The translations under genes were made by a program, and so were the position numbers. DNA of 64,000 nucleotides from Gammaproteobacteria bacterium. GTDB lineage: Bacteria; Pseudomonadota; Gammaproteobacteria; RBG-16-57-12. The stretch spans positions 76,447 through 140,446 of the forward strand of contig JAFLJP010000104.1 of NCBI GenBank assembly GCA_022712945.1, given 5' to 3'. Below, piece after piece: positions 1 through 64,000 of this stretch. Below the pieces are notes generated by a model. The model was not told the DNA's origin. It saw only the letters and a program-made list of their open reading frames with translations, and searched no databases. Numbering within the stretch: the first letter of the stretch is position 1; each line of letters begins with the position of its first letter.

Positions 1-946
<946 letters not shown>

Positions 947-1332
947 TGTATTATTCCTATTCAAATACTTTTTAACTTATTATTAGTTATATACTTTTTC
1001 GTTATTATCCCGAACATTTCATAAGCCACCACCCCACGCTAATGGATGATGAAAATTTTGTATATTCATTACAAGCTGAGCTTCTATCCCTGATTTATTT
1101 ATCCAAACATTAATTTTTTCACAACGTGAATGAAAACGATACCTGAAATAATTGGGGGCAGAATAAAATAAAATATGGAATTCTGAAAGAAGTGAAGAGG
1201 GTCGCCCAGAAAGTGGGGGAACTAATGAACGAAAATGATCGATTGGCTTTAATTTTACTCTGACCCCAAATATTATTATTCAGCAGCTCGCCCAGTGAGC
1301 CACGCCACAAAAAAACACCTACCCCGGTTGGC

Positions 1333-3141
1333 TTGTACCAATTGGCTATTAGGAATATAATCCAGAGAGGGATTTTCCGCGATGTTATGGATCTATATAT
1401 GGCTAGGCAATATTGGTGGTTGGCGGCTCTATTACCACTTTTTTTAATCGGTTGCCCGGCCCAATCACCAGAAAGTGAATCCGCCGCGGGTGATGATGAG
1501 AGTATGGTCTTCATGGAGACTTTTTCCGGCACTGGACTGCGCACAGCCGCCACTCTGGGCTCCACCTCCCTCGATACCCTGCGCATGGCTCACCAGGACT
1601 TTGCACTGGCTGACTATCGTCGCCTCGCCTTCAAGGAGAGCAATATCATCACCTCTGTGGTGGATACACAGTTACTGTTGAGCATGGTTTCGTTGGGAGC
1701 GGCAGGCACCACCTTGAGTGCAGTGAACAACGCCAGCGGGTTTGTTCTTGATGGTGAACTCCCCCATGCGTTGGTTAACGAGTGGGATCAGCACCTTGCC
1801 GACCAGGCGGGCATCCAGGTGCAGCGCTATTTGTGGGGTCAGGAGCGTTACCCGTTTGCCGAAGAGTATCTCGACAGTCAGGTCAGTTTTTATGGACCGG
1901 AGATGATGGCCTTGGATTTCCAAACAGCTGCTACGAACTCAGCAATTCAGATTAATGGAACCCTGCCTAACCTACCACAGAGCGATTTTATCGATCACCG
2001 CTCTCGTCTGGTGATAGCCCAAAGCCTGGAAGCCAGCCGGACTTGGTCGGCCGAGCTCGACCAGGAGAGCTTCAGTGGACGGTTTGCTGTTGGTGATGGC
2101 CAGCGGCAGCTGGATATGATGCGTTTTCAGGGGTTGTTGAGTATCACCGAGAGTGAAGAATACCGCGCAGTGGAGATTCCACTTGCTGGCCAAGAGCTGG
2201 CCTTGCTTATCATAGAGCCCAAAGTTTCGCTTGCTGCAGTACAGAATAACCTTGATCAGGCGGGCTTTCAAAATATATTGGAGCAACTACGGCTACAGCA
2301 ATCGGAAGTGGTGGTGCCTCTGTTTGATATAAGGGTTGAGTTTCGTGATGATGATGTGGCCGACTTGGGGGTGGCGCTGGTAGAGTCTGATGACGCTGTG
2401 GAGTCCGGCATTGCCCCGGGTTCGAATGTAATCATCATCGATACTGAGATAATGGAAGAGGGAGAGTCCCTGCCGGCCATGGAAGAAGCCTCCGATAGTG
2501 AAGCCAACTTCTATTCAGTGAATGAGGCGGGCTATCTTTATCTCAATGGCCTCAGGCAGTGGGTTGCGGTTGCGGTTACAACGGAGGGTATCTCGACTGT
2601 GGCGGCCAGCGCAGTCGCACATCAAGCAAAGCATAGTGAGCCGGGCTGGTTGTTTGATGGAGGAGAGAGTGACAATCGGCCTGGCCTTGTCACAACTACT
2701 CAGGGTTCTAGCTCCATCCCCTGCTACTATCCGCCTGATCAGCAGCCATTTTTGTTTGTACTCTACGCCAAAACCAGTGGTGTCCTGCTTGCTACGGGCC
2801 ATGTGAGCGAGCCGAAAGGGGAGGAGGTAGCGGCCGATTGGATGGACGATCTGGGTTGGCCTGGGTGTGGTGAGAGCCCACCGGTTAAAATTTATCAACA
2901 CGCTGGCGCTGTGCAGTGTGAATCCAATGGTGTCGATCCTTATACCATGAGGGATGAGCTACTCGGCGCTGGCATCAATGTATTGGATTGGGGCCGGGGA
3001 AGTAACGGGTCTGTCTATATCAGCCTGTGTGGTGTGACAACGGGGGATATCAACTACTTTACTATTCGTGAGCAGGATATTGAGCTGGCCCAACGATTAG
3101 GATTTTCACTTTTATCTGAGCTGGAAAACCCGACTTTATAG
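1333..3141 (+). CDS. Lipoprotein of the serpin (serine protease inhibitor) family with a C-terminal extension of about 110 aa.
   Basis: Lipobox LFLIGC. Serpin-like blocks are NIITSVVDTQLLLSMVSLGAAGTTLSAV, FYGPEMMALDFQ, ALLIIEP, VVVPLFDIRVEFRDDDVADLGVAL, a hinge-like VTTEGISTVAASAVA, and the C-terminal PFLFVLYAKTSGVLLATGHV. The true start may be downstream of 1333. Confidence 0.55.
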   Translation: MYQLAIRNIIQRGIFRDVMDLYMARQYWWLAALLPLFLIGCPAQSPESESAAGDDESMVFMETFSGTGLRTAATLGSTSLDTLRMAHQDFALADYRRLAFKESNIITSVVDTQLLLSMVSLGAAGTTLSAVNNASGFVLDGELPHALVNEWDQHLADQAGIQVQRYLWGQERYPFAEEYLDSQVSFYGPEMMALDFQTAATNSAIQINGTLPNLPQSDFIDHRSRLVIAQSLEASRTWSAELDQESFSGRFAVGDGQRQLDMMRFQGLLSITESEEYRAVEIPLAGQELALLIIEPKVSLAAVQNNLDQAGFQNILEQLRLQQSEVVVPLFDIRVEFRDDDVADLGVALVESDDAVESGIAPGSNVIIIDTEIMEEGESLPAMEEASDSEANFYSVNEAGYLYLNGLRQWVAVAVTTEGISTVAASAVAHQAKHSEPGWLFDGGESDNRPGLVTTTQGSSSIPCYYPPDQQPFLFVLYAKTSGVLLATGHVSEPKGEEVAADWMDDLGWPGCGESPPVKIYQHAGAVQCESNGVDPYTMRDELLGAGINVLDWGRGSNGSVYISLCGVTTGDINYFTIREQDIELAQRLGFSLLSELENPTL

Positions 3142-3203
3142 GCACACAGGCCAGGTTTGAGCCACTACAAAGGTTACTCAACACCGGTCCCCTGAGAAAA
3201 GGG

Positions 3204-3251
3204 GGCAAAAAGACAAGTAAGAGCGGTGTTTTAATAAATTCTACATCCCTA
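3204..3251 (-). repeat. Half-copy of the miniature inverted-repeat element.
   Basis: ggcaaaaagacaagtaagagcggtgttttaataaattctacatcccta is the reverse complement of the element's right half. Confidence 0.65.
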
Positions 3252-3270
3252 ACGCAATATTCAACCGACA

Positions 3271-4734
3271 TTACTGCTCATACTCTGGTGGAGGCTGGAA
3301 ACCTCCTGTTACTGACTCAATGGTGAGAGCATCATCAAGTAATTTTTCATCACACCAACGCTTTCCGACCACCTGCACTCCAACAGGCAAACCATTCACA
3401 ACACCCGAGGGTAAGGCGACAACCGGGCTTCCCGTCAATGAAAAGGGAGTCGTCATACTCACGGTTCCTTCAAGATATGAAAGTTGGTGATCATCCACCA
3501 TAATCGCTGGTGGCTTCATAAACCTGCCTGATTTCCCATGGGGGAAAGCGACACTTGGTGTCACCGGACAAATCCAGACATCCCACTTTTCAAAAAACTG
3601 TTCTAATTTTGAAATCAGGCGTTCTCTTATATTGAGTGCCTCATTGTATCGCTTCCAACTAAAAGCCGTGCCCAACGCAAAAGAACGAAGGAGTGGTTGA
3701 GATTTTGGCAAAAATCCTCTGATCAATGACAAGGGGAGTCGCTCTATAGCCGGCATTCCCAAGCCAACCTCCGTGCCCATTATAATGCCACAGGCGTACC
3801 ATGCATCTTCAAAATCAAAGCCATCAGGAGAGCAGCGTTCAACCGTTATTCCTGCAGCAGTTAACCGCTCGATCGTCGTATCCAGGCCTGTTCTTGTGCG
3901 ACTGCAGATGGGGAGACCTGCAAAATCATCCCACCATGCCACCCGCAACGGGCGAGTCGTTCGAGAGGAAGAGAGAGAAGCACTGGCTGATATTGGAGGA
4001 ACTTCACTATCCATACCATCGGGACCTGAAATAGTGTCAAACCCCAAGCGGAGATCATCAACACATCGTGCGAGTAGACCAAACGACATCAAATGACGTA
4101 CTGAACGCTCCGTATCCGGGAGGTGTGGAATATGGCCTGTTCGAGGGATTCTGTTCTCAGTGGCTTTCAGACCTGCGACACCACAATAAGCTGCCGGAAT
4201 ACGTATTGATCCGGCAAGATCACTACCGATATCCAGAAATGAAAAGTTCATGGCAACTGCGGCGGCACTGCCACCAGAACTTCCACCACTGGTAAGCGCA
4301 AGATTCCACGGATTATTTGTTCGACCAAACAATGGACTCCAGCATTGAAGGTCCCCAGCAAGTTGTGGCAAGTTTGTTTTGCCGAGAACAATCGCGCCAG
4401 CCTCTTTCATTCGCTTAACCACCGTTGCATCATTTTCTGGAATATAATTTTTAAGGGGCGGATAACTACTGGTTGTTCTGATACCTTGCGTTTCAAAAGC
4501 ATCTTTTATCGATATAGGTACCCCAAAAAGAGCTGGCAAATCTTGACCTTGATTCAACCGAAAAGAGTCCATCGCTATAGCCGTATTGATCGCCTTCTCT
4601 TTATCTATCGTCACCATGGCATTGATTGCCTTATTGTAGCGCTCAACTCGACCCAGGCAGGCTTGTACTGTGTCAACAATAGAGACCTTCCCTTCACATA
4701 TTGATTGATTTAACTGTTTCGCAGAGTGATGCAT
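3271..4734 (-). CDS. Amidase-signature family amidase (GatA-like).
   Basis: Glycine- and serine-rich amidase signature GGSSGGSAAAVA. Length of 487 aa is typical of the family. Confidence 0.8.
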   Translation of the reverse strand: MHHSAKQLNQSICEGKVSIVDTVQACLGRVERYNKAINAMVTIDKEKAINTAIAMDSFRLNQGQDLPALFGVPISIKDAFETQGIRTTSSYPPLKNYIPENDATVVKRMKEAGAIVLGKTNLPQLAGDLQCWSPLFGRTNNPWNLALTSGGSSGGSAAAVAMNFSFLDIGSDLAGSIRIPAAYCGVAGLKATENRIPRTGHIPHLPDTERSVRHLMSFGLLARCVDDLRLGFDTISGPDGMDSEVPPISASASLSSSRTTRPLRVAWWDDFAGLPICSRTRTGLDTTIERLTAAGITVERCSPDGFDFEDAWYACGIIMGTEVGLGMPAIERLPLSLIRGFLPKSQPLLRSFALGTAFSWKRYNEALNIRERLISKLEQFFEKWDVWICPVTPSVAFPHGKSGRFMKPPAIMVDDHQLSYLEGTVSMTTPFSLTGSPVVALPSGVVNGLPVGVQVVGKRWCDEKLLDDALTIESVTGGFQPPPEYEQ

Positions 4735-4735
4735 A

Positions 4736-5149
4736 TCAGGCGGTACCCCTTGGGGCCATTAATACCGCAAAAAAACAGAAAAAAGCCATAAAAAGAAAGG
4801 CCACGGGTACGATAAAAAAATACTTTATTGATATGGCCAATGAGATAAGTGACACAATAACATTCACCAAAACCACACGCTTTCGAGGAGTGATAGAGGC
4901 CTCCAGAAGTGATAGATTTAACACACCAAAACCAATTAACAACCCCCCCATCATGAGACTAAAACCCTCATGGAAAAGGTATAAATTTGACTCTGAACCT
5001 GACATTGAAATCGAAAAACTTTTCATCTCCTCTATTATTTTGTCTCTTTCAGGTGTACTCGGAATAAGCATGGATGTCACAATATGACCGATACCGACCA
5101 AAACAAATGACCAACATCCTGCTTTATAAAGCATAGGTAATGAATTCAT
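4736..5149 (-). CDS. Small hydrophobic membrane protein of unknown function.
   Basis: 137-aa ORF with 3-4 predicted transmembrane segments. Its stop abuts the amidase start, which suggests an operon. Confidence 0.4.
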   Translation of the reverse strand: MNSLPMLYKAGCWSFVLVGIGHIVTSMLIPSTPERDKIIEEMKSFSISMSGSESNLYLFHEGFSLMMGGLLIGFGVLNLSLLEASITPRKRVVLVNVIVSLISLAISIKYFFIVPVAFLFMAFFCFFAVLMAPRGTA

Positions 5150-5239
5150 AGGGACTCCTCTCTATTTGCTATGTACGTTTGCGTACAATCAGTATTGTAC
5201 GCTGCCGTACACAATGTCAAGATGACGAAGGAATATCAA

Positions 5240-5790
5240 TGCCCAAACATATTGTGACGAGAGAGGATTGGCTCAACCTGGGTTTGAAATGTTTAAATGA
5301 AAAAGGTAAATCAGCTTTAGCTGTAGAGAAAATGGCAAAATTACTTGGTGTCAGTAAAACAAGCTATTACTGGTACTTTAAGAGACAAAGTGATTTTTTG
5401 CTTGAGCTGGCAGCTCACTGGGAACAAGAGGGGACAAAATCTTATATTGAAGCGTCTAAAAAATATCACTCCGACAAAAAAAAGCTATACCACTTAACAA
5501 AAGAGGTCTTTATACACGGACACAACCTGAACTCAATACGGTTTTGGCGCGATATCTCCCAAGAGAACGATACTATCGACCAGCGGGTTAAAGGGGTTGA
5601 AACTCAAAGAATCAAGTATCTTCAAACATTGCTTACTTCAGAGTTTGATAATAATGAAGCACTCCACCGGGCTGACCTGCTGTATCACTATTTTTTGGGT
5701 TGGAGTGAGCGACATAGAGGCATCACCATTGATGAAAGTGAGTTTCACTCTCTCTGGAAAAATATTCTTGAGCCCATGGTTAAAAAATAG
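5240..5790 (+). CDS. TetR-family transcriptional regulator.
   Basis: N-terminal helix-turn-helix LAVEKMAKLLGVSKTSYYWYFK. Divergent from the membrane-protein/amidase operon. The start is taken at MPKHIV; the ORF is open from 5179. Confidence 0.7.
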
Positions 5791-5904
5791 TAAACACTAC
5801 ACTGGAGTCTGTTGATGAAAAACCCTAATCCATATTAGGAATCAACCCCGTTAGCTACCTAAGAGTGATACAGCTCAATCGTGCACACCAAGCACCATGC
5901 CCAA

Positions 5905-6792
5905 CTACCAAGCATACTCTTCCCGATCCTTATACGGGACTTGAGCCGCCTGAACCAACTTGTCCTTAATATTGATTAAATAGTTTGCCATAAAGTGATC
6001 TTTCACACTTTCATGCCCCAGATTGCCCCAAAAGCTTGCTACTGATTTTCGCTCTGCATTGTGCTCATCAAGATAAACATAATATTGATCTTTCAGCAGA
6101 ATCACCTCATCGCCAAAATGCTCATAGCGACCATGCAGTGAATCCAACAAGGTGACCGGTGGGACCAGCGGCACAAGATCATTTTCATCCACAACCCGCG
6201 TCAGGGGTAAAAAGGCGTAGCGATCAGCCCCTTTTTTATTAGTCACTTTTGGCTGGCCAAAGTTAATGGATGGCTTTACCTGAAAGCCATCTTCATGCAG
6301 GTAGATCATTAACAGCGTCGAAATGGCTGCCCCTAAAGAGTGGCCGGTAACATAAATCGGCTGTTTTTTATCCAGATGAGGCAGTAGCTCTGCATAGATT
6401 TTTATCGTATCTTCATTAAACCCCCGGTGAACATAGATACCCAGCTTGTCGTTTTTCATTGGCAGGTATTCTAAATCTTCCAAACCATTTTTCAGATTGG
6501 CAGTGCCACGTATGGAAACAACCTGATATTTTTTCTGTGGTGCCTGCTCTAGAAAATACTGCACATCGGTATCGGCTACTTGTGCAACACGAATGGTGTG
6601 TGGGAATTTATCTCTGATTTGTGCCTCGTCCATGTAAGCTGCATTTGCCCGCTCGGCAAACCATGCAACCTGATCAAAGTCGATCTGCTTCAGCGCTTGC
6701 ACCTTCTGGTCTTCTCTAAATGCCTGACTGTCACAGGCACTAATAAACAGCAGGGATAACAAGAGAATGGATAATATTTTCATAGTGGCCAC
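5905..6792 (-). CDS. Secreted class-3 lipase (alpha/beta hydrolase).
   Basis: Signal peptide MKILSILLLSLLFISA. Nucleophile elbow GHSLGAA, as in fungal-type lipase_3 proteins. Confidence 0.7.
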   Translation of the reverse strand: MATMKILSILLLSLLFISACDSQAFREDQKVQALKQIDFDQVAWFAERANAAYMDEAQIRDKFPHTIRVAQVADTDVQYFLEQAPQKKYQVVSIRGTANLKNGLEDLEYLPMKNDKLGIYVHRGFNEDTIKIYAELLPHLDKKQPIYVTGHSLGAAISTLLMIYLHEDGFQVKPSINFGQPKVTNKKGADRYAFLPLTRVVDENDLVPLVPPVTLLDSLHGRYEHFGDEVILLKDQYYVYLDEHNAERKSVASFWGNLGHESVKDHFMANYLINIKDKLVQAAQVPYKDREEYAW

Positions 6793-6940
6793 TGTTTTAA
6801 GTTATTGACATCACAATGATACCCACTATCCCCTCCTCTTTTAACCCTAATTTTTTACACACATTAAACACCGGGCAACCCTGGCCTGAGTAATTCCATC
6901 TCAAATACCAATATAAGCAGCACTTCTACAGATTATTGAA

Positions 6941-7777
6941 TTACTCCCTACTCTGCTGCAACAGTAATTTCAGCTCGTTGATATCCTGTTTCAAATCCTT
7001 AATCTCTTCACTCAATTGATGGTGTTCCGTTTGTACCACAGTGGTTATCGCCTCTTTATCCTGTTCATCTTTACCCGCTTGCACACTTTGCATCGCATCA
7101 ATAATAATCGCAATAAACAGATTCAGCATGGTGAAAGTGGCAATTAGAATAAAGGGGATGAAAAATGCCCACGCATAAGTGTGGGTCTCCATCACCGGCC
7201 TGACAATGCCCATGGACCAGCTCTCCAGTGTCATCACCTGAAACAGGGTGTACATTGAACTACCCAGTGAGCCAAACCACTCAGGATAGTCACTACCAAA
7301 CAGCTCGGTGGACATCACTGAAAAGACATAAAAGATGATCGACATCAAACCCGCTACTGAAGCGATACCGGGAATGGCACTCAACAGCGCCTCAGCAACC
7401 ACTCGCAACTGAGGGACTAGTGATATAAGGCGCAGTACTCGTAAAACACGCAACACCCGCAGCACCTCAAGTGGGCCACTGGTGGGAATTAAGGCGATGG
7501 CTACAATCAGGAAATCAAAAACATTCCATGCACTGCTAAAAAAACGCCCCCTAAAAGCAAATAACTTCACACTGATTTCAATCACAAAAATAGTCAGCAC
7601 CACATTATCCACCAAGCGAAGCCAATAACCGTACTGTGCCTCCAGAGCATCTGAGGTCGCGATGCCAAGGGTAATTGCATTTAATATAATCAGTGTAATA
7701 ATCAGATATTGAATCGGTTTCGACTCTACCCACATACCGGCGCGGGTACGCAAAGATTGATCGCTTTTCATGCTCAC
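6941..7777 (-). CDS. Bacterial voltage-gated sodium channel of the NaChBac/NavBac family (single six-transmembrane domain).
   Basis: S4 voltage sensor LRVLRVLRVLRLISL. Pore and selectivity filter FQVMTLESWSM (NaChBac has TLESWAS). S6 is followed by a C-terminal coiled coil (EEIKDLKQDINELKLLLQQS). Confidence 0.8.
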   Translation of the reverse strand: MSMKSDQSLRTRAGMWVESKPIQYLIITLIILNAITLGIATSDALEAQYGYWLRLVDNVVLTIFVIEISVKLFAFRGRFFSSAWNVFDFLIVAIALIPTSGPLEVLRVLRVLRVLRLISLVPQLRVVAEALLSAIPGIASVAGLMSIIFYVFSVMSTELFGSDYPEWFGSLGSSMYTLFQVMTLESWSMGIVRPVMETHTYAWAFFIPFILIATFTMLNLFIAIIIDAMQSVQAGKDEQDKEAITTVVQTEHHQLSEEIKDLKQDINELKLLLQQSRE

Positions 7778-7895
7778 CTCGTTATAAATTTTTCAACTCG
7801 GCGTTATACCATTAACGCACTAAAATAGTGAGTTATTTTTTGATTTCGCCCCACTTATACAAAACTCTCTTCAGCACATTGCTCAAGGGAAAAAT

Positions 7896-8303
7896 ATGAG
7901 CCGTACCTTTAACCTCACTTGCCACAAAAAACCACTACGAGGTGGTGAGAGTGCGATCAATATTGCCCTTGTGGGTATTCCCAATAGTGACAAGAGCACT
8001 CTTTTTGAGGCGGTCTCCAGCACTCAGCCAAGCCACACTGGTACCCAGCAGCTCTATCGCCAATGTAGGTTGAGGTGGGCCTGAATGAGGTTTCTCTTAA
8101 TTGACCTGCCCAGCATTCAATCACTGCATCAGCAGCCGGGAGATGAGCTGGTCACCCTTAAATATCTGCTGCGGACGACCAGCGCCCTCTGGTCTCTCGC
8201 CATAAAAGCCCCGAGCCACCCGCGCTATGCTCCACCGGATGTTATTATTCAAGTAGTTGAGCCAGCGCGCTGGAGCGCATTTGGAGCTAACCCAAGAGTT
8301 TAG
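7896..8303 (+). pseudogene. feoB: feoB-like GTPase-domain remnant. It carries an in-frame stop and a degraded G1 motif, and is truncated by the repeat element.
   Basis: The ORFs 7896-8084 and 8085-8303 are in the same frame, separated by TGA. They encode INIALVGIPNSDKSTLFEAV, a G1-like motif with D in place of the second G, and LLIDLPSIQSL...DVIIQVVE, a FeoB G3-like region. Coding ends where the repeat copy starts at 8301. Confidence 0.5.
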
Positions 8304-8355
8304 GGATGTAGAATTTATTAAAATACCGCTCTTACTTGCCTTTTCGCCCACCCTC
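8301..8355 (+). repeat. Half-copy of the AGGGATGTAGAA-terminated miniature inverted-repeat element.
   Basis: tagggatgtagaatttattaaaataccgctcttacttgcc matches the element core seen at 44284-44334. Confidence 0.7.
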
Positions 8356-8559
8356 TCTGTGATGGTAGCTCTACTTTAGAGGGGCTTCGGTGGGCTTCAG
8401 GGTAAACATCATCTATTAACTTGCTGCACAAAAATCAATAAACTGGGGTTTACTGGAGTCAATGGGGCCACGCTCACCGCCGTTACATTTTGATACAAAT
8501 ATCGTACACGTTGATAACAGCTAGTCGCTACAATCTAGAGATCATCTGAGGTAAATAGC

Positions 8560-9300
8560 GTGCATTTTAATTCATTAACCCACGAAACAGATATCCGAAT
8601 ATTACTGATTGAAGACGACATCCGGCTCTCTACGCTCATACAGGAGTATTTGCAGCAGCAGGCAATGACCGTCACGATTGAACACAGAGGTGATGCCGCC
8701 TGCCAGCGTATCGTATCCGAAGCACCTGATCTGGTCATATTAGACCTGATGTTGCCAGGAATGGATGGGTTGGAAATATGCAAAGCTGTGCGACCAAAAT
8801 ACCCGGGGCCAATCCTGATGCTAACGGCACGGGATGAAGATATTGATCAGGTGGTTGGTCTGGAAATCGGTGCTGATGACTACGTCACCAAACCGGTACA
8901 ACCCCGGGTATTGCTGGCTCATATTCGTGCTTTGTTGCGCCGTTTTCCTGCGCAATCCTCACAAGAAATACCACCGAAAAAGAGCCCTGATGATATTCAG
9001 TATCACCACTTTCGCATCAGTACCACCGCCCGTGAAGTGTGGCTGAATGGCACGGCACTGGATATCACCACCAATGAATTTGAACTGTTGTGGTTACTGG
9101 CCAGCCACGCTGGGGAGGTGTTAACCCGGGACACTATTCTGGATCAACTGCGTGGCATCGATTATAACGGAGTAGATCGTTCTGTGGATATTCGGATCTC
9201 CCGCCTGCGAAAAAAGCTAGGCGACAATACCAGCCGCCCCTTCCGCATTAAAACCATTCGCGGAAAAGGTTATCTGTTTGTCAAAGAAGCTTGGAAATAG
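8560..9300 (+). CDS. OmpR-family two-component response regulator.
   Basis: Receiver domain motif ILLIEDD...DLVILDLMLPGMDG, followed by a C-terminal winged-helix DNA-binding domain. Confidence 0.85.
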   Translation: MHFNSLTHETDIRILLIEDDIRLSTLIQEYLQQQAMTVTIEHRGDAACQRIVSEAPDLVILDLMLPGMDGLEICKAVRPKYPGPILMLTARDEDIDQVVGLEIGADDYVTKPVQPRVLLAHIRALLRRFPAQSSQEIPPKKSPDDIQYHHFRISTTAREVWLNGTALDITTNEFELLWLLASHAGEVLTRDTILDQLRGIDYNGVDRSVDIRISRLRKKLGDNTSRPFRIKTIRGKGYLFVKEAWK

Positions 9301-9309
9301 AGATAAAAA

Positions 9310-10890
9310 ATGGGACACCTTTTTTTAAAGCTCTATTCAGTTTTTGCCCTCGCCGTGATCATCTATTTTATCGGCATATCCAATCTCAACACTATTCTGC
9401 AAGGCCCAATAGAGCACTACTTGAGCGATACAACCCAAGGAACCTTTACCCTACTGGAAAAACGCTTGCAAACAAAAGCCGAAGCAGAGTGGCCGGAGTT
9501 GGTCGATGAACTGAACCAGGGTGGCGGTTACGCGATACGTTTGCTCAACGTTGACTCTCTCACTTTCTCCCTAGCCATGATGGAACGGCTGAACCGTGGC
9601 GCAATGGTATTCACCAATACCGATGACACTATTCACTGTTATAAACGTATCTCCAACAGCCAGTGGGCAGTAGAGTTCCCCTTCGGGCAGAGTGAAACAG
9701 CTGATAGCCAACGCCTCTCCAATAGCACTTTCAACCTGATTGAAATGAGCCTGCGCGAACAGCCTCAAGAGAGTTGGCCAGCCACAATGAGCAACATAAA
9801 CAGACACTTCGAGTTCCCTGCAGTGTTGCTGAAAGAAGAACACATTAGGCTCTCCCCTTCACAGTTAAAGAGTCTGGAAAACGCCGAGATTGCAGTGCAA
9901 AAGACTGGTGATGCTGATTTCCTCTACCGTCACCTAGCGGGAAGCCCCTACGTTATAAAACTGGGGCCGTTTGATGAACCACTCACACTCAGCTACGTAA
10001 GATCCATTACGATGCTGTCGCTCGCCGCTCTGGTGGCGCTGGCTGTACTGCTCTGGGTCTTTCCGCTATGGCGGGACCTCAAACAGCTAAATATCAACAC
10101 CCGTGCCTTTGGCCAAGGCGATTTCAGCATGCGCTCGACACTATCTAAACACTCGATTTTGCGCGCTCTTTCTGAAACATTTAATGACATGACAGACCGT
10201 ATTCAACGTCTGATTTCTTCACATAAAGAGCTCACCAATGCCGTCTCCCATGAGCTGCGAACACCGCTTGCCCGGCTACGGTTTGGTATGGAAATGTTAA
10301 GATCATCTTCCAATGAAGCAGACAGAAAACGCTATATGGCCAGCATGAATGCAGATATTGATGAATTGGATCAATTGGTAGTCGAACTGTTGACCTATGC
10401 TCGCTTTGATCGTGACAAACCAGAATTAAAATTTCAACGCCAAGCCATTAAGCCCTGGCTTGAGACACTCATTCGGCAAACAAAAACTGGGGAAGAGCAT
10501 TTATCAATCAGCCTGAAAACAAGCACAAGCAACCCCAAACATGCTCACTTTGAAGCCAGATTAATGGCTCGTGCGGTGGGCAATCTACTGCAAAACGCAA
10601 AACGCTATGCACAAACCAAGGTCTGCATCACCGTTGCACAAGACAGTCAAAACTATCAGATCATGGTTGATGATGACGGGACGGGCATTCCTGAACATGA
10701 ACGAGAACCTATTTTTGAAGCATTCAAACGGCTCGATGCCAGTCGTGACCGAGGCACCGGCGGTTATGGTCTCGGTTTGGCCATCGTGCAGCGCATCTGC
10801 CAATGGCATAACGGTACCATCACCGTTGAAAATTCTCCGCTGGGTGGAGCCCGGTTTATTATCTGTTGGCCAAAGAGAGACCCGCTCTGA
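9310..10890 (+). CDS. Sensor histidine kinase with a periplasmic sensing domain, HAMP, HisKA and HATPase_c domains.
   Basis: Two transmembrane segments. H-box SHELRTPLARL. Its start is 10 nt downstream of the regulator's stop, on the same strand. Confidence 0.85.
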   Translation: MGHLFLKLYSVFALAVIIYFIGISNLNTILQGPIEHYLSDTTQGTFTLLEKRLQTKAEAEWPELVDELNQGGGYAIRLLNVDSLTFSLAMMERLNRGAMVFTNTDDTIHCYKRISNSQWAVEFPFGQSETADSQRLSNSTFNLIEMSLREQPQESWPATMSNINRHFEFPAVLLKEEHIRLSPSQLKSLENAEIAVQKTGDADFLYRHLAGSPYVIKLGPFDEPLTLSYVRSITMLSLAALVALAVLLWVFPLWRDLKQLNINTRAFGQGDFSMRSTLSKHSILRALSETFNDMTDRIQRLISSHKELTNAVSHELRTPLARLRFGMEMLRSSSNEADRKRYMASMNADIDELDQLVVELLTYARFDRDKPELKFQRQAIKPWLETLIRQTKTGEEHLSISLKTSTSNPKHAHFEARLMARAVGNLLQNAKRYAQTKVCITVAQDSQNYQIMVDDDGTGIPEHEREPIFEAFKRLDASRDRGTGGYGLGLAIVQRICQWHNGTITVENSPLGGARFIICWPKRDPL

Positions 10891-11021
10891 ACAAGTCAAG
10901 ACCTCTTTATGCTGGCTGAAACCACTCTGTTACATAAGGTTACATTTCACAACACTCTTCCAATAGACTTCACCCACTCACCACTTTAAACTCACGAAAA
11001 TAAGAAAAAAAGGAGTTTTGG

Positions 11022-13337
11022 GTGGGAAATTCAATGGGAAGAGAGCGTTTAGGTATTCCCTGCTACCTCAGTGGTCTATTGATGCTTACCCTGCTGAGCA
11101 TAAAAATTGCTTTTGCTGCCGAGCTTACTGTCATCGTCAAAGAGCGCGGCAGTGGCGAGCTGGTTGAAGGAGCGACGGTGGTTATTGATGATGGCGTGGC
11201 CTACGATGAAACAACGAAAAATGGACGCATTCTCTTTTCTGACATTTCACCCCCCACTCAAATCAAAGTGCTGGCCGCAGGCTTTGAGACGTTAATTAAA
11301 ACCCGTGGCCTGAACCAGCCTGAGCTGGTGCTCTATCTGTTGCCGGTTGTTGTTGAGGGTGAAGGCCTGAGCGTGACCGCAGAACGGCTAACAGAAAAAA
11401 CATCAAAAATATCACTCTCCGTAGAAGAGTTAACCCGCTCTGCCGGTAGTGGTGGTGACCCACTCAAAGCGATCACCGCCCTGCCCGGCATTATTGCCAC
11501 CGAAGAGGGTTCCGCAGAGGTCTATATGCGGGGCAGCAATAGCAACGAGAACATCACCTGGGTAAACAATGCACCGGTGGGCTATCTTTACCACTTTGGC
11601 GGGTTTCAATCGACAATCAACCCCGCATTGATTGAAGATATTAACGTCTTTCTCGGTGGCTTTCCGGTCCAGTATGGCGATGCACTGGGTGGAGTCATTG
11701 ATGCCAAACTGCGCGCACCCAAAAGTGATCGCACCCACTACAAATTTGACATTTCAACCATCAGCAGCTCTTTTCTGGTAGAGGGGCCAGCGGGAGAAAA
11801 TGGTGATAGCTTTTTTATTGCCGGTCGTCGCAGCTATCTTGATCTGCTTTTATCACCCAGCGATGCCACTGAATTGTTTGCCGATGAGGATGAAAGTGAC
11901 CCAGACCAGGTATTGCTAGTACCGCGTTTTTACGACTTTCAGGCGCTCTATCGCCGCCAGCTCAAAAATGGCTATCTGGACGGCTATCTGTTCACTGCCG
12001 GTGATGAGATGAAAATGGAGCTGCGCAGCTCTGCCAGATCCGACCCTCAACTGGCCGGAGAGTTACGCAACAAACAGGAGTACCAAACACTCGGCCTCAC
12101 CTGGCAGCAGCGCTGGAACAGCAAATGGGACAGCCTCTCAACCGTGGCTTATATACAAGATAAAAGCGCCGTTCGCCTGGGTCGTGATGAACAGGGGAAG
12201 TCGTTTTATGCACATGTGGAAGGAAACCAGTTGCATCTACAACCGGAATTGCGCTGGCAACTGCGTACTGACTCAAAGCTTAGCTTTGGTTTTTCCAGTG
12301 ACTATTTTCGACTTCCAGTGGATCTTTATGCCCCTCGACGCTGTTCAGAAAATGATCCCAATTGTGATTTCACCTCCCAGAAAAAATATCGCCTCAAAAA
12401 GGTGATTTATGCTGCAGAGGTCTCCCCCTACATCAAGTACCATCGACAGTGGACAGAAAAACTGGCCACCCAGTTTAGCCTGCGCCACACCAATATTGAA
12501 GTCAGCGGAGGCTTTCACACCCACACGACTTCACCCCGTGCCACACTGGAGTATCAATTAACCACCAATACCCTGTTAATGGCTACTTGGGGACAATATA
12601 TTCAAATGCCCGGTGGGGCAGAAATCATCCAATCCTTTGGTAACCCAGCGCTGTTAATGACCGAAGCAGAGCATCGGATTCTGGGTATTGAGCATCAAGT
12701 TAATCCGCTCTACAGCGTTAAGGCAGAGGTGTATCACAAGCCGATGAAAAACCTGGTGGTCGCCCTTGATGAGAATAATCCACCCAACAACTATGCCAAT
12801 CGCGGCACAGGTGAGGCCTACGGCTTTGATCTGTTTATCAAGCGTAAGCCGAGTCAGGGGAAAATTGGCTGGCTGTCACTCTCTTGGGCCAAATCTCGCC
12901 GCACCAATCAGATTACCAGCATTACCCGTGATTTTTCCGGTGACCAACCACTCACACTCACCGCCGTATGGGGCCAACCGTTTGGTGAAAACTGGACACG
13001 CTGGGACTGGAGCATCAAGGCACAGGTCAATTCAGGCAGACCCTATACCGCAATTACAGGCCGCAATTGGGATGCTGCAAATAACCGCTGGGTTGCCGAA
13101 TACGGTGAACACAATGGCGAACGGCTGCCCACTTACTACAAGGTCGACCTGCGTATCGGGCGTGAAGTGCTGCTTCAGGAGTCTAAATTAAAATTTTATC
13201 TTGACCTGCAAAACGTCACCTTTGCTAAAAATATCGTTGAGTACGATTACGGTGATGAATACCAGAATATCGACAACCCTACCAAAGTGACCGGCATGCC
13301 ATTTTTCCCTTTTTTCGGTGTAGAGCTGGAGTATTAA
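11022..13337 (+). CDS. TonB-dependent outer-membrane receptor with an N-terminal carboxypeptidase-regulatory-like domain.
   Basis: Signal peptide. CarbopepD_reg-like segment TVIVKERGSGELVEGATVVIDDG. Plug-domain motifs PGIIATEEGSAEVYMRGSN...FLGGFPVQYGDALGGVIDAKL. Ends in tyrosine at the C-terminus. Confidence 0.7.
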   Translation: MGNSMGRERLGIPCYLSGLLMLTLLSIKIAFAAELTVIVKERGSGELVEGATVVIDDGVAYDETTKNGRILFSDISPPTQIKVLAAGFETLIKTRGLNQPELVLYLLPVVVEGEGLSVTAERLTEKTSKISLSVEELTRSAGSGGDPLKAITALPGIIATEEGSAEVYMRGSNSNENITWVNNAPVGYLYHFGGFQSTINPALIEDINVFLGGFPVQYGDALGGVIDAKLRAPKSDRTHYKFDISTISSSFLVEGPAGENGDSFFIAGRRSYLDLLLSPSDATELFADEDESDPDQVLLVPRFYDFQALYRRQLKNGYLDGYLFTAGDEMKMELRSSARSDPQLAGELRNKQEYQTLGLTWQQRWNSKWDSLSTVAYIQDKSAVRLGRDEQGKSFYAHVEGNQLHLQPELRWQLRTDSKLSFGFSSDYFRLPVDLYAPRRCSENDPNCDFTSQKKYRLKKVIYAAEVSPYIKYHRQWTEKLATQFSLRHTNIEVSGGFHTHTTSPRATLEYQLTTNTLLMATWGQYIQMPGGAEIIQSFGNPALLMTEAEHRILGIEHQVNPLYSVKAEVYHKPMKNLVVALDENNPPNNYANRGTGEAYGFDLFIKRKPSQGKIGWLSLSWAKSRRTNQITSITRDFSGDQPLTLTAVWGQPFGENWTRWDWSIKAQVNSGRPYTAITGRNWDAANNRWVAEYGEHNGERLPTYYKVDLRIGREVLLQESKLKFYLDLQNVTFAKNIVEYDYGDEYQNIDNPTKVTGMPFFPFFGVELEY

Positions 13338-13419
13338 CCAGATGACTTTTTGGCACTATTCAGCATGCTTAGGTAGGAAGTATATTGGGTACAAAAACAA
13401 CGAAGAGTTGAGGTGAAAA

Positions 13420-14058
13420 ATGAATACGTTGAACAGTTATCAATTTTTATCACTGATGAACAGCGGCGGCCCAATTATGTGGGTGATTTTTGTGGTCGCC
13501 TGTATCGCCATGACACTGGTGGTGTGGGAGGCACTGCGTGGACAAGCGCTGATAAAAAGTGCCCGTCAGGACTACCATCACCTGCGAACAGACAACCGCT
13601 ACCTACCCATCACCAATGGCAGCATCAGCCCGGTGGCTCAATTACTCGTGGCAACCCACTGGTCAGATGTGCAATCGAGAGAGGATATAGCTCGGGAGTT
13701 CAATATCCACTTAGCAGAAATCACTCCTAAAATGGAAGGCACCCTTGCCACTATCGCCATTCTTGCCTCGCTCTTACCAATGCTGGGTCTGCTGGGCACC
13801 GTTACCGGTATGATCAATGTGTTTGAAGTGGTTGCCTTGCACGGCAGTGGCAAGCCGGATGAGATGGCCGATGGCATTTCACAGGCACTGCTCACCACCG
13901 CCAGCGGTCTGATTATCGCCATCCCGGTGATCTTCATGCACCACCTGCTGTCACGGCGGGTCAATGCTTTGATGGCGATAACACACCAGGCGGTCCAGCT
14001 GATTTTGCACCGCAATGTGGATAGCTTAAAAAAGGTGTACAACAATGCCAACGGATGA
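13420..14058 (+). CDS. exbB: MotA/TolQ/ExbB-family proton channel.
   Basis: Three-transmembrane topology and family conservation. Lies directly upstream of exbD and tonB. Confidence 0.75.
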   Translation: MNTLNSYQFLSLMNSGGPIMWVIFVVACIAMTLVVWEALRGQALIKSARQDYHHLRTDNRYLPITNGSISPVAQLLVATHWSDVQSREDIAREFNIHLAEITPKMEGTLATIAILASLLPMLGLLGTVTGMINVFEVVALHGSGKPDEMADGISQALLTTASGLIIAIPVIFMHHLLSRRVNALMAITHQAVQLILHRNVDSLKKVYNNANG

Positions 14059-14467
14059 TCTTTGCCCGATACCAACGGTTAACACCGGCAAGCCGGAGAT
14101 CAGTATGGCACCGCTGGTCGATATCGTTTTCCTGCTGTTGATTTTTTTTATGGTGACGACCGTCTTCCCGGAAAATGACGGCCTACTCATCGAAAAACCC
14201 GACTCGGAAAATGCGGCCGCACTTGATAACGAACATCTGGTTATCAAAATAGACCAACAGGGAATTGCCTACATGGATGAACGGCCAGTGACCACTGACG
14301 ACATCATTCGATTGCTTAAAATTGAGTTGGCAAACAAATCACAACCAGCGGTCACCATTCATGCCGACCGCCGTGCTACCACTGAATCACTGATTGATGT
14401 CATTGATGCGGCAAAAGCTGGGGGTGCCAAGCAACTGGGCATTGCCACCGATGAAAAGCGTGACTAG
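14045..14467 (+). CDS. exbD: ExbD/TolR biopolymer transport protein.
   Basis: Single N-terminal transmembrane segment (LVDIVFLLLIFFMVTT). Overlaps the exbB stop. Confidence 0.75.
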   Translation: MPTDDLCPIPTVNTGKPEISMAPLVDIVFLLLIFFMVTTVFPENDGLLIEKPDSENAAALDNEHLVIKIDQQGIAYMDERPVTTDDIIRLLKIELANKSQPAVTIHADRRATTESLIDVIDAAKAGGAKQLGIATDEKRD

Positions 14468-15164
14468 AACCGCCCCTGTTGGCCTCGCTGTGCTCGGAGG
14501 CGTTCTGCTCACCCTGGGCTTGCTGCTCTTTATTAACGTGCTAGCAAATTACCGCGCACAAACCACCGAACCGCGCCCACTACTGGTAGTGAACCTAACG
14601 GCATGGCCAGTACCGGTAAAGCAGGAAAAACAGCCCACGCCGCCCAAACCAAAAAAACAGCCACTGCCTGAAAAACCGGCGATGAAAACACCACCACCGC
14701 CTAAACCAAAGCGATCACCCCAGGCAGAGAAGATTGTGGAAGAGATACCAGCGGAACCGGTGGAGCATGAGCCTGAAGAGACCATCATCGAAGAGGTCGA
14801 GAAAACCACTGAACCGGCTCCCACAGAACCTACGCCACCCATGCTGATTGAGCCAGCAGAAGAGGCCCTACCCACCCCGGTGCCAATATTCAAACTCACC
14901 CAAGCCCCGCGTTTTCTACACCGGGAAACACCCATCTACCCGGAATCCATGCGCACCCAAGGCATCAGCGGCATCGTTAAGCTGGAAGCGTTAATTGATA
15001 AAGAGGGGCAGGTAAGAGAAGTTAATATTTTAACCTCTGCCGGAAGCCATTTTGATCAAGCAGCCAAGCACGCCATTCTGGCCTCAACCTTTTATCCCGC
15101 TGAAGTGGAGGGTGAGCCGGTAGCGGTGTTACTGCGCCTACCGGTGACATTTAGTTTACGTTAA
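14451..15164 (+). CDS. tonB: TonB energy transducer.
   Basis: N-terminal anchor. Proline- and lysine-rich spacer PKPKKQPLPEKP...PPPPKPK. C-terminal TonB domain. The ORF is open from 14394, so the start is uncertain. Confidence 0.75.
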   Translation: MKSVTRTAPVGLAVLGGVLLTLGLLLFINVLANYRAQTTEPRPLLVVNLTAWPVPVKQEKQPTPPKPKKQPLPEKPAMKTPPPPKPKRSPQAEKIVEEIPAEPVEHEPEETIIEEVEKTTEPAPTEPTPPMLIEPAEEALPTPVPIFKLTQAPRFLHRETPIYPESMRTQGISGIVKLEALIDKEGQVREVNILTSAGSHFDQAAKHAILASTFYPAEVEGEPVAVLLRLPVTFSLR

Positions 15165-15320
15165 ACATAGCAACCCCTCATTTCAGGGAGTAAAAACTGA
15201 AAAAACCAGGGCTGCGAGCACCCCGATAACTGTCATTATTCTATGTTACTCTTTAGTCAAAACAGCAAGCTGAAAATAGCTTTTTTAATGCGTTAAAATT
15301 CACATATTGATCAACTGATA

Positions 15321-15435
15321 AGGGATGTAGAAGAAGTTAGAGTACCGTTATTACGCCGAATTATTGTTCACCCTATCTAGCAGGGTCGGCAAAAAGACCA
15401 GTAAGAGCGGTATTTTAATAAATCCTACATCCCTA
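15321..15435 (+). mobile_element. Full-length long variant (about 115 bp) of the miniature inverted-repeat element.
   Basis: Terminal inverted repeats agggatgtagaag ... cctacatccct. The interior shares ccagtaagagcggtattttaataaat with the other copies. Confidence 0.7.
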
Positions 15436-15486
15436 AGAGAGAGTGTTGCACTGCACTCTTCACAAAAATAACGACAGGTAAAAGCC

Positions 15487-17151
15487 ATGTTCCGCACCAC
15501 AATGCTCATCAGCTTACTGCTTATCAACACTCTCAGCTTCGCCCAGGAGAAGCCTCCCATGGCCGCCATTGCGACGGCCCACCCGCTGGCTACCCAGGCG
15601 GGCATGACTATTCTTGAGCAAGGGGGTAACGCCTTTGATGCAGCGGTGGCGGTAACCGCCGCACTGGCAGTGGTCGAGCCCACCGGTTCCGGCTTGGGCG
15701 GCGGGGGTTTTTGGTTAATTCATGATGCTGAACAAAACAGACAGATCATGATCGATGGCCGTGAAATGGCCCCTGGTAAAGCGCACCGGGATATGTATCT
15801 GGATGCACAGGGTAAGGTAATTGCAAACCTTTCCATGGATGGCCCCTTGGCTGCGGGTATTCCGGGCACACCGGCAGCAATGGAACACCTTGCCAAGCAG
15901 TACGGACAACTTCCGCTCAGCCAGTCACTGGCACCGGCCATTGGTTATGCTGAACAGGGATTTGAAGTGGACAAACCCTATCAGAGAATGGCGAAATTTC
16001 GCCTCAACGCACTCCAGGCGTCGCCAGCCGCCGCGCAGATTTTTCTTGAAAACAACCAACCACCCACCGATGGCTTCGTTATCAAACAGCCTGAGCTGGC
16101 CAATACACTCAAAGCCATCGCGGCACACGGTGCCAAGGGCTTTTATGAGGGAAAGGTTGCGAATCGATTGATTGAAGGGGTACAGCAGGCGGGAGGAATC
16201 TGGACTCATCAGGATCTTCAAAACTACCAGCTGATCGAACGAGCGCCGATTCGCAGTCAATATTACCACATCACCCTCACCTCAGCGGCACCGCCCTCCT
16301 CCGGCGGCATTGTTCTCAGTACGATACTGAATATACTGGAGGGTTATGAGCTAAACAGCCGGGATGAAGCAGAACAGATTCACCTCATGGTTGAGGCCAT
16401 GCGCCGCGCCTACCGTGATCGCGCCGAATATATGGGGGACAGTGATTTTGTCGAAGTACCCCAAAACCTGCTCACCAGCAAAGATTATGCAGCGGGATTG
16501 CGCGCCACCATTCATCCTGATCTGGCCACCCCCAGCAGGCTACTGCCCGGCGCGGTTGACGGCGACAAAGGCCGTGACACCACCCACTTCTCAATTATTG
16601 ACAGAGAAGGCAACCGAGTTTCGGCCACCATGAGCATCAACTACCCATTCGGATCAGGTTTTGTTGCCCCCGGCACTGGGGTGTTGCTGAATGATGAGAT
16701 GGATGACTTCTCCAGCAAGCCCGGCGTACCCAACGCCTACGGCTTGGTGGGTGCCGAGGCCAACGCAATCGAACCCGGCAAGCGCCCGCTCTCAAGCATG
16801 AGTCCCAGTTTTCTGGAGACAGCCGACCGGGTAGCGATTCTCGGCACACCGGGTGGCAGCCGCATCATTACCATGTTGCTGCTGGCAACTCTTGAATTTG
16901 CAAAAAACAGCCCGGTAGAAACATGGGTCAGCACACCCCGCTTTCACCATCAATACCTGCCTGACCATATTCAATATGAGCCCAACGCATTGGATGACAA
17001 GCTGATAGACAATCTTCAGGCGAGAGGCCATAAACTAAAGGCACTGAATCGGCAATATGGGGGAATGCAGGCTATTTTGTGGGATAAAAAGATGAACAGG
17101 GTAACAGCGGCAAGTGATCCCAGAGGTATTGGTACTGCCACTGTAAAGTGA
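15487..17151 (+). CDS. ggt: Gamma-glutamyltranspeptidase.
   Basis: Signal peptide. PTGSGLGGGGF motif and catalytic TTHFSIIDREGN. Confidence 0.85.
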   Translation: MFRTTMLISLLLINTLSFAQEKPPMAAIATAHPLATQAGMTILEQGGNAFDAAVAVTAALAVVEPTGSGLGGGGFWLIHDAEQNRQIMIDGREMAPGKAHRDMYLDAQGKVIANLSMDGPLAAGIPGTPAAMEHLAKQYGQLPLSQSLAPAIGYAEQGFEVDKPYQRMAKFRLNALQASPAAAQIFLENNQPPTDGFVIKQPELANTLKAIAAHGAKGFYEGKVANRLIEGVQQAGGIWTHQDLQNYQLIERAPIRSQYYHITLTSAAPPSSGGIVLSTILNILEGYELNSRDEAEQIHLMVEAMRRAYRDRAEYMGDSDFVEVPQNLLTSKDYAAGLRATIHPDLATPSRLLPGAVDGDKGRDTTHFSIIDREGNRVSATMSINYPFGSGFVAPGTGVLLNDEMDDFSSKPGVPNAYGLVGAEANAIEPGKRPLSSMSPSFLETADRVAILGTPGGSRIITMLLLATLEFAKNSPVETWVSTPRFHHQYLPDHIQYEPNALDDKLIDNLQARGHKLKALNRQYGGMQAILWDKKMNRVTAASDPRGIGTATVK

Positions 17152-17210
17152 CACAACCGGCTTGGGTGAAAATATCACAACCGGCTAACGCCTCACCCTC
17201 CAAAAAGTGG

Positions 17211-19043
17211 TTAGTTGCCCACTTTAAAAAATGTGATCAATTTTGTAAGCGAGCGGGACTCAGTATTCATCGACTCACTGGCAGCGGAGACCTCTTCTAC
17301 CAGTGCAGCATTCTGTTGGGTGGCATGATCCATCTGGGTAATCGCTTTATTAATCTGTTCAATACCAGTCGCCTGTTCGCGGGATGCGGAGGAGATATCG
17401 GCAACAATTGTGCTGACTTTTTGCACAGCGGTCACAATCGAGTCCAGCGTCTCACCCGATTCATCCACCAACCGCGAGCCCTCTTTCACTTTCTGCACAC
17501 TGTCGTTAATTAGCCCCTTGATCTCTTTTGCCGCAGCGGCACTGCGTTGTGCCAGGTTTCGTACCTCACTGGCAACCACCGCAAAACCACGCCCCTGTTC
17601 ACCGGCACGTGCCGCCTCTACCGCTGCATTTAACGCCAGCAAATTGGTCTGAAAAGCGATCTCATCAATCACACCAATGATGTCGACAATCTTTTTACTG
17701 GAGCCATTAATTTCACTCATAGCGGTTATCGCATCAGCAACAATTGCCCCCCCCTTCTCCGCCTCAGCCTGGGCATTTGATCCCAGTTGACTGGCTTCAC
17801 CGGCATTATCAGCATTCTGTTTCACGGTGCTGGTTATCTCTTCCATCGCCGATGCAGTTTGCTCCAGTGAGGCAGCCTGCTCTTCCGTTCGCTGGCTTAA
17901 ATCTTCATTGCCTTTTGATATTTCTGAGGAGGAGATGCAGGTGGCATCAGAGCTTTCCAGAATTTGTTTAACCATTTGGGAGAGGTTGCTTAAACAGGCA
18001 TTAACAGCATCGCGCAGATCGGCAAATTCACCTTCAAACTCACCGTTGACACTATCCCTGAGATCACCCTCAGCCAATTTCTGGATAACCCGCGATGTTT
18101 CACGCAGGGGTACCACAATCGCGTCCATCATCGAGTTAATATCATTAGCCAGCTGTTTAACAAAACCATCGTAACGATCGGTATTAATACGCCCGCCCAA
18201 ATCACCGTGTTTGACCGCTTCGATCAGTTTGGAAATTTGCTGGAGTGCATCTTTTTGCGCAGTAATATCGGTGGCATACTTCACCACCTTAAAGGGCTTT
18301 CCGTCGAGACCCATAATCGGATTGTAAGATGCCTGAATCCATACCTCCTTGCCATTTTTTCCAATCCGTTTGTATTCGCCCAGGTCATATTTCCCCTGGT
18401 TAAGTTTTCCCCAAAACAGCTTGTATTCAACACTTTTTGCGTAGTCCGGCTCAGCAAACATGCTGTGGTGTTTCCCTTTTATTTCTGCCAGTGAATAGCC
18501 CAGAGTGTTCAAAAAATTATCGTTGGCATTGATGATTGTGCCGTCCATATTGAACTCAATCACCGCCTGGGATTTTGAAATCGCCTCAATCTGCCCTTTG
18601 TGATCAACTTCAAGTGCCTCGCGTGCTCTCTGTTGGCTAACATCCTGCCACTCCATAACAGTACCGATGTAGTTATTTTCATCATCGATTTGCGCCGTCA
18701 CACGGATATTAAAGATCAATGGGCCAATCTGAGTATCAGCCGAATGGGGAAGATTACGTGGATCACTCAATAATTTGCGTTGATGCCGAGGATCCTTATG
18801 GAATATATCAATACAACTTCCGATCAGCGTCTCCGCACTGAAATCAGGATAAACTTCTCTCAATAGATCCTGATTTTTTTCCAGCAGCATCCGGGTTGCA
18901 TTGTTGGCAAAAGTGATATTGAAATTTCGGTCAACCACCATAATAGCGAGCCCAGTATTTTCAACAATTGAGCGTAATCTCACCCACTCTTCTCTCTCGG
19001 ATTCGCTGTTCAAATCATCACCTTTATTGTTGTCCATCGCCAC
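17211..19043 (-). CDS. Soluble methyl-accepting chemotaxis protein with PAS domains.
   Basis: N-terminal PAS-like repeats with no transmembrane segment. C-terminal MCP signalling domain ([24 protein letters not shown]). Confidence 0.8.
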
Positions 19044-19201
19044 TTAATATCCAATACATGACTCAATACTGTATGTCGTGTCGGACAAAAAAAATTAAGC
19101 TTGAATTAGCTATGAATATGCTTGGTTAGAATTAGACTGAAATATACCATTGAAACTCGATAAATGTTTTTTCAGCAAGGGGGGACTGGACTTGGCGTGG
19201 C

Positions 19202-21475
19202 TTATTCTGGCAAGTGAGTATCGTAATCCAACTGGAGTGTATAACGGCCTGGTGCGGCTTCAATCCGCAGGAAATCCTGGGCGTGGGGTGTCTGTAGGGT
19301 TAGCTCATCACTGAGCAACTGCAGCGCCTCCCAGTTAATCACCGCCAGCTCATCAAACGCCGCCATTCCTCCACCAAACTCGGTCGGTGACTTGCGCAAA
19401 AAAAGCCTTAAGGCTCGGGGGTTCAAGAAGGGTTGATCCTGGTATTGTGGCAAATCTTCCGGCATCGTCAAGTCACTCAACAGCGGCTGCCAGGAGAAGT
19501 CGCCACCTGCATGATAATAGGCGGGCTCTTCGCCAAATGTCTCTTCCCCCAAACTGGCATAATAACGTACGGTAATGCGCAGTTCGCCGCTATTTTCACC
19601 ACGAACATAACCAAACAGACTTAAATTTTTATTCGGTCTGTTTTCCGCATCACCGGTAACACGAATACGATTAGGGAATGCACTCACCGTGTCACCGCTA
19701 TTCTGAGCATCGCGCACCATACAGAGTCCCTGCACCCCTTGGTAAGCACCACCCATACAGGCAAAACGGCTACTCCCCGACACATCCCAGCGGGCCAGCT
19801 CAAATGATTGATCATCAATGTCGTAATCTTCAAAATCACCGTAGAGCAATATATCCCGCCCCACGGCAATATTAAGCCCTGAACTGACCGAGGAGACCCG
19901 AGCCAAAGAGGCTTCGGATGGAATAAGGTGACGCAGATCAACAACTCCCACGCCACGCTCACCAATAGTAATAGTGTGGCTTATCTGTTCCGTTTGTTTG
20001 GTATAGAGCTCACCCTCAGCCAAAATCCATGCGCTGTGCTGATAAGGGAACGAAACAGCACCGCCACGGGAAAACTCCGCCAGATGTCGAATAAAGCGGT
20101 TGGCAAAATCCCCACTGATTCGCCGTGGGCGATAACCCTCAAGATAGATCGGGATTCCCTGTGCCCGAACAATCTGTTGATCACGCACATCCACCTGGGC
20201 CATCAGCCCTAACATGGTGTCATGGCGATCTTGATCAAACAGGAAATTACCCAGCCCTTCAAATATCAGCGCACCATCATGATAACCAAAACCCTGAGCA
20301 ACATGGGGGTGGTGTGATATGACCAAGTCTGCCCCGGCTTCCGCAGCCATGGTCATGCGATTATAGGCATAATTGCTCGGATCCCAAGTATACTCAGTGC
20401 CGCTATGCAACTGTGCAATCACAAAGTTTCCTTCAGCCTGTGCAGTGGTAATGGTGGCGGTCACCCGCACGTCATCATTCAAGTCCGCCGCCCCGCCCTG
20501 GGGCGTACAGGGGTCATAATCACCCCCTATACAGTCAGTTGCCACATAGAGATCAGCGTGATGAAAACCCGATATTGAAGTGGCTGAAATCAGTGAAATA
20601 GGTGTCCCTTTAATCTCAGTTTCGTAAGGCATGAAGGCCTCTTCAGGCGTTGCCCCGGCCCCTGAATACTGGAAACCATGCTGTGTCAGGTAGTCCAGGG
20701 TATCCTGCAAACCAGCAGCTAAATAATCATAGACGTGGTTATTCCCCAGGCTAACATAGTCGATACCGGCTTCACGCAAGGCGGGCAGCGACTCGGGCAG
20801 TGTAAAGTAGACGAAATTTTTAGTAGCGTGAGGTGTCTGTGGATTGAGCGTTACCGGGCTCTCAAAATTAACCACCGGAAAATCGGCCTGCACCAGGGTT
20901 GAACGGATATAGTCGAGAGCCTGGCGACTGCCTGGAAGTGGGTCACTGCTGCGAATCAGCGCCTGTGGATTATCGGCTGGAATCTCATTTGTTGGCGTCA
21001 GTTCTAAAGGGTCGAGAAAACGGCGTGCAAAAGAGAGATCACCAGCAAATAGAAAACGTGCTTCACTACTGTTTGTCGCCGTCAAAGTGAATGGTGCCAA
21101 TTGCAGCGACTGTTGGGCCATCACAATCTGCAGGTGCAGTGGCTGTTGAAATTGGCGAAACTGCGCCACATCCACGGTCAATAGCGTATTTTTTCTGGCT
21201 AGATTTTGCAGGCTGAAACGACCCTGTTGATCGGTGTAACTCTGCACCCCAAGCGCACTAACCAAGGCACCCTCAATCGCGTTACCTGATTCATCCACCA
21301 CTTCGCCATCAAGATCCACGGTGCTGTTTTGATAATGATCCCGCAGTGACTGATCCTGTTGAAAAAAGTCACTGGCCTTTGCTGCATCATCATTTTTCCC
21401 GCACCCTGGCAGGCCCCATAATAAGGAGAGCATCAAGATGGCCAGGCAGACTCTGTAACCCGTAACTGTATTCAA
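19202..21475 (-). CDS. Lipoprotein with a carboxypeptidase-regulatory-like N-terminus and a CapA/PGA_cap-type metallophosphatase domain.
   Basis: Lipobox LPGCGK. DYVSLGNNHVYDY and IAQLHSGTEY match CapA (poly-gamma-glutamate synthesis) family motifs. Confidence 0.6.
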   Translation of the reverse strand: MNTVTGYRVCLAILMLSLLWGLPGCGKNDDAAKASDFFQQDQSLRDHYQNSTVDLDGEVVDESGNAIEGALVSALGVQSYTDQQGRFSLQNLARKNTLLTVDVAQFRQFQQPLHLQIVMAQQSLQLAPFTLTATNSSEARFLFAGDLSFARRFLDPLELTPTNEIPADNPQALIRSSDPLPGSRQALDYIRSTLVQADFPVVNFESPVTLNPQTPHATKNFVYFTLPESLPALREAGIDYVSLGNNHVYDYLAAGLQDTLDYLTQHGFQYSGAGATPEEAFMPYETEIKGTPISLISATSISGFHHADLYVATDCIGGDYDPCTPQGGAADLNDDVRVTATITTAQAEGNFVIAQLHSGTEYTWDPSNYAYNRMTMAAEAGADLVISHHPHVAQGFGYHDGALIFEGLGNFLFDQDRHDTMLGLMAQVDVRDQQIVRAQGIPIYLEGYRPRRISGDFANRFIRHLAEFSRGGAVSFPYQHSAWILAEGELYTKQTEQISHTITIGERGVGVVDLRHLIPSEASLARVSSVSSGLNIAVGRDILLYGDFEDYDIDDQSFELARWDVSGSSRFACMGGAYQGVQGLCMVRDAQNSGDTVSAFPNRIRVTGDAENRPNKNLSLFGYVRGENSGELRITVRYYASLGEETFGEEPAYYHAGGDFSWQPLLSDLTMPEDLPQYQDQPFLNPRALRLFLRKSPTEFGGGMAAFDELAVINWEALQLLSDELTLQTPHAQDFLRIEAAPGRYTLQLDYDTHLPE

Positions 21476-21749
21476 CCTGAAATCCTCAAGTGGATGAAGT
21501 GAAGGTCTATTTCTAGAGGTGCTCTTAAAATGGCGGTATAACGGCCTAGGAGCTTGTCCGGGAATAGAGGTCGTAGCGAGAGAGTGTGGTTTTTAGTTCA
21601 TTTTTTCGACAATTTGAGGCGAATGGTTGTTCCCTTTAACGAAAATTGGCGGGAAAATGAGCAAAAAACACGCTTTCGCAGTAGACCTATCTATTCTCGG
21701 ACAGGCTCCTAGCATATCAAACCAAGGCGTTTTCTCCACCTGAAAATAT

Positions 21750-22106
21750 CTACGGTGTTCGCGTGACATGCTCTAACAGCTCTTGCTCCATTCGCTTGCG
21801 TATCGCTATTTTATTAACCACTTTTAACCCGTAGCGATTGGCCAGTGCGCTCCAGTCGTGGTCTGAAAGTGAGAGTGAGAGTCTGGGACGTTTTTTCTTT
21901 GCCAGTTCAAGCCCGAAAATTGAGCGCAGTTGGTCTGAGGGGCTTAGGCCGTTTTGACACGCTTCAATGCGAAAGTGGTCATCTGCATCACCCAGTTCAA
22001 AAATAACTTGGGTCGATTTTTTTTGAGTAGTGGCTTTTTTTAGTGCTTCAATAGCGTTGTTTGAGTTGTCCCAGCGGGACGGCTTTTTGCTCATGTGCTT
22101 GGCCAT
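21750..22106 (-). CDS. Small basic hypothetical protein.
   Basis: 118-aa ORF that overlaps the 3' end of the upstream YjfK-like gene by 16 nt. No recognised motif. Confidence 0.35.
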   Translation of the reverse strand: MAKHMSKKPSRWDNSNNAIEALKKATTQKKSTQVIFELGDADDHFRIEACQNGLSPSDQLRSIFGLELAKKKRPRLSLSLSDHDWSALANRYGLKVVNKIAIRKRMEQELLEHVTRTP

Positions 22107-22750
22107 AGCTCTTCTATATCGTTTGCTTCAAACAGCCGGGTGACCATCACATCAGTATCGCCATCGTACACTTCAATCTCAATATAATATTTTTCGTCAT
22201 CACTGATGAGTGAGTAGTAGTCCAACTCATCCGCACCATCAGCAGAGCTTGAGAGCGGCTGTTGGCGGTAATCTCCTTTATGAAAATAGCCGCGTACTGA
22301 TTTTGCATTTTGGGTATAAGCATCCGCACTCCAGTGGCTTAACCATGACCACTGCGGATCAAAATCGTCCGGATTACCGGTGCGTTGAAGGCGCACTGGC
22401 TCGTCGGCATCAAAGATTGCTGAAAATTGATCAAGGTTAAATAACTGTTCTACCACGGTACGCGGTAGTTTTATTGAGAGGCGCAGTTCAACTTCATCAT
22501 CGGATTCATCAACTGTCATAAACAGGGTCTGCTTGTCACTGCCCCTGAGTACAAACTCAGTCTCATTGCCCGATTTGAAGTCGTAAGTGTTCACCTCGTC
22601 CACGGTAAAACTGTTACCGGCCAGCGGGGTGGGGGTGAAGAGTTTAAACTTCACGATATCACCCGCCGCAAGCTCCCGGGGGTGGGAGAGATGGCGTACG
22701 TTATCCGCCTCTTTTTTACCACCAAATAGTGATTTTAAAAAACCTGCCAT
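22091..22750 (-). CDS. YjfK-like (DUF2491-type) protein. The assignment rests on size and gene order.
   Basis: 219 aa, the same length as E. coli YjfK. Lies immediately downstream of a PspA-family gene, as in yjfIJK. Confidence 0.35.
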   Translation of the reverse strand: MAGFLKSLFGGKKEADNVRHLSHPRELAAGDIVKFKLFTPTPLAGNSFTVDEVNTYDFKSGNETEFVLRGSDKQTLFMTVDESDDEVELRLSIKLPRTVVEQLFNLDQFSAIFDADEPVRLQRTGNPDDFDPQWSWLSHWSADAYTQNAKSVRGYFHKGDYRQQPLSSSADGADELDYYSLISDDEKYYIEIEVYDGDTDVMVTRLFEANDIEELWPST

Positions 22751-22765
22751 CGTTCCTACTCCCCG

Positions 22766-23467
22766 TTAGCCTTTGTTAGCAGCGCCTTGCTTTAACTTAG
22801 CAAGAATATCACTGGCGCTGTTTTTGTTACCACCAATACCGGCCTGAGCCAACTTGTCATCTAGTGAGCCTGAACCCATCTCATTTTCCAGTACTTCGGC
22901 AGCATCCATTTGGTCGAAGGTGTGCTGTTGACGCGCCTTGATGCGATCCAGTGATGATTTAGCATCCAGCAATTTATTAGCACCGGCATGTTGAGTATTG
23001 GTGATCGATTGTGTCGCTTTCTGCACGCTCTCGGTAGTCTTGACCATTTTAAGCTCACGCTCATGCTCGCGGATGGTGGTTTCGCTCTGTTTGATCAGCG
23101 CCTTTAGCTTGATCACTTGTGCAGCGGTCTGTGCCAGCACCTGCTCTTGAACAGCCAGTTCTGTTTGCAGTTCACCCACTTTTTCAGCACAGCTGAGTGC
23201 CAGCTCTTCTTCATTTTTTTCCATGGCAGAGAGTGCCGAGGCTTCATATTTGGCAATATCATCCTGAAGCTGCTTAACATCACGCGCCCCTTTGGTCTGG
23301 CTAGCCATGATGTTAGTTAGATCACGCTTGGCTTTGCCGAGGTTTTTCTTGGCATCTTCAATCTCTTGGGTATAGATGCGCGTTGCGTTGGCATCCATCA
23401 CCGCTTCACCCGCTTCACGTGCACCGCCGCGCAGAGCGGTTAATAGTTTTCCGAAAATACTCGACAT
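22766..23467 (-). CDS. PspA/IM30-family protein (YjfJ-like).
   Basis: 233-aa coiled-coil protein. The start MSSIFGKLLTALRGGAREAGEAVMDANATRIYTQEIEDAKKNL is typical of PspA/IM30. Confidence 0.7.
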   Translation of the reverse strand: MSSIFGKLLTALRGGAREAGEAVMDANATRIYTQEIEDAKKNLGKAKRDLTNIMASQTKGARDVKQLQDDIAKYEASALSAMEKNEEELALSCAEKVGELQTELAVQEQVLAQTAAQVIKLKALIKQSETTIREHERELKMVKTTESVQKATQSITNTQHAGANKLLDAKSSLDRIKARQQHTFDQMDAAEVLENEMGSGSLDDKLAQAGIGGNKNSASDILAKLKQGAANKG

Positions 23468-23487
23468 AATTATGATCCTTTTAACAG

Positions 23488-23901
23488 TTAATTCAGGTAG
23501 TCACTTAATGCTTCAATCGCATCAAGGGAGTTGTCGCTTAAAGTGGTAATTTCCAGTGCCACATCTTCAGCGCTGGAGTTGAGTGACATGGCACCAAATA
23601 CGGCATACCTGTCATCCATCTTTGCAAACGATGAGAGCGGCATTGGAATATTCAGGCTCAGCATGCTTTCAAACATTGCCATGCGGCTCTCTGGTGTCAC
23701 CTGTGATTCATCAAACAGGCTACAAATGCAGAGCAGTTGGTCATCGGCCATGGTGATAAAGATAGGTAGCTCATCACGATCTTCGACAGTGACCTTGGCA
23801 ACCTGCTCATCAATAATCTCAAAACTCAGATCCAAACCACCACGTTTCTCATCATCGAGAGTGGTTACTTGGGTCATCAGTTCCTTTAGATTTTTATTCA
23901 T
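23488..23901 (-). CDS. YjfI-like (DUF2170-type) small acidic protein.
   Basis: 137 aa. Position immediately upstream of the PspA-like gene matches E. coli yjfI. Confidence 0.4.
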   Translation of the reverse strand: MNKNLKELMTQVTTLDDEKRGGLDLSFEIIDEQVAKVTVEDRDELPIFITMADDQLLCICSLFDESQVTPESRMAMFESMLSLNIPMPLSSFAKMDDRYAVFGAMSLNSSAEDVALEITTLSDNSLDAIEALSDYLN

Positions 23902-23991
23902 GGGTTGTTTCCTTCTGGTTAACGGGGCTTAAGTTAGTTGTTATGACATATTATGTCAAGACATATTATGACGAAAAGCAATATATCCAAA

Positions 23992-25728
23992 TTATTGATC
24001 ATCATTATATTCTGCCCACCCCTTGCGATGGTACTCAATAATCTGGTTACTGTTGATTCTGTTTACCTTGATCTCGGGTTCAATATCGTAGAAACCCTGA
24101 TTAAAGGCAAATGCACCGAGCATCAGCTCTCTGGTCATCCAGCCATCATTGACCGGCAGTGATGAATACTCTTCAATCCGCTGCTTAGCCGATTTACCCG
24201 CCTTGGTGGCGATGGTCCAACCCCACTCACCAAACGAGGGCACGTTGGCGTGGTACTGTTCAACCCGCTGAAAACCGGCATGTTTGACCGTTTTTTTGAT
24301 TGAGATAAACGCCTCTTTGGCATGATAGGGGGAGGTGGATTGAATGGCGATGGCACCATCACCCGAGAGCAGTGCGTGCAGCTTGGCATAAAAACGCGAT
24401 GAGTAGAGTTTGTTTAAATCTGGATGGCTGGGGTCGGGTAGGTCAACAATGATAGTATCGAACATTTCTCCTTGAGCCAGTAGCTGATCAACGCTACCGT
24501 AGGCATCACCCAGATGAACCTCAACACGGCTATCTTGCAGGGCATATTCATTTAGCTCCAGTAGCGGGCGATTGACCACTTCACCCTTCTGCATCACCGG
24601 TTCACTAAAAAACTGGATAATTTGCGGATCAAGCTCTAGTAGAACAACCGACTTCGGATTCCAGCGCAACACATCACGCAGTGCCAGCCCATCGCCACCG
24701 CCCACAATCAAGATGCGCTCCCGGCGGTTTGAAGCAAGCATGGCAGGATAGGTGAGCATGGCGTGGTAGATCTGCTCATCCAGACTGGAAAACTGAGTAT
24801 GGCCGTTGATGTAGAGATACCAGACCGGTGCTTTGGCGGGGTCAATAATGCGCTTGGTAATCACCACTTTTTGGTAGGGGGTGACCATGCGGGCAACCAC
24901 TTGATCTTTGTAGAGCATATCTTCCAGTGCCAGCTCCCAACTAGGGCCTTTGATGGCGATGGTGGCAACAATGGAGGCAACAATCAGGTGGCCGATTAGC
25001 AGCAATGCACTAAAACGGATATGTTTTCGGTAGCAGAAGTAGAACAGCAGCCCGGCAAGCAAATTAGCACTGGCGGCAATCACGGCGGCGATGCTGCTCT
25101 CCAGAGTGAGCAGAAACAGCACAAAAATCAACGCACCGATACCGGCACCAATATAATCTGCACCATAGATAGTGCCGGTATTATTCTCCAAGTGCATGCC
25201 GTAAACCGACTCCCGAACCTTGGCAATAAGCGGAATCTCGGCACCGATCAACATACCTAAAATAAAGGCCATCAGGTACGGCATATTTTTCGCCAGCCAT
25301 TGCAGGGTATTGATTGCACCACCGGAAAGGTTGATGCCGTGCAGGCCGTAGGTTTCGGCAATAATCGAGGGGAGCACATAGCTAAAGGCGATTAAACCGG
25401 CGATAAACAGAATCGAACTGACACCGATCAAACCGATCAGTAGCTCCAACCAAGCAAAGCTGCTAAAGGGGCACTTTAAACGAGCCGCTGCAAATGCCCC
25501 CAGCCCCATGGAGGCGATCATCACGGTGAAGACCCCAAAAATGGCAACCTCAGTGGCACCCAATACCCGCGCGGCATAATGGGAGAGTAAAAACTCATAG
25601 ATCATGCCGCAACCAGCCAACACTGCCATGATGCCAATCAGCACCACATCATGCATCAGCAAGCGGCGGTTGCTACGCCAGCGGCTGACAATATTCCAGC
25701 CTTTCGGGGTATCGATTGGCTCCGCCAT
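23992..25728 (-). CDS. Polyamine aminopropyltransferase (spermidine-synthase-like) fused to an N-terminal multi-transmembrane domain.
   Basis: About 7 transmembrane helices in the N-terminal half. C-terminal ERILIVGGGDGLALRDVLRW...VEVHLGDAY...DTIIVDLPDP matches the spermidine synthase fold. Confidence 0.75.
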   Translation of the reverse strand: MAEPIDTPKGWNIVSRWRSNRRLLMHDVVLIGIMAVLAGCGMIYEFLLSHYAARVLGATEVAIFGVFTVMIASMGLGAFAAARLKCPFSSFAWLELLIGLIGVSSILFIAGLIAFSYVLPSIIAETYGLHGINLSGGAINTLQWLAKNMPYLMAFILGMLIGAEIPLIAKVRESVYGMHLENNTGTIYGADYIGAGIGALIFVLFLLTLESSIAAVIAASANLLAGLLFYFCYRKHIRFSALLLIGHLIVASIVATIAIKGPSWELALEDMLYKDQVVARMVTPYQKVVITKRIIDPAKAPVWYLYINGHTQFSSLDEQIYHAMLTYPAMLASNRRERILIVGGGDGLALRDVLRWNPKSVVLLELDPQIIQFFSEPVMQKGEVVNRPLLELNEYALQDSRVEVHLGDAYGSVDQLLAQGEMFDTIIVDLPDPSHPDLNKLYSSRFYAKLHALLSGDGAIAIQSTSPYHAKEAFISIKKTVKHAGFQRVEQYHANVPSFGEWGWTIATKAGKSAKQRIEEYSSLPVNDGWMTRELMLGAFAFNQGFYDIEPEIKVNRINSNQIIEYHRKGWAEYNDDQ

Positions 25729-25734
25729 GGAGGA

Positions 25735-26643
25735 TTAGGCAGACGGCGCGATGAGTGCCGCGAGCAGTAAACCATAAATAATATAGATCGCCGCTTCAAT
25801 TAGCCCAATACCCACGTTGCCCTGTTTATCCACCTCTTCCACCACATTGATGCCGCGCAGAATAATATGCCGCGAGAGAATCGCCAATATGGAGAGCAAA
25901 ATAACAAAAACTACCGAAGCGGCACCCCACAGCAATATCGCCATGAAGGGTGAGCTATCACTAAAGGCGATGGTGCCGGAAGCGGCGGTGACAGTGAGTG
26001 CGGCGCCAATTTTATGCCCCAAGTAACGAATGCTCAGCGCCTTATTGCCCTGAGCCAATGCCGCTTGCAGACATTCCCCATTATGACGTTTGGCATAAAC
26101 CGCGTGACGGTAACGGGTCACCAGCACCAGCAGCAGTTGTGAAATCACAAAACCGACCAGAACAATTGCCAGCCCGTAAAGTGCTTCGGTATCTACCCAA
26201 ACCATCACCGCACGAATAATAATTGCCGTGGCGATCATATTACCGGCATCAATAATCCCCACCGCCAGATTGCCATCCATAATCTGTTGCTGTACCGAGA
26301 TATTACGCAGGGTTATTTTATCGAAAAAGAAGCGGGTAGAGGCCATCAGCAGAATACCGACAATACCGTAGGCCGTCACAATACCCAGCTCGTATAGCAG
26401 TGAGGGTGACGCATCCCCGGAGACAACCCCGGTCATCATAATGCCAAGCCCCAACAACGCACCGGCAAATGAGATGCCGAAGGCGAAGTTATCTTTTTCA
26501 GACAACTCTTTAATTGAACTGACATTGGCGATAATGCCCATTTTTATGCCCACCAGCGTCAGCATCAAGGTAACAATGATAAAGTCGATGAGCAGAATCA
26601 GCGTCTGATATTGATCAAAGGCGATTAATTCAGATAGGTTCAT
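25735..26643 (-). CDS. Integral membrane protein with three DUF350-like repeats (YjfL-like).
   Basis: Repeated motif (D/Q)GN-x-A/G...G-x-LLGLGI before transmembrane helices: EKDNFAFGISFAGALLGLGIMM, MDGNLAVGIIDAGNMIATAIII, KQGNVGIGLIEAAIYIIYGLL. Confidence 0.5.
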   Translation of the reverse strand: MNLSELIAFDQYQTLILLIDFIIVTLMLTLVGIKMGIIANVSSIKELSEKDNFAFGISFAGALLGLGIMMTGVVSGDASPSLLYELGIVTAYGIVGILLMASTRFFFDKITLRNISVQQQIMDGNLAVGIIDAGNMIATAIIIRAVMVWVDTEALYGLAIVLVGFVISQLLLVLVTRYRHAVYAKRHNGECLQAALAQGNKALSIRYLGHKIGAALTVTAASGTIAFSDSSPFMAILLWGAASVVFVILLSILAILSRHIILRGINVVEEVDKQGNVGIGLIEAAIYIIYGLLLAALIAPSA

Positions 26644-26674
26644 GTTCTATTTCTCCATAAATTCATATCGGGAC

Positions 26675-27679
26675 TCATTTGCCACCACCACCAAAACTTC
26701 TGGAGCTGCTGCTGCCACGGAAACTGCCGCCGTATGAACTGCTTTTTGATCCTGAGCCGTAAGAGCTGTTTTTGGAACCCGAACCATAAGAACTGCTTTT
26801 GCTAGAACCGCCATACTGCCCCATTGATTTGGATGCCACATAACCGGAGGTGTTACGCGCCTTAACACCACTGCCCTTGGCATAGGTAGAACCTTTGCGG
26901 CTTGATGATTGATAGCTCTTGGTATTTGATTTTTGATAGCTTGAAGCGCGCTGGCGGCTCTTTTGTGAACCGTATTGGTGAACCCCGCGATCCTGATAGT
27001 GGCTATAGGGGCGGTGACGGTCCCAGTCGTTATAAAGAATCGAGCGTCCACCACCGGTAAGATTTGAGAACATGCTATACATGCCATACCACGCCCAAAA
27101 AGAGGTACCACCACTGCTCTGGTTCCACTGACCATACGCCGGGTTACCCACTAATTGGCTGCCTGCGCCATAATCACTGGCATCATTAACCAGTGCCTCT
27201 TCTGCTTTGCTCATACTGCTGACACGCGGTAGAGTACCGTTTGATATATCGGCCAACGCATTGACCGTATCGGTGAGCGCACTGTTATAGGCCGGTATTG
27301 CCATCGCCCTTAATAGCGATTCAGACTCCACCAGCAATGTTTTTGGCTCGCTGTGCACCTGCTGCATTTTTTTGATCTCATCCAGCCGGGTTTGCAGGTG
27401 TTTGAATAGCGCGCCTTCTGTGGTGGCATCTTTTGCCATAATATCAGCAATAGCGGCCATTTTCGGCTGCTCTCTTTTTATACTGCGAGCATAGCGCCCA
27501 ACCAGTGCTGCATTGCGTACTTCCCCATTGTCAAGGGCGCTGCGCAGTGCATCCAGACGTTGATCAGCCTGAGTGATTCGCTCAATTGCAGCGGCACGGT
27601 TAGGGTCTTCACAGCCGCTTAACAGCAGTAAAACAAGCATGGCGCAAATAACCCGCCAATTATATAAGGTGTATTTCAC
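26675..27679 (-). CDS. Lipoprotein with a Gly/Ser/Tyr-rich low-complexity C-terminus.
   Basis: Lipobox LLLLSGCE. The C-terminal 90 aa are (S/G/Y/K)-rich repeats of the form SSYGSGSK. Overlaps the upstream gene by 4 nt. Confidence 0.5.
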   Translation of the reverse strand: MKYTLYNWRVICAMLVLLLLSGCEDPNRAAAIERITQADQRLDALRSALDNGEVRNAALVGRYARSIKREQPKMAAIADIMAKDATTEGALFKHLQTRLDEIKKMQQVHSEPKTLLVESESLLRAMAIPAYNSALTDTVNALADISNGTLPRVSSMSKAEEALVNDASDYGAGSQLVGNPAYGQWNQSSGGTSFWAWYGMYSMFSNLTGGGRSILYNDWDRHRPYSHYQDRGVHQYGSQKSRQRASSYQKSNTKSYQSSSRKGSTYAKGSGVKARNTSGYVASKSMGQYGGSSKSSSYGSGSKNSSYGSGSKSSSYGGSFRGSSSSRSFGGGGK

Positions 27680-28428
27680 ACCGTTTCTCCTTTAGGTTCC
27701 CGCGTTAAATCGAGGCGTTGCAATGATTTCCAGACAAACCACACGCAGGCCAGTGCAAACAGCTCCCAGAGCGCGACCCATATTAATTCAGGTATAAATG
27801 TAAGCTGAGACAGTGTTGCACCATCGCCCAGATTGCGACCATCAATTAACCAAAGCGGTGATTTTATCGCATCCAACAATACATAGCAGCCGATAAATTT
27901 CAGCAGAATGTGAACCGCCTTTGGATTCCAACTGCTCTTTATGGGCAATAGGCATACCGCTGTAATGACGAGCAGGATAAGAATAGTGACTAAATCTCTG
28001 CCCCAAAACAGCAACGCACCCAAGGTGATGCTAGCCAGTGTTATCGCCAAAGCCTTTTTTTGATAAAGCGAAGCCGATGAGACCGATAAAACCAGCAACG
28101 CCCCGAACAGAGCAGCGCCCAAATAACCCGCTAAAGTGACAACAAAGCGAATGCCTCCCGAAGTATAACAAAGGCCGGAACCGCTTAAGTGAATTTGAAT
28201 TGAGCTCACACTGCCGCCGGTAATCATGGCGGCTAAGCCGTGGCTGATCTCGTGGAAAAAGGTTTGAATCCAGGTGAATGGCCAGTTAAGTATCGGTATA
28301 AACGAGACCACGATGGCAGCGGCCATGATGATGATAAATTGGTGTTGCAGCTTCATTGCCGTACCTTCAAGAGAGGAAGTGACACCGGCCACAAGCCCAA
28401 AATGTTTGTCATCGGAGGCTGGCACCAT
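27676..28428 (-). CDS. M50B-like membrane metallopeptidase (HExxH in a transmembrane helix).
   Basis: Polytopic. HEISHGLAAMITGG sits within a hydrophobic segment. A second LDA...IDG region resembles the site-2-protease family. Confidence 0.5.
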   Translation of the reverse strand: MVPASDDKHFGLVAGVTSSLEGTAMKLQHQFIIIMAAAIVVSFIPILNWPFTWIQTFFHEISHGLAAMITGGSVSSIQIHLSGSGLCYTSGGIRFVVTLAGYLGAALFGALLVLSVSSASLYQKKALAITLASITLGALLFWGRDLVTILILLVITAVCLLPIKSSWNPKAVHILLKFIGCYVLLDAIKSPLWLIDGRNLGDGATLSQLTFIPELIWVALWELFALACVWFVWKSLQRLDLTREPKGETV

Positions 28429-28521
28429 AAACGAATTTCACACAAATCTCCACACGCCTATTCGGGCCAATAAAGAAACTTCGAATAAAAAATGGCTCAA
28501 TACACTTGCACAAAAACAAAG

Positions 28522-28557
28522 CATGTATATAATTACATGCATGTTTATTTACACATG
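28522..28557 (+). promoter_or_regulatory. Two tandem palindromic putative LexA (SOS) boxes of the form cATGT-N8-ACATg, upstream of lexA.
   Basis: catgtatataattacatg (28522-28539) and catgtttatttacacatg (28540-28557). Both are palindromes matching E. coli CTGT-N8-ACAG with a symmetrical C-to-A change. They lie 13-48 bp upstream of the lexA start. Confidence 0.5.
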
Positions 28558-28569
28558 TGCGTAAAAATA

Positions 28570-29184
28570 ATGGAAAACCTAACTTCGCGACAACAAGATG
28601 TCCTTAATCTGATTCGCCAGCATATTAACAATACCGGCATGCCACCCACCCGCAGTGAAATTGCCAAGGCCCTTGGCTTTAAATCTGCCAATGCTGCCGA
28701 ACAACACCTGCGGGCACTGGCAAAAAAAGGTGCCATAAAAATGACCGCTGGTGCCTCAAGAGGCATTCAAATTATTAATCACATCGATGAACCGGAAGGG
28801 CTACCCGTGGTTGGGCGCGTGGCCGCAGGCAGCCCACTGCTCGCCGAACAACATATTGAAGAGTATATCTCAGTTAAAGGGGAGTTCTTTCACCCCGCCG
28901 CCAGTTACCTGCTTAAAGTACACGGTATGAGCATGAAAAATATCGGCATACTCGATGAAGACCTGCTGGCCGTACACACCACAAAACAGGTGAAAAATGG
29001 CGATATAGTTGTGGCTCGTATTGAAGATGAAGTCACGGTAAAGCGCTTTCACCAAGAGGGGTACCGTGTCACGTTAATCGCAGAGAACCCCGACTTTTCA
29101 CCAATTGAAATCGATTTACGCCATCAAAACTTTGAAATTGAAGGCATCGGAGTGGGCATCATTCGCAAGGGTGGAGCACTTTAA
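28570..29184 (+). CDS. lexA: LexA SOS repressor.
   Basis: [57 protein letters not shown]-terminal S24 peptidase domain with cleavage-site region [10 protein letters not shown]. 204 aa. Confidence 0.9.
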
Positions 29185-29185
29185 A

Positions 29186-29779
29186 ATGAAAATTAAAACA
29201 CACCATGAACAACCGCTTTCCTCTGGATCAAGCAACCCGTTAATCCCCGAAAGCATGATGTGGCAAGGGGGAATTATTGAGATCATCACCCATAAAAATG
29301 GTAATGAACTGGAATCAATTTTATCACTATTAACCACCTCCCCCCGCCACGATCGCTGGATCGCCTGGGTGGGTGCCGCACTCCATTCTGATAACAGCGC
29401 ACTCCAAAAACTCTCTGCATCGCCTCATCGGCTACTTCATGTTCACCTTAGAGAGCAGGAAAACCATCTTAAAGTACTTGGAAAAGCGCTATCAACCGGA
29501 CGCTGTAGCGCTGTTATCGCACGATCAAAACAACACAATGTACAAGAGCTGCAACAATTACGGATAGCTGCCCATAAAGGAAAAACTATCGGTATTCTCC
29601 TCAAAGAGAGTGATAACCAGGATAAAAAAAGTGTACCCACAAACCACAGCAGCATTACACTACTCAATCAGCAGAGTAAAACCTTGAATAGTGCGTTCAA
29701 TGACGACATGACAGCCAGTCAAACTTCGATAGAAATAAACAGCAAATTCAGCCAGAATAACCAGCTTAGTTTCTTTTAA
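29186..29779 (+). CDS. sulA: SulA-like SOS cell-division inhibitor.
   Basis: Immediately downstream of lexA. RWIAWVGAALHSDNSALQKL...LGKALSTGRCSAVIA parallels E. coli SulA RWQLWLTPQQKLSREW...VRALRTGNYSVVIG. Confidence 0.55.
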   Translation: MKIKTHHEQPLSSGSSNPLIPESMMWQGGIIEIITHKNGNELESILSLLTTSPRHDRWIAWVGAALHSDNSALQKLSASPHRLLHVHLREQENHLKVLGKALSTGRCSAVIARSKQHNVQELQQLRIAAHKGKTIGILLKESDNQDKKSVPTNHSSITLLNQQSKTLNSAFNDDMTASQTSIEINSKFSQNNQLSFF

Positions 29780-29869
29780 TTGAGAGATACAAAAGTATTT
29801 GGAGGCTGAGGCTTTAGCCAAGTCCATTTATCTCTCAACCCTGACTTGTTGGAGCAATAGACAATAAAT

Positions 29870-30283
29870 ATGACTGAACAGCCAGCCTCACAAAAAGTAC
29901 GCATTGATAAATGGCTATGGGCCGCTCGCTTTTATAAAACCCGCGCACTGGCCACAGCAGCCATCAATGGCGGAAAAATTGCAATTAACCACCATCGCAC
30001 AAAACCCTCTCGCCAATTAAAAGTTGGTGAACAAGTCACCATCAGCAAAGGCCCTTACAAAACCACAATCGAAGTGATGAACTTGTCAGACAAGCGTGGG
30101 CCAGCAAAAATAGCCGTCACCCTCTACAACGAAACAGATGAGAGCGTGCAACAACGCCAGCAGCTATCAGAACAACTCAAAATCGAAAGAGCCGCCACAG
30201 CCAACTACGAAGGCAAGGGACGACCATCAAAACGAAAGCGCCGCCACATCATTCGCTTTACCAATAAAAACAGCAGCCAATAA
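29870..30283 (+). CDS. hslR: Ribosome-associated heat-shock protein Hsp15 (S4 domain).
   Basis: VRIDKWLWAARFYKTRALATAAINGGKIAINHH S4 RNA-binding motif. Basic C-terminus. Confidence 0.8.
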   Translation: MTEQPASQKVRIDKWLWAARFYKTRALATAAINGGKIAINHHRTKPSRQLKVGEQVTISKGPYKTTIEVMNLSDKRGPAKIAVTLYNETDESVQQRQQLSEQLKIERAATANYEGKGRPSKRKRRHIIRFTNKNSSQ

Positions 30284-30846
30284 AACCCGCGACCAATGCT
30301 TTATCACCAAGCTGGATTAATACCACGTTCCGTAGCATTTCACTGGGAAAGCCTCCTAGCCATTTGCAGTTCCACGGTAAGTAGTCACTCACCGCTACTT
30401 TTGTAGCTTCCTTATGTCAATTTTTGTCAACAGAAAATAGAGTTATCAACACAACTTTTTTCTGTCAGTCATTTTTGACACCATCGTATCTCCAGCCGAT
30501 TAAGATTACTATTGACTTGCATAACATATTGATAATAAAAGATTTTAAGTAGGTGCTTATTTTTTGATCAATCTAACAAAAGTGTAATAAAGACGGGCTT
30601 TGGAACGCTATTCACACAATCTATCCACAAAGTTATCCACAGGGTTTGTGGAAAACTAAATTTCCCTTGGAAAGACGGTAAGTTAGCGCCTAAAGTAAAA
30701 GAAGAGATGCACCCGTGATTCATGGGTGAAAAAAATAACCGGCTATTTTTAACTCTGTTTTGCTCAACTCAGAGTAGGTACTGTATTAAGGAGGCTGAAT
30801 AAGTCTGGTTGAATTTAGACAGTCAGGAGTTATTCAGCACTTCCTT

Positions 30847-30865
30847 AACTTCTTCTACATCCCTA
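30847..30865 (-). repeat. Terminal fragment of the miniature inverted-repeat element.
   Basis: aacttcttctacatcccta is the reverse complement of the long-variant left end gggatgtagaagaagtt. Confidence 0.5.
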
Positions 30866-30963
30866 AGTAAGCTATTGCAGGTGATCGCCAACCAATCAAG
30901 GCACTTTCGGAGGCAAAAAAAATGCCGACCGGACGATTCCAGGTCAGCATTTTTTATGAATTT

Positions 30964-31040
30964 TGGTAGTCGCGAGTGGATTCGAACCACCGACCCCCAC
31001 CATGTCAAGGTGGTGCTCTAACCAACTGAGCTACGCGACT
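30964..31040 (-). tRNA. tRNA-Val (anticodon GAC).
   Basis: Reverse complement AGTCGCGTAGCTCAGTTGGTTAGAGCACCACCTTGACATGGTGGGGGTCGGTGGTTCGAATCCACTCGCGACTACCA. 7-bp acceptor stem. Anticodon loop TTGACAT. CCA is encoded. Confidence 0.9.
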
Positions 31041-31221
31041 ATTTTGCAGTGGCGGGAATACTACCAAGCCATTATTCAAAGTACAAGGTCATTTCCCAAC
31101 AATTTACTGCCTTCGTACAGTGCGGTTCCTCATATTGCTCTGAGTTGGGGGTAGACGCTTATACCGGATCAAGCCTCGACCCTCAGTAAAGGGGTGGAGG
31201 CCGGTCTGTTACAAAAGGCAG

Positions 31222-33228
31222 CTACGAAATCAGCGCACTCTCTTTGAGGTGGTGGATCTGATCACGCACCGTACTCGCCTCTTCAAACTCCAGATTGCTG
31301 GCGTGTTGATACATTTTATCTTCCAGTTGTTTGATCTCTTTTTTAAGCTGAGTCGGTGTCATTTTGGCATAAATGGCGACCTCTTCAGCGACATGTGCAT
31401 ACTCTTTTGCGGTGGTTGGCCCGCCTGGCCGCCCGCCCTGCATCACATCAAGAATCGCTTTTTTGATCCCTTTCGGGGTGATGCCATTGGCTTGGTTATG
31501 TGCGATCTGTTTGGCTCTGCGCCGTTCGGTTTCATCGATAGCCATACGCATTGAATTGGTTATTTTATCGCCGTACAGAATGGCACGGCCATTTAGATTG
31601 CGAGCGGCACGGCCAATGGTCTGAATCAACGAGCGCTTGGAGCGCAAAAAACCCTCTTTGTCCGCATCGAGGATCGCCACTAATGAGACTTCAGGAATAT
31701 CCAGCCCCTCACGCAACAGATTAATGCCCACCAACACATCAAACACCCCCAACCGCAAGTCGCGCAAAATCTCTACCCGTTCAACGGTGTCGATATCCGA
31801 GTGCAGATAGCGCACCTTAATGCCGTGTTCATTGAGGTAATCACTCAGATCTTCTGCCATGCGTTTGGTTAGCGTGGTCACCAATACCCGCTCACCCATT
31901 GCAATACGCTTGTTGGCTTCTGAGAGCAGGTCATCCACCTGGGTCGCCACCGGGCGGACCTCAATTTGCGGATCAACCAATCCGGTGGGGCGTACCACCT
32001 GTTCTGCCACTTCACCGGAGTGTGCCATCTCGTACTCCGACGGTGTGGCAGAGACATAAATAGTTTGTGGTGAGAGTCGCTCAAACTCTTCAAACTTCAT
32101 CGGTCGGTTATCAAGTGCTGAGGGTAATCTGAAACCGTACTCCACCAAGTTTACTTTTCGGGCATGATCGCCTTTGTACATCCCCCCAATTTGCGGGACA
32201 GTGACATGACTTTCGTCAATCACCAGCAGTGCATCAGCAGGCAGATAATCAAATAGCGTGGGCGGTGCTTCACCCGGCGCACGGCCTGAAAGGTATCGGG
32301 AGTAATTTTCGATACCGGAGCAGTAGCCCAACTCAACCATCATCTCGATATCGTAGTTAACCCGCTGCTCGATGCGCTGCGCCTCTACCAGTTTATCCAC
32401 ACTGCGAAGCTGTGCCAGGCGCTCTTTCAATTCAGCCTTGATGTGATCGATAGCATCCAGAATCGTTTGCCGTGGGGTAACGTAATGAGTGCTGGGGTAA
32501 ATTGTCGCTCGCGGCACCCGCTGCAATACTTCACCGGTCAGGGGGTCAAACCACGCCAGCGATTCAACCTCATCATCAAACAGCTCAATCCGCAGCGCCC
32601 GCTTCTCTTCATCTGCCGGGAAAATGTCGATCACCTCGCCTCGCACCCGGAACTGGCCACGGCGGAAATCAGTGTCATTGCGGGTATATTGCAACTCGGC
32701 CAGGCGCTTCAGGACCGCCCGTTGATCAATAATTTCACCCTGTGAGAGATGCAACATCATCTTTAGATAAGAGTTAGGGTCACCCAAGCCATAGATCGCG
32801 GAAACTGTTGAGACGATGACGGTATCCTTACGTTCAAGAATCGCCTTGGTCGCCGACAGACGCATCTGCTCTATGTGCTCGTTGATCGAGGCATCTTTCT
32901 CTATAAAGGTATCGGTGCTCGGCACATACGCTTCAGGCTGGTAATAGTCGTAATAGGAGACAAAATATTCCACCGCATTTTCGGGGAAAAACTCACGTAT
33001 TTCGGCATAGAGTTGCGCTGCCAGGGTTTTATTCGGTGCCATAATCAGCGCCGGTCGCTGTAACTCGGAAATAACATTTGCAATGGTAAACGTCTTACCC
33101 GAGCCGGTCACCCCCAGCAAGGTCATTCCGGCCTCACCAGCCTTTAATCCTTCGATCAAGGTTGTGATTGCCGTCGGCTGGTCACCCGCTGGGCTGAATT
33201 TTGAATTTAATTTGAAAGGTTTGTTCAT
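31222..33228 (-). CDS. uvrB: Excinuclease ABC subunit B.
   Basis: 668 aa. Helicase motifs, a C-terminal UvrC-interaction domain, and unmistakable UvrB conservation throughout. Confidence 0.95.
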
Positions 33229-33292
33229 AAAGTGATTCTGAAACTCGCACGAATAACGTAATATATTAATTCAATCTGTGGACTAAAAAGGC

Positions 33293-34486
33293 TTGCACTT
33301 GAATATGCATCTTTCGAAGCGCGTCCAGCGTATAAAACCATCCCCCACGCTCCTCATTACAGCACGGGCCAATGAGCTCAAGGCCGCAGGAAAAGACATT
33401 ATTGGTCTTGGTGCTGGCGAACCTGACTTTGACACCCCAGCGCATATAAAGTCAGCGGCAATCGAAGCCATCAATGACGGCTTCACCAAGTATACCGCAG
33501 TTGATGGCACCCCTGAACTCAAGCAGGCCATCATAGATAAACTTCAACGCGATAACCAGCTGGACTATCAAGCTGAACAGATATTAGTCTCCTGTGGCGG
33601 CAAGCAAAGCTTCTTCAACCTGGCCCAGGCGATGCTTGATGAGGGTGATGAGGTAATCATCCCCGCCCCCTACTGGGTCTCCTATCCCGATATGGTGCTA
33701 CTGGCTGATGCCACACCGGTGATTGTTGAAACATCACTGGAGGAGCACTTCAAGATAACCGCAGAAAAGCTGGAGGCGGCGATTACCGACAGAACACGCC
33801 TGGTGGTGATCAACAGCCCTTCTAACCCAAGCGGTGTCTGCTACAGCAGAGCCGAGCTGGCCGAGCTGGCTGCGGTGCTCGAAAAACACCCGAACATCGT
33901 TATTGCCAGTGATGATATGTATGAGCATATCATCTGGAGCGACGAACCCTTTTGCAATATATTGATGGCTTGCCCGGCGCTGTATGATCGCACCATGGTA
34001 TTAAATGGTGTCTCCAAAGCCTACTCAATGACCGGCTGGCGCATCGGTTATGCGGCGGGGCCTGCTGAATTAATCAAGGCGATGAAAAAGATCCAGTCAC
34101 AAAGCACTTCAAACCCCACCTCGATCTCACAGGTTGCGGCAACCGCTGCACTGAATGGCGAGCACCACTGTGTTGAGATGATGCTCAGGGAGTTTGAAAA
34201 ACGTCATCGCTATGTTGTTGCTGCGCTAAATGCCATCGAAGGCGTCGAATGTTTGCCATCACAGGGAGCATTTTACTCCTTCCCCTGCATGAAAAAAGTG
34301 ATTGGGCGCATGGATAACGTTAAAAATGATGTTGAATTAGCAGCGTTTCTTCTCACCGAAGCAGGCGTGGCATTGGTACCCGGTTCTGCCTTTGGATCAC
34401 CCGGTTATATGCGACTCTCTTTTGCCACCAGCATGGAGAACCTTAAAAAGGCAATTAAGCGTATAGAATCAGCACTTTGCGCATAA
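33293..34486 (+). CDS. Class-I pyridoxal-phosphate aminotransferase (aspartate/aromatic aminotransferase-like).
   Basis: N-terminal RIKPSPTLLITARANELKAAGKDIIGLGAGEPDFDTP and PLP-lysine region NGVSKAYSMTGWRIGY. Confidence 0.85.
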   Translation: MHLNMHLSKRVQRIKPSPTLLITARANELKAAGKDIIGLGAGEPDFDTPAHIKSAAIEAINDGFTKYTAVDGTPELKQAIIDKLQRDNQLDYQAEQILVSCGGKQSFFNLAQAMLDEGDEVIIPAPYWVSYPDMVLLADATPVIVETSLEEHFKITAEKLEAAITDRTRLVVINSPSNPSGVCYSRAELAELAAVLEKHPNIVIASDDMYEHIIWSDEPFCNILMACPALYDRTMVLNGVSKAYSMTGWRIGYAAGPAELIKAMKKIQSQSTSNPTSISQVAATAALNGEHHCVEMMLREFEKRHRYVVAALNAIEGVECLPSQGAFYSFPCMKKVIGRMDNVKNDVELAAFLLTEAGVALVPGSAFGSPGYMRLSFATSMENLKKAIKRIESALCA

Positions 34487-34578
34487 ATTCAACACCCAAA
34501 TAAATATCACTCAGGGTGTTGACCCAATGGGGGTGTTTCTGTAGTATACGCACAACTTATCGAGCAGATAATTGTTAT

Positions 34579-34654
34579 TCCCTGATAACTCAGTTGGTAG
34601 AGTAGCGGACTGTTAATCCGTTTGTCGCTGGTTCGAGCCCAGCTCAGGGAGCCA
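34579..34654 (+). tRNA. tRNA-Asn (GTT), copy 1.
   Basis: TCCCTGATAACTCAGTTGGTAGAGTAGCGGACTGTTAATCCGT...GCCA. Anticodon loop CTGTTAA. Confidence 0.9.
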
Positions 34655-34663
34655 TATTCAAAA

Positions 34664-34689
34664 CCCTGGGATAAAACCAGGGTTTTTTT
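34664..34689 (+). terminator. Rho-independent terminator after tRNA-Asn copy 1.
   Basis: ccctgggataaaaccaggg hairpin followed by a T7 tract. Confidence 0.7.
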
Positions 34690-34694
34690 AGTTT

Positions 34695-34857
34695 AACCCT
34701 AATCCCCAGATAGAAACACGCATGTTACGCAAGTCATTGATCCCACAGAAAAATAAAAAATAGCCGCCAAACCAACGGGTGCGACTCATATTTTTAATTT
34801 CACTGTGAAACCAATATCTTACATACCATCTCGCATTTCTATCTGGGGATTAGGGTT
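34695..34857. repeat. 163-bp segment bounded by perfect 22-bp inverted repeats, inserted in the first tRNA-Asn spacer.
   Basis: aaccctaatccccagatagaaa at 34695-34716 and tttctatctggggattagggtt at 34836-34857. It is absent from the second spacer (34949-34995), which is otherwise highly similar. Confidence 0.6.
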
Positions 34858-34872
34858 TAAAAAAATCACTAT

Positions 34873-34948
34873 TCCCTGATAACTCAGTTGGTAGAGTAGC
34901 GGACTGTTAATCCGTTTGTCGCTGGTTCGAGCCCAGCTCAGGGAGCCA
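34873..34948 (+). tRNA. tRNA-Asn (GTT), copy 2.
   Basis: Identical 76-nt sequence to copy 1. Confidence 0.9.
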
Positions 34949-34957
34949 TATTCAAAA

Positions 34958-34985
34958 CCTTGGGATAAAACCAGGGTTTTTTGGT
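34958..34985 (+). terminator. Rho-independent terminator after tRNA-Asn copy 2.
   Basis: ccttgggataaaaccaggg hairpin followed by a T-tract. Confidence 0.65.
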
Positions 34986-34995
34986 TTAACCCTAA

Positions 34996-35071
34996 TCCCT
35001 GATAACTCAGTTGGTAGAGTAGCGGACTGTTAATCCGTTTGTCGCTGGTTCGAGCCCAGCTCAGGGAGCCA
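34996..35071 (+). tRNA. tRNA-Asn (GTT), copy 3.
   Basis: Identical 76-nt sequence to copies 1 and 2. Confidence 0.9.
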
Positions 35072-35082
35072 CACACAGAAAA

Positions 35083-35111
35083 GCCTGTAGAGCGATCTAC
35101 AGGCTTTTTTT
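35083..35111 (+). terminator. Rho-independent terminator after the tRNA-Asn array.
   Basis: gcctgtagagcgatctacaggc hairpin followed by a T7 tract. Confidence 0.75.
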
Positions 35112-35117
35112 GTCTGT

Positions 35118-35141
35118 GGGAGCTATCTTTAGATGGCGAAA
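35118..35141 (+). repeat. Copy 1 of the palindromic motif GGAGC(c/t)ATCTTTAGATGGCGAAA.
   Basis: gggagctatctttagatggcgaaa. The core gcTATCTttAGATggc is an inverted repeat. Confidence 0.6.
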
Positions 35142-35195
35142 TAGACCCATCGCAAGTTGAAGCTTGCTCCTACGTGTGCGGGGTTTGGATCAGCT

Positions 35196-35799
35196 TTACA
35201 GCTCTGAAGCATGCTTTTCCAGATACGAAGCAACACCATCCGCATCCGGCTTCATGCCTTCATCACCTTTGTTCCAGCCGGCAGGACAAACTTCACCGTG
35301 CTCTTCAGAGAACTGGAGCGCATCAACCAGGCGTACCATCTCATCAACATTACGACCCAGTGGCAGATTGTTAACAACCTGAGACTGCACAACACCCTCT
35401 TTATCAATCAGGAACGAGCCACGCAGTGCAACTGATGCCTCAGGGTGCTCAACACCGTATGCCTTGACGATTGAGTGATCAACATCCGCAATCAGTGGGA
35501 ATTTGATCGGGCCAATACCGCCATTCTCAACCGCAGTATTACGCCAGGCGTAATGAGAAAACTGTGAGTCAATAGAGACACCAACCACCTCAACACCGCG
35601 CTCTTTCAGCGCATCAACACGGTGATCGTGTGCCAGAATTTCCGAAGGACATACAAAGGTAAAATCCAGTGGATAGAAGAAAAGCACAACATACTTGCCA
35701 CGCAGATCCGACAGTTTAAAATTTTCTACAATAGTACCGTCTGCCAGTACCGCTGGCGCACAAAAATCAGGAGCTTGCTTAGTTACTAATACCGTCACG
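35196..35799 (-). CDS. Peroxiredoxin (AhpC/TSA family, 1-Cys/Prx6-like).
   Basis: YVVLFFYPLDFTFVCPSEI peroxidatic-cysteine motif. Probable GTG start at about 35797 behind an AGAGGA Shine-Dalgarno sequence. The ORF is open to 35864. Confidence 0.8.
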
Positions 35800-36015
35800 T
35801 TGTTATCCTCTAAAAGTGGGTCTGTTATTCGATATATGCTGAATAGTGGCATACTACAATGCAAATTAGACTAAGTCTATATTTATTTCATCAAGAAAGC
35901 TCTGGATAAGTGGGGTCAGAATGAGACTGAGCGGAAATAATCATGGCTTGCTCAAAGCTTCCTGAATAGACCCAGTGTATTATGTGAAAATGAACTGTCA
36001 AACAATAAAACCACA

Positions 36016-36903
36016 ATGAACACTTCCTACCGGGGCAGGTTTGCCCCCTCACCCACCGGCCCACTGCATTTCGGCTCGTTAGTCGCCGCCGTGGGCAGTT
36101 ACCTGGCCGCATCGATTCAGAACGGTGAGTGGTACCTTCGCATCGAAGATCTTGACCCACCACGGGAGGTGCCGGGTGCTGCAGATGAGATATTGCGCTG
36201 TCTGGATACTTTTGGCTTTGCATGGCACGGAAAGGTGGTCTACCAAAGCCAGCGTCACGCCGCCTATCATGCGGCACTGGAGCAGTTACAAAAGGAGCGT
36301 TTAACCTTCCCCTGCATCTGCACACGAAAAGTACTATCCGGTTCTCCCATCTATCCAGGTAACTGTCGCCACCGACAAGGGGCAATGGAGCAACCACACA
36401 CGACCCGCCTGCGGGTAGCGGATAAGAGAATTCAATTTAACGATCGCCTGCAGGGTCTGCAACGGCAAAACATTGCCAAAGAGGTGGGGGATTTTATTAT
36501 TCAGCGTGCCGATCACCTGTTTGCCTACCAGCTTGCGGTGGTGGTGGATGATGCCGAGCAAGGCATTACCGAGGTGATTCGTGGCAGCGATTTATTAACC
36601 GTAACAGGCCGGCAAATCTATCTGCAGCAACAGCTACAGTTGACCACACCAAGCTACGGCCACTTGCCGATTGTGGTTAACCCGGCGGGTGATAAGTTGA
36701 GCAAACAGACCTTTGCTCAACCATTAAATAGCGACCAGCCCGCTCCTCAGCTCTGGTACGCACTACAGTTTTTAGGGCAAGCACCACCAGCCGCACTCAA
36801 AGATGATTCACTTTCTGAGATCTGGCGGTGGGCTAAAGCAAATTGGTGCTGGCATGCAATACCTTCACAACCAAAAAAAACGACAACCCTCCCGGATCAA
36901 TAG
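36016..36903 (+). CDS. gluQ: Glutamyl-Q tRNA(Asp) synthetase.
   Basis: YRGRFAPSPTGPLHFGSLVAAVGSYLAA class-I HIGH-type motif. A truncated GluRS paralog of 295 aa. Confidence 0.85.
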   Translation: MNTSYRGRFAPSPTGPLHFGSLVAAVGSYLAASIQNGEWYLRIEDLDPPREVPGAADEILRCLDTFGFAWHGKVVYQSQRHAAYHAALEQLQKERLTFPCICTRKVLSGSPIYPGNCRHRQGAMEQPHTTRLRVADKRIQFNDRLQGLQRQNIAKEVGDFIIQRADHLFAYQLAVVVDDAEQGITEVIRGSDLLTVTGRQIYLQQQLQLTTPSYGHLPIVVNPAGDKLSKQTFAQPLNSDQPAPQLWYALQFLGQAPPAALKDDSLSEIWRWAKANWCWHAIPSQPKKTTTLPDQ

Positions 36904-37814
36904 AGCATCGTGCGCCCCAGTTGTGGCTGCTGGGTTAATTTGAAGCCCTGTTTTTCAAGCAACGAGATAACCCCCTGCTCACCGCCCAGGTGGCCGCCAC
37001 CAATCACCACCAGGTAATCCTCCCTCCCTTTCAGCATGGTGATAATTTTATCGGCCATGCCGTAATTGCGTTCAATAACCTGACGTTCAAAGGGTGCCAC
37101 CAACGCGGGGTATTGCTGTTTGGGGTATTCCATCAACCGGTAAATAGCCTCTGCATCGCCCTGATGCCACGCAAGGCTCATCTCATTGATATCATCGGCT
37201 ATTTGCGGCAGTTGCTCTAATGTCAGTCGCAGAGAGAGATCCTGCTCCTCTGCACTATCACCCGCCAATACTGCCAACTGCTGACCGAGAGACTCCAAGC
37301 TGATAATCGGTTTAATGCCTTGTGCTTTGTTGATAAGGTGATTATCCACCCCTAAATCCGCACGGTAACCCAAAGTAGCCAGCTTTTGCATCACCAGTGT
37401 TAGCGCCAAATACCAGGGGCGCATCCGTTGGTAACCCGCAGGTAAGCCCTTGAATTGAGACAACTGCCGCGCCGTCTCGCGACTCAATTGATCATCTAAC
37501 ACTGCTCCTTCAGACAAGAGACCAAGCTGCTGAATTTTTTGAAACATCACCAGCGGATCAATGGCTAGAATATTCAGTTCAACCACCAGCTGGTCCGTTT
37601 TTTGATAGGCGCGCTCCACGCATTGATCCAGCGGATAGTCCTCGGCACGCATCATATGGATGGAGCCCAACAGATAGACGGTATTGCGCTCCCCCGGCAC
37701 CTCCCACAAAAGGCAACTCGCCTCTTCTGCATGCAGTGAAGCAGAGCAGAGCAGCCCCAGAAGCAGCAACCAACCAGTTAAATTGATCACTCGGTATTGC
37801 GCTTTACTCTCCAT
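36897..37814 (-). CDS. TraB/GumN-family secreted protein.
   Basis: Signal peptide. LLWEVPGERNTVYLLGSIHMMRAEDYPLD matches the TraB/GumN N-terminal signature. Confidence 0.7.
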   Translation of the reverse strand: MESKAQYRVINLTGWLLLLGLLCSASLHAEEASCLLWEVPGERNTVYLLGSIHMMRAEDYPLDQCVERAYQKTDQLVVELNILAIDPLVMFQKIQQLGLLSEGAVLDDQLSRETARQLSQFKGLPAGYQRMRPWYLALTLVMQKLATLGYRADLGVDNHLINKAQGIKPIISLESLGQQLAVLAGDSAEEQDLSLRLTLEQLPQIADDINEMSLAWHQGDAEAIYRLMEYPKQQYPALVAPFERQVIERNYGMADKIITMLKGREDYLVVIGGGHLGGEQGVISLLEKQGFKLTQQPQLGRTMLY

Positions 37815-38232
37815 GAAGCGTCACCACAATAGAACGAGAACCACCCTGGTTTCGGTGTTCACAAAGGTAAATACCCTGCCAGACACCCAAGCTCAGCTGC
37901 CCGGCAGTAATAGGAATGGTCAGGCTACACCCCAAAATACTCGATTTCAGGTGGGCAGGAAGATCATCTGTCCCCTCATCCACATGGCGATAGTAGGGCT
38001 CATTTTCGGGTACGTGGCGACTGAAATAGCCCTCAAAGTCCTGCCTCACGGTTGGATCTGCATTTTCATTAATGGTGAGTGAAGCTGAGGTGTGTTGAAT
38101 GAAAACCGTCATCACACCAATAGAGATGCCTGACAACTCAGGCAGCTCATCCAAAATCTCGGCGGTTATCAAGTGGAATCCCCTCGACTTTGATCGTAAA
38201 TGAATCTTTTTCTGTACCCACATCAAAAACAC
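37804..38232 (-). CDS. YjbQ/UPF0047-family protein (secondary thiamine-phosphate synthase-like).
   Basis: GFHLITAEI...TSASLTINENADPTVRQD...HRNQGGSRSIVVTLHGE conserved blocks. Confidence 0.75.
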   Translation of the reverse strand: MFLMWVQKKIHLRSKSRGFHLITAEILDELPELSGISIGVMTVFIQHTSASLTINENADPTVRQDFEGYFSRHVPENEPYYRHVDEGTDDLPAHLKSSILGCSLTIPITAGQLSLGVWQGIYLCEHRNQGGSRSIVVTLHGE

Positions 38233-38240
38233 CTCAAAAT

Positions 38241-38804
38241 CTACGCCCGGGAAACAAACTCATCACTATCACTGTTAACCTTAATCACCTCACCAGAGCT
38301 GATATATTCAGGCACCTGAACTACCAGTCCGGTACTTAATGTCGCCGGTTTAGTGCGTGCCGAAGCGGATGCCCCTTTGATACTGGGTGAAGTCTCAACA
38401 ATCGTCAATGCCACCGTGGTCGGCAACTCAATGCCCATTAACAGATCATCTACAATTAATGCATAAATACCCTCAAGCCCATCACTCAGGTACTTTATCT
38501 CATCCTCCAACACCTCATCCGAAAGCGTATATTGATCATAGGTTTCAACATCCATAAAGGTGCAGCCATCACCATCGCGAAACAAAAACTGCACCAGACG
38601 CCGCACCAGATCAACATCCTGCAGCGCCTCATCCCCCTTATAACTGGCCTCAAACTTCTGTTTACTGACCACATCCCGGCCACGTACTTTGTAAAGTGTG
38701 CTACCGCTGCGCGAAGAGGGTGATTGAACCTGCACCCCTTTCACCATAATGGTTCGGTTATCAACCCTGAAAACCACCCCTTTTTTAACCTCACTCGCTT
38801 TCAT
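38241..38804 (-). CDS. efpL: Elongation factor P-like protein (EfpL/YeiP paralog).
   Basis: [35 protein letters not shown] closely parallels E. coli YeiP ([26 protein letters not shown]). Confidence 0.8.
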   Translation of the reverse strand: [187 protein letters not shown]

Positions 38805-39039
38805 ACAACGCCCCTAATCATAAACTGTGCGGACTCTACCGGTTACGGCAACCCATAAAGCGGCAGGAAAGCCTAATAAACTACCCCGCAGCGCTCGACT
38901 TCCACTTCGTGGAAGCGGGGTCGTTTATTAGACCCACTATTGCCTCAAATAATCGAAAAAACTGACTCAAAATGGTTTTCTCTCGCTACGATTCCCCAAG
39001 TCCGACAGTCTGCTAGTGAAGTTACCTGAATAATTGCAA

Positions 39040-39061
39040 GAGCCATTTTTAGATGGCGAAA
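39040..39061 (+). repeat. Copy 2 of the palindromic motif.
   Basis: gagccatttttagatggcgaaa, in the efpL-parE intergenic region beside a fragment of the inverted-repeat element. Confidence 0.55.
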
Positions 39062-39090
39062 CAAGTTCGTAGTACCACTACAAGAGCTTG

Positions 39091-39118
39091 GGGATGTAGA
39101 GGAAGTTAAAGTAGGGTC
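39091..39118 (+). repeat. Left-end fragment of the miniature inverted-repeat element.
   Basis: gggatgtagaggaagttaaagtagggtc resembles the long-variant left end gggatgtagaagaagttagagtaccg. Confidence 0.5.
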
Positions 39119-39151
39119 TAATATAATATTACGTCATCTCCTTTATAGAGG

Positions 39152-41035
39152 TTACCCCAACTCAGCCAAATCCCCCCGACTCTCCAACCACGCCTTGCGA
39201 TCAGGAGAGCGTTTTTTCGCCAGCAACATATCCATCAATTGATGGGTTTCATCGCCCGATTCAATCGTCAGTTGAACCAGGCGACGGGTGTCCGGTGACA
39301 ATGTTGTCTCTCTTAGCTGGAGTGGGTTCATCTCGCCCAGCCCTTTAAAGCGCATAACGTTCACCTTACCGCGCTTCTTCTCTGCGGCGATACGATCCAG
39401 AACACCATTTTTTTCTGCTTCATCCAGCGCGTAGTAGGTCTCTTTGGCAACATCAATACGAAACAGCGGGGGCATCGCGATGTAGATATGGCCGGCCACC
39501 ACCAGTGGGCGAAAGTGACGCAAAAAGAGCGCACAGAGCAGTGTGGCGATATGAGCGCCGTCAGAGTCAGCATCCGCCAGCACACAGACCTTTCCATAAC
39601 GCAGTCCTGAAAAGTCATCCGAACCCGGGTCGACACCAATCGCCACTGAAATGTCATGTACCTCCTGCGAGGCCAGCACCTGAGTCGATTCCACTTCCCA
39701 GGTATTCAAGATTTTCCCACGCAGTGGCATGATCGCCTGGAAGTTTTTATCCCGCGCCTGCTTTGCCGAACCACCAGCCGAGTCACCCTCCACCAAAAAC
39801 AGCTCGGTTCGGGCGCTATCCTGTGAACTACAATCGGCCAGTTTTCCCGGCAGTGCTGGCCCCTGGGTCACTTTTTTACGTACCACTTTTTTACTGGCAC
39901 GCAGACGTTTCTGGGCGTTATTGATTGCCATATCGGCCAGGCTTTCACCAATATCGGGGTGTTGGTTTAGGTAGAGACTAAAGGCATCTTTCACCACCCC
40001 GGAGACGAAAGCGGCACACTCCCGAGAGGAGAGCCGCTCTTTGGTCTGCCCCGAAAACTGTGGATCAGCCATCTTCACCGATAAAATATAGGCCACCCGC
40101 TCCCACACATCATCGGGAGTCAGCTTAACCCCCCTTGGCAGTAAATTTCGGAATTCACAGAACTCGCGCACGGCATCGGTTAACCCGCTACGCAGGCCGT
40201 TGATATGGGTTCCGCCCTGAATGGTCGGCACCAGATTCACATAACCCTCGGTGACTGCATCGCCCCCGTCAGGCAACCAGGTGACTGCCCAATCCACCGC
40301 CTCCAGGTTACCCGAAAAAGAGCCCATAAACGGTGGCGCTGGCAACTGCTCGCTCCCTTTCAGCTCATCCAGCAGATAATCTTGCAGGCCATCTTCGTAA
40401 TGCCACTCGTGGGATTCCCCCCCCTCCTCTTTAAAGCACACCTTCAAACCGGGGCAGAGTACCGCCTTAGCGCGCAACATATGTTTAAGGCGGGTTACAG
40501 AAAATTTCGCACTATCAAAAAACTGCGGATCAGGCCAAAAGCGAATGGTAGTGCCCACATTGCGCTTGCCAACATCGCCCACCACCTTTAAATCAGAAGC
40601 CTTGTTGCCATTCTCAAAAGCGATATGCTGCTCTTTACCGTCACGGCGCACCCAGACATCAAGTCGTTTGCTCAGGGCGTTCACCACCGAAACCCCGACA
40701 CCATGCAGACCGCCGGAAAATTGATAATTGCTATTGGAAAATTTACCGCCTGCGTGCAGCTTGGTCAGGATAACCTCCACCCCAGGAATCCCCTCGTCTG
40801 GGTGCATATCCACCGGCATGCCACGACCATTATCACGCACCTCAATCGATTGATCTTTATAGAGTGTCACCTCAATCAGCTTGGCATAACCCGCCATCGC
40901 TTCATCGACACTGTTATCGATCACCTCCTGCGCCAAATGGTTGGGCCGTTCAGTCTGGGTATACATGCCGGGACGTTTCCGTACCGGCTCAAGGCCACTT
41001 AAAACCTCAATGGAAGCCGCATCATAATTACTCAT
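39152..41035 (-). CDS. parE: DNA topoisomerase IV subunit B.
   Basis: Start MSNYDAASIEVLSGLEPVRKRPGMYT behind a GGAG Shine-Dalgarno sequence. GHKL ATPase and TOPRIM domains. Length of about 628 aa fits ParE rather than GyrB. Confidence 0.85.
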   Translation of the reverse strand: MSNYDAASIEVLSGLEPVRKRPGMYTQTERPNHLAQEVIDNSVDEAMAGYAKLIEVTLYKDQSIEVRDNGRGMPVDMHPDEGIPGVEVILTKLHAGGKFSNSNYQFSGGLHGVGVSVVNALSKRLDVWVRRDGKEQHIAFENGNKASDLKVVGDVGKRNVGTTIRFWPDPQFFDSAKFSVTRLKHMLRAKAVLCPGLKVCFKEEGGESHEWHYEDGLQDYLLDELKGSEQLPAPPFMGSFSGNLEAVDWAVTWLPDGGDAVTEGYVNLVPTIQGGTHINGLRSGLTDAVREFCEFRNLLPRGVKLTPDDVWERVAYILSVKMADPQFSGQTKERLSSRECAAFVSGVVKDAFSLYLNQHPDIGESLADMAINNAQKRLRASKKVVRKKVTQGPALPGKLADCSSQDSARTELFLVEGDSAGGSAKQARDKNFQAIMPLRGKILNTWEVESTQVLASQEVHDISVAIGVDPGSDDFSGLRYGKVCVLADADSDGAHIATLLCALFLRHFRPLVVAGHIYIAMPPLFRIDVAKETYYALDEAEKNGVLDRIAAEKKRGKVNVMRFKGLGEMNPLQLRETTLSPDTRRLVQLTIESGDETHQLMDMLLAKKRSPDRKAWLESRGDLAELG

Positions 41036-41167
41036 ACTGCCCTCTACTCCTCCCGACCGAATTTCATTTATCCACATCCTACCACAAGCCATTCACCTTG
41101 CCCGGCCATATTGACCGGTTAACCCATCTGGGTTAGGGTAGCCGATTCTCGTCAACAGGGGGTTCAG

Positions 41168-41413
41168 GTGCCTAGAAAATCCACAAAATTCAACTTTGAA
41201 AACTCGATTGAAGAGCTGGAAAAAATTGTAGAACAGATGGAGAGCGGTGACATCACCCTGGAAGAGTCCCTCAAATACTTTGAACGTGGCATTGAGTTAA
41301 CACAGAGCTGTCAACAGATACTCTCGTCCGCCGAGCAGAAGGTGGAAATATTAATGCAAAAAAACGGTCAACAACAGCGCGTATCGTTCGATAGTGAGAG
41401 TACGCCTGAATAA
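41168..41413 (+). CDS. xseB: Exodeoxyribonuclease VII small subunit.
   Basis: FENSIEELEKIVEQMESGDITLEESLKYFERGIELTQ parallels E. coli XseB. Confidence 0.9.
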   Translation: MPRKSTKFNFENSIEELEKIVEQMESGDITLEESLKYFERGIELTQSCQQILSSAEQKVEILMQKNGQQQRVSFDSESTPE

Positions 41414-41428
41414 TCATCCAGCGAGTAG

Positions 41429-42325
41429 ATGACCGTGAACTTAAAAAGCTGTTTCACCCAGTATCGAACACGTGTTGATGGTGCCCTTGATCACTGGCTG
41501 CCCGGTGATGATATCCACCCGACCCACTTGCATGAAGCGATGCGCTACGCCACCTTTAATGGTGGCAAGCGTGTTCGTCCGCTACTCACCTACCTGACCG
41601 GTGAAGCGCTGAATATCGCCCCGGAACAGTTGGATGGCCCCGCCTGCGCCATTGAACTCATTCATAGCTACTCGCTAGTACACGATGATCTACCGGCCAT
41701 GGATGATGATGACCTGCGACGTGGCAAACCCACCTGCCATAAAGCCTATGACGAAGCGACTGCGATTCTGGTCGGTGACGGGCTACAGGCACTCGCCTTC
41801 TATATTCTGGCCCACGACGACAACATGGTCGACGATACCAACGCCCGCTTGCGCATGTGTGCACTGCTGGCACAATCCAGTGGCTCCCGGGGCATGGTGG
41901 GTGGTCAGGCGATCGACCTGGCTGCGGTTGGAAAATCACTGAGCCTGGCTGAACTACAAGATATGCATATCCACAAAACCGGGGCACTAATTCGTACCAG
42001 TGTGATGCTGGCCGCCTACAGCAAACCGGATCTCGACAACGGGTTGATTGAAAAACTTGATCACTACGCAAAATGTATCGGCCTCAACTTCCAGATCAAA
42101 GATGACATTCTAGATATCGAAGCTGACACCGAGACGCTGGGCAAACCACAAGGCTCCGACGTCGATGCCAATAAACCCACCTACCCTGCCATTGTCGGTA
42201 TGGAGGATGCCAAGCGGATGATGATGGATCTGCACCAGGAGGCACTCGACAGCCTCACCCCCTTTGGTGACAAGGCAGAACGCCTGCGCCAATTAGCCGA
42301 GTACATCATCAGTCGCGAATACTGA
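41429..42325 (+). CDS. ispA: Farnesyl-diphosphate synthase (geranyltranstransferase).
   Basis: First aspartate-rich motif [26 protein letters not shown] and second motif FQIKDDILD. Confidence 0.9.
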
Positions 42326-42366
42326 TATACTACAGCACACCCCACTCAGAAGGATTACGCCGAACG

Positions 42367-44265
42367 ATGGCGAGCAGCAATACAGAGAACAACACTTCCG
42401 CCTCAACGGATGAAGATCACCCGGCCTGCACACTGCTGGAACAGATCGTCACGCCCGAACAGCTGCGTGAACTCAGCCCAGAACAGCTACCCACCCTGGC
42501 AGAAGAGCTGCGCCACTTTCTGCTGGAGTCTGTCAGCAAAACCGGCGGTCACCTCTCGTCAGGTCTCGGCGCTATCGAACTCACCATCGCCCTGCACTAT
42601 GTCTTCAACACCCCCAGTGACCGCCTGGTTTGGGATGTGGGCCACCAGAGCTACCCGCACAAAATTCTCACTGGCCGTCGTGAACAGATGGCAAGCATCC
42701 GCCAACACAACGGACTCTCCGGCTTCCCAAAACGAACCGAGAGCTCCTACGATGCATTTGGTGTCGGCCACTCCAGTACCTCGATCAGTGCCGCGCTGGG
42801 GATGGCGATTGCCGCTCAACACGCCAAAAATGACCGCAAATCGATCGCCATTATCGGCGATGGTGCGATGACCGCCGGCATGGCATTTGAAGCACTCAAC
42901 CACGCCGGTCATCTAGATGCCAACCTGCTGGTTATTCTCAATGACAATGAGATGTCAATCTCGCCCAACGTTGGCGGGCTATCCAACTACCTCGCCAAAG
43001 TGCTCTCCGGCAAGTTCTACTCCTCAGTGCGCGAAGGCGGCAAAAAAGTATTTAAAAACATGCCCGCCGTCTCAGAGCTGGCACGCCGTACAGAAGAGCA
43101 TGTAAAAGGAATGGTGGTGCCCGGCACGCTATTTGAAGAGCTGGGCTTCCACTACATCGGCCCGGTGGATGGTCACGATCTCGATACACTGCTCACCACG
43201 TTGCAAAACATCAAATCCCTGCACGGCCCTCAATTTCTGCACGTGGTCACCAAGAAGGGTAAAGGGTATAAACTGGCCGAAGAGGATCCTTGTAAGTTCC
43301 ACGGCGTCACCCCCTTTAACCGCGAGAATGGCGAAAAAAAGAGCAACGCCAAAGCCGGAAAGAGTTACACCGAAGTGTTTGGTGAGTGGCTGTGCGACAC
43401 CGCCACCCAAGACCAACGGCTGATCGGTATCACCCCCGCCATGAGTGAAGGCTCCGGCATGGTTGAATTCAGCCAGCGCTTTGCCGAACGCTATATCGAT
43501 GTGGGCATTGCCGAGCAACACGCCGTCACCTTGGCCGCTGGCCTCGCCTGTGAAGGGTTAAAACCGGTTGTCGCCATCTACTCCAGCTTTCTACAACGGG
43601 GCTACGACCAACTACTGCACGATGTGGCGATACAAAACCTGCCGGTTCTGTTTGCCGTAGATCGCGCCGGCATCGTCGGCCCCGACGGCCCCACACATGC
43701 GGGTTGTTACGACATCAGCTTCCTGCGCTGCGTACCCAACATCAGCATCATGACCCCCGCCGACGAACAGGAGTGCCGGGCGCTGCTCAGCACTGGCTAT
43801 CAACTGGACAGCCCGGCGGTTGTTCGCTACCCCAGAGGCGGTGGCCCAGGCGTTAAAACAGCCGAAAACCTGGAACCTCTCCCTTTCGGAAAAGGTGAAA
43901 TCCGCCGTCAGGGAAAAGGCATCGCCATCCTCAACTTTGGCCCGCTACTGCAAGAGGCACTCCAGGCCGCCGAACAGCTCGACGCCACTGTGGCCAACAT
44001 GCGCTTTGTCAAACCGCTGGATCACACCCTGCTGCGCCAACTCGCCGAACAACACGAAACGTTGATCACCCTGGAAGACAACGCCACCATCGGCGGCGCA
44101 GGCAGTGGAGTAAACGAATGGCTGGCAGCGCAAAACATCCAGCGCCGGGTAATCAACCTCGGCCTGCCCGATCGCTACATCGAACACGGCAGCCGCGAAG
44201 CACTACTCGCCAGCTGCGGTCTTGATGCCCAGGGTATTATCACGAGTGCGCAAAACGAGCTATAA
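42367..44265 (+). CDS. dxs: 1-deoxy-D-xylulose-5-phosphate synthase.
   Basis: TPP-binding [18 protein letters not shown]. 632 aa. Canonical xseB-ispA-dxs order. Confidence 0.95.
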
Positions 44266-44283
44266 TCGCTCTATAGCGCATTA

Positions 44284-44334
44284 AGGGATGTAGAATTTAT
44301 TAAAATACCGCTCTTACTTGTCTTCTACATCCCT
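44284..44334 (+). mobile_element. Compact complete copy (51 bp) of the miniature inverted-repeat element.
   Basis: agggatgtagaa-tttattaaaataccgctcttacttgtc-ttctacatccct. Perfect 12-bp terminal inverted repeats. Confidence 0.75.
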
Positions 44335-44354
44335 AAACTCTTTTCAAAAACAGA

Positions 44355-45695
44355 ATGAATATGTTAAACAAAAAACAGACACTGAAAACACTCTACCAAG
44401 CGCTGAGCGACAGGCCATTAAACTTTGGTGAAGATACCGAGTTGTATGAACCTTACGTCGAAAAACTACCCGGTGGCGATCCTATTCTTGAGTTGAAAAC
44501 GACAATTGAATTCTCTGAATCAGAAAGCCTGCATCTTGTCAGTGGACAGCGCGGCACTGGCAAAAGCACCGAATTACTCAGGCTGAAATACTTATTGGAA
44601 AAAGAGAGTCAATACACCGTATTTTACCTCAACATGCTCGACTATTTATCAGAATCTGAACCAGTGGAGATCAGCGATTTCCTGCTTGCCGCCTCTTCCG
44701 GCCTCGCCGCCCAAGCAGAAGAACGCTATGGTTTAAATTCGCTGCATGAAGGTTACTGGGAGCGCATACAAAACCTGCTCTCCTCCGAAATCAAGCTCGA
44801 AGGCGTCGATGCTAAAGCAGCTGCTGCCGGTTTTAGTGCTACCTTTAAAGCGCGGTTAAAAAAAGATGTCACATTCAAGCGCCAGTTACAGAAAGCAGCC
44901 CAAGGGCACATTGTACAACTAACGACGCAAGTGAATGAGTTTGTCATTGATCTGGTCAGTGCAGTCCGGAAAAAATTAGGCAATCAACAACAAATTGTTT
45001 TTATTGTTGACTCCTTCGAGCAGATTCGCGGCACCAGCCAGAGCGCCCACGAAGTACACGACAGCGTAGTGCGTCTATTTGGACACCACGGTGAAAATCT
45101 GCACCTGCCACAGCTCCATTTTGTGATTACCGTACCACCTTATCTCACCATAGCCGCGCCGGGCATTAGCCGCCTGACTCAAAGTAACCCAGTCATCACC
45201 CTGCCGAGTGTGCATGTAAAAAGCCGCAATGGTCAGCCGGATGAAAAAGCTTTAAAGGTCATGCGCGCCATCGTTCATCGTCGCAGCCTGGGGGCAAAAG
45301 ATATATTCCCCGATCATGCCATTGACCATCTGGCAGCGGCCAGCGGTGGAGATCTGCGGCACTTCTTCTCCATGCTGCGTATTGCGCTGCTAAAAACCAG
45401 CGCAGAGCTGCTGGTTGATTTACCCATCAAGGATCAAGTGATCAAACAAGCCGAAGAGTCTCAACGGCGTGATATGTTACCCATATCAGATGAAGACGTT
45501 CTCTGGCTGGCAAAAGTCCATGCCAGCAAAAAAGCTGAACTACCGAGCATTCAGCAGTTACCACTGCTGGCCCGGCTATTCGATGCCACCTTAATCATCA
45601 ATTACCGCAATGGTGACGATTGGTACGACATCCATCCACTGGTAGAGACCTATGTAACAGAACGCAAAAAAGTACTCGATGAGCGTAATCGCTAA
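44355..45695 (+). CDS. P-loop NTPase of unknown function (AAA+/STAND-like).
   Basis: Walker A VSGQRGTGKSTELLRL. Walker B QQIVFIVDSFEQI. GGDLRHFFSMLR sensor-2-like arginine. No transmembrane segment and no recognisable effector domain. Confidence 0.6.
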   Translation: MNMLNKKQTLKTLYQALSDRPLNFGEDTELYEPYVEKLPGGDPILELKTTIEFSESESLHLVSGQRGTGKSTELLRLKYLLEKESQYTVFYLNMLDYLSESEPVEISDFLLAASSGLAAQAEERYGLNSLHEGYWERIQNLLSSEIKLEGVDAKAAAAGFSATFKARLKKDVTFKRQLQKAAQGHIVQLTTQVNEFVIDLVSAVRKKLGNQQQIVFIVDSFEQIRGTSQSAHEVHDSVVRLFGHHGENLHLPQLHFVITVPPYLTIAAPGISRLTQSNPVITLPSVHVKSRNGQPDEKALKVMRAIVHRRSLGAKDIFPDHAIDHLAAASGGDLRHFFSMLRIALLKTSAELLVDLPIKDQVIKQAEESQRRDMLPISDEDVLWLAKVHASKKAELPSIQQLPLLARLFDATLIINYRNGDDWYDIHPLVETYVTERKKVLDERNR

Positions 45696-46767
45696 CATAG
45701 AACAACCGTGGCGAGAGCTGCGCCAGCACCTCGATTGGAGTGACGACTTCTCTCTCATTTTCTATTTCAGCGATAACATCGTCGCCATGGCACAACTGCA
45801 TCAGCGGGTAAAAAACTACTACCATGGCCGCACTACCCAGCTAACAACCCTCGGCTACCAGGCCAACCCCCATTGGTTACAGCACACCTTAACCCACGTA
45901 CTGCAACAGGGCCACCAGACACCGCTCTGGTTAACCCTAAATCAGGACTACAGCAAGGCGGCAAAACAGCACTACACACAACTGCTATTTCGCTTGAATG
46001 AACGTCGAGATCCGTTACGTCGAGATCATAAGCAGGCGCTGTTCATCGTATTGCCAGAGTCTTTTTTATCCATTTGTCGTGAAACAGCACCGGACCTTTG
46101 GGTAATTCGAGCGTTAAGTGAGACCATTGAACAACATTCAGAAACAGATTCGGGAAAAACCTTAGAAGAGAGAATAAAACAAACCAGCAGCACCCCACCG
46201 CAAACAACCGATTTCCCCTATACAGAGTATCAACAACAGTTGATTCAAGAGTGGCAACGCCTGCGGCAGAAAAAAAGTACCGACAGAGGCGCCTTGCTGG
46301 CCATCAACCGTGCCTTTCAGGAGTTGATAAAACTGAAGCGCAGCCAAGAAGCGCAATTAGCTGCTGCTGATATGCTGAAAATTACCCGTCAGATGGGCGA
46401 GTCACCAGAGGCGCTGCGTGATCTTTCGATCTCGTTAGACAACATTGGAACGGTCGCCCAACAGCAGGGGCGCTGGGGCGAGGCCCACTCCGCCTATGAC
46501 GAGAGCTTGCAACTGCGCCGTCGTCTCGCCTCGCTGCTGGGCGAGTCACCAGAGGCGCTGCGTGATCTTTCGGTCTCGCTAAATAACATTGGAACGGTTG
46601 CCCAACAGCAGGGGCGCTGGGGCGAGGCCCACTCTGCCTATAATGAGGGGCTTCAACTCGCCCGAAGGTTGGCTGGTTTATTACCTGACATTCCAGACTA
46701 CCACTCACTGCCTGGTTATTTTGAAACCGCGTTAGCTGAATTGAAACAAAAGCAGAACAGCCCCTGA
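45679..46767 (+). CDS. TPR-like repeat protein, overlapping the NTPase gene by 17 nt.
   Basis: The C-terminal half holds two near-identical 50-aa helical repeats, ESPEALRDLS(I/V)SL(D/N)NIGTVAQQQGRWGEAHSAY(D/N)E(S/G)LQL. The overlapping reading frames imply co-translation with the NTPase. Confidence 0.6.
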   Translation: MSVIANIEQPWRELRQHLDWSDDFSLIFYFSDNIVAMAQLHQRVKNYYHGRTTQLTTLGYQANPHWLQHTLTHVLQQGHQTPLWLTLNQDYSKAAKQHYTQLLFRLNERRDPLRRDHKQALFIVLPESFLSICRETAPDLWVIRALSETIEQHSETDSGKTLEERIKQTSSTPPQTTDFPYTEYQQQLIQEWQRLRQKKSTDRGALLAINRAFQELIKLKRSQEAQLAAADMLKITRQMGESPEALRDLSISLDNIGTVAQQQGRWGEAHSAYDESLQLRRRLASLLGESPEALRDLSVSLNNIGTVAQQQGRWGEAHSAYNEGLQLARRLAGLLPDIPDYHSLPGYFETALAELKQKQNSP

Positions 46768-46849
46768 ATCAACTGCACCCACCACGCCAAAACCCTGTAC
46801 AATCCACACTCTATTTTTATGCTGTAGCACCCTCTACAGAGGATTTACC

Positions 46850-48094
46850 ATGATATTTTCATCTCTCGATCTGGCACCCGAAATTCAACAGGCCCTGGAT
46901 GCTTGCGGTTATAACCAGATGACACCAATTCAACAGCAGGCGATTATCCCTGCCCGACGTGGCCGGGATCTGCTGGCCACCGCGCAGACCGGAACCGGCA
47001 AAACCGCTGCCTTTGCGCTGCCGATTTTGCAACAAATGTGTGACCGCCCCAAGTCGATCTTACCCGGCGACGTGCGCACGCTGATCTTAACCCCCACCCG
47101 GGAGCTGGCTGAACAGTTAGCAGAGACTATCGGCCGCTATGCCCGGTTTTTACCGCTCAGCATAACCGCACTGTACGGCGGCAGTAAAACCAGCACTCAA
47201 GAGAAGAAGCTCAAAACCGGTGTCGACATCATCATCGCCACCCCTGGCCGCCTGCTGGAACACGTCGTTCAAGGCAACATCAACCTCTCCGAGGTCGAGT
47301 TCGTGGTGCTGGATGAAGCGGATCGCATGCTGGATATGGGCTTTATCACCGATGTTCAGAGCCTGCTGCAAAAAATACAAAAAAAGCACCAGACTCTGCT
47401 CTTTTCCGCCACCCTGTCGCAACCGGTCAAAGAGCTGGCCAACAAACTGCTCAATAAACCATTAGTGATCAGTGTTGCCAAACAGAATGCCATTGCCGAC
47501 ACCATCGAGCATGTGGTCTATCCGGTTTCAGAGCACGATAAAGCGGCGCTGTTTGTTGAGCTGATAGAGGCACAAAACTGGTTCAAGGTGTTGGTATTCA
47601 CCAGCACCAAAGCGCAGGCAGATGAGCTGATGCTCAAGCTGAAAAAGGCGAAAATCAAAGCCGCACTCTGCCACGGTGATAAGAGCCAAGGCTCGCGCCG
47701 CCGTGCTCTGGCCGACTTTAAAAGCGCTAAAATACAGGTATTGATCGCCACTGAAGTGGCGGCCCGTGGACTGGACATCCAGGATCTGGAGCACGTGGTC
47801 AACTACAACCTGCCGTTTCTGGCAGAAGATTATGTACACCGCATTGGTCGGGCTGGCCGGGCCGGTAACAAAGGCCAGGCAATCTCACTGGTCAGCCGTG
47901 AAGAGGAACGCACACTAGCAAATATTGAACGGCTGATCGGCAGCCGAATTAAACGTGTCAAGATAGCAGGCTACGAAGTGGGAAGCCGCGAAACCCTGCT
48001 TGACAATATCGCACAGCGCCGCCGCCCACCCCGCACCAACAAAGCCACTCAAACCCAGATCAGCCGCAATCACACAAAAAAAAGACAGGGCTGA
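46850..48094 (+). CDS. DEAD-box ATP-dependent RNA helicase (RhlE-like).
   Basis: Q-motif and motif I MTPIQQQAIIPARRGRDLLATAQTGTGKTAAF. DEAD box VLDEADRMLDMGF. HRIGRAGRAG. Confidence 0.9.
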   Translation: MIFSSLDLAPEIQQALDACGYNQMTPIQQQAIIPARRGRDLLATAQTGTGKTAAFALPILQQMCDRPKSILPGDVRTLILTPTRELAEQLAETIGRYARFLPLSITALYGGSKTSTQEKKLKTGVDIIIATPGRLLEHVVQGNINLSEVEFVVLDEADRMLDMGFITDVQSLLQKIQKKHQTLLFSATLSQPVKELANKLLNKPLVISVAKQNAIADTIEHVVYPVSEHDKAALFVELIEAQNWFKVLVFTSTKAQADELMLKLKKAKIKAALCHGDKSQGSRRRALADFKSAKIQVLIATEVAARGLDIQDLEHVVNYNLPFLAEDYVHRIGRAGRAGNKGQAISLVSREEERTLANIERLIGSRIKRVKIAGYEVGSRETLLDNIAQRRRPPRTNKATQTQISRNHTKKRQG

Positions 48095-48145
48095 AATCGG
48101 TAATCACCTGCAATAGAGGGAAAACCGAACCGGTATACTACGCCC

Positions 48146-50461
48146 ATGCCCAAAAAACCACCCACCCGTAAAAAGAGAAAAACCACCACCAAACGCCGTT
48201 GGCTCAGGTGGTTGCTGCTGGTGCTGGCAAGCGCACTCATCAGCCTCTCTGTTTACACCCTCTACCTTGACCAACTGATACAGAAAAAATTTGAAGGTCA
48301 GCGCTGGTCGGTTCCGTCTAGGGTCTATGCCCGGCCGCTGGAGCTTTATCCACAACGACCACTGACGGTGGAAAACCTGCGCAGTGAGCTGGATCTGGCC
48401 GGTTACCAACCCTCCGCCAACGGCCTTGAACCCGGCAGCTATCGCCATAACGCCGGGCGCTTTATTATCAGCACCCGTGCTTTCCGTCATTGGGACGGTG
48501 AAGAGCCTGCCCACTCGATCAAGGTGCAGATTCAGTCAGGGAAGATCCAGCAACTGAGTGATGTCGATAGCGGACGTGCTCTGAGTCTGCTCAGGCTCAA
48601 GCCGGTTGAAATCGGCACCATCAACCCCGCCCACCGGGAGGATCGTATTCTGGTTCGGCTGGCGCAACTGCCTGCCATTTTACCAATGGCCCTGCAGGCG
48701 ATTGAAGATCGCAAATTTGCTCGTCACCGGGGCATCGACCTGCAAGGCATTGCCCGGGCCAGCTGGGTGAATCTACGTGCCGGACGGGTGGTACAGGGTG
48801 GCAGCACCCTGACCCAGCAACTAGTCAAAAACTTCTTCCTCAACAGCCAAAGAACCTTCAGCCGAAAATTCAATGAAGCGATTATGGCGCTGCTGCTGGA
48901 GTCGCGCTTTGACAAACAGGATATTCTCGAAGCCTACCTAAATGAGGTCTACCTCGGTCAGGATGGTAATCGCGCCATCCACGGTTTCGGGCTGGCGGCA
49001 CGGTTCTACTTCAACAAACCAGCACAGGAGCTGACGCTGGCGGAATCTGCCCTGCTGGTGGCGATTGTACGCGGGCCAACCTATTACGACCCGCGCCGTC
49101 ACCCGCAGCGGGCAATCGAACGCCGTAATCAGGTGATCGAGATTTTGCACCGTGATGGCATCATCGATTCAACACAAACCGCTGCCGCACTGGCTTCTCC
49201 CCTCTCAGTCACCCCACGACCCAACCGTGGCGAGAGCCGTTATCCGGCCTTTATGGGGCTGGTCAAACAGCAGTTGGCACAACATTACCGTGATCAGGAT
49301 CTACGCAGCGAAGGGCTGCGAATCTTCACCACCCTGGATCCAGTTGTCCAACAGATAACCGAACAGGCCATGATCAAACAGCTTAAACAACTCAAACAGC
49401 GCCAACCCGAACGGGCCACGCTGGAGGCAGCGGTGGTGGTCAGCCGCCTGGGCAGTGCCGAGGTGAGTGCGATGGTCGGAGCCGCCAAACCACAATACCG
49501 GGGCTTTAACCGGGCGTTGGAGATGCGTCGCCCGGTGGGGTCGCTGCTCAAACCCGCCATCTACCTCACTGCCCTCGCCCAGCCACAACACTACACCCTG
49601 GCCAGCCTGATTGAGGATGAGGAGATCAATCTGCCGCAAGCCGATGGCAGCATCTGGTCACCCGCCAACTATGACCACACCAGCCATGGCGCAATTCCGC
49701 TGATCACCGCGCTGGCGCAATCCTACAATCAGGCTGCGGTCAAACTGGGAATGGAGCTGGGGCTGCGCTCAGTGGTTGATACCCTGCAACAACTCGGCAT
49801 TAATAATCAGATACCGCCCTACCCCTCCATCATGCTCGGCAGCCTGGAACTCTCACCACTGGCAGTAGCACAGATGTATCAAACCTTGGCTGACCGAGGC
49901 TATTACACCCCGTTGCGGGCGGTACGTGAAGTGCTGAATGCCCAACACCAACCCCTGCAACGCTACGCCTTAGAGACCGAAAAACGCTTTTCACCCGCCG
50001 CGGTTTATCTGCTCAATGAAGCCCTGCGCCGAGCCTTGCGACAAGGCACCGGCAAGCGAATCGGCGCACAACTGCCGTCCACCCTAAGTCTGGCTGGCAA
50101 GACCGGCACCACCAATCAACTGCGCGATAGCTGGTTTGCCGGGTTTGGCAGCGAATATCTCGGGGTGGTGTGGCTGGGTAATGATGACAATCTGGTAACA
50201 GGGCTGACCGGTGCCAGCGGTGCCCTGCCTATCTGGGCCGCTCTGATGAGTCAACTGGAGGGTAACCTGGAGCCTCTGCCCGCCCCGCCAGAGATTATCT
50301 ATAAAGTGGTTGATAGCGAAAGCGGCCTGCTGGCCGACACTGGCTGCGAGAGCCGTTTTGAATTACCCTTTATTGACGGCTCGCAACCCCAGGCATCGGC
50401 CCCCTGTCGTAATAGCCGGGAGTGGGGCATGTTGGAGCGATTAAAAGGATGGTTTAAATAA
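48146..50461 (+). CDS. mrcB: Penicillin-binding protein 1B (bifunctional glycosyltransferase/transpeptidase).
   Basis: Basic N-terminus plus transmembrane segment. Glycosyltransferase-51 motif EDRKFARHRGID. Transpeptidase SxxK and KTG(T) motifs (AGKTGTT). Confidence 0.9.
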   Translation: MPKKPPTRKKRKTTTKRRWLRWLLLVLASALISLSVYTLYLDQLIQKKFEGQRWSVPSRVYARPLELYPQRPLTVENLRSELDLAGYQPSANGLEPGSYRHNAGRFIISTRAFRHWDGEEPAHSIKVQIQSGKIQQLSDVDSGRALSLLRLKPVEIGTINPAHREDRILVRLAQLPAILPMALQAIEDRKFARHRGIDLQGIARASWVNLRAGRVVQGGSTLTQQLVKNFFLNSQRTFSRKFNEAIMALLLESRFDKQDILEAYLNEVYLGQDGNRAIHGFGLAARFYFNKPAQELTLAESALLVAIVRGPTYYDPRRHPQRAIERRNQVIEILHRDGIIDSTQTAAALASPLSVTPRPNRGESRYPAFMGLVKQQLAQHYRDQDLRSEGLRIFTTLDPVVQQITEQAMIKQLKQLKQRQPERATLEAAVVVSRLGSAEVSAMVGAAKPQYRGFNRALEMRRPVGSLLKPAIYLTALAQPQHYTLASLIEDEEINLPQADGSIWSPANYDHTSHGAIPLITALAQSYNQAAVKLGMELGLRSVVDTLQQLGINNQIPPYPSIMLGSLELSPLAVAQMYQTLADRGYYTPLRAVREVLNAQHQPLQRYALETEKRFSPAAVYLLNEALRRALRQGTGKRIGAQLPSTLSLAGKTGTTNQLRDSWFAGFGSEYLGVVWLGNDDNLVTGLTGASGALPIWAALMSQLEGNLEPLPAPPEIIYKVVDSESGLLADTGCESRFELPFIDGSQPQASAPCRNSREWGMLERLKGWFK

Positions 50462-50826
50462 TGAGATACTGCGCCCTGATATTACTCCTCACCCTCAGCG
50501 GCTGTAGCACGCTGCCCACCCCACCAAAAGATCAACAACAGAGCCTGAGCGCCGCCGACACATTGCTGGCGCAAGCTGATACCAAAGCCGCCAATGGAGA
50601 GATACAACAAGCGATTGCGGTGCTGGAACGTGCCGTGCGGCTGCAACCGCGCAATGCACAAGCCTGGTTGCGACTAGCTGAACTCTATCTATCACAGGGT
50701 GAATACCGCAAGGCCGAGCAATTTGCAGGTCGGGCAGAGCAGTTTGCGGCAGGTGATCGAACGCTGATTCGTCGCAGCAAAATCGTCATCAAACAGGCAC
50801 ATGAAGGGCAGAGAGGGCGGGATTAA
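50461..50826 (+). CDS. Small TPR-containing lipoprotein.
   Basis: Lipobox LLLTLSGCS. Its ATG follows the mrcB stop with no gap. TPR-like AQAWLRLAELYLSQGEYRKAEQFAGRA. Confidence 0.55.
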   Translation: MRYCALILLLTLSGCSTLPTPPKDQQQSLSAADTLLAQADTKAANGEIQQAIAVLERAVRLQPRNAQAWLRLAELYLSQGEYRKAEQFAGRAEQFAAGDRTLIRRSKIVIKQAHEGQRGRD

Positions 50827-50952
50827 GGAACGATTGAGATCGTTTGAACTGGGGTAAAAGAGCAAGCCAGAATGTAGACGTTATTTCGTGCTCGCTCCTA
50901 ACTCAGTTACACCAACATTTTCCCGCTTCATTCGCCAACCAAGGAGACGCCC

Positions 50953-51432
50953 ATGACAGCCTGCTACCAAAAACTTAACTCACCGATCGGCCCCATCCAT
51001 ATTGCAACCGACGGAGAGTACCTGAGAGTGCTGGCCATCGGCCGCAACTGGAACCAATTAAAAAATAGCCTGGGTCATATTGTCGAAAAAGAGCACCCGC
51101 TGTTATCACAAACAAAGCAGCAATTGGAGGAGTATTTTTCACACCGGAGAAGACGCTTCGAGCTGCCCATCCACTTCGCCGGAACCGAGTTCCAAAACGC
51201 CGCCTGGAACGCTCTGCTCAAAGTTCCCTACGGAGAGACGAGAAGCTACGCACAACAAGCAGAACTGATTGGCAATCCAAAAGCGGTTCGAGCCATCGGC
51301 AGAGCCAACGGATTAAACCCCATTTCGATCATTGTGCCGTGCCACAGAATCATCGGAAAATCAGGAAAACTAACCGGCTACGCCAGCGGGCTGAATGATA
51401 AAGCCTATTTAATTGACCTTGAGAAGGCGTGA
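50953..51432 (+). CDS. ogt: Methylated-DNA-protein-cysteine methyltransferase.
   Basis: Active-site IIVPCHRIIG (PCHR motif). Confidence 0.85.
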   Translation: MTACYQKLNSPIGPIHIATDGEYLRVLAIGRNWNQLKNSLGHIVEKEHPLLSQTKQQLEEYFSHRRRRFELPIHFAGTEFQNAAWNALLKVPYGETRSYAQQAELIGNPKAVRAIGRANGLNPISIIVPCHRIIGKSGKLTGYASGLNDKAYLIDLEKA

Positions 51433-51511
51433 AGGCGTGCCTTTTTATCGCTATTGTGCATATTCAGCCTAACCTACTGTCACAACAGACCGGCTGAAAC
51501 CTTGCGCTAAA

Positions 51512-52024
51512 TCAGTCAGGCGGCGGCACATAGAGCATATACAGCCCGCTCTCCTCCTCTGAAATCCGATTCGTTAACACCTTACCGATCATATCAAAAT
51601 CTTTTTTGAATTCAGCATAGTAGACTGCATCTGAAGCAGAATACTTAGTTAAAAATTTAAACGCGACTTTACCAATTTCTTCCATTTCCCGACGAAAACT
51701 GTTGATCAACATTCGAGTATCTTTATCCTCTTGGTAGTAATGACTTACATAGAGGTAAAAACAGACATTTTCCAGCAATAGATGGCTGGTTAGCCTGGAT
51801 TTCAACTGATTCAACAACTGATTTAGTTTTGGGTAATCTTTTTTTTCGTACGCCTGGGCACATGAGGTATAGAGCGCTAGCAGTTCTTGATGATCATTTG
51901 TCAGTTTTGGAATCAAATTTTCATCGTATGAAAGCTTGGTTCCCGGCAGATATCGTTTCTCCACAACCTCTTTATTCGTTTTTGCCTCTTTTTTCCTAAA
52001 AAGCCAATCCCACATTTTTTTCAT
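51512..52024 (-). CDS. Hypothetical protein, possibly hemerythrin-like, in an AT-rich segment.
   Basis: Several His/Glu-containing helices (DHQELL, SHLLLE, SHYYQED). Low GC relative to its neighbours. Confidence 0.3.
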   Translation of the reverse strand: MKKMWDWLFRKKEAKTNKEVVEKRYLPGTKLSYDENLIPKLTNDHQELLALYTSCAQAYEKKDYPKLNQLLNQLKSRLTSHLLLENVCFYLYVSHYYQEDKDTRMLINSFRREMEEIGKVAFKFLTKYSASDAVYYAEFKKDFDMIGKVLTNRISEEESGLYMLYVPPPD

Positions 52025-52198
52025 CCATTTAGTTGTTGATTTTCATACAAAAAACAACATTACTGTAGTTATCACAAAATACAAAGTTAATTATGCGTTA
52101 AAAATATATCCACCAAAAGATAGTAAAATGTTAAATAGTTGTTTTTAAGTGCATTGTCGGCTAATTCAAAGTATTTCTCTGGAGTGAAAATTCTCTGT

Positions 52199-53650
52199 TC
52201 ACGGCATCACATCCCGCAACATCATCACCACCGCGACAATCACCAGTGGCATAATAATATTCAGCCGTATGCCGACCTTCATCATCGCCGCCATGGTGAC
52301 CCGCTCTGTGCCAAAGATAATCGCATTGGGTGGTGTGGCCACCGGCAGCATAAAGGCGCAGGAGGCGGCCAGTGTGGCGACCAATAATACCTGGGTGACA
52401 TCCATTCCAGCCACCGTGGCAACCGCAGCCAATACCGGTAGCATCACTTGGGTGGTAGCGGTGTTGCTGGTCACTTCGGTGAGGAAGGTGATGACCAGTG
52501 CAATGCCTAACAACATCAACGGTAGGGGAACGATGGAGAGGAAAGCCAGCTGCTCACCAATCCACTGTGAAAGTCCGGAGTTCATCATCCCCATCGCCAG
52601 TGCAAAACCGCCACCCAACAGAATCAGGATCTCCCATGGCAGGCGACCAATCGCTTTATGACCAAGAATTGGTTTGCCATCACGTATCGGAATGAGGAAC
52701 AGAAACAGCGCAGCAAGCATCGCCACCGTGGCATCATCAACACCCGGATAAGGGAGCAGCGACTGCCAGCCAGGGATCGAGAAGCTATCACCCGAAACCC
52801 CCTTGCGGGTCATCCAGGCCAGAGCGGTTAATCCCAGTACCCAGGCGACAAACTTTTCATCTCGCCCCATGCTGCCCAAGCCCACCAGCTCGTCATGCAC
52901 CCCGTCCATCACCTGCTTCGGCCAGGGCATATTTTTCACTCTCTGCCCCAAGAACAGCACCACGATGATAATGCCCACAATCACCAGCGGCACACCCACC
53001 ATCATCCACTGCATAAAGCTCGGCACCAGTGCGGGATCAATCAGACGGATATTTTCTAAAAAGACAAAATTGGGTACCGTGCCAACCGGCGTGCCCATGC
53101 CGCCGATATTGGCACTGTAGGCAATCGCCAGCAGCAAGGTGGAGGAGAGTAACAACATGGTTTTTTGATCAAACAGCTTATCCAGGCGACTCAATACCGC
53201 CACCGCAATGGTGACCATCAACATAGTGGTGGCGGTGTTGGAGATCCACATCGACAAGAAAGCGGTGGTCAAGGCAAAGCCCAGCAGAATCTGCACCGGG
53301 CTGCGGTGCAACCGGGCCAAAACCACCAGTGCAATCCGCTGATGCAGCCCACAACGCTCCATCGCCTGAGCGATCAGAAAGCCACCCACAAACAGAAACA
53401 TGATCGAACTCATGTAGCGTGGGGCAGTCTCTTTGGCACTGGCGATACCACTGAGCGGAAAGAGAATCAATGGCAACAACGCAGTGACCGCCAATGGTAC
53501 ACATTCGGTCAGCCACCAGATTGCCATCCACAGCACCACGCCGAGCATGGCATCGGCATGTTGGTGACCCGGAATATCGATCAACAGCGGTAACCCAATA
53601 CCCACCAGTGGCCCAAGAAACCGTGCAATCTGTTTTGTTGTTGTGGTCAA
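52199..53650 (-). CDS. DASS/SLC13-family sodium-coupled anion symporter.
   Basis: Polytopic. Repeated SNTA(T) signatures (ISNTATTMLMV, TSNTATTQVMLPV). Confidence 0.8.
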   Translation of the reverse strand: MTTTTKQIARFLGPLVGIGLPLLIDIPGHQHADAMLGVVLWMAIWWLTECVPLAVTALLPLILFPLSGIASAKETAPRYMSSIMFLFVGGFLIAQAMERCGLHQRIALVVLARLHRSPVQILLGFALTTAFLSMWISNTATTMLMVTIAVAVLSRLDKLFDQKTMLLLSSTLLLAIAYSANIGGMGTPVGTVPNFVFLENIRLIDPALVPSFMQWMMVGVPLVIVGIIIVVLFLGQRVKNMPWPKQVMDGVHDELVGLGSMGRDEKFVAWVLGLTALAWMTRKGVSGDSFSIPGWQSLLPYPGVDDATVAMLAALFLFLIPIRDGKPILGHKAIGRLPWEILILLGGGFALAMGMMNSGLSQWIGEQLAFLSIVPLPLMLLGIALVITFLTEVTSNTATTQVMLPVLAAVATVAGMDVTQVLLVATLAASCAFMLPVATPPNAIIFGTERVTMAAMMKVGIRLNIIMPLVIVAVVMMLRDVMP

Positions 53651-53739
53651 AACTCAAACTCAGGGAAGGTATGAAATAACAAGAGAAACCGTTTTTGATG
53701 GGTCATGCGGCTGGCTGAACTGCACCATGAAATGCGAGG

Positions 53740-54153
53740 CTATTTTTTCTGACACGCGGAACAAATACCATACAGATAGAGGCTGTGGTGGGTAATTTCA
53801 AAGCCCATTTCCTTGGCGATGGCATCCTGGCGTGCTTCGATCACCTCATCGGTAAATTCGTCCACTTCGCCACACTTTACACAGAGAATATGGTCGTGGT
53901 GTTCACCCTGATTCAGCTCAAAAACAGAGTGTCCTTCAGCAAAGTGGTGACGGTTGAGTATGTCAGCCTGCTCAAACTGAGTGAGCACACGATAAACCGT
54001 GGCCAGGCCCACGTCCTCACCACTCTCTAGCAGCGCTTTATAAATATCCTCAGCACTCAAATGCTCACGTTGATTACGCTCAAGAATAGCAAGCACCTTC
54101 AGACGTGGCAGTGTCACTTTTAGACCCAGTTTTTTTAGATCAATTTTGCCCAT
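53740..54153 (-). CDS. fur: Ferric uptake regulator.
   Basis: LKKLGLKVTLPRLKVLAILE...HHDHILCVKCGEVDEF...HSLYLYGICSAC parallels E. coli Fur. GAGGTG Shine-Dalgarno sequence before MGKIDL. Confidence 0.85.
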   Translation of the reverse strand: MGKIDLKKLGLKVTLPRLKVLAILERNQREHLSAEDIYKALLESGEDVGLATVYRVLTQFEQADILNRHHFAEGHSVFELNQGEHHDHILCVKCGEVDEFTDEVIEARQDAIAKEMGFEITHHSLYLYGICSACQKK

Positions 54154-54257
54154 CACGCACCTCAACATTGAGCGGCGTGGCTATTACCCAATGCTTGGGG
54201 TATGATGCTCGCTCGATTGTTTTAACTCAGCCAATAGCCGGTCATCTTACACAAACA

Positions 54258-54599
54258 ATGAAAAAACTTCTCATTATTATTAGCCTTACTCAGGCACTAT
54301 TAATCGGCTGTGGTCTGCACAAACTGGATGTTCAACAGGGCAACGTCATCACTCCGGAAAACCTAGCCCAACTACAAGCAGGAATGCCCCAAGAGCGGGT
54401 TCGTTTTTTGCTCGGATCACCACCCATTACCGATCCATTCCATGCTAATCGCTGGGACTACACCTACACCTACCGCGAAAAAGACCAACAGACTGAAACC
54501 AGCCATCTGGTACTCTATTTTGATGACAGCGGGCTGTTAACCACCATCGACAAAAGCGGCTACACGCCACCAAAAGAGCGCAGTGGCAAGGTGGAATAG
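54258..54599 (+). CDS. bamE: Outer-membrane protein assembly factor BamE.
   Basis: Lipobox LIGCGL. QGNVITPENLAQLQAGMPQERVRFLLGSP SmpA/OmlA motif. Confidence 0.85.
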   Translation: MKKLLIIISLTQALLIGCGLHKLDVQQGNVITPENLAQLQAGMPQERVRFLLGSPPITDPFHANRWDYTYTYREKDQQTETSHLVLYFDDSGLLTTIDKSGYTPPKERSGKVE

Positions 54600-54600
54600 A

Positions 54601-54924
54601 TCAGGCAGCTGGCGTAGCACCACCCTTCTTCATCGCCTTGCCCTCTTCGGCCCGTTTTTTTCGCACCGCCTTGGGATCTGCGATCAGCGGACGATAAATT
54701 TCCACCCGATCTTTCTCCCGCAATACCACATTTAACTTACTCAGCTTGCCAAAGATACCGATCCGGTTTTTATCCAGATCAATCTCTGGAAATTGCCTCA
54801 AAATCCCCGATGATTCAACCGCCTGCTGCGCGGTACTGCCCTCCTCTAACATCAGGGGAATTAACACCTGTTTGTCCGCCAGGGCATAAGCAATTTCAAC
54901 ATTAATCAGTGGGTTATTTTCCAT
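54601..54924 (-). CDS. RnfH-family protein (YfjF/RatB-like).
   Basis: 107 aa with a ubiquitin-like fold signature. Classic neighbour of ratA and bamE. Confidence 0.7.
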   Translation of the reverse strand: MENNPLINVEIAYALADKQVLIPLMLEEGSTAQQAVESSGILRQFPEIDLDKNRIGIFGKLSKLNVVLREKDRVEIYRPLIADPKAVRKKRAEEGKAMKKGGATPAA

Positions 54925-55348
54925 AGACCTGCTTCGCTCTGTTCATAAAGGCGTCCATCAAGCTACCGGCAATTTGGCCAAAAACCGGGCCAAACGTCAC
55001 CCCGATAATTTTATTCGAAAACTCAAACTGAAGGTCAAGCGTCACCTTGCAGGCATCCTCCGCCAGCGCATCAAAACGCCAGTACCCCTCCAAATGTTTG
55101 AAAGGGCCCTCCAGCAAACGGATCTCGATCATCTTGTTGCGCTGCATGCGGTTACAGGTAGAAAAACGTTTATTAAAACCCGCCTTTGAGATGTTGATAG
55201 TGGCACGCACCTCATCCTCATCCCGGGAGATCACCTCGGTACCACTGCACCACGGCAGAAACTGGTTATAACGCTCAATATCATCCACCAACAGATACAT
55301 CTGTTCCGCAGAAAAGGAAACCAATGCATTTCGACTGATTGAAGCCAT
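54914..55348 (-). CDS. ratA: SRPBCC-family ribosome-association toxin RatA (COQ10-like).
   Basis: 144 aa with polyketide-cyclase/START-like conservation. Conserved ratA-rnfH-bamE arrangement. Confidence 0.75.
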   Translation of the reverse strand: MASISRNALVSFSAEQMYLLVDDIERYNQFLPWCSGTEVISRDEDEVRATINISKAGFNKRFSTCNRMQRNKMIEIRLLEGPFKHLEGYWRFDALAEDACKVTLDLQFEFSNKIIGVTFGPVFGQIAGSLMDAFMNRAKQVYGK

Positions 55349-55365
55349 TCAACTACTCCACCGTA

Positions 55366-56721
55366 TCAAAACAGGCCCAAGGCGTTAAGAAAGACCACAA
55401 TCACCCCGATCGGGGTGACAAAACGCACCAGAAAGAGCCACAGTTGAAACCACAAGGTAGAGCCTATCGCCAACTCATCTTTCGAATGCTCCCGCTTCAT
55501 CACCCAACCGGCAAAGAGCGCAATTAACAACCCACCCAGTGGCAACATAATATTGGCGGTCAAAAAATCCACCAGCTCAAAAAAAGTCATGCCATAGATC
55601 TTGTTTTCTGCCCAGTTATTGAAGGAGAGAACGGTACCAATCCCCAGCACCCAAGTGATCATGCCACTCCAAACCGAAGCCCGAATACGCGTCATTCCCT
55701 TTTTTTCAATCAACCAAGCCACCAGCGGTTCAATGAGTGAAATGGCTGAACTCCAGGCGGCAAAAACCAGCAGCACAAAAAACAGCGTGCCAAAAAAAGT
55801 CCCGCCGAGCATCTGCCCAAACGCGATCGGCAGGGTATTAAAAATCAAGCCGGGGCCGGAACCGGGCTCCAAACCACTGGCAAACACAATCGGAAAAATC
55901 GCCAGCCCAGCCAGCAGTGCCACCGCCGTATCGGCACAAGCGATACCCATCGAAGTTTTGGCCACCGAGATCTCTTTATCGAGATAGGAGCCGTAGACCA
56001 TAATCGCCCCCATACCAAGGCTCAAGGTGAAGAAGGCGTGGCCCATCGCAATCAACACACCTTGGGCAGTCAGGGCATCAAAATTGAAGGTAAACAGAAA
56101 GTCGACACCCTCAGAAAATGACCCACTATTTAGTGCATAGCCCACCATCACCAGTAGCAGTATAAAAAGGGAGGGCATCAAAAACCGCACCGCCTTCTCC
56201 AGGCCGTGAGTGACCCCGCGGGAGACCACCAGCATGGTTGAAACCATAAAGATGGTGTGCCATGCCAGCAGTTTCTCCGGGTCTGAAATTAGATCATTAA
56301 ACAGGCTGCCAATCCCATCCGCCGTTTGACCGACAAAAACCCCGCTGGCGGCGCGAAACACATACGCGGTCGCCCAACCGGCAATTACGCTGTAGTAGGA
56401 GAGAATCAGAAAACCGGCGACCACCCCCATCCAGCCAAGGTATTTCCATACCTTGTGGCTGCCCGCCTCTTTTGCCAGGTATGCCATGGTATTAACCGGG
56501 CTTTGACGGCCACGACGGCCCAGCATAACTTCCGCCATCATAATCGGAATACCAATCGCCGCAATACAGAACAGGTAGACCAAAACAAATGCACCACCGC
56601 CATTTTCACCGGTGATGTAGGGGAACTTCCAGATATTGCCAAGCCCTACCGCTGATCCGGTAGCCGCCAGCATAAACATCCAGCGCGATGACCATTGTCC
56701 ACGTATTGATTGTCGAGACAC
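55366..56721 (-). CDS. Neurotransmitter:sodium symporter (SNF/NSS) family transporter.
   Basis: N-terminal WSSRWMFMLAATGSAVGLGNIWKFPY signature. 11-12 transmembrane segments. Confidence 0.85.
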   Translation of the reverse strand: MSRQSIRGQWSSRWMFMLAATGSAVGLGNIWKFPYITGENGGGAFVLVYLFCIAAIGIPIMMAEVMLGRRGRQSPVNTMAYLAKEAGSHKVWKYLGWMGVVAGFLILSYYSVIAGWATAYVFRAASGVFVGQTADGIGSLFNDLISDPEKLLAWHTIFMVSTMLVVSRGVTHGLEKAVRFLMPSLFILLLVMVGYALNSGSFSEGVDFLFTFNFDALTAQGVLIAMGHAFFTLSLGMGAIMVYGSYLDKEISVAKTSMGIACADTAVALLAGLAIFPIVFASGLEPGSGPGLIFNTLPIAFGQMLGGTFFGTLFFVLLVFAAWSSAISLIEPLVAWLIEKKGMTRIRASVWSGMITWVLGIGTVLSFNNWAENKIYGMTFFELVDFLTANIMLPLGGLLIALFAGWVMKREHSKDELAIGSTLWFQLWLFLVRFVTPIGVIVVFLNALGLF

Positions 56722-56853
56722 GCCACACTCCTCTGTTTCTTACTTGATTAACAGCGACAAAAACGCACATTCTAACATACCGCCGCCACAGCGATAGCAT
56801 TGTGCAAATGACCCGTGCTAATCTTGTTGGAATGCTAAATCAGGAGTACCACA

Positions 56854-57720
56854 ATGCCATTTGTAAACAAGATCGCCAGCACGCTATTAATCGGCTGTAG
56901 TGGTGACACAGATTTGACGGTAAATGATGGTGGCATCACCTTGGCAATAACCGATGCTGCCGTGGATGATGCCTCTGAGGTAGTGATTGAGTTTAGTGGC
57001 ATTGAATTCAAACCCCGCACTGAAAGCGCCTTTACCATTAATATTGACCCACCAAAACGCATTAATTTACTGGCCCTGCAAGGGAGTCAATCTGAGCTTC
57101 TGTTGAATAACAAATCCATCGAATCCGGCACTTACGACTGGATAAAACTCAAGATAAACGCAGGTGAAAATATAACCGACTCCTACGTGATAGCCAATGG
57201 TACCAGCTCATATTCCGTCTATATGCCCAGTGCTAATGAAGGCGGGCTCACTCTGAATCAGGGCTTCACCATTCCGGCAACCGGCGGCATCCATCTCACC
57301 ATCGACTTTGATCTGCGAAAATCGATCACTGCACCCCAGGCTCCAGATACAAACTACACACTGACACCCTCGCTACGGCAGGTAACAACCAGTAACACCG
57401 GCCATATCAACGGCACCGTCAGCAGCACGACAATGCAAGATGCTCTTTGTACTAGCACAAGCTACGCGGTATACGCCTACGAGGGGCAGGGTGTAACTCC
57501 GGACGATGTTGATAATCTCGGTGTAGAACCTATCACCACCTCACTGCTAACAGACACAACATTTAAATACTCTCTCGGCTTTCTCAATCAAGGAGATTAC
57601 ACCATCACCTTCACCTGCCATGCAGCAGATGACCTACCTGGAAGCAGTGAAACACTCAACTACATCGGCACCACCGATATCACCGTCACTGCTGGGCAAA
57701 CAATCACTCATGATTTTTAA
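56854..57720 (+). CDS. Lipoprotein, DUF4382-like.
   Basis: Lipobox LLIGCSG. ITLAITDAAVDDASEVVIEFSGIEF N-terminal block. Confidence 0.45.
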   Translation: MPFVNKIASTLLIGCSGDTDLTVNDGGITLAITDAAVDDASEVVIEFSGIEFKPRTESAFTINIDPPKRINLLALQGSQSELLLNNKSIESGTYDWIKLKINAGENITDSYVIANGTSSYSVYMPSANEGGLTLNQGFTIPATGGIHLTIDFDLRKSITAPQAPDTNYTLTPSLRQVTTSNTGHINGTVSSTTMQDALCTSTSYAVYAYEGQGVTPDDVDNLGVEPITTSLLTDTTFKYSLGFLNQGDYTITFTCHAADDLPGSSETLNYIGTTDITVTAGQTITHDF

Positions 57721-57753
57721 ATATGGAATAGAACGGCTAAAAACAACCACCAA

Positions 57754-57767
57754 TTGACCTAAATCAA
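57754..57767 (+). promoter_or_regulatory. FNR/Dnr/NnrR-type binding site TTGAC-N4-ATCAA upstream of nnrS.
   Basis: ttgacctaaatcaa, 58 bp upstream of the nnrS ATG. The consensus is TTGAT-N4-ATCAA. Confidence 0.5.
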
Positions 57768-57824
57768 AACACTGCTGGGAAGTCAGCTATATAGTACGCA
57801 GAGAGCCAGAGAAGATTAACCACT

Positions 57825-59006
57825 ATGCAAATTGAACACGCCCAGCCACCGATTACCGGCTATACCCCGTTTGCATTGGGTTTCAGACCCTTTTTCTGGG
57901 CGGCGGGGGTGTTTGCACTGCTGGTCTTCCCTTTTTGGTTCAGCCATCTTTGGCAAGAGACACTCATATCCCACTACTACGGCGATAATATCAGTTGGCA
58001 CCGCCACGAAATGTTGCACGGCTATGTGATGGCGGTGATTGCCGGTTTCCTACTCACGGCGGTTAAAAACTGGACCAATCAACCCACCCCCAGCGGCACA
58101 CCATTAGCCCTGCTCTTTCTCCTGTGGCTGGCTGCACGGGTGGCACCGCTCTTTGGTCTGCCGCCACTGTTGATTGCGATACTGGACCTGCTCTTTGCTC
58201 CACTGGTGGCACTGGCTATCGCTATTCCAATCTGGCGGGCCCGGCAACACAACAACCAGATATTCCCGCTGATACTGCTCTTTATCGCAGCCGCTAATTT
58301 AGCAACACACCTGAATCTGTTGGGTATCATTGAGACCAGCTCGCTGCAAAACAGTACACTTTCGCCGCTGTTGATGATCTGGATTTTGATTATCATGGCG
58401 GGGCGGGTGATCCCCTTTTTTATCGAACGGGCCACCAAAGGGTTTGAGCGCAAAAGCTGGCGCACTATCGAAATACTCAGCCCGGTTACCCTATTACTGC
58501 TGCTCGCCGCTCAACTCAGCACCCACACTACGCTGATCACTCTGGCGGCACTGTTTGCGGCTATTGTGCACGCGATTCGCCTGATGGGCTGGTATACCCA
58601 TCAATTGTGGCGCGAACCGTTGATCTGGATATTGTGGCTCGGTTACCTGTGGCTGGTGGTTGGTTTTGTACTGCACGCCCTGGCAATGCAGGGGGTACTG
58701 CCGCTTTCATGGGCGCTGCACGCCTATTTTGCCGGTGCGCTGGGCGTGTTGACATTGGGAATGATGGCGCGGGTCGCCATCGGCCACAGTGGCCGTAAAA
58801 TGCAGCTCCCTCATCGGGCGATGGTCTACGCTTTTATACTGGTCAATCTGGCGGCGCTTATTCGCGTCTTTGCACCGCTGTTACCACTCGACTACAACGG
58901 GGTACTGGGGCTGGCCGCCGCCGCCTGGTGTTTAAGTTTTCTGATTTTTGTCTGGTTTTACACACCAATACTATTGAAAGCACGTGTTGATGGCCGCCCC
59001 GGATAA
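57825..59006 (+). CDS. nnrS: NnrS-family haem-copper membrane protein involved in the nitric oxide response.
   Basis: N-terminal YTPFALGFRPFFWAAGVFALL. About 12 transmembrane segments with conserved histidines. Confidence 0.75.
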   Translation: MQIEHAQPPITGYTPFALGFRPFFWAAGVFALLVFPFWFSHLWQETLISHYYGDNISWHRHEMLHGYVMAVIAGFLLTAVKNWTNQPTPSGTPLALLFLLWLAARVAPLFGLPPLLIAILDLLFAPLVALAIAIPIWRARQHNNQIFPLILLFIAAANLATHLNLLGIIETSSLQNSTLSPLLMIWILIIMAGRVIPFFIERATKGFERKSWRTIEILSPVTLLLLLAAQLSTHTTLITLAALFAAIVHAIRLMGWYTHQLWREPLIWILWLGYLWLVVGFVLHALAMQGVLPLSWALHAYFAGALGVLTLGMMARVAIGHSGRKMQLPHRAMVYAFILVNLAALIRVFAPLLPLDYNGVLGLAAAAWCLSFLIFVWFYTPILLKARVDGRPG

Positions 59007-59115
59007 GAAATGGACATAGGTGGTGCAAGCCGCAAAAAAGAGAACTTATTCTTGTTTCTATCTGGCCATCGGGTAATATTAATAATCCAAAAAAAAAGTC
59101 ACTACGCTAGGGTAA

Positions 59116-59672
59116 TGATGACAACATATAAAAATAAAAACCCATTACAATTACGCACCTTTTATCTCGGCATGCTCCTCAGTTTTTGGCTTGGCGCAGC
59201 AGCACAAGCCGAAGTTAAAAATTTCCAGATTCATGGTGAAACAATACCGCTCACCCAAGATGGTATCCATGATCCTGAAAACGATGCGATTGAGATTTTC
59301 CAACACCCCACTACCGCAATGAAAGATTTCCCCCGGGATACAGTGGGTGTGATCGACTGGGTTAAAACCCTGGAAGAGGGAAAATTGATTGCCCGTGCCA
59401 ACCGCCTAGGAACAGAAGAGAAAGAGACTCTTGATCTCGACATCACTCGAACCAATACCGGCGAGATGCCCCATGTCATCTTTTCCCACGCCAAGCACTC
59501 GACACAGATGGATTGCAAAAGCTGCCACAGCGGGTTGTTTGAAAAGAAGAGCAACGCAACTGAAATTACTATGTCGGCGATTCTAACGGGTGACAAATGC
59601 GGTGTGTGTCACGGCAAAGTGGCCTTCCCACCCACTAACAACTGCATGCGTTGCCACAACGCAGTACCCTGA
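59116..59672 (+). CDS. Periplasmic tri-haem c-type cytochrome.
   Basis: Signal peptide. Three CxxCH motifs (CKSCH, CGVCH, CMRCH) within about 60 residues. The ORF is open from 59010. Confidence 0.65.
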
Positions 59673-59673
59673 T

Positions 59674-60099
59674 TCAACCGGAAACAGCCAACACCGAGAC
59701 CAGATGGCTCACCTCTCGCAATAGTGACAACAACGCCACTGCGATCATCCCCATGCCGATCAACTGCGCCTTTGGCCCTTGAATCAGGCAGACGGTAAAC
59801 GGCAGGCGCAAGCCCGGCGAGGGCAAGCGCCTGCTGCGAGCCACCTGCCACCCCAGCCACAAAAACAGCAACAACGGAATCGAACGCAACAGCATAAACC
59901 CCCAGGAAGCGAACAGCTGCTTCTTTTCATTCAGTGTTGCTATCCCCTCCGGGGTTGGTTCAAACAGCAGCGCTTTTAAAAAGTGATCAAGCAACGGCTC
60001 AAACAACAGTAGCAACAAAAGATAGAGCGAAATGGTCATCGCCCAGCGGTAACGCAACGATTGATCACCCACAATAATGTCAGGTTTTTTGATTGTCAT
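59674..60099 (-). CDS. Hypothetical membrane protein.
   Basis: 141 aa with 3-4 transmembrane helices. Confidence 0.35.
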   Translation of the reverse strand: MTIKKPDIIVGDQSLRYRWAMTISLYLLLLLLFEPLLDHFLKALLFEPTPEGIATLNEKKQLFASWGFMLLRSIPLLLFLWLGWQVARSRRLPSPGLRLPFTVCLIQGPKAQLIGMGMIAVALLSLLREVSHLVSVLAVSG

Positions 60100-60130
60100 A
60101 ACACTCGCTACGAAAATGAAAATGAGGTGG

Positions 60131-60424
60131 TCAACTGATTTTTGATTTCAACAACTGCTTCTTTTCAGCCCCGATATCATTCCAGTATTTATCACATAGC
60201 GCCCCTTCAAATGAGTACAAGTAATAACACACAGGCAAGGTTTCACCGGGGTATTTTCCCTTTATCATTCGATGTGCATCAACCGGGCCGATTATCCGTA
60301 ACTCATCTTCAGAAAAAATACCGACCTCATTCAAGCGAGCGGCTATTTTTTTACCAATATTTCGCAACTCAGTGAGTGATCTACTCTTTTCCATAACCTT
60401 GTTGATACTCCACTGCGGATTCAC
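60131..60424 (-). CDS. Stand-alone TfoX C-terminal-domain protein.
   Basis: LTELRNIGKKIAARLNEVGIFSEDELRIIGPVDAHRMI matches the TfoX_C helix-hairpin-helix signature. Confidence 0.6.
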   Translation of the reverse strand: MNPQWSINKVMEKSRSLTELRNIGKKIAARLNEVGIFSEDELRIIGPVDAHRMIKGKYPGETLPVCYYLYSFEGALCDKYWNDIGAEKKQLLKSKIS

Positions 60425-60488
60425 CTACCTGCACAATGTCAAAATAAATGCCATTAGGGCACCAGACTCTTTGTGATAAACTCCCCAT

Positions 60489-60737
60489 ATGATTGTCCCC
60501 TATCAACAGCTCTCCTCCGACGCACTTTACGCCTTGGTCGATGAGTTTGTCAGCCGTAATGGCACCGATTACGGTGCAGTTGAAATTTCACTCCAGCGTA
60601 AAATTGAACAAGTGATACGGCAGATTAAAGCCGGGGAGGCCTTTATTCTCTACAGCGAATTGCACGAAAGTTGCACTATTATTTCGAAGCAAGAGATGCA
60701 GCAGCGGGGGCAATCGGTGGAGAACAAATCAGAGTGA
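60489..60737 (+). CDS. YheU/UPF0270-family protein.
   Basis: MIVPYQQLSSDALYALVDEFVSRNGTDYG... is typical of YheU. Confidence 0.7.
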   Translation: MIVPYQQLSSDALYALVDEFVSRNGTDYGAVEISLQRKIEQVIRQIKAGEAFILYSELHESCTIISKQEMQQRGQSVENKSE

Positions 60738-60740
60738 TTT

Positions 60741-61901
60741 TTAGCAGTGCGCCACCACCAATGGCACCCGCAACTCCGCTTCACTCAAGCCGCCGTGTTG
60801 GCCGACCATATGGTATTCAGCCTCACCCAGCAGGCGTTGCGTCAGAACATAGTTCGCCTTCATCTCCAACACGAACTCCCCCACCCGGCTGTTTAACTCC
60901 GGGTGCGCTTCACCCAAACCGAATAACCCCTCTGCAATCACTGTTTCACCTTGGTGAATCACCAGCGCATGGCCTAATTGCTGCGTCACCAACTCAACAA
61001 AACGCGCCCGCTGGCTGGATCGCACATAACAATAGGGAAGGCGAGGTTCGCCACATAGTGGAATTTGCAGGCACGCCAATATATCGGGGTAATCATTGAT
61101 CAGCAGGCGACTCTCTGCTGTGGTGTCGATAAAACCATGATCCGCTGTCACTAGCAGCAGTGTGTTACTGCCAGCCAACTGCTGTTGCAAGCGGGTAAAG
61201 CCTTTATCCAGCTGGAAAAACTGTCTGGCCAACTGCTTACTTTGCAACCCATACTGATGAGCTAAGCTGTCAAACTGTGGCCAGTAGGCGTAGAGGTATT
61301 TGGCATGGTTACCCCGCTGAACCACGTCAGTGATCTTGGCGAAGTAGTCATCCATACCGCGATAGAGCACCAACTCACCCTTGCCCAACATCGCCTGACT
61401 AAACACCGACTCACCCAACTGCTCAGGCATCAGCGAGTAACCAGCCACATTCAACTGATCAAAAAGGGGGGTGTGGTTAAAGAGCTGTTGTGGTGTGATG
61501 CCGTGACTGTTCAACTCACTGCGATTGCCGCGCATGGCGAACGGTAAAACCGTCACCACCGCCCCCACCTCACGCAGCCAGGTGAACCAACCGGTAAGCC
61601 CATGTTGCTGGGGGGCAACACCGGTTAAAAAGGTGGTAATGGAAGCGGCAGTGGTGGGTGGAGCCACTGAGTCCAGCCCACAATGGAGCTGTTGCTGCAA
61701 CTGACTACCGGCACCCTGGGTGGTGAGATAGTCGTACCCCAACCCATCCAGCACCAACAGCACTACATTTTGCGCCGCCGCTATCCGCTCTGAAGTGAAT
61801 GCCCGCAGCTCCGGGTAAAGGGTACCCTCGCCACCGCACCCCTGGCGAATAGAGCTGACCAGGTTAACAATCGAGCCACCGCTGTAATCAGGAATGCGCA
61901 T
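60741..61901 (-). CDS. Alkaline-phosphatase-superfamily phosphodiesterase/nucleotide pyrophosphatase-like enzyme.
   Basis: VVLLVLDGLGYDYL metal-binding N-terminal motif and LVTADHG motif. Confidence 0.65.
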   Translation of the reverse strand: MRIPDYSGGSIVNLVSSIRQGCGGEGTLYPELRAFTSERIAAAQNVVLLVLDGLGYDYLTTQGAGSQLQQQLHCGLDSVAPPTTAASITTFLTGVAPQQHGLTGWFTWLREVGAVVTVLPFAMRGNRSELNSHGITPQQLFNHTPLFDQLNVAGYSLMPEQLGESVFSQAMLGKGELVLYRGMDDYFAKITDVVQRGNHAKYLYAYWPQFDSLAHQYGLQSKQLARQFFQLDKGFTRLQQQLAGSNTLLLVTADHGFIDTTAESRLLINDYPDILACLQIPLCGEPRLPYCYVRSSQRARFVELVTQQLGHALVIHQGETVIAEGLFGLGEAHPELNSRVGEFVLEMKANYVLTQRLLGEAEYHMVGQHGGLSEAELRVPLVVAHC

Positions 61902-61914
61902 GAAATTTTTGACG

Positions 61915-63216
<1,302 letters not shown>

Positions 63217-63238
63217 TCAGTAAAAAACCACAAATGGT

Positions 63239-63544
63239 TCAGCTGTTAACATTAACCGACCACCACACAAGATGGCCCGGTTTCACCAGAGGCCCGAGGT
63301 GCTCAATCGCTTTTTCAACCTTCTCTGGGGTATCAAAAAATTCGATTACAATCGGCAGATCGAGTGAGAGATTAACCAAGCTCCAGGTATGAATATCGCC
63401 CGAGGCACCAAAACCGCTGATCCCTCGAAACACGGTGACACCCCGCAGTTTTTCCCAGTCGTGCAATCGCTTCATTAGTGTGGAGAGCTGGGCTTCACCC
63501 TCGCTAAGATAAATACGAACCATGGTGATGGTTTCACCGTTCAT
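63239..63544 (-). CDS. DUF190 (divergent PII-like) protein, crcB-associated.
   Basis: About 100 aa with a GlnB-like fold signature. Overlaps the upstream crcB stop by 4 nt. The ORF is open to 63589. Confidence 0.6.
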   Translation of the reverse strand: MNGETITMVRIYLSEGEAQLSTLMKRLHDWEKLRGVTVFRGISGFGASGDIHTWSLVNLSLDLPIVIEFFDTPEKVEKAIEHLGPLVKPGHLVWWSVNVNS

Positions 63545-63915
63545 AGCTGCCTCCCGGTTATCATGCCGACCCATGCGGCGGCAATACACAATACCACACT
63601 CAGCAATACATTCAGCATTGCCTTGGCCAGCTCACCACCCTCAATCAGCGCGATGCTCTCGATAGAAAAAGTGGAAAACGTGGTAAATGCACCCAGCAGG
63701 CCCACCAACAGTGCTGCCCGCCACTCTGCCGACAGCGCCGAGCGTTCGATTAACCAGACGTAGAGAAACCCCATGACCAGTGAACCGAGCACATTCACCA
63801 CCAGCGTGCCATAGGGGAAACCACGCCCCCACTGAGCGTAAACCCAGCCGGAGACCCAAAAACGCAACAGAGCACCGGTTGCACCACCCACTGCGATTGC
63901 TATCACCTGGTTCAT
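63541..63915 (-). CDS. crcB: Fluoride ion channel CrcB/Fluc.
   Basis: MNQVIAIAVGGATGALLRFWVS...GFPYGTLVVNVLGSLVMG. Confidence 0.85.
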   Translation of the reverse strand: MNQVIAIAVGGATGALLRFWVSGWVYAQWGRGFPYGTLVVNVLGSLVMGFLYVWLIERSALSAEWRAALLVGLLGAFTTFSTFSIESIALIEGGELAKAMLNVLLSVVLCIAAAWVGMITGRQL

Positions 63916-63957
63916 GTTGTCCTGGGTTCCTCGGTTGGTTACACCATGGTTTCCATG

Positions 63958-63984
63958 GTTTCGCCATCTAAAGATGGCTCCTAC
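63958..63984 (-). repeat. Copy 3 of the palindromic motif, upstream of crcB.
   Basis: The reverse complement is gtaggagccatctttagatggcgaaac. Confidence 0.55.
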
Positions 63985-64000
63985 AATTTCCGCCCCGGAG

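Follow-up and report, generated by a model that had tools for sequence, protein, structure and literature searches.

A conserved gene cluster that couples a YjfJ-type PspA protein to a membrane-embedded, polyamine-type enzyme

A comparative-genomic study (Ravi et al. 2024, mSystems 9:e00847-23, PMC11237479) described operons that combine a PspA-family protein with a CesT/Tir-type partner, and the operon class considered here is therefore not new: the same architecture forms the second group of CesT/Tir-PspA operons in that study (example proteins AAN56744-AAN56747), with a DUF2170-PspA dyad, a fusion of seven transmembrane (7TM) helices to a spermine/spermidine-synthase-like domain, an 8TM DUF350 protein, a lipoprotein, a DUF4178 protein and a terminal ribbon-helix-helix (RHH) protein. 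The E. coli cluster yjfIJKLMC constitutes the third group (PMC11237479). The paralogous E. coli genes yjfIJKL are expressed together and are upregulated as cells adapt to heat. The DUF2170-PspA dyad also occurs in the bacA-F cluster of P. aeruginosa (BacA being the DUF2170 protein and BacB the PspA), which lacks a spermidine-synthase-like gene and has a sigma-54-type promoter (Wallart et al. 2024, PMC10948618). The part of Ravi et al. 2024 (PMC11237479) that concerns membrane-SpdSyn-like fusions cites Li et al. 2019.

We analysed a stretch of 64,000 nucleotides from a gammaproteobacterial contig (the window), in which an original prediction had placed nine minus-strand open reading frames (ORFs), centred on a PspA/IM30 protein, between positions 19202 and 28428. 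All nine are present at the coordinates given; in the order of transcription, the features are:

27676..28428, minus strand: Peptidase M50B-like intramembrane metalloprotease (PF13398, E 1.3e-38)
26675..27679, minus strand: lipoprotein with a helical N-terminal domain (conserved lipobox; matches no Pfam family)
25735..26643, minus strand: eight-TM membrane protein with two DUF350 (YjfL-like) repeats (PF03994, E 3.2e-36)
23992..25728, minus strand: seven-TM domain plus complete dcAdoMet-type aminopropyltransferase domain, PRK03612 family (Spermine_synth, E 2.5e-34)
23931..23972, minus strand: predicted internal promoter with operator (palindrome GACATAWTATGTC, present twice)
23488..23901, minus strand: DUF2170 / YjfI-like protein (PF09938, E 2.5e-32)
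22766..23467, minus strand: PspA/IM30 protein of the YjfJ subfamily (PF04012, E 3e-37, residues 3-227)
22091..22750, minus strand: DUF4178-like protein (PF13785, marginal at 24.8 bits against a cut-off of 25)
21750..22094, minus strand: small basic protein of 114 aa with two tandem RHH-like units (AF2 secondary structure)
19202-21475, minus strand: CapA-like protein (PGA_cap, E 2.5e-50)

This cluster, in which a membrane-repair protein of the PspA type is coupled to a polyamine-type enzyme embedded in the membrane, is real and conserved. A seven-gene core stays together, in two different gene orders, in 24 of the 25 related loci with adequate flanks, as does each of the lipoprotein, 2xDUF350 and DUF4178-like genes (24/25), although the loci sampled are phylogenetically non-independent, which applies to these and to all similar counts below. 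The synteny is far beyond chance, and a locus of Shewanella fidelis (L013) is directly syntenic with the window. Recurrent members are a K+ channel (22/25) and the M50B gene (15 of 25 fully evaluable loci, again in two gene orders), and an AdoMet decarboxylase (AdoMetDC) gene is adjacent in 26 of 78 loci. Compared with the published second group, the window has an extra M50B gene at the 5' end, and it lacks the other two, which most relatives have: neither an AdoMetDC gene nor a K+ channel of the linked type was found in its 64 kb. The link between IM30-type proteins and polyamines to which the original prediction pointed stands as a conserved association, but not as a novel one, having been proposed by Ravi et al. 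2024 (PMC11237479).

Could the cluster simply be an anti-phage defence or mobile island that happens to contain a 'phage shock' protein? The PspA family name and a single PADLOC match, of the enzyme domain to mad2, would fit such an origin, but we give it almost no credence: the match is confined to a domain of generic methyltransferase fold and none of the remaining eight proteins has a PADLOC match, G+C content shows nothing unusual along the window, housekeeping genes (e.g., lexA, uvrB and gyrB) flank the cluster, and synteny is kept within the chromosomes of many genera.

The system comprises eight of the nine ORFs, from the M50B gene through the tandem-RHH gene. The CapA-type gene, once counted as a member, is an unrelated downstream neighbour, because it occurs in 0 of the 25 fully evaluable, well-flanked related loci; outside the window it accompanies the cluster only in L016, whose contig is 97% identical and derives from what is essentially the same organism. 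It is highly improbable that a single operon comprises all nine genes, from the M50B gene through the CapA gene, and corresponds directly to E. coli yjfIJKLMC, even though all lie on one strand, most are closely spaced, no convincing terminator was found between the RHH and CapA genes, and the DUF2170, PspA and DUF350 proteins are homologous to YjfI, YjfJ and YjfL. Besides the missing CapA gene, which follows a gap of 274 bp, the two operon types fall into distinct groups in Ravi et al. (PMC11237479), and the 90-bp gap upstream of the DUF2170 gene (23902-23991) contains a conserved, predicted internal promoter and operator that split the cluster, so that a single unbroken transcript is not supported, contrary to the closely packed nine-gene unit first envisaged. 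The overlapping stops and starts that had been noted are nonetheless genuine, with GTGA at 27676-27679 joining the M50B and lipoprotein genes and ATGA at 22091-22094 joining the DUF4178-like and RHH genes; in the latter case, initially given as 22091/22106, the overlap holds and the start moves to 22094, where independent gene callers place it (114 aa).

The resemblance to the E. coli yjf cluster is likewise partial, extending to YjfI, YjfJ and YjfL but not to YjfK or YjfM. A polyamine-related enzyme and a lipoprotein whose tail is rich in Gly and Ser are found in both clusters; however, E. coli has DUF2491 (YjfK), DUF1190 (YjfM), a 4TM protein with a single DUF350 and the ATP-grasp protein YjfC (annotated as a peptide-spermidine ligase), whereas the window has none of DUF2491, DUF1190 or the ATP-grasp enzyme and instead encodes a DUF4178-like protein, an unrelated lipoprotein, a 2xDUF350 protein, an aminopropyltransferase, an RHH regulator and the M50B protease. 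Of the profiles that had been suggested as a check, DUF2170, DUF350 and PF13398 were matched, and DUF2491 and DUF1190 were not.

Individual comparisons follow this division. The DUF2170 protein matches E. coli YjfI (E 7e-13) and PDB 8q8o ('DUF2170 family protein', E 1.5e-7), which we take to be the crystal structure of P. aeruginosa BacA, and the literature assigns this family a CesT/Tir-type chaperone fold. The PspA is 32% identical to E. coli YjfJ (E 1.5e-28), as predicted, while its similarity to classical E. coli PspA is insignificant (E 0.14). The DUF350 protein matches its family as expected but is only weakly similar to YjfL (E 2e-3), and it holds two repeats rather than the three originally proposed: Pfam recognises two stretches, and the halves align with one another at E 4e-6. 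The presumed YjfK counterpart is a DUF4178-like protein without a signal peptide, with a conserved N-terminal motif (MxGFxKxLFG...R.L.HP..L..GD) and with orthologues (P0002, P0004 and P0005) that carry precomputed PF13785 assignments; it did not match DUF2491 in the Pfam profile search, and what it has in common with YjfK is an N-terminal module of ~60 residues (hhalign probability 72%, limited to that module). The lipoprotein, with its aromatic/glycine motif (GNPxYGxW...SFWxWYGMY) and a Ser/Arg/Lys/Gly-rich tail ending in a basic C-terminus (...GGGGK), shows no detectable homology to YjfM, to which it had been likened: hhalign gives 0.5%, and DUF1190 is matched by neither the protein itself nor 40 members of its family.

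With the classical Psp system (pspF-pspABCDE) the window shares an IM30/PspA-family core protein. No homologues of PspB, PspC or PspF occur among the cluster genes or the other Pfam-scanned ORFs of the window, and no sigma-54 promoter was found in the relevant gaps; unlike classical Psp, regulation appears, from the sequence, to involve an RHH repressor and a sigma-70-like promoter. The AF2 model of the small protein contains two strand-helix-helix units (E28-31/H37-47/H52-60, then E73-76/H78-88/H95-112), both of which align to CopG in the correct register (E ~0.002). Pfam matches across the family are weak (NikA-like in 11 members, RHH_1 in 9, also RHH_5 and RHH_9) and a structure search gave no significant match. 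Some sources name homologues 'Ribbon-helix-helix protein, CopG'.

The presence of this gene tracks that of the operator across loci. In the window, one copy of the 13-bp palindrome GACATAWTATGTC (23960-23972) has 1 mismatch and the other (23945-23957) is exact. The exact copy overlaps a TTGACA -35 hexamer (23954-23959), and TAACTT, 17 nt downstream of this hexamer (23931-23936), was assigned by eye as a candidate -10 hexamer. Of 48 RHH-positive loci, 47 carry the palindrome ahead of the DUF2170 gene, whereas L003, the sole evaluable locus without an RHH gene, lacks it; exact copies occupy the orthologous gap in lineages from Sphingomonadales to Shewanella. In L026 the palindrome is a symmetric variant, and the RHH protein of that locus is atypical in its residues at each of the two predicted beta-strand regions. 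Because the palindrome overlaps the -35 hexamer in 47 of the 48 RHH-positive loci, autorepression and an internal promoter are indicated, and we predict that the 114-aa protein is an autorepressor that binds GACATAWTATGTC. The operator in the window precedes only the PspA sub-operon and not the enzyme genes.

The original expectation that a different polyamine-type enzyme takes the place of YjfC is upheld. With 566 bits the fusion protein exceeds the cut-off (472) of the NCBIfam equivalog NF002956/PRK03612, and in its AF2 model (pLDDT 88.8) a SpeE fold comes after seven TM helices, with target-normalised TM-scores of 0.72-0.80 to solved aminopropyltransferases in Foldseek. The motifs GGGDG, E-L-D, G-D-A and D-L-P-D-P are invariant among 60 homologues, but Q-S-T-S-P replaces the canonical acidic residue of the Q-x-D/E motif, and the best structural and sequence matches are broad-specificity or long-substrate enzymes; 'spermidine synthase' is probably a misnomer. 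Now and then the gene stands alone (L040).

Membrane-protein-SpdSyn-like fusions clustered with AdoMetDC and DUF350 genes were reportedly described by Li et al. in 2019 (Biochem J 476:2579), who are said to have proposed that they aminopropylate a substrate other than putrescine; they may belong to the PRK03612 7TM family of the enzyme described here, and the window differs in having no adjacent AdoMetDC gene. Positively charged residues (K+R) average 10.1 on the N-terminal side of the membrane domain against 2.5 on the opposite side, a bias seen in 60/60 sequences and in relatives only 29% identical, and four acidic residues in the TM cores (E45, E95, E164 and D191) are invariant. Because there are seven TM helices and a strong positive-inside bias, the catalytic domain is predicted to face the periplasm (N-in), an orientation whose sole basis is the positive-inside rule and the predicted TM count. 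Against this orientation, AdoMetDC is cytoplasmic, and no dcAdoMet-dependent enzyme is known from the periplasm.

These features bear on an alternative, in which the fusion is an ordinary cytoplasm-facing synthase of spermidine or another free polyamine, the 7TM domain only anchors it or exports its product to the cell surface, and PspA and its partners respond to polyamine levels. Surface spermidine produced through P. aeruginosa PA4773-PA4775 offers a comparison. The NCBIfam name at equivalog level (polyamine aminopropyltransferase), the intact catalytic motifs, the match to the E. coli SpeE fold, the cytoplasmic location of the AdoMetDC encoded alongside in related loci and an acidic TM core suited to polyamine export all agree with it, and 'monitors polyamine concentration' is among the options of Ravi et al. 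(PMC11237479). We nevertheless consider it unlikely, since the charge bias and seven TM helices place the catalytic domain outside in 60/60 sequences and in a divergent subfamily, and both the substituted Q-S-T-S-P motif and the preference for broad-specificity or long-substrate matches argue against an ordinary synthase. The fusions of Li et al. 2019 reportedly make no spermidine, fail to complement a speE deletion and occur in hosts without spermidine.

The explanation that we favour, with some reserve, is that the locus belongs to the CesT/Tir-PspA-7TM-aminopropyltransferase operon class and acts as an envelope-maintenance module with two arms. The membrane/periplasm arm would consist of the 7TM-aminopropyltransferase, the 2xDUF350 protein, the basic-tailed lipoprotein and the M50B intramembrane protease, joined in most other genomes by the K+ channel and an AdoMet decarboxylase that may supply the aminopropyl donor. 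The cytoplasmic arm would consist of the YjfJ-type PspA, which may bind and stabilise the inner membrane, its CesT-like DUF2170 partner, the DUF4178-like protein and the tandem-RHH repressor, which, acting on GACATAWTATGTC at the internal sigma-70 promoter, would autorepress the DUF2170-PspA-DUF4178-RHH unit. Under this model the fusion would be a genuine dcAdoMet-dependent aminopropyltransferase with an acceptor other than cytoplasmic putrescine alone; with its catalytic domain on the periplasmic side and its acidic TM core serving as a conduit for the cationic donor or product, an envelope component might be aminopropylated or polyaminated, with PspA guarding the inner membrane while this happens or under the stress that sets it off. 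The terminal Lys of the lipoprotein is a candidate acceptor: the C-terminal GK is present in 50/50 distinct orthologues from the loci and in 120 of the best 150 50%-cluster representatives, but its candidacy is weakened because 10 of these 150 end in Arg-Arg.

The operator, the recurrence of M50B, K+ channel and AdoMet decarboxylase genes, and the predicted periplasmic orientation are new here; the main text of Ravi et al. (PMC11237479) makes no mention of M50, an operator or the orientation of the enzyme. The M50B assignment is in line with the HExxH membrane protease initially predicted: the HExxH (H59, E60, H63) and D196...D202 motifs are at least 95% conserved among 27 orthologues. Because the 24-codon N-terminal extension of this ORF is broken in L016, its true start is probably Met25, at position 28356, giving a protein of 226 aa.

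All nine minus-strand open reading frames were recovered at exactly the coordinates of the original prediction, and profile searches upheld most of its family labels, including DUF2170, DUF350 and PF13398; corrections were needed to the DUF350 copy number, the YjfK label and the family placement of the lipoprotein and the small protein. The profile assignments, in order of transcription, are:

27676-28428, minus strand: Peptidase_M50B protein (PF13398, with an HExxH metal site)
25735-26643, minus strand: DUF350, YjfL-family 8TM protein (PF03994, in two stretches)
23992-25728, minus strand: Spermine_synth domain after a long hydrophobic N-terminus (PF01564; NF002956/PRK03612 equivalog)
23488-23901, minus strand: DUF2170 (CesT/Tir-like) protein (PF09938, E 2.5e-32)
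22766-23467, minus strand: PspA_IM30 protein, full-length domain (PF04012, E 3e-37)
22091-22750, minus strand: DUF4178-like protein, originally called YjfK-like (PF13785, 24.8 bits, just below the gathering cut-off of 25)
19202-21475, minus strand: CapA-like protein with PGA_cap and CarboxypepD_reg domains (profile search)

The lipoprotein (26675-27679) and the small basic protein (21750-22094) matched no Pfam or NCBIfam family in these searches. The M50B protein retains both the HExxH and the D...D motif, the DUF2170 protein matches PDB 8q8o, and the DUF2170 and PspA genes are adjacent, with 20 bp between them. The overlapping stop and start pairs are real; in independent gene calls on identical metagenome contigs the small gene begins at 22094, with an ATGA overlap as the result. 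The predicted fusion of seven transmembrane helices to a spermidine-synthase-like domain was borne out by matches to PF01564 and NF002956 and by an AF2 model with seven such helices, but the DUF350 protein, described as a triple repeat, is an internal duplication.

The cluster is a further member of an operon class that has already been described. Among operons based on a CesT/Tir(DUF2170)-PspA dyad, Ravi et al. [quoted passage not shown] The window resembles this group in its adjacent DUF2170 and PspA genes, its N-terminal 7TM domain fused to a spermine/spermidine-synthase-like domain, its YjfL-family 8TM DUF350 protein and its probable terminal RHH gene (indicated by its AF2 units, weak family matches and a palindromic operator). 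The window lipoprotein is orthologous to the one in a syntenic locus of Shewanella fidelis (L013), and the candidate for the DUF4178 protein is an ORF scoring just under the family cut-off, whose close orthologues carry PF13785. The central idea of the original prediction, a link between PspA and polyamines, is correct but already published, because Ravi et al. 2024 propose the same link, which Wallart et al. 2024 (PMC10948618) restate in discussing the P. aeruginosa bac cluster. Ravi et al. (PMC11237479) do not refer to M50B in their main text. Our literature search for DUF4178 gave no paper beyond theirs, and none was found reporting experimental work on cultured hosts of the operon.

A third group, which Ravi et al. 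(PMC11237479) contrast with the second, is typified by E. coli yjf and includes an ATP-grasp ligase, DUF1190 and DUF2491. The proposed resemblance to E. coli yjfIJKLMC holds only in part. YjfI matches the DUF2170 protein (E 7e-13), YjfJ is 32% identical to the window PspA (E 1.5e-28) and YjfL matches the DUF350 protein weakly, whereas DUF2491, DUF1190 and the ATP-grasp ligase have no counterpart. Classical E. coli PspA has no blastp-level relation to the window protein (E 0.14), which places the latter in the YjfJ subfamily. The ORF likened to YjfK gave no DUF2491 match even at E 10, and was rejected as a member of that family: the two proteins, each of 219 aa, have only an N-terminal module of about 60 residues in common (hhalign 72% probability). 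Equally, the lipoprotein was rejected as a YjfM/DUF1190 homologue, since none of 40 family members matches DUF1190 and hhalign against YjfM gives 0.5%, although both carry Gly/Ser-rich tails. YjfC is a glutathionylspermidine-synthase-like ATP-grasp protein, currently annotated as a peptide-spermidine ligase, and neither such a domain nor any similarity to YjfC was detected in any cluster ORF. In E. coli, yjfIJKL form one co-expressed iModulon, which is up in heat-evolved strains.

To delimit the system, window proteins were mapped onto six genome loci, four more reached through DUF4178 homologues, and 80 loci from metagenomes, for which the 7TM domain specific to the fusion served as anchor; gene content was counted in the 25 loci whose sequence reaches at least 3.5 kb upstream and at least 8 kb downstream from the enzyme gene. 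The lipoprotein, DUF350, DUF2170, PspA, DUF4178 and small genes occur all together in 24 of these, a K+ channel with a TVGYG filter in 22 and M50B in 15. Of the 78 loci with sufficient upstream sequence, 26 have an AdoMet_dc gene, encoding AdoMet decarboxylase (AdoMetDC), as the immediate upstream neighbour of the enzyme gene. Two gene orders predominate, that of the window type, (M50B)-lipoprotein-DUF350-enzyme / DUF2170-PspA-DUF4178-RHH-(K+ channel), and a commoner one, (AdoMetDC)-enzyme / DUF2170-PspA-DUF4178-RHH-K+ channel-lipoprotein-DUF350-M50B; M50B recurs as well in a third, divergent arrangement (locus L014). Because M50B recurs across gene orders, the original prediction was right to include it. 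The CapA-like gene was included wrongly and is rejected as a member: it occurs in none of the 25 loci, is set off by a 274-bp gap, and accompanies the cluster only on a 97%-identical contig (L016). The operon system is one of eight genes rather than nine, and is strongly conserved.

Neither AdoMetDC nor a K+ channel of the linked type is present in the whole 64 kb of the window. We rejected the Ion_trans gene at 6941-7777 (minus strand) as the 'missing' channel, since its filter reads TLESW rather than TVGYG; its 278-aa product carries this sequence as do NaChBac-type bacterial voltage-gated sodium channels. At one well-flanked locus (L040) the enzyme gene stands alone amid housekeeping genes. 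In the closest relatives (L012, 11049-14625, and L017; enzymes 86-88% identical) the operon continues into YqiJ, Band_7/flotillin and K+-channel genes, an array that joins contexts assigned by Ravi et al. to separate first and second CesT/Tir-PspA groups. In the divergent form of the operon (L014, 12015-12874; L015, 11869-12748), two proteins replace the lipoprotein: a TM protein of 209-216 aa, and one of 77-78 aa with a single TM helix, a Gly/Tyr-rich tail and an ...SGK end like the GK of the lipoprotein. The excluded CapA-like protein is a 757-aa predicted lipoprotein (lipobox LPGC) whose C-terminal ~340 aa fall outside its assigned domains. A reading of the cluster as a defence system was rejected, PADLOC giving no defence signal. 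The window derives from the MAG of an uncultured gammaproteobacterium, to which contigs from hydrothermal-vent metagenomes are related.

The 114-aa small protein is probably the autorepressor of the DUF2170-PspA-DUF4178-RHH unit. Its AF2 model (60-sequence alignment, pLDDT 75) contains a strand-helix-helix unit twice, both units can be aligned in register with CopG (E ~0.002), and some databases name its homologues 'Ribbon-helix-helix protein, CopG'. The Pfam models most often matched among 60 family members were NikA-like, RHH_1, RHH_5 and RHH_9, all weakly. A Foldseek search with the model and a profile search of solved structures each returned nothing significant; below significance, the Foldseek list includes the F-plasmid relaxosome chain 9f0x_E, which we take to be TraY, and AvtR (4hv0_D). 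TraY and AvtR are both tandem-RHH proteins.

The predicted DNA target of this protein is GTCATAATATGTCTTGACATAATATGTCA. The 90-bp gap between the enzyme and DUF2170 genes holds GTCATAATATGTC-TT-GACATAATATGTC at 23945-23972, and the 13-bp palindrome GACATAWTATGTC recurs in the orthologous gap of Sphingomonadales, Shewanella, Pseudoalteromonas, Ectothiorhodospiraceae and many metagenomes, mostly in two or three copies at intervals of 15, 18 or ~30-34 bp. A TTGACA hexamer is partly covered by one of the copies, and a plausible -10 hexamer, identified by eye, follows 16-18 nt downstream; these would form an internal promoter, with transcription in the window predicted to begin close to 23924. Allowing at most one mismatch within 200 nt upstream of the DUF2170 gene, at least one site was present in 47 of 48 distinct loci with the small gene and at least two in 43, and none in L003, the sole evaluable locus without it: the palindrome tracks the RHH gene. 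The exception (L026) carries three copies of a symmetric variant, TACATATTATGTA, instead, and its RHH protein departs from the usual residues in the two regions predicted as beta-strands (V30E, E33M, R69G, P70R and S77K, in window numbering). Such a change of operator and protein may reflect covariation of DNA-binding specificity, but as a single example it is only suggestive. In the window, the predicted RHH regulation does not visibly reach the enzyme genes. Additional operator copies lie before the lipoprotein gene in Shewanella fidelis (L013, 4770-4782) and before the flotillin gene, between M50B and flotillin, in another locus (L032); therefore, the regulon may extend past the PspA sub-operon in some genomes.

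The classical Psp regulon differs in having a sigma-54 promoter and PspF, neither of which was found at the window cluster. No sigma-54 site (TGGCAC-N5-TTGCW-like) occurs in the gaps at 28357-28569 or 23902-23991, Pfam scans of the cluster genes and of further window ORFs found no sigma-54 activator, and the total of such sites in the window is below chance, so that a promoter of the kind driving pspA and bacA was rejected. Also rejected were a regulatory motif common to the regions upstream of M50B in window-type loci, none being found, and an intrinsic terminator after the RHH gene, which had no support.

The enzyme, of a kind that reportedly does not make spermidine from putrescine, scores 566 bits against NF002956 (equivalog cut-off 472) and retains the invariant motifs GGGDG, E-L-D, G-D-A and D-L-P-D-P. 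Its catalytic domain has a complete aminopropyltransferase fold (Foldseek TM-scores 0.72-0.80, normalised to target), with matches that include Pyrobaculum SpeE, the Thermus triamine/agmatine aminopropyltransferase, E. coli SpeE and thermospermine synthase; the whole model matched in Foldseek through this domain only, with none to the 7TM domain. The intact motifs and fold, together with the frequent AdoMetDC neighbour, support its being a real transferase dependent on decarboxylated AdoMet (dcAdoMet).

In the AF2 model of the 578-aa enzyme (pLDDT 88.8) the TM helices number exactly seven, and the catalytic domain follows directly on TM7. Across 60 homologues, lysine and arginine average 10.1 on the N-tail and loops 2-3, 4-5 and 6-7, versus 2.5 on loops 1-2, 3-4 and 5-6; the bias persists in all 60 sequences even without the N-tail, and the same pattern appears in relatives only 29% identical. 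Because the positive-inside rule, applied to seven helices with this bias, puts the N-terminus inside, the catalytic domain probably faces the periplasm, a prediction that conflicts with the cytoplasmic origin of dcAdoMet. Four acidic residues in the TM cores (E45, E95, E164 and D191) are invariant, which would fit a conduit that carries a cationic donor or product.

On the most far-reaching view, the enzyme might be a periplasmic aminopropyltransferase that draws cytoplasmic dcAdoMet through an acidic seven-helix conduit and modifies an envelope macromolecule, not a free diamine; we consider this scheme unlikely as a whole. Its donor would come from the AdoMetDC whose gene often adjoins that of the enzyme, and PspA would guard the membrane crossed by the conduit. 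The most obvious candidate acceptor would be the co-encoded lipoprotein, whose Ser/Lys/Arg/Gly/Tyr-rich tail can be likened to the silaffin peptides of diatoms; a lipid or peptidoglycan amine might serve instead. Silaffin peptides bear aminopropyl chains on lysine. Were the scheme true, a dcAdoMet-dependent modification system would for the first time be placed outside the cytoplasm, and its function would resemble that of the E. coli peptide-spermidine ligase YjfC with the YjfM tail.

The lipoprotein family is small (302 representatives in an exhaustive representative search). It keeps its lipobox, never with Asp at position +2, and an aromatic/glycine motif under strong conservation, and it has a tail rich in Ser, Arg and Lys. 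Each of the 50 distinct orthologues from the loci ends in Gly-Lys; among the best 150 of the 302 representatives, 120 end in GK, 10 in RR and the others include a few x-Lys dipeptides, such that a basic C-terminus is conserved, though not strictly as lysine. The RR ends weaken the case for terminal lysine as the aminopropyl acceptor, and we have downgraded to speculation its role as an obligatory acceptor or as an Lpp-like peptidoglycan link. Residues 175-201, covering the aromatic/glycine motif, weakly match the Pfam EAGR_box model; of 40 family members compared with it, 17 gave a hit, the best at E 4e-4.

PspA, IM30 and Vipp1 are bacterial ESCRT-III-like membrane-repair proteins, and this operon class, in which a PspA paralogue is found time and again with polyamine-type chemistry at the membrane, bears on the partners and signals of PspA proteins beyond the classical Psp system. 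No new class comes from the window; what the analysis adds is the operator with its likely repressor, the wider gene set and the orientation prediction. The conserved set is now defined as the core plus K+ channel, M50B and AdoMetDC, the sharply conserved operator with its likely repressor offers a handle for induction studies, and the surprising periplasmic orientation predicted for the enzyme can be checked by simple fusions. Cultivable hosts with the same operon exist in Shewanella, Pseudoalteromonas, Colwellia and Thalassotalea.

Several further features were recorded. In the divergent lexA/M50B intergenic region, an SOS-box-like palindrome with a TGT-N8-ACA core, GCATGTATATAATTACATGC, lies at 28521-28540, 30-49 bp upstream of lexA (start 28570), and the M50B-lipoprotein-DUF350-enzyme unit could be near SOS control in the window organism; lexA adjoins the cluster in the window and L016 only. 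Relative to the window, L016 carries a ~190-nt insertion just upstream of M50B, with long inverted repeats, CTGTCTAGGCA...TGCCTAGACAG, that interrupts a 24-codon N-terminal extension of the 250-aa M50B ORF and may be a small mobile element. A 602-aa ORF at 1333-3141 (plus strand) contains a serpin domain (E 2e-29), a kind uncommon in bacteria. Lastly, the window encodes three tandem tRNA-Asn(GTT) genes at 34579-35071 (plus strand) and one tRNA-Val(GAC) at 30964-31040 (minus strand).

Follow-up and report, generated by a model that had tools for sequence, protein, structure and literature searches.

The window, a 64,000-nt stretch of a gammaproteobacterial contig, carries two overlapping genes, here termed A and B, which are flanked on the left by xseB-ispA-dxs and on the right by a DEAD-box helicase gene and then a transglycosylase/transpeptidase gene of the class A PBP type (judged by Pfam matches on the orthologue in L001, the closest homologous locus). 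The initial annotation had described such a pair at this site, and ORF calling in the window confirmed both reading frames, their overlap and the flanks (Table 1). Because the stop of A and the start of B overlap, translational coupling of the two is implied. A possible promoter of the pair's own lies at the dxs stop codon, a type of site whose regional count is no higher than expected by chance.

Both A and B are genuine genes. Homologues of A number at least 628 and remain full length down to 40% identity, while the conserved N-terminal domain of B, termed Bn, is represented by 1,899 cluster representatives in an exhaustive HMMER search; word-indexed homologue searches with Bn return only 9–10 proteins, such that the family is visible only by exhaustive searching. 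GC3 is lower in A (0.50) and B (0.56) than in dxs, the helicase gene and the downstream PBP-type gene (0.62–0.66) or in ispA (0.61).

Upstream of A lies a 51-bp inverted-repeat element with perfect 12-bp arms (AGGGATGTAGAA/TTCTACATCCCT) around a 27-nt spacer. It was matched in 0 of 100 shuffles and has an RNA fold z-score of −4.5; half-sites and related copies are located at positions 3239, 8302, 15321, 15423 and 30853 (7 matches vs 0.19 expected). The element is an independent small insertion since it is missing at the equivalent junction in L001 and has TAA on both flanks; no second copy marks the module's right end. The mobile repeat initially placed next to the module is thus present as a complete copy but not tied to the pair, and alignment of the junction rules it out as a module boundary.

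Table 1. Positions of the genes, domains and motifs in the window (aa, residues of the respective protein)
Feature	Position	Strand	Remarks
Candidate A-B promoter, TTATCA-18-TATAAT	44237..44266	+	spans the dxs stop codon
51-bp inverted-repeat element	44284..44334	.	MITE-like member of a dispersed repeat family; adjoins the module but is independent of it
Gene A	44355..45695	+	446-aa AAA+ ATPase (ORC/Cdc6-STAND assemblage): predicted core, lid and C-terminal winged helix
Walker A, GQRGTGKST, aa 64-72	44544..44570	+	G64, G69, K70, S71 invariant in 53/53 sequences
Four-helix insert of ~100 aa, aa 106-208	44670..44978	+	after strand 2 and ahead of the Walker B strand, by AF2-model secondary structure
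Walker B, IVFIVDSFEQI, aa 214-224	44994..45026	+	D219, S220, E222 invariant
GGDLR, aa 331-335	45345..45359	+	sensor-2-like Arg where a lid helix starts; G331, G332, R335 invariant in 53/53
NYRNGDDWYDIHPL, aa 416-429	45600..45641	+	winged-helix β-hairpin and following His; Y417, N419, W423, Y424, P428 invariant; model strands 414-418, 422-426
A stop/B start overlap, 17 nt	45679..45695	+	overlap or gap of a few nt typical of homologous loci
Gene B	45679..46767	+	362-aa partner: Bn, linker and TPR solenoid; ORF; AF2 pLDDT 88; Pfam TPR_12, TPR_10
Bn, conserved N-terminal α/β domain, aa 1-152	45679..46134	+	element order α0-β1-α1-β2-α2-β3-α3-β4-α4-β5; no P-loop
Linker of B, low confidence, ~aa 153-181	46135..46221	+	pLDDT <50 for aa 154-177
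Two tandem 48-aa (144-bp) TPR_10/12-type units, aa 240-335	46396..46683	+	~90% identical in DNA; TRF 46394-46662, period 144, 1.9 copies, 90% matches

The ATPase encoded by gene A

A is predicted from its conserved motifs to be an AAA+ ATPase that is catalytically intact and has both a lid and a winged helix. The Walker A, Walker B and GGDLR motifs on which the initial annotation had based its call of an NTPase were all located in the protein, and the sequences compared show little or no variation in Walker A, Walker B, sensor-1 T259 and sensor-2 R335. The place of GGDLR coincides in alignment with sensor 2 of AAA+ proteins, suggesting R335 as the sensor-2 equivalent, and weak lid-domain Pfam matches (AAA_assoc_2, Cdc6/ORC lid) cover aa 303–366. 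The large insert appears to occupy the position of the initiator-specific or HEH insert of ORC/Cdc6 proteins. Outside the catalytic motifs, the most conserved motif of A is that of the winged-helix hairpin, immediately after which H427, in ‘DIHPL’, is present in 51 of the 53 sequences; it may correspond to the MHD-like, nucleotide-contacting His of STAND NTPases.

In terms of class, A displays the tripartite arrangement of NBD, helical domain and winged helix that characterizes STAND NTPases as well as the AAA+ core, lid and C-terminal winged helix of the ORC/Cdc6 type, including a GDxR-like lid sensor-2 Arg whose equivalence is judged by position. Its best structural matches are Cdc6/Orc1, TnsC, archaeal ATPase_2 and BrxC, all of which score above STAND proteins, so that the latter are not its closest structural neighbours. 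At the sequence level, A remains under the Pfam cutoffs of the STAND families (NACHT, 25.9 vs 26.7 bits; AAA_16, 22.7 vs 32.6; nSTAND5, 21.4 vs 34), its sole match to the Pfam Cdc6/ORC families is Cdc6-ORC-like_ATPase_lid (E 0.14, 12.5 bits vs 27), and a PDB sequence-profile search with the A alignment gave nothing significant. The STAND/AAA+ likeness proposed initially holds for the overall architecture, which resembles STAND/NLR sensor systems, but the ATPase itself has a structure less like that of canonical STANDs than like those of Cdc6/Orc1, TnsC and archaeal ATPase_2. A ends past the winged helix, lacking sensor repeats on its own chain, and carries no fused effector or other extra domain. 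Apparent N-terminal effector fusions at three loci (L029, L073 and L087) were rejected as Arg-rich ORF-calling artefacts in GC-rich DNA.

The partner protein B

The defining feature of B is Bn, an undescribed domain of ~150 aa. Its invariant residues are F24, L26, N107, E108, R110, P138, D139, W141 and R144. Among the best 150 Bn matches, the domain starts within approximately the first 30 residues with one exception (residue 97, P0164) and never follows an A-sized region. Bn has no Pfam match even at E ≤ 5, a PDB profile search with its alignment returned nothing significant and hhalign detected no homology to A (probability 4.8%). Fold searches with B are swamped by its TPR part, and the whole-length Foldseek matches to the clamp-loader subunit δ (1jr3_D, E 1.1e-3) and an ORC subunit (8s0e_C, E 8.9e-4) are weak. 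The element order in the AF2 model fits a five-stranded α0-(βα)4-β5 core devoid of Walker motifs and of a lid, which hints that Bn may be a degenerate (pseudo) AAA+-like core. The initial annotation had missed this domain. The linker that follows is probably disordered, as judged from its low model confidence.

The C-terminal half of B is a TPR solenoid by fold and passes the Pfam thresholds of TPR_12 (48 bits vs a cutoff of 30.1) and TPR_10, which bears out its earlier description as TPR-like. In B homologues, the units follow a strict 48-aa period and number 0 to 12, whereby low counts may partly stem from assembly collapse; a version with 10-12 repeats is found on the Syntrophus chromosome OY762510. 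Units of the same array share 69% identity, compared with 41% for units of different arrays. Variability, expressed as entropy rather than dN/dS, peaks at positions 12, 15, 16, 19, 22 and 23, which form a helical stripe. The arrays are hypervariable by this measure and evolve in concert.

Neither A nor B is claimed by any characterized family. Scans of both proteins against Pfam, NCBIfam and PADLOC gave generic or sub-threshold matches only: the best PADLOC match was mad8 (E 0.001, 16.7 bits), meaning that no curated defence model was reached, and the best NCBIfam matches (E 0.0034 to 0.015) were far under their cutoffs. These profile searches uphold the initial view that the function cannot be assigned to a known system and brought up no housekeeping family for either gene, B passing generic Pfam TPR models only. 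A search of the literature, non-exhaustive in scope, likewise found no named system with the A-B architecture.

The housekeeping alternative that had been named at the outset, a pilus- or secretin-assembly pair of an ExeA/MshM-type AAA_22 ATPase and the TPR protein MshN, can draw on the TPR repeats of the partner and on a sub-threshold AAA_22 match of A (E 0.0038, 18 bits vs a cutoff of 27). No NCBIfam or Pfam model of ExeA or MshM/MshN reaches its threshold, however, and pilus/secretin (msh/gsp) genes neither adjoin the pair in the inspected loci nor occur among the commonest neighbour families. In addition, A has a winged helix as well as a sensor-2 Arg in its lid, and Bn is unrelated to MshN. 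This alternative is effectively refuted, and the probability left to it is negligible.

Pairing, distribution and genomic context

In 85 of the 89 loci found through A, the gene immediately after A encodes Bn, and one of the four loci without a called Bn is masked by runs of N; reciprocally, A lies directly upstream in 4/4 proteins found through Bn. Clustering of the neighbours within 6 kb of the 89 loci revealed no third conserved gene, the largest neighbour cluster comprising 13/89. A followed by Bn is thus an obligate pair with implied translational coupling, whereas the portion of B past Bn is interchangeable. TPR_12 follows Bn in 74 of the 85 loci, and no effector can be recognised in this TPR-only form, the dominant one. 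Rare modules in its place are SIR2+nSTAND5+TPR (L041), NACHT+FGE-sulfatase (L049) and SEFIR/TIR (P0240, whose gene adjoins an A homologue). For the common form, the initial picture of a module split over two proteins with no effector in sight was accurate.

That the pair is an accessory and not a core feature follows from an empty site (L089) in a very close relative, where dxs and the helicase gene are 96% and 92% identical to those flanking A-B and separated by only 120 bp. In other clades, the pair resides at other sites, for instance between era and recO in Thiothrix, within which it is stable; Trinickia mobilis and Methyloversatilis are, like Thiothrix, culturable carriers. Occupation of the same position in all relatives is thereby ruled out, in line with the accessory module envisaged initially. 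The spread is patchy: representative genomes of 185,579 species yielded 234 matching stretches, which are scattered over at least eight phyla, and the family comprises ~1,000 to 1,900 clusters at 50% identity. Thiothrix also carries a clade-specific AAA_5/DUF5691/DUF5682 string ~4 kb from the pair.

Housekeeping genes make up most of the four closest neighbours in 24 non-redundant loci; the pair is often co-oriented with them in strings, and the neighbours provide no signal of defence-island association. A clear defence neighbour, IetA/IetS, is present in L006 only, together with a VapBC pair. The module was absent from 50,697 phage records and from 2.9 million viral contigs, and occurs on 2 of 72,556 plasmids.

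A might alternatively be the accessory ATPase of a mobile element, i.e. a TnsC/MuB/IstB-like target selector from a transposon with the nearby inverted repeat as its end. In the 24 loci, the Pfam families that recur most often in the four genes nearest the pair include neither transposase nor integrase nor TniQ, and several of the above observations speak against this origin as well: the lack of a conserved third gene, of the repeat at the L001 junction and of a second copy at the right end, and the fact that the partner of A is a TPR protein. We consider it highly improbable.

A predicted sensor-switch and its relation to known systems

The explanation to which we give the most weight, at about an even chance of being correct, is that A-B constitutes a predicted split NLR-like sensor-switch akin to the bacterial STAND and ORC/Cdc6 conflict systems, which is self-contained and horizontally acquired. 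Mechanistically, Bn would dock on A, as BrxB does on BrxC or clamp-loader δ/δ′ beside γ, and the invariant R144 of Bn, at the α4/β5 junction, would sit at the canonical arginine-finger position. The TPR array may bind a protein or peptide ligand via the hypervariable face of helix A, and ligand binding could then be relayed through Bn to control the ATP-dependent assembly of A. In the TPR-only form, the output would most likely come from A itself, either by oligomerisation or by DNA binding through the helical insert and winged helix; in the rare variants, it might come from the SIR2 or TIR/SEFIR domain on B. We can do no more than infer a defence role for A-B, since its neighbours are for the most part housekeeping genes and no effector is seen in the common form.

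A bolder version would make A-Bn the core of a distinct and as yet unnamed class of prokaryotic immune receptors, with sensor and switch on separate chains and a pseudo-ATPase adaptor that donates an arginine finger in trans. A would then be the executor, polymerising on DNA by means of its insert and winged helix after ligand binding and thus arresting replication with no enzymatic effector. We deem this version speculative and rather unlikely.

A reading outside of biological conflict has a better, if still minor, claim: the pair might be a regulatory or signalling module, in effect a split MalT/AfsR-like ATP-dependent switch, in which the TPRs of B sense a cellular ligand and the winged helix of A binds DNA or a partner, thereby regulating host physiology. 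Like the MalT/LAL/AfsR-type STAND transcription regulators, A-B joins a TPR-like sensor to an ATPase with DNA-binding output, the DNA binding being putative for A. The housekeeping neighbourhoods, the co-orientation with flanking operons, the lacking enrichment in defence islands and the absence from phages and near absence from plasmids all agree with such a role, as does the predicted ability of the winged helix and ORC-like insert to bind DNA, and no separate effector would be needed. Yet, the empty site in a near-identical relative, the very patchy taxonomic distribution and the lack of conserved adjacent target genes are at odds with it, as are the recombination of Bn with SIR2, TIR/SEFIR, NACHT and FGE-sulfatase modules typical of conflict systems and the hypervariable, concertedly evolving repeat arrays.

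If the sensor-switch reading is true, A-B would represent a sizeable uncurated family in at least eight phyla and would broaden the NLR/STAND design principle by a form that is split over two chains and uses a new adaptor domain. Around its fixed ATPase-adaptor core, both the length of the sensor, at 0 to 12 near-identical TPR units, and the output module on B (none, SIR2, TIR/SEFIR or a full STAND) vary naturally, which will be handy for dissecting the link between ligand sensing and an AAA+ switch. The pair also sounds a note of caution for defence-gene discovery, as methods based on defence islands would overlook a system sited among housekeeping genes.

Among known ATPases, A shares the AAA+ core, lid, winged helix and insert after strand 2 with Cdc6/Orc1, ATPase_2 (PF01637) and Tn7 TnsC, whose sensor-2 GDxR motif is found where A has GGDLR. 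It differs from them in that none of their Pfam families passes the threshold in A, in the much larger size of its insert (~100 aa) and in lacking a replication-origin or transposon context. BrxC, the ATPase of BREX, is a protein of ~1,200 aa and hence far longer than the 446-aa A, and B sets itself apart by its TPR array. In BREX, an ORC/Cdc6-like ATPase is paired with an inactive STAND-like ‘iSTAND’ partner, BrxB, which provides a precedent for the docking of Bn on A (PMC12839542); Bn, however, is not detectably similar in sequence to any PDB or Pfam entry, and PglZ, PglX, BrxA and BrxL were found neither in the inspected gene tables nor among the commonest neighbour Pfam families of the 24 loci.

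Further parallels exist with the MoxR-vWA-iSTAND ternary systems and the ‘constant component plus variable module’ systems (Kaur et al. 2020, 2021; PMC7159879, PMC8195603). Here too, a constant NTPase and a constant adaptor-like component are joined to fast-varying repeat or effector modules, and many host taxa of A-B are, judged by eye, filamentous or aggregate-forming. The core of A-B comprises two genes rather than a ternary set, though, and no EAD or Death-like domain was detected. An iSTAND ternary system was discarded as an identity for the pair, there being no conserved MoxR-type partner within 6 kb at the 89 loci and no vWA called in the inspected loci.

Finally, A-B differs from Avs and NLR-like proteins in having its ATPase and repeats on separate chains joined by a novel adaptor domain, in an ATPase that is structurally nearer to Cdc6/TnsC than to STAND, in a common form lacking an N-terminal effector and in the absence of PADLOC or NCBIfam defence matches and of a defence-island context. 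What they have in common is an NTP-dependent switch coupled to a TPR-type repeat sensor, and the rare A-B variants draw on the same repertoire of SIR2, TIR/SEFIR, NACHT and FGE-sulfatase modules that occurs in Avs and NLR-like proteins (PMC13581612, PMC7159879). Altogether, it is the bacterial immune-receptor systems that A-B, whose function is a predicted one, most resembles.

The gene pair and its genomic site

The initial annotation had described two co-directional ORFs between dxs and a DEAD-box helicase gene, and both were recovered: A, with Walker A GQRGTGKST, Walker B IVFIVDSFEQI and a GGDLR motif, and B, of which residues 250-330 exceed the Pfam thresholds for both TPR_12 and TPR_10. 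The pair is flanked by xseB-ispA-dxs on one side and by the helicase gene, followed by a class A PBP-type transglycosylase/transpeptidase gene, on the other. GC3 is 0.50 in A and 0.56 in B versus 0.62-0.66 in dxs, the helicase and the PBP-type gene (ispA, 0.61). A sigma-70-like promoter candidate spans the dxs stop shortly before A; such matches are no more numerous in the region than chance would give.

Features of the A-B region and copies of the dispersed repeat in the window
Feature	Position (strand)	Size	Remark
Dispersed intergenic repeat family	3239-3250(-), 8302-8313(+), 15321-15332(+), 15423-15434(-), 30853-30864(-), 44284-44334		consensus about TTAGGGATGTAGAATTTATTAAAATACCGCTCTTACTTGTCTTTTTGCC
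Promoter candidate	44237-44266		TTATCA-18-TATAAT, 10/12
Gene A	44355-45695	446 aa	co-directional with B
Gene B	45679-46767	362 aa	17-nt overlap with A
Hairpin CTGTAG-N6-CTACAG	46822-46839		immediately 5′ of helicase Shine-Dalgarno and ATG

A core gene would be expected at this same position in all relatives. Yet a metagenome contig (L089) with dxs and helicase at 96% and 92% amino acid identity has just 120 bp between them and lacks A-B, whereas the closest genome (L001; 93% and 91%) and an independent metagenome contig (L137) carry the pair, which is accessory, as initially proposed. In the junction alignment, filled and empty sites diverge from within the last dxs codons, and both keep the helicase leader including the hairpin; because the latter is conserved in L089 and L001 irrespective of A-B, it probably serves as a leader structure regulating the helicase gene. 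Elsewhere, the pair occupies the era/recO interval (Thiothrix), sites next to VapBC and IetAS (Syntrophorhabdaceae) and unrelated metabolic contexts. Altogether, a survey of 185,579 species through their representative genomes yielded 234 matching stretches, spanning Gamma-, Beta- and Deltaproteobacteria, Nitrospirota, Planctomycetota, Acidobacteriota, Gemmatimonadota and Myxococcota.

The inverted repeat reported next to the pair is indeed adjacent, as a 51-bp element with perfect 12-bp inverted arms (0 matches in 100 shuffles), but it does not delimit the module: it is missing from the left junction of L001, which can otherwise be aligned, and in the window TAA borders it at either end; it is thus an independent MITE-like insertion. 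Within its dispersed family, only this copy has the perfect 12-bp inverted repeat, the remaining ones having only the 5′ portion (~45 bp). The 15321 and 15423 copies face each other and together span 114 bp between their outer ends, resembling a small MITE.

An AAA+ ATPase and its obligate partner

Profile searches assigned the pair to no known family. A gave only generic sub-threshold Pfam matches (NACHT at 25.9 bits against a cutoff of 26.7, AAA_16, nSTAND5, ATPase_2 and AAA_22), PADLOC and NCBIfam scans of A and B returned nothing near cutoffs, and PDB sequence-profile searches with A and the N-terminal domain of B (Bn) were empty. The chance that A-B is the ExeA/MshM-MshN pair, named at the outset as a housekeeping alternative, appears almost negligible.

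A confident AlphaFold2 model of A built on 53 homologues (pLDDT 92.7, pTM 0.91) comprises an AAA+ core, a lid domain, a C-terminal winged helix and, following strand 2, a four-helix insert of ~100 residues (aa 106-208). Several catalytic residues vary little or not at all across 53 sequences: G64, G69, K70 and S71 of Walker A, D219 and E222 of Walker B, T259 (sensor-1 position) and R335 of GGDLR (sensor-2 position). A, a winged-helix AAA+ ATPase, is intact and, because its catalytic positions are so conserved, looks like an active enzyme. The winged-helix hairpin NYRNGDDWYDIHPL is its most conserved noncatalytic motif; R273, its own arginine-finger candidate, is found in just 41 of the 53 sequences. 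A falls within the ORC/Cdc6-STAND assemblage, closer to the ORC/Cdc6 side.

In 85 of the 89 loci found through A, a Bn ORF comes directly after A in the same orientation, most often with an overlap of a few nucleotides; the exceptions are one locus masked by N runs, two with another partner and one without a partner. Conversely, an exhaustive HMMER search with Bn yielded 1,899 representatives clustered at 50% identity, 1,015 of which had E ≤ 1e-10. Among the 150 best listed, Bn begins by about residue 30 in every protein except one, and in none does it stand behind an A-sized region. All four Bn proteins looked up have an A-family gene immediately upstream (4/4). A and B form a pair that is obligate and coupled in translation. 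When all genes within 6 kb of the pair were clustered across the 89 loci, no third conserved gene emerged, the largest cluster occurring in 13/89 loci, on either side and either strand. That A is a transposon-type ATPase is highly unlikely.

Downstream of A in L068 (4476-6407) and L076 (4383-7142) lies a non-Bn protein with a hydrophobic, probably membrane-spanning N-terminus; these two, combining TM with TPR_12 repeats (Ca. Electrothrix) or with NACHT and FGE-sulfatase (Parabeggiatoa), may be alternative partners. The MAG JANOTC01 holds two separate A-B pairs (L053, L062), and therefore paralogous copies can coexist.

Constant head and variable tail of B

Alignment of B with genes downstream of A homologues resolves three parts: the conserved domain Bn of ~150 residues, a variable linker, and a tandem array of 48-residue TPR_10/12-type units with a conserved EWxRL helix in front of it. 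Bn is the constant head of B, and the tail is variable. Invariant in Bn are F24, L26, N107, E108, R110, P138, D139, W141 and R144. No Pfam model matched the 55 Bn sequences even at E ≤ 5, and hhalign of Bn against A was negative; the sole fold-level hint comes from Foldseek, with weak matches over the whole length to the clamp-loader delta subunit and to an ORC subunit, both AAA+-type subunits with poor or absent ATPase activity. Bn may therefore be a pseudo-AAA+ domain. BrxB, partner of the ORC/Cdc6-like BrxC, has been described as pseudo-AAA+-type (PMC12839542).

Complete B ORFs contain 0 to 12 TPR units, with 10-12 on long-read chromosomes. The window's B has two (90% DNA identity) and L001 eight, while B in L137 equals the window's in length and adjoins a 96% identical helicase fragment (24 residues); short arrays from short-read assemblies could be collapsed. 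In L002, L003 and L004 (about 9325-10584), the A protein is identical and B is called as 265, 274 or 419 aa, reflecting either true repeat-number polymorphism or assembly collapse and frameshift of near-identical 144-bp units. In 43 arrays of at least five units, the period hardly ever departs from 48 residues, and unit identity is 69% inside arrays versus 41% between them. The positions varying most inside arrays (12, 15, 16, 19, 22, 23) line up along helix A as a stripe with i, i+3/4, i+7 spacing, a pattern that, as an entropy measure and not a selection test, fits concerted evolution with a diversifying binding face. This combination has been reported in repeats of fungal and bacterial NLRs.

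Beyond Bn, B is interchangeable. Of 85 longer Bn proteins, 74 have TPR_12; in rare variants, Bn is joined to SIR2, nSTAND5 and TPR in L041, to NACHT and FGE-sulfatase in L049, and to an unassigned region and SEFIR/TIR in P0240, whose gene overlaps by 4 nt with an A homologue (L139; 39% identity to the window's A); in P0182, 420 residues beyond Bn have no Pfam match. SIR2, TIR, NACHT and FGE-sulfatase domains are typical of prokaryotic conflict systems (PMC7159879, PMC8195603, PMC13581612), and their association with Bn is the strongest argument for placing A-B among them. Directly upstream of A in L041, an Acidobacteriota locus, lies a 3,245-aa protein (2-9739) with 19 DUF11 repeats plus Cna-B, CARDB-like and other Ig-like domains.

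A possible conflict system or regulatory switch

We favour, with middling confidence, an NLR-like conflict system. Bn would dock onto A as a pseudo-ATPase subunit, its invariant R144 being predicted at the alpha4/beta5 junction, the canonical arginine-finger position; the TPR face would bind a ligand, and binding would gate ATP-dependent assembly of A. In the common form, A's insert and winged helix might deliver the output by acting on DNA or a partner; in the variants, SIR2 or TIR domains might do so.

Three observations count against a defence role. First, housekeeping families dominate the two nearest genes per side at 24 non-redundant loci; a clear defence neighbour (IetA/IetS) occurs at L006 alone, and the remaining PADLOC neighbour matches look like generic helicase-type ones. 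Second, phage records and viral contigs lack A-B, and 2/72,556 plasmids carry it. Third, the dominant A-B form has no recognisable effector. A regulatory switch outside conflict is a less likely but plausible alternative.

On a Syntrophorhabdaceae chromosome (L006/L025; 7185-7777, 12056-15635), VapBC toxin-antitoxin and an S8 peptidase/AAA ATPase, matching PADLOC IetS/IetA, flank the pair. In one plasmid match, Acidisarcina polymorpha pACPOL1 (L141; 14252-15448 of the record), the neighbourhood of the A homologue and a TPR gene encodes a CHAT-domain protein, a further TPR protein, an LRR protein, an IS6 transposase and an integrase.

A literature search, whose coverage cannot be exhaustive, found no named equivalent of A-B. 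The likeness to STAND/AAA+ defence drawn initially holds for the architecture; STAND membership is rejected by profile and by nearest structure, the ORC/Cdc6 side being closer, and the pair belongs to neither BREX, the iSTAND ternary system nor Avs. As an NLR-like conflict system, A-B would work like all of these, but it differs from them in what is new here, its split architecture and the undescribed adaptor domain Bn.
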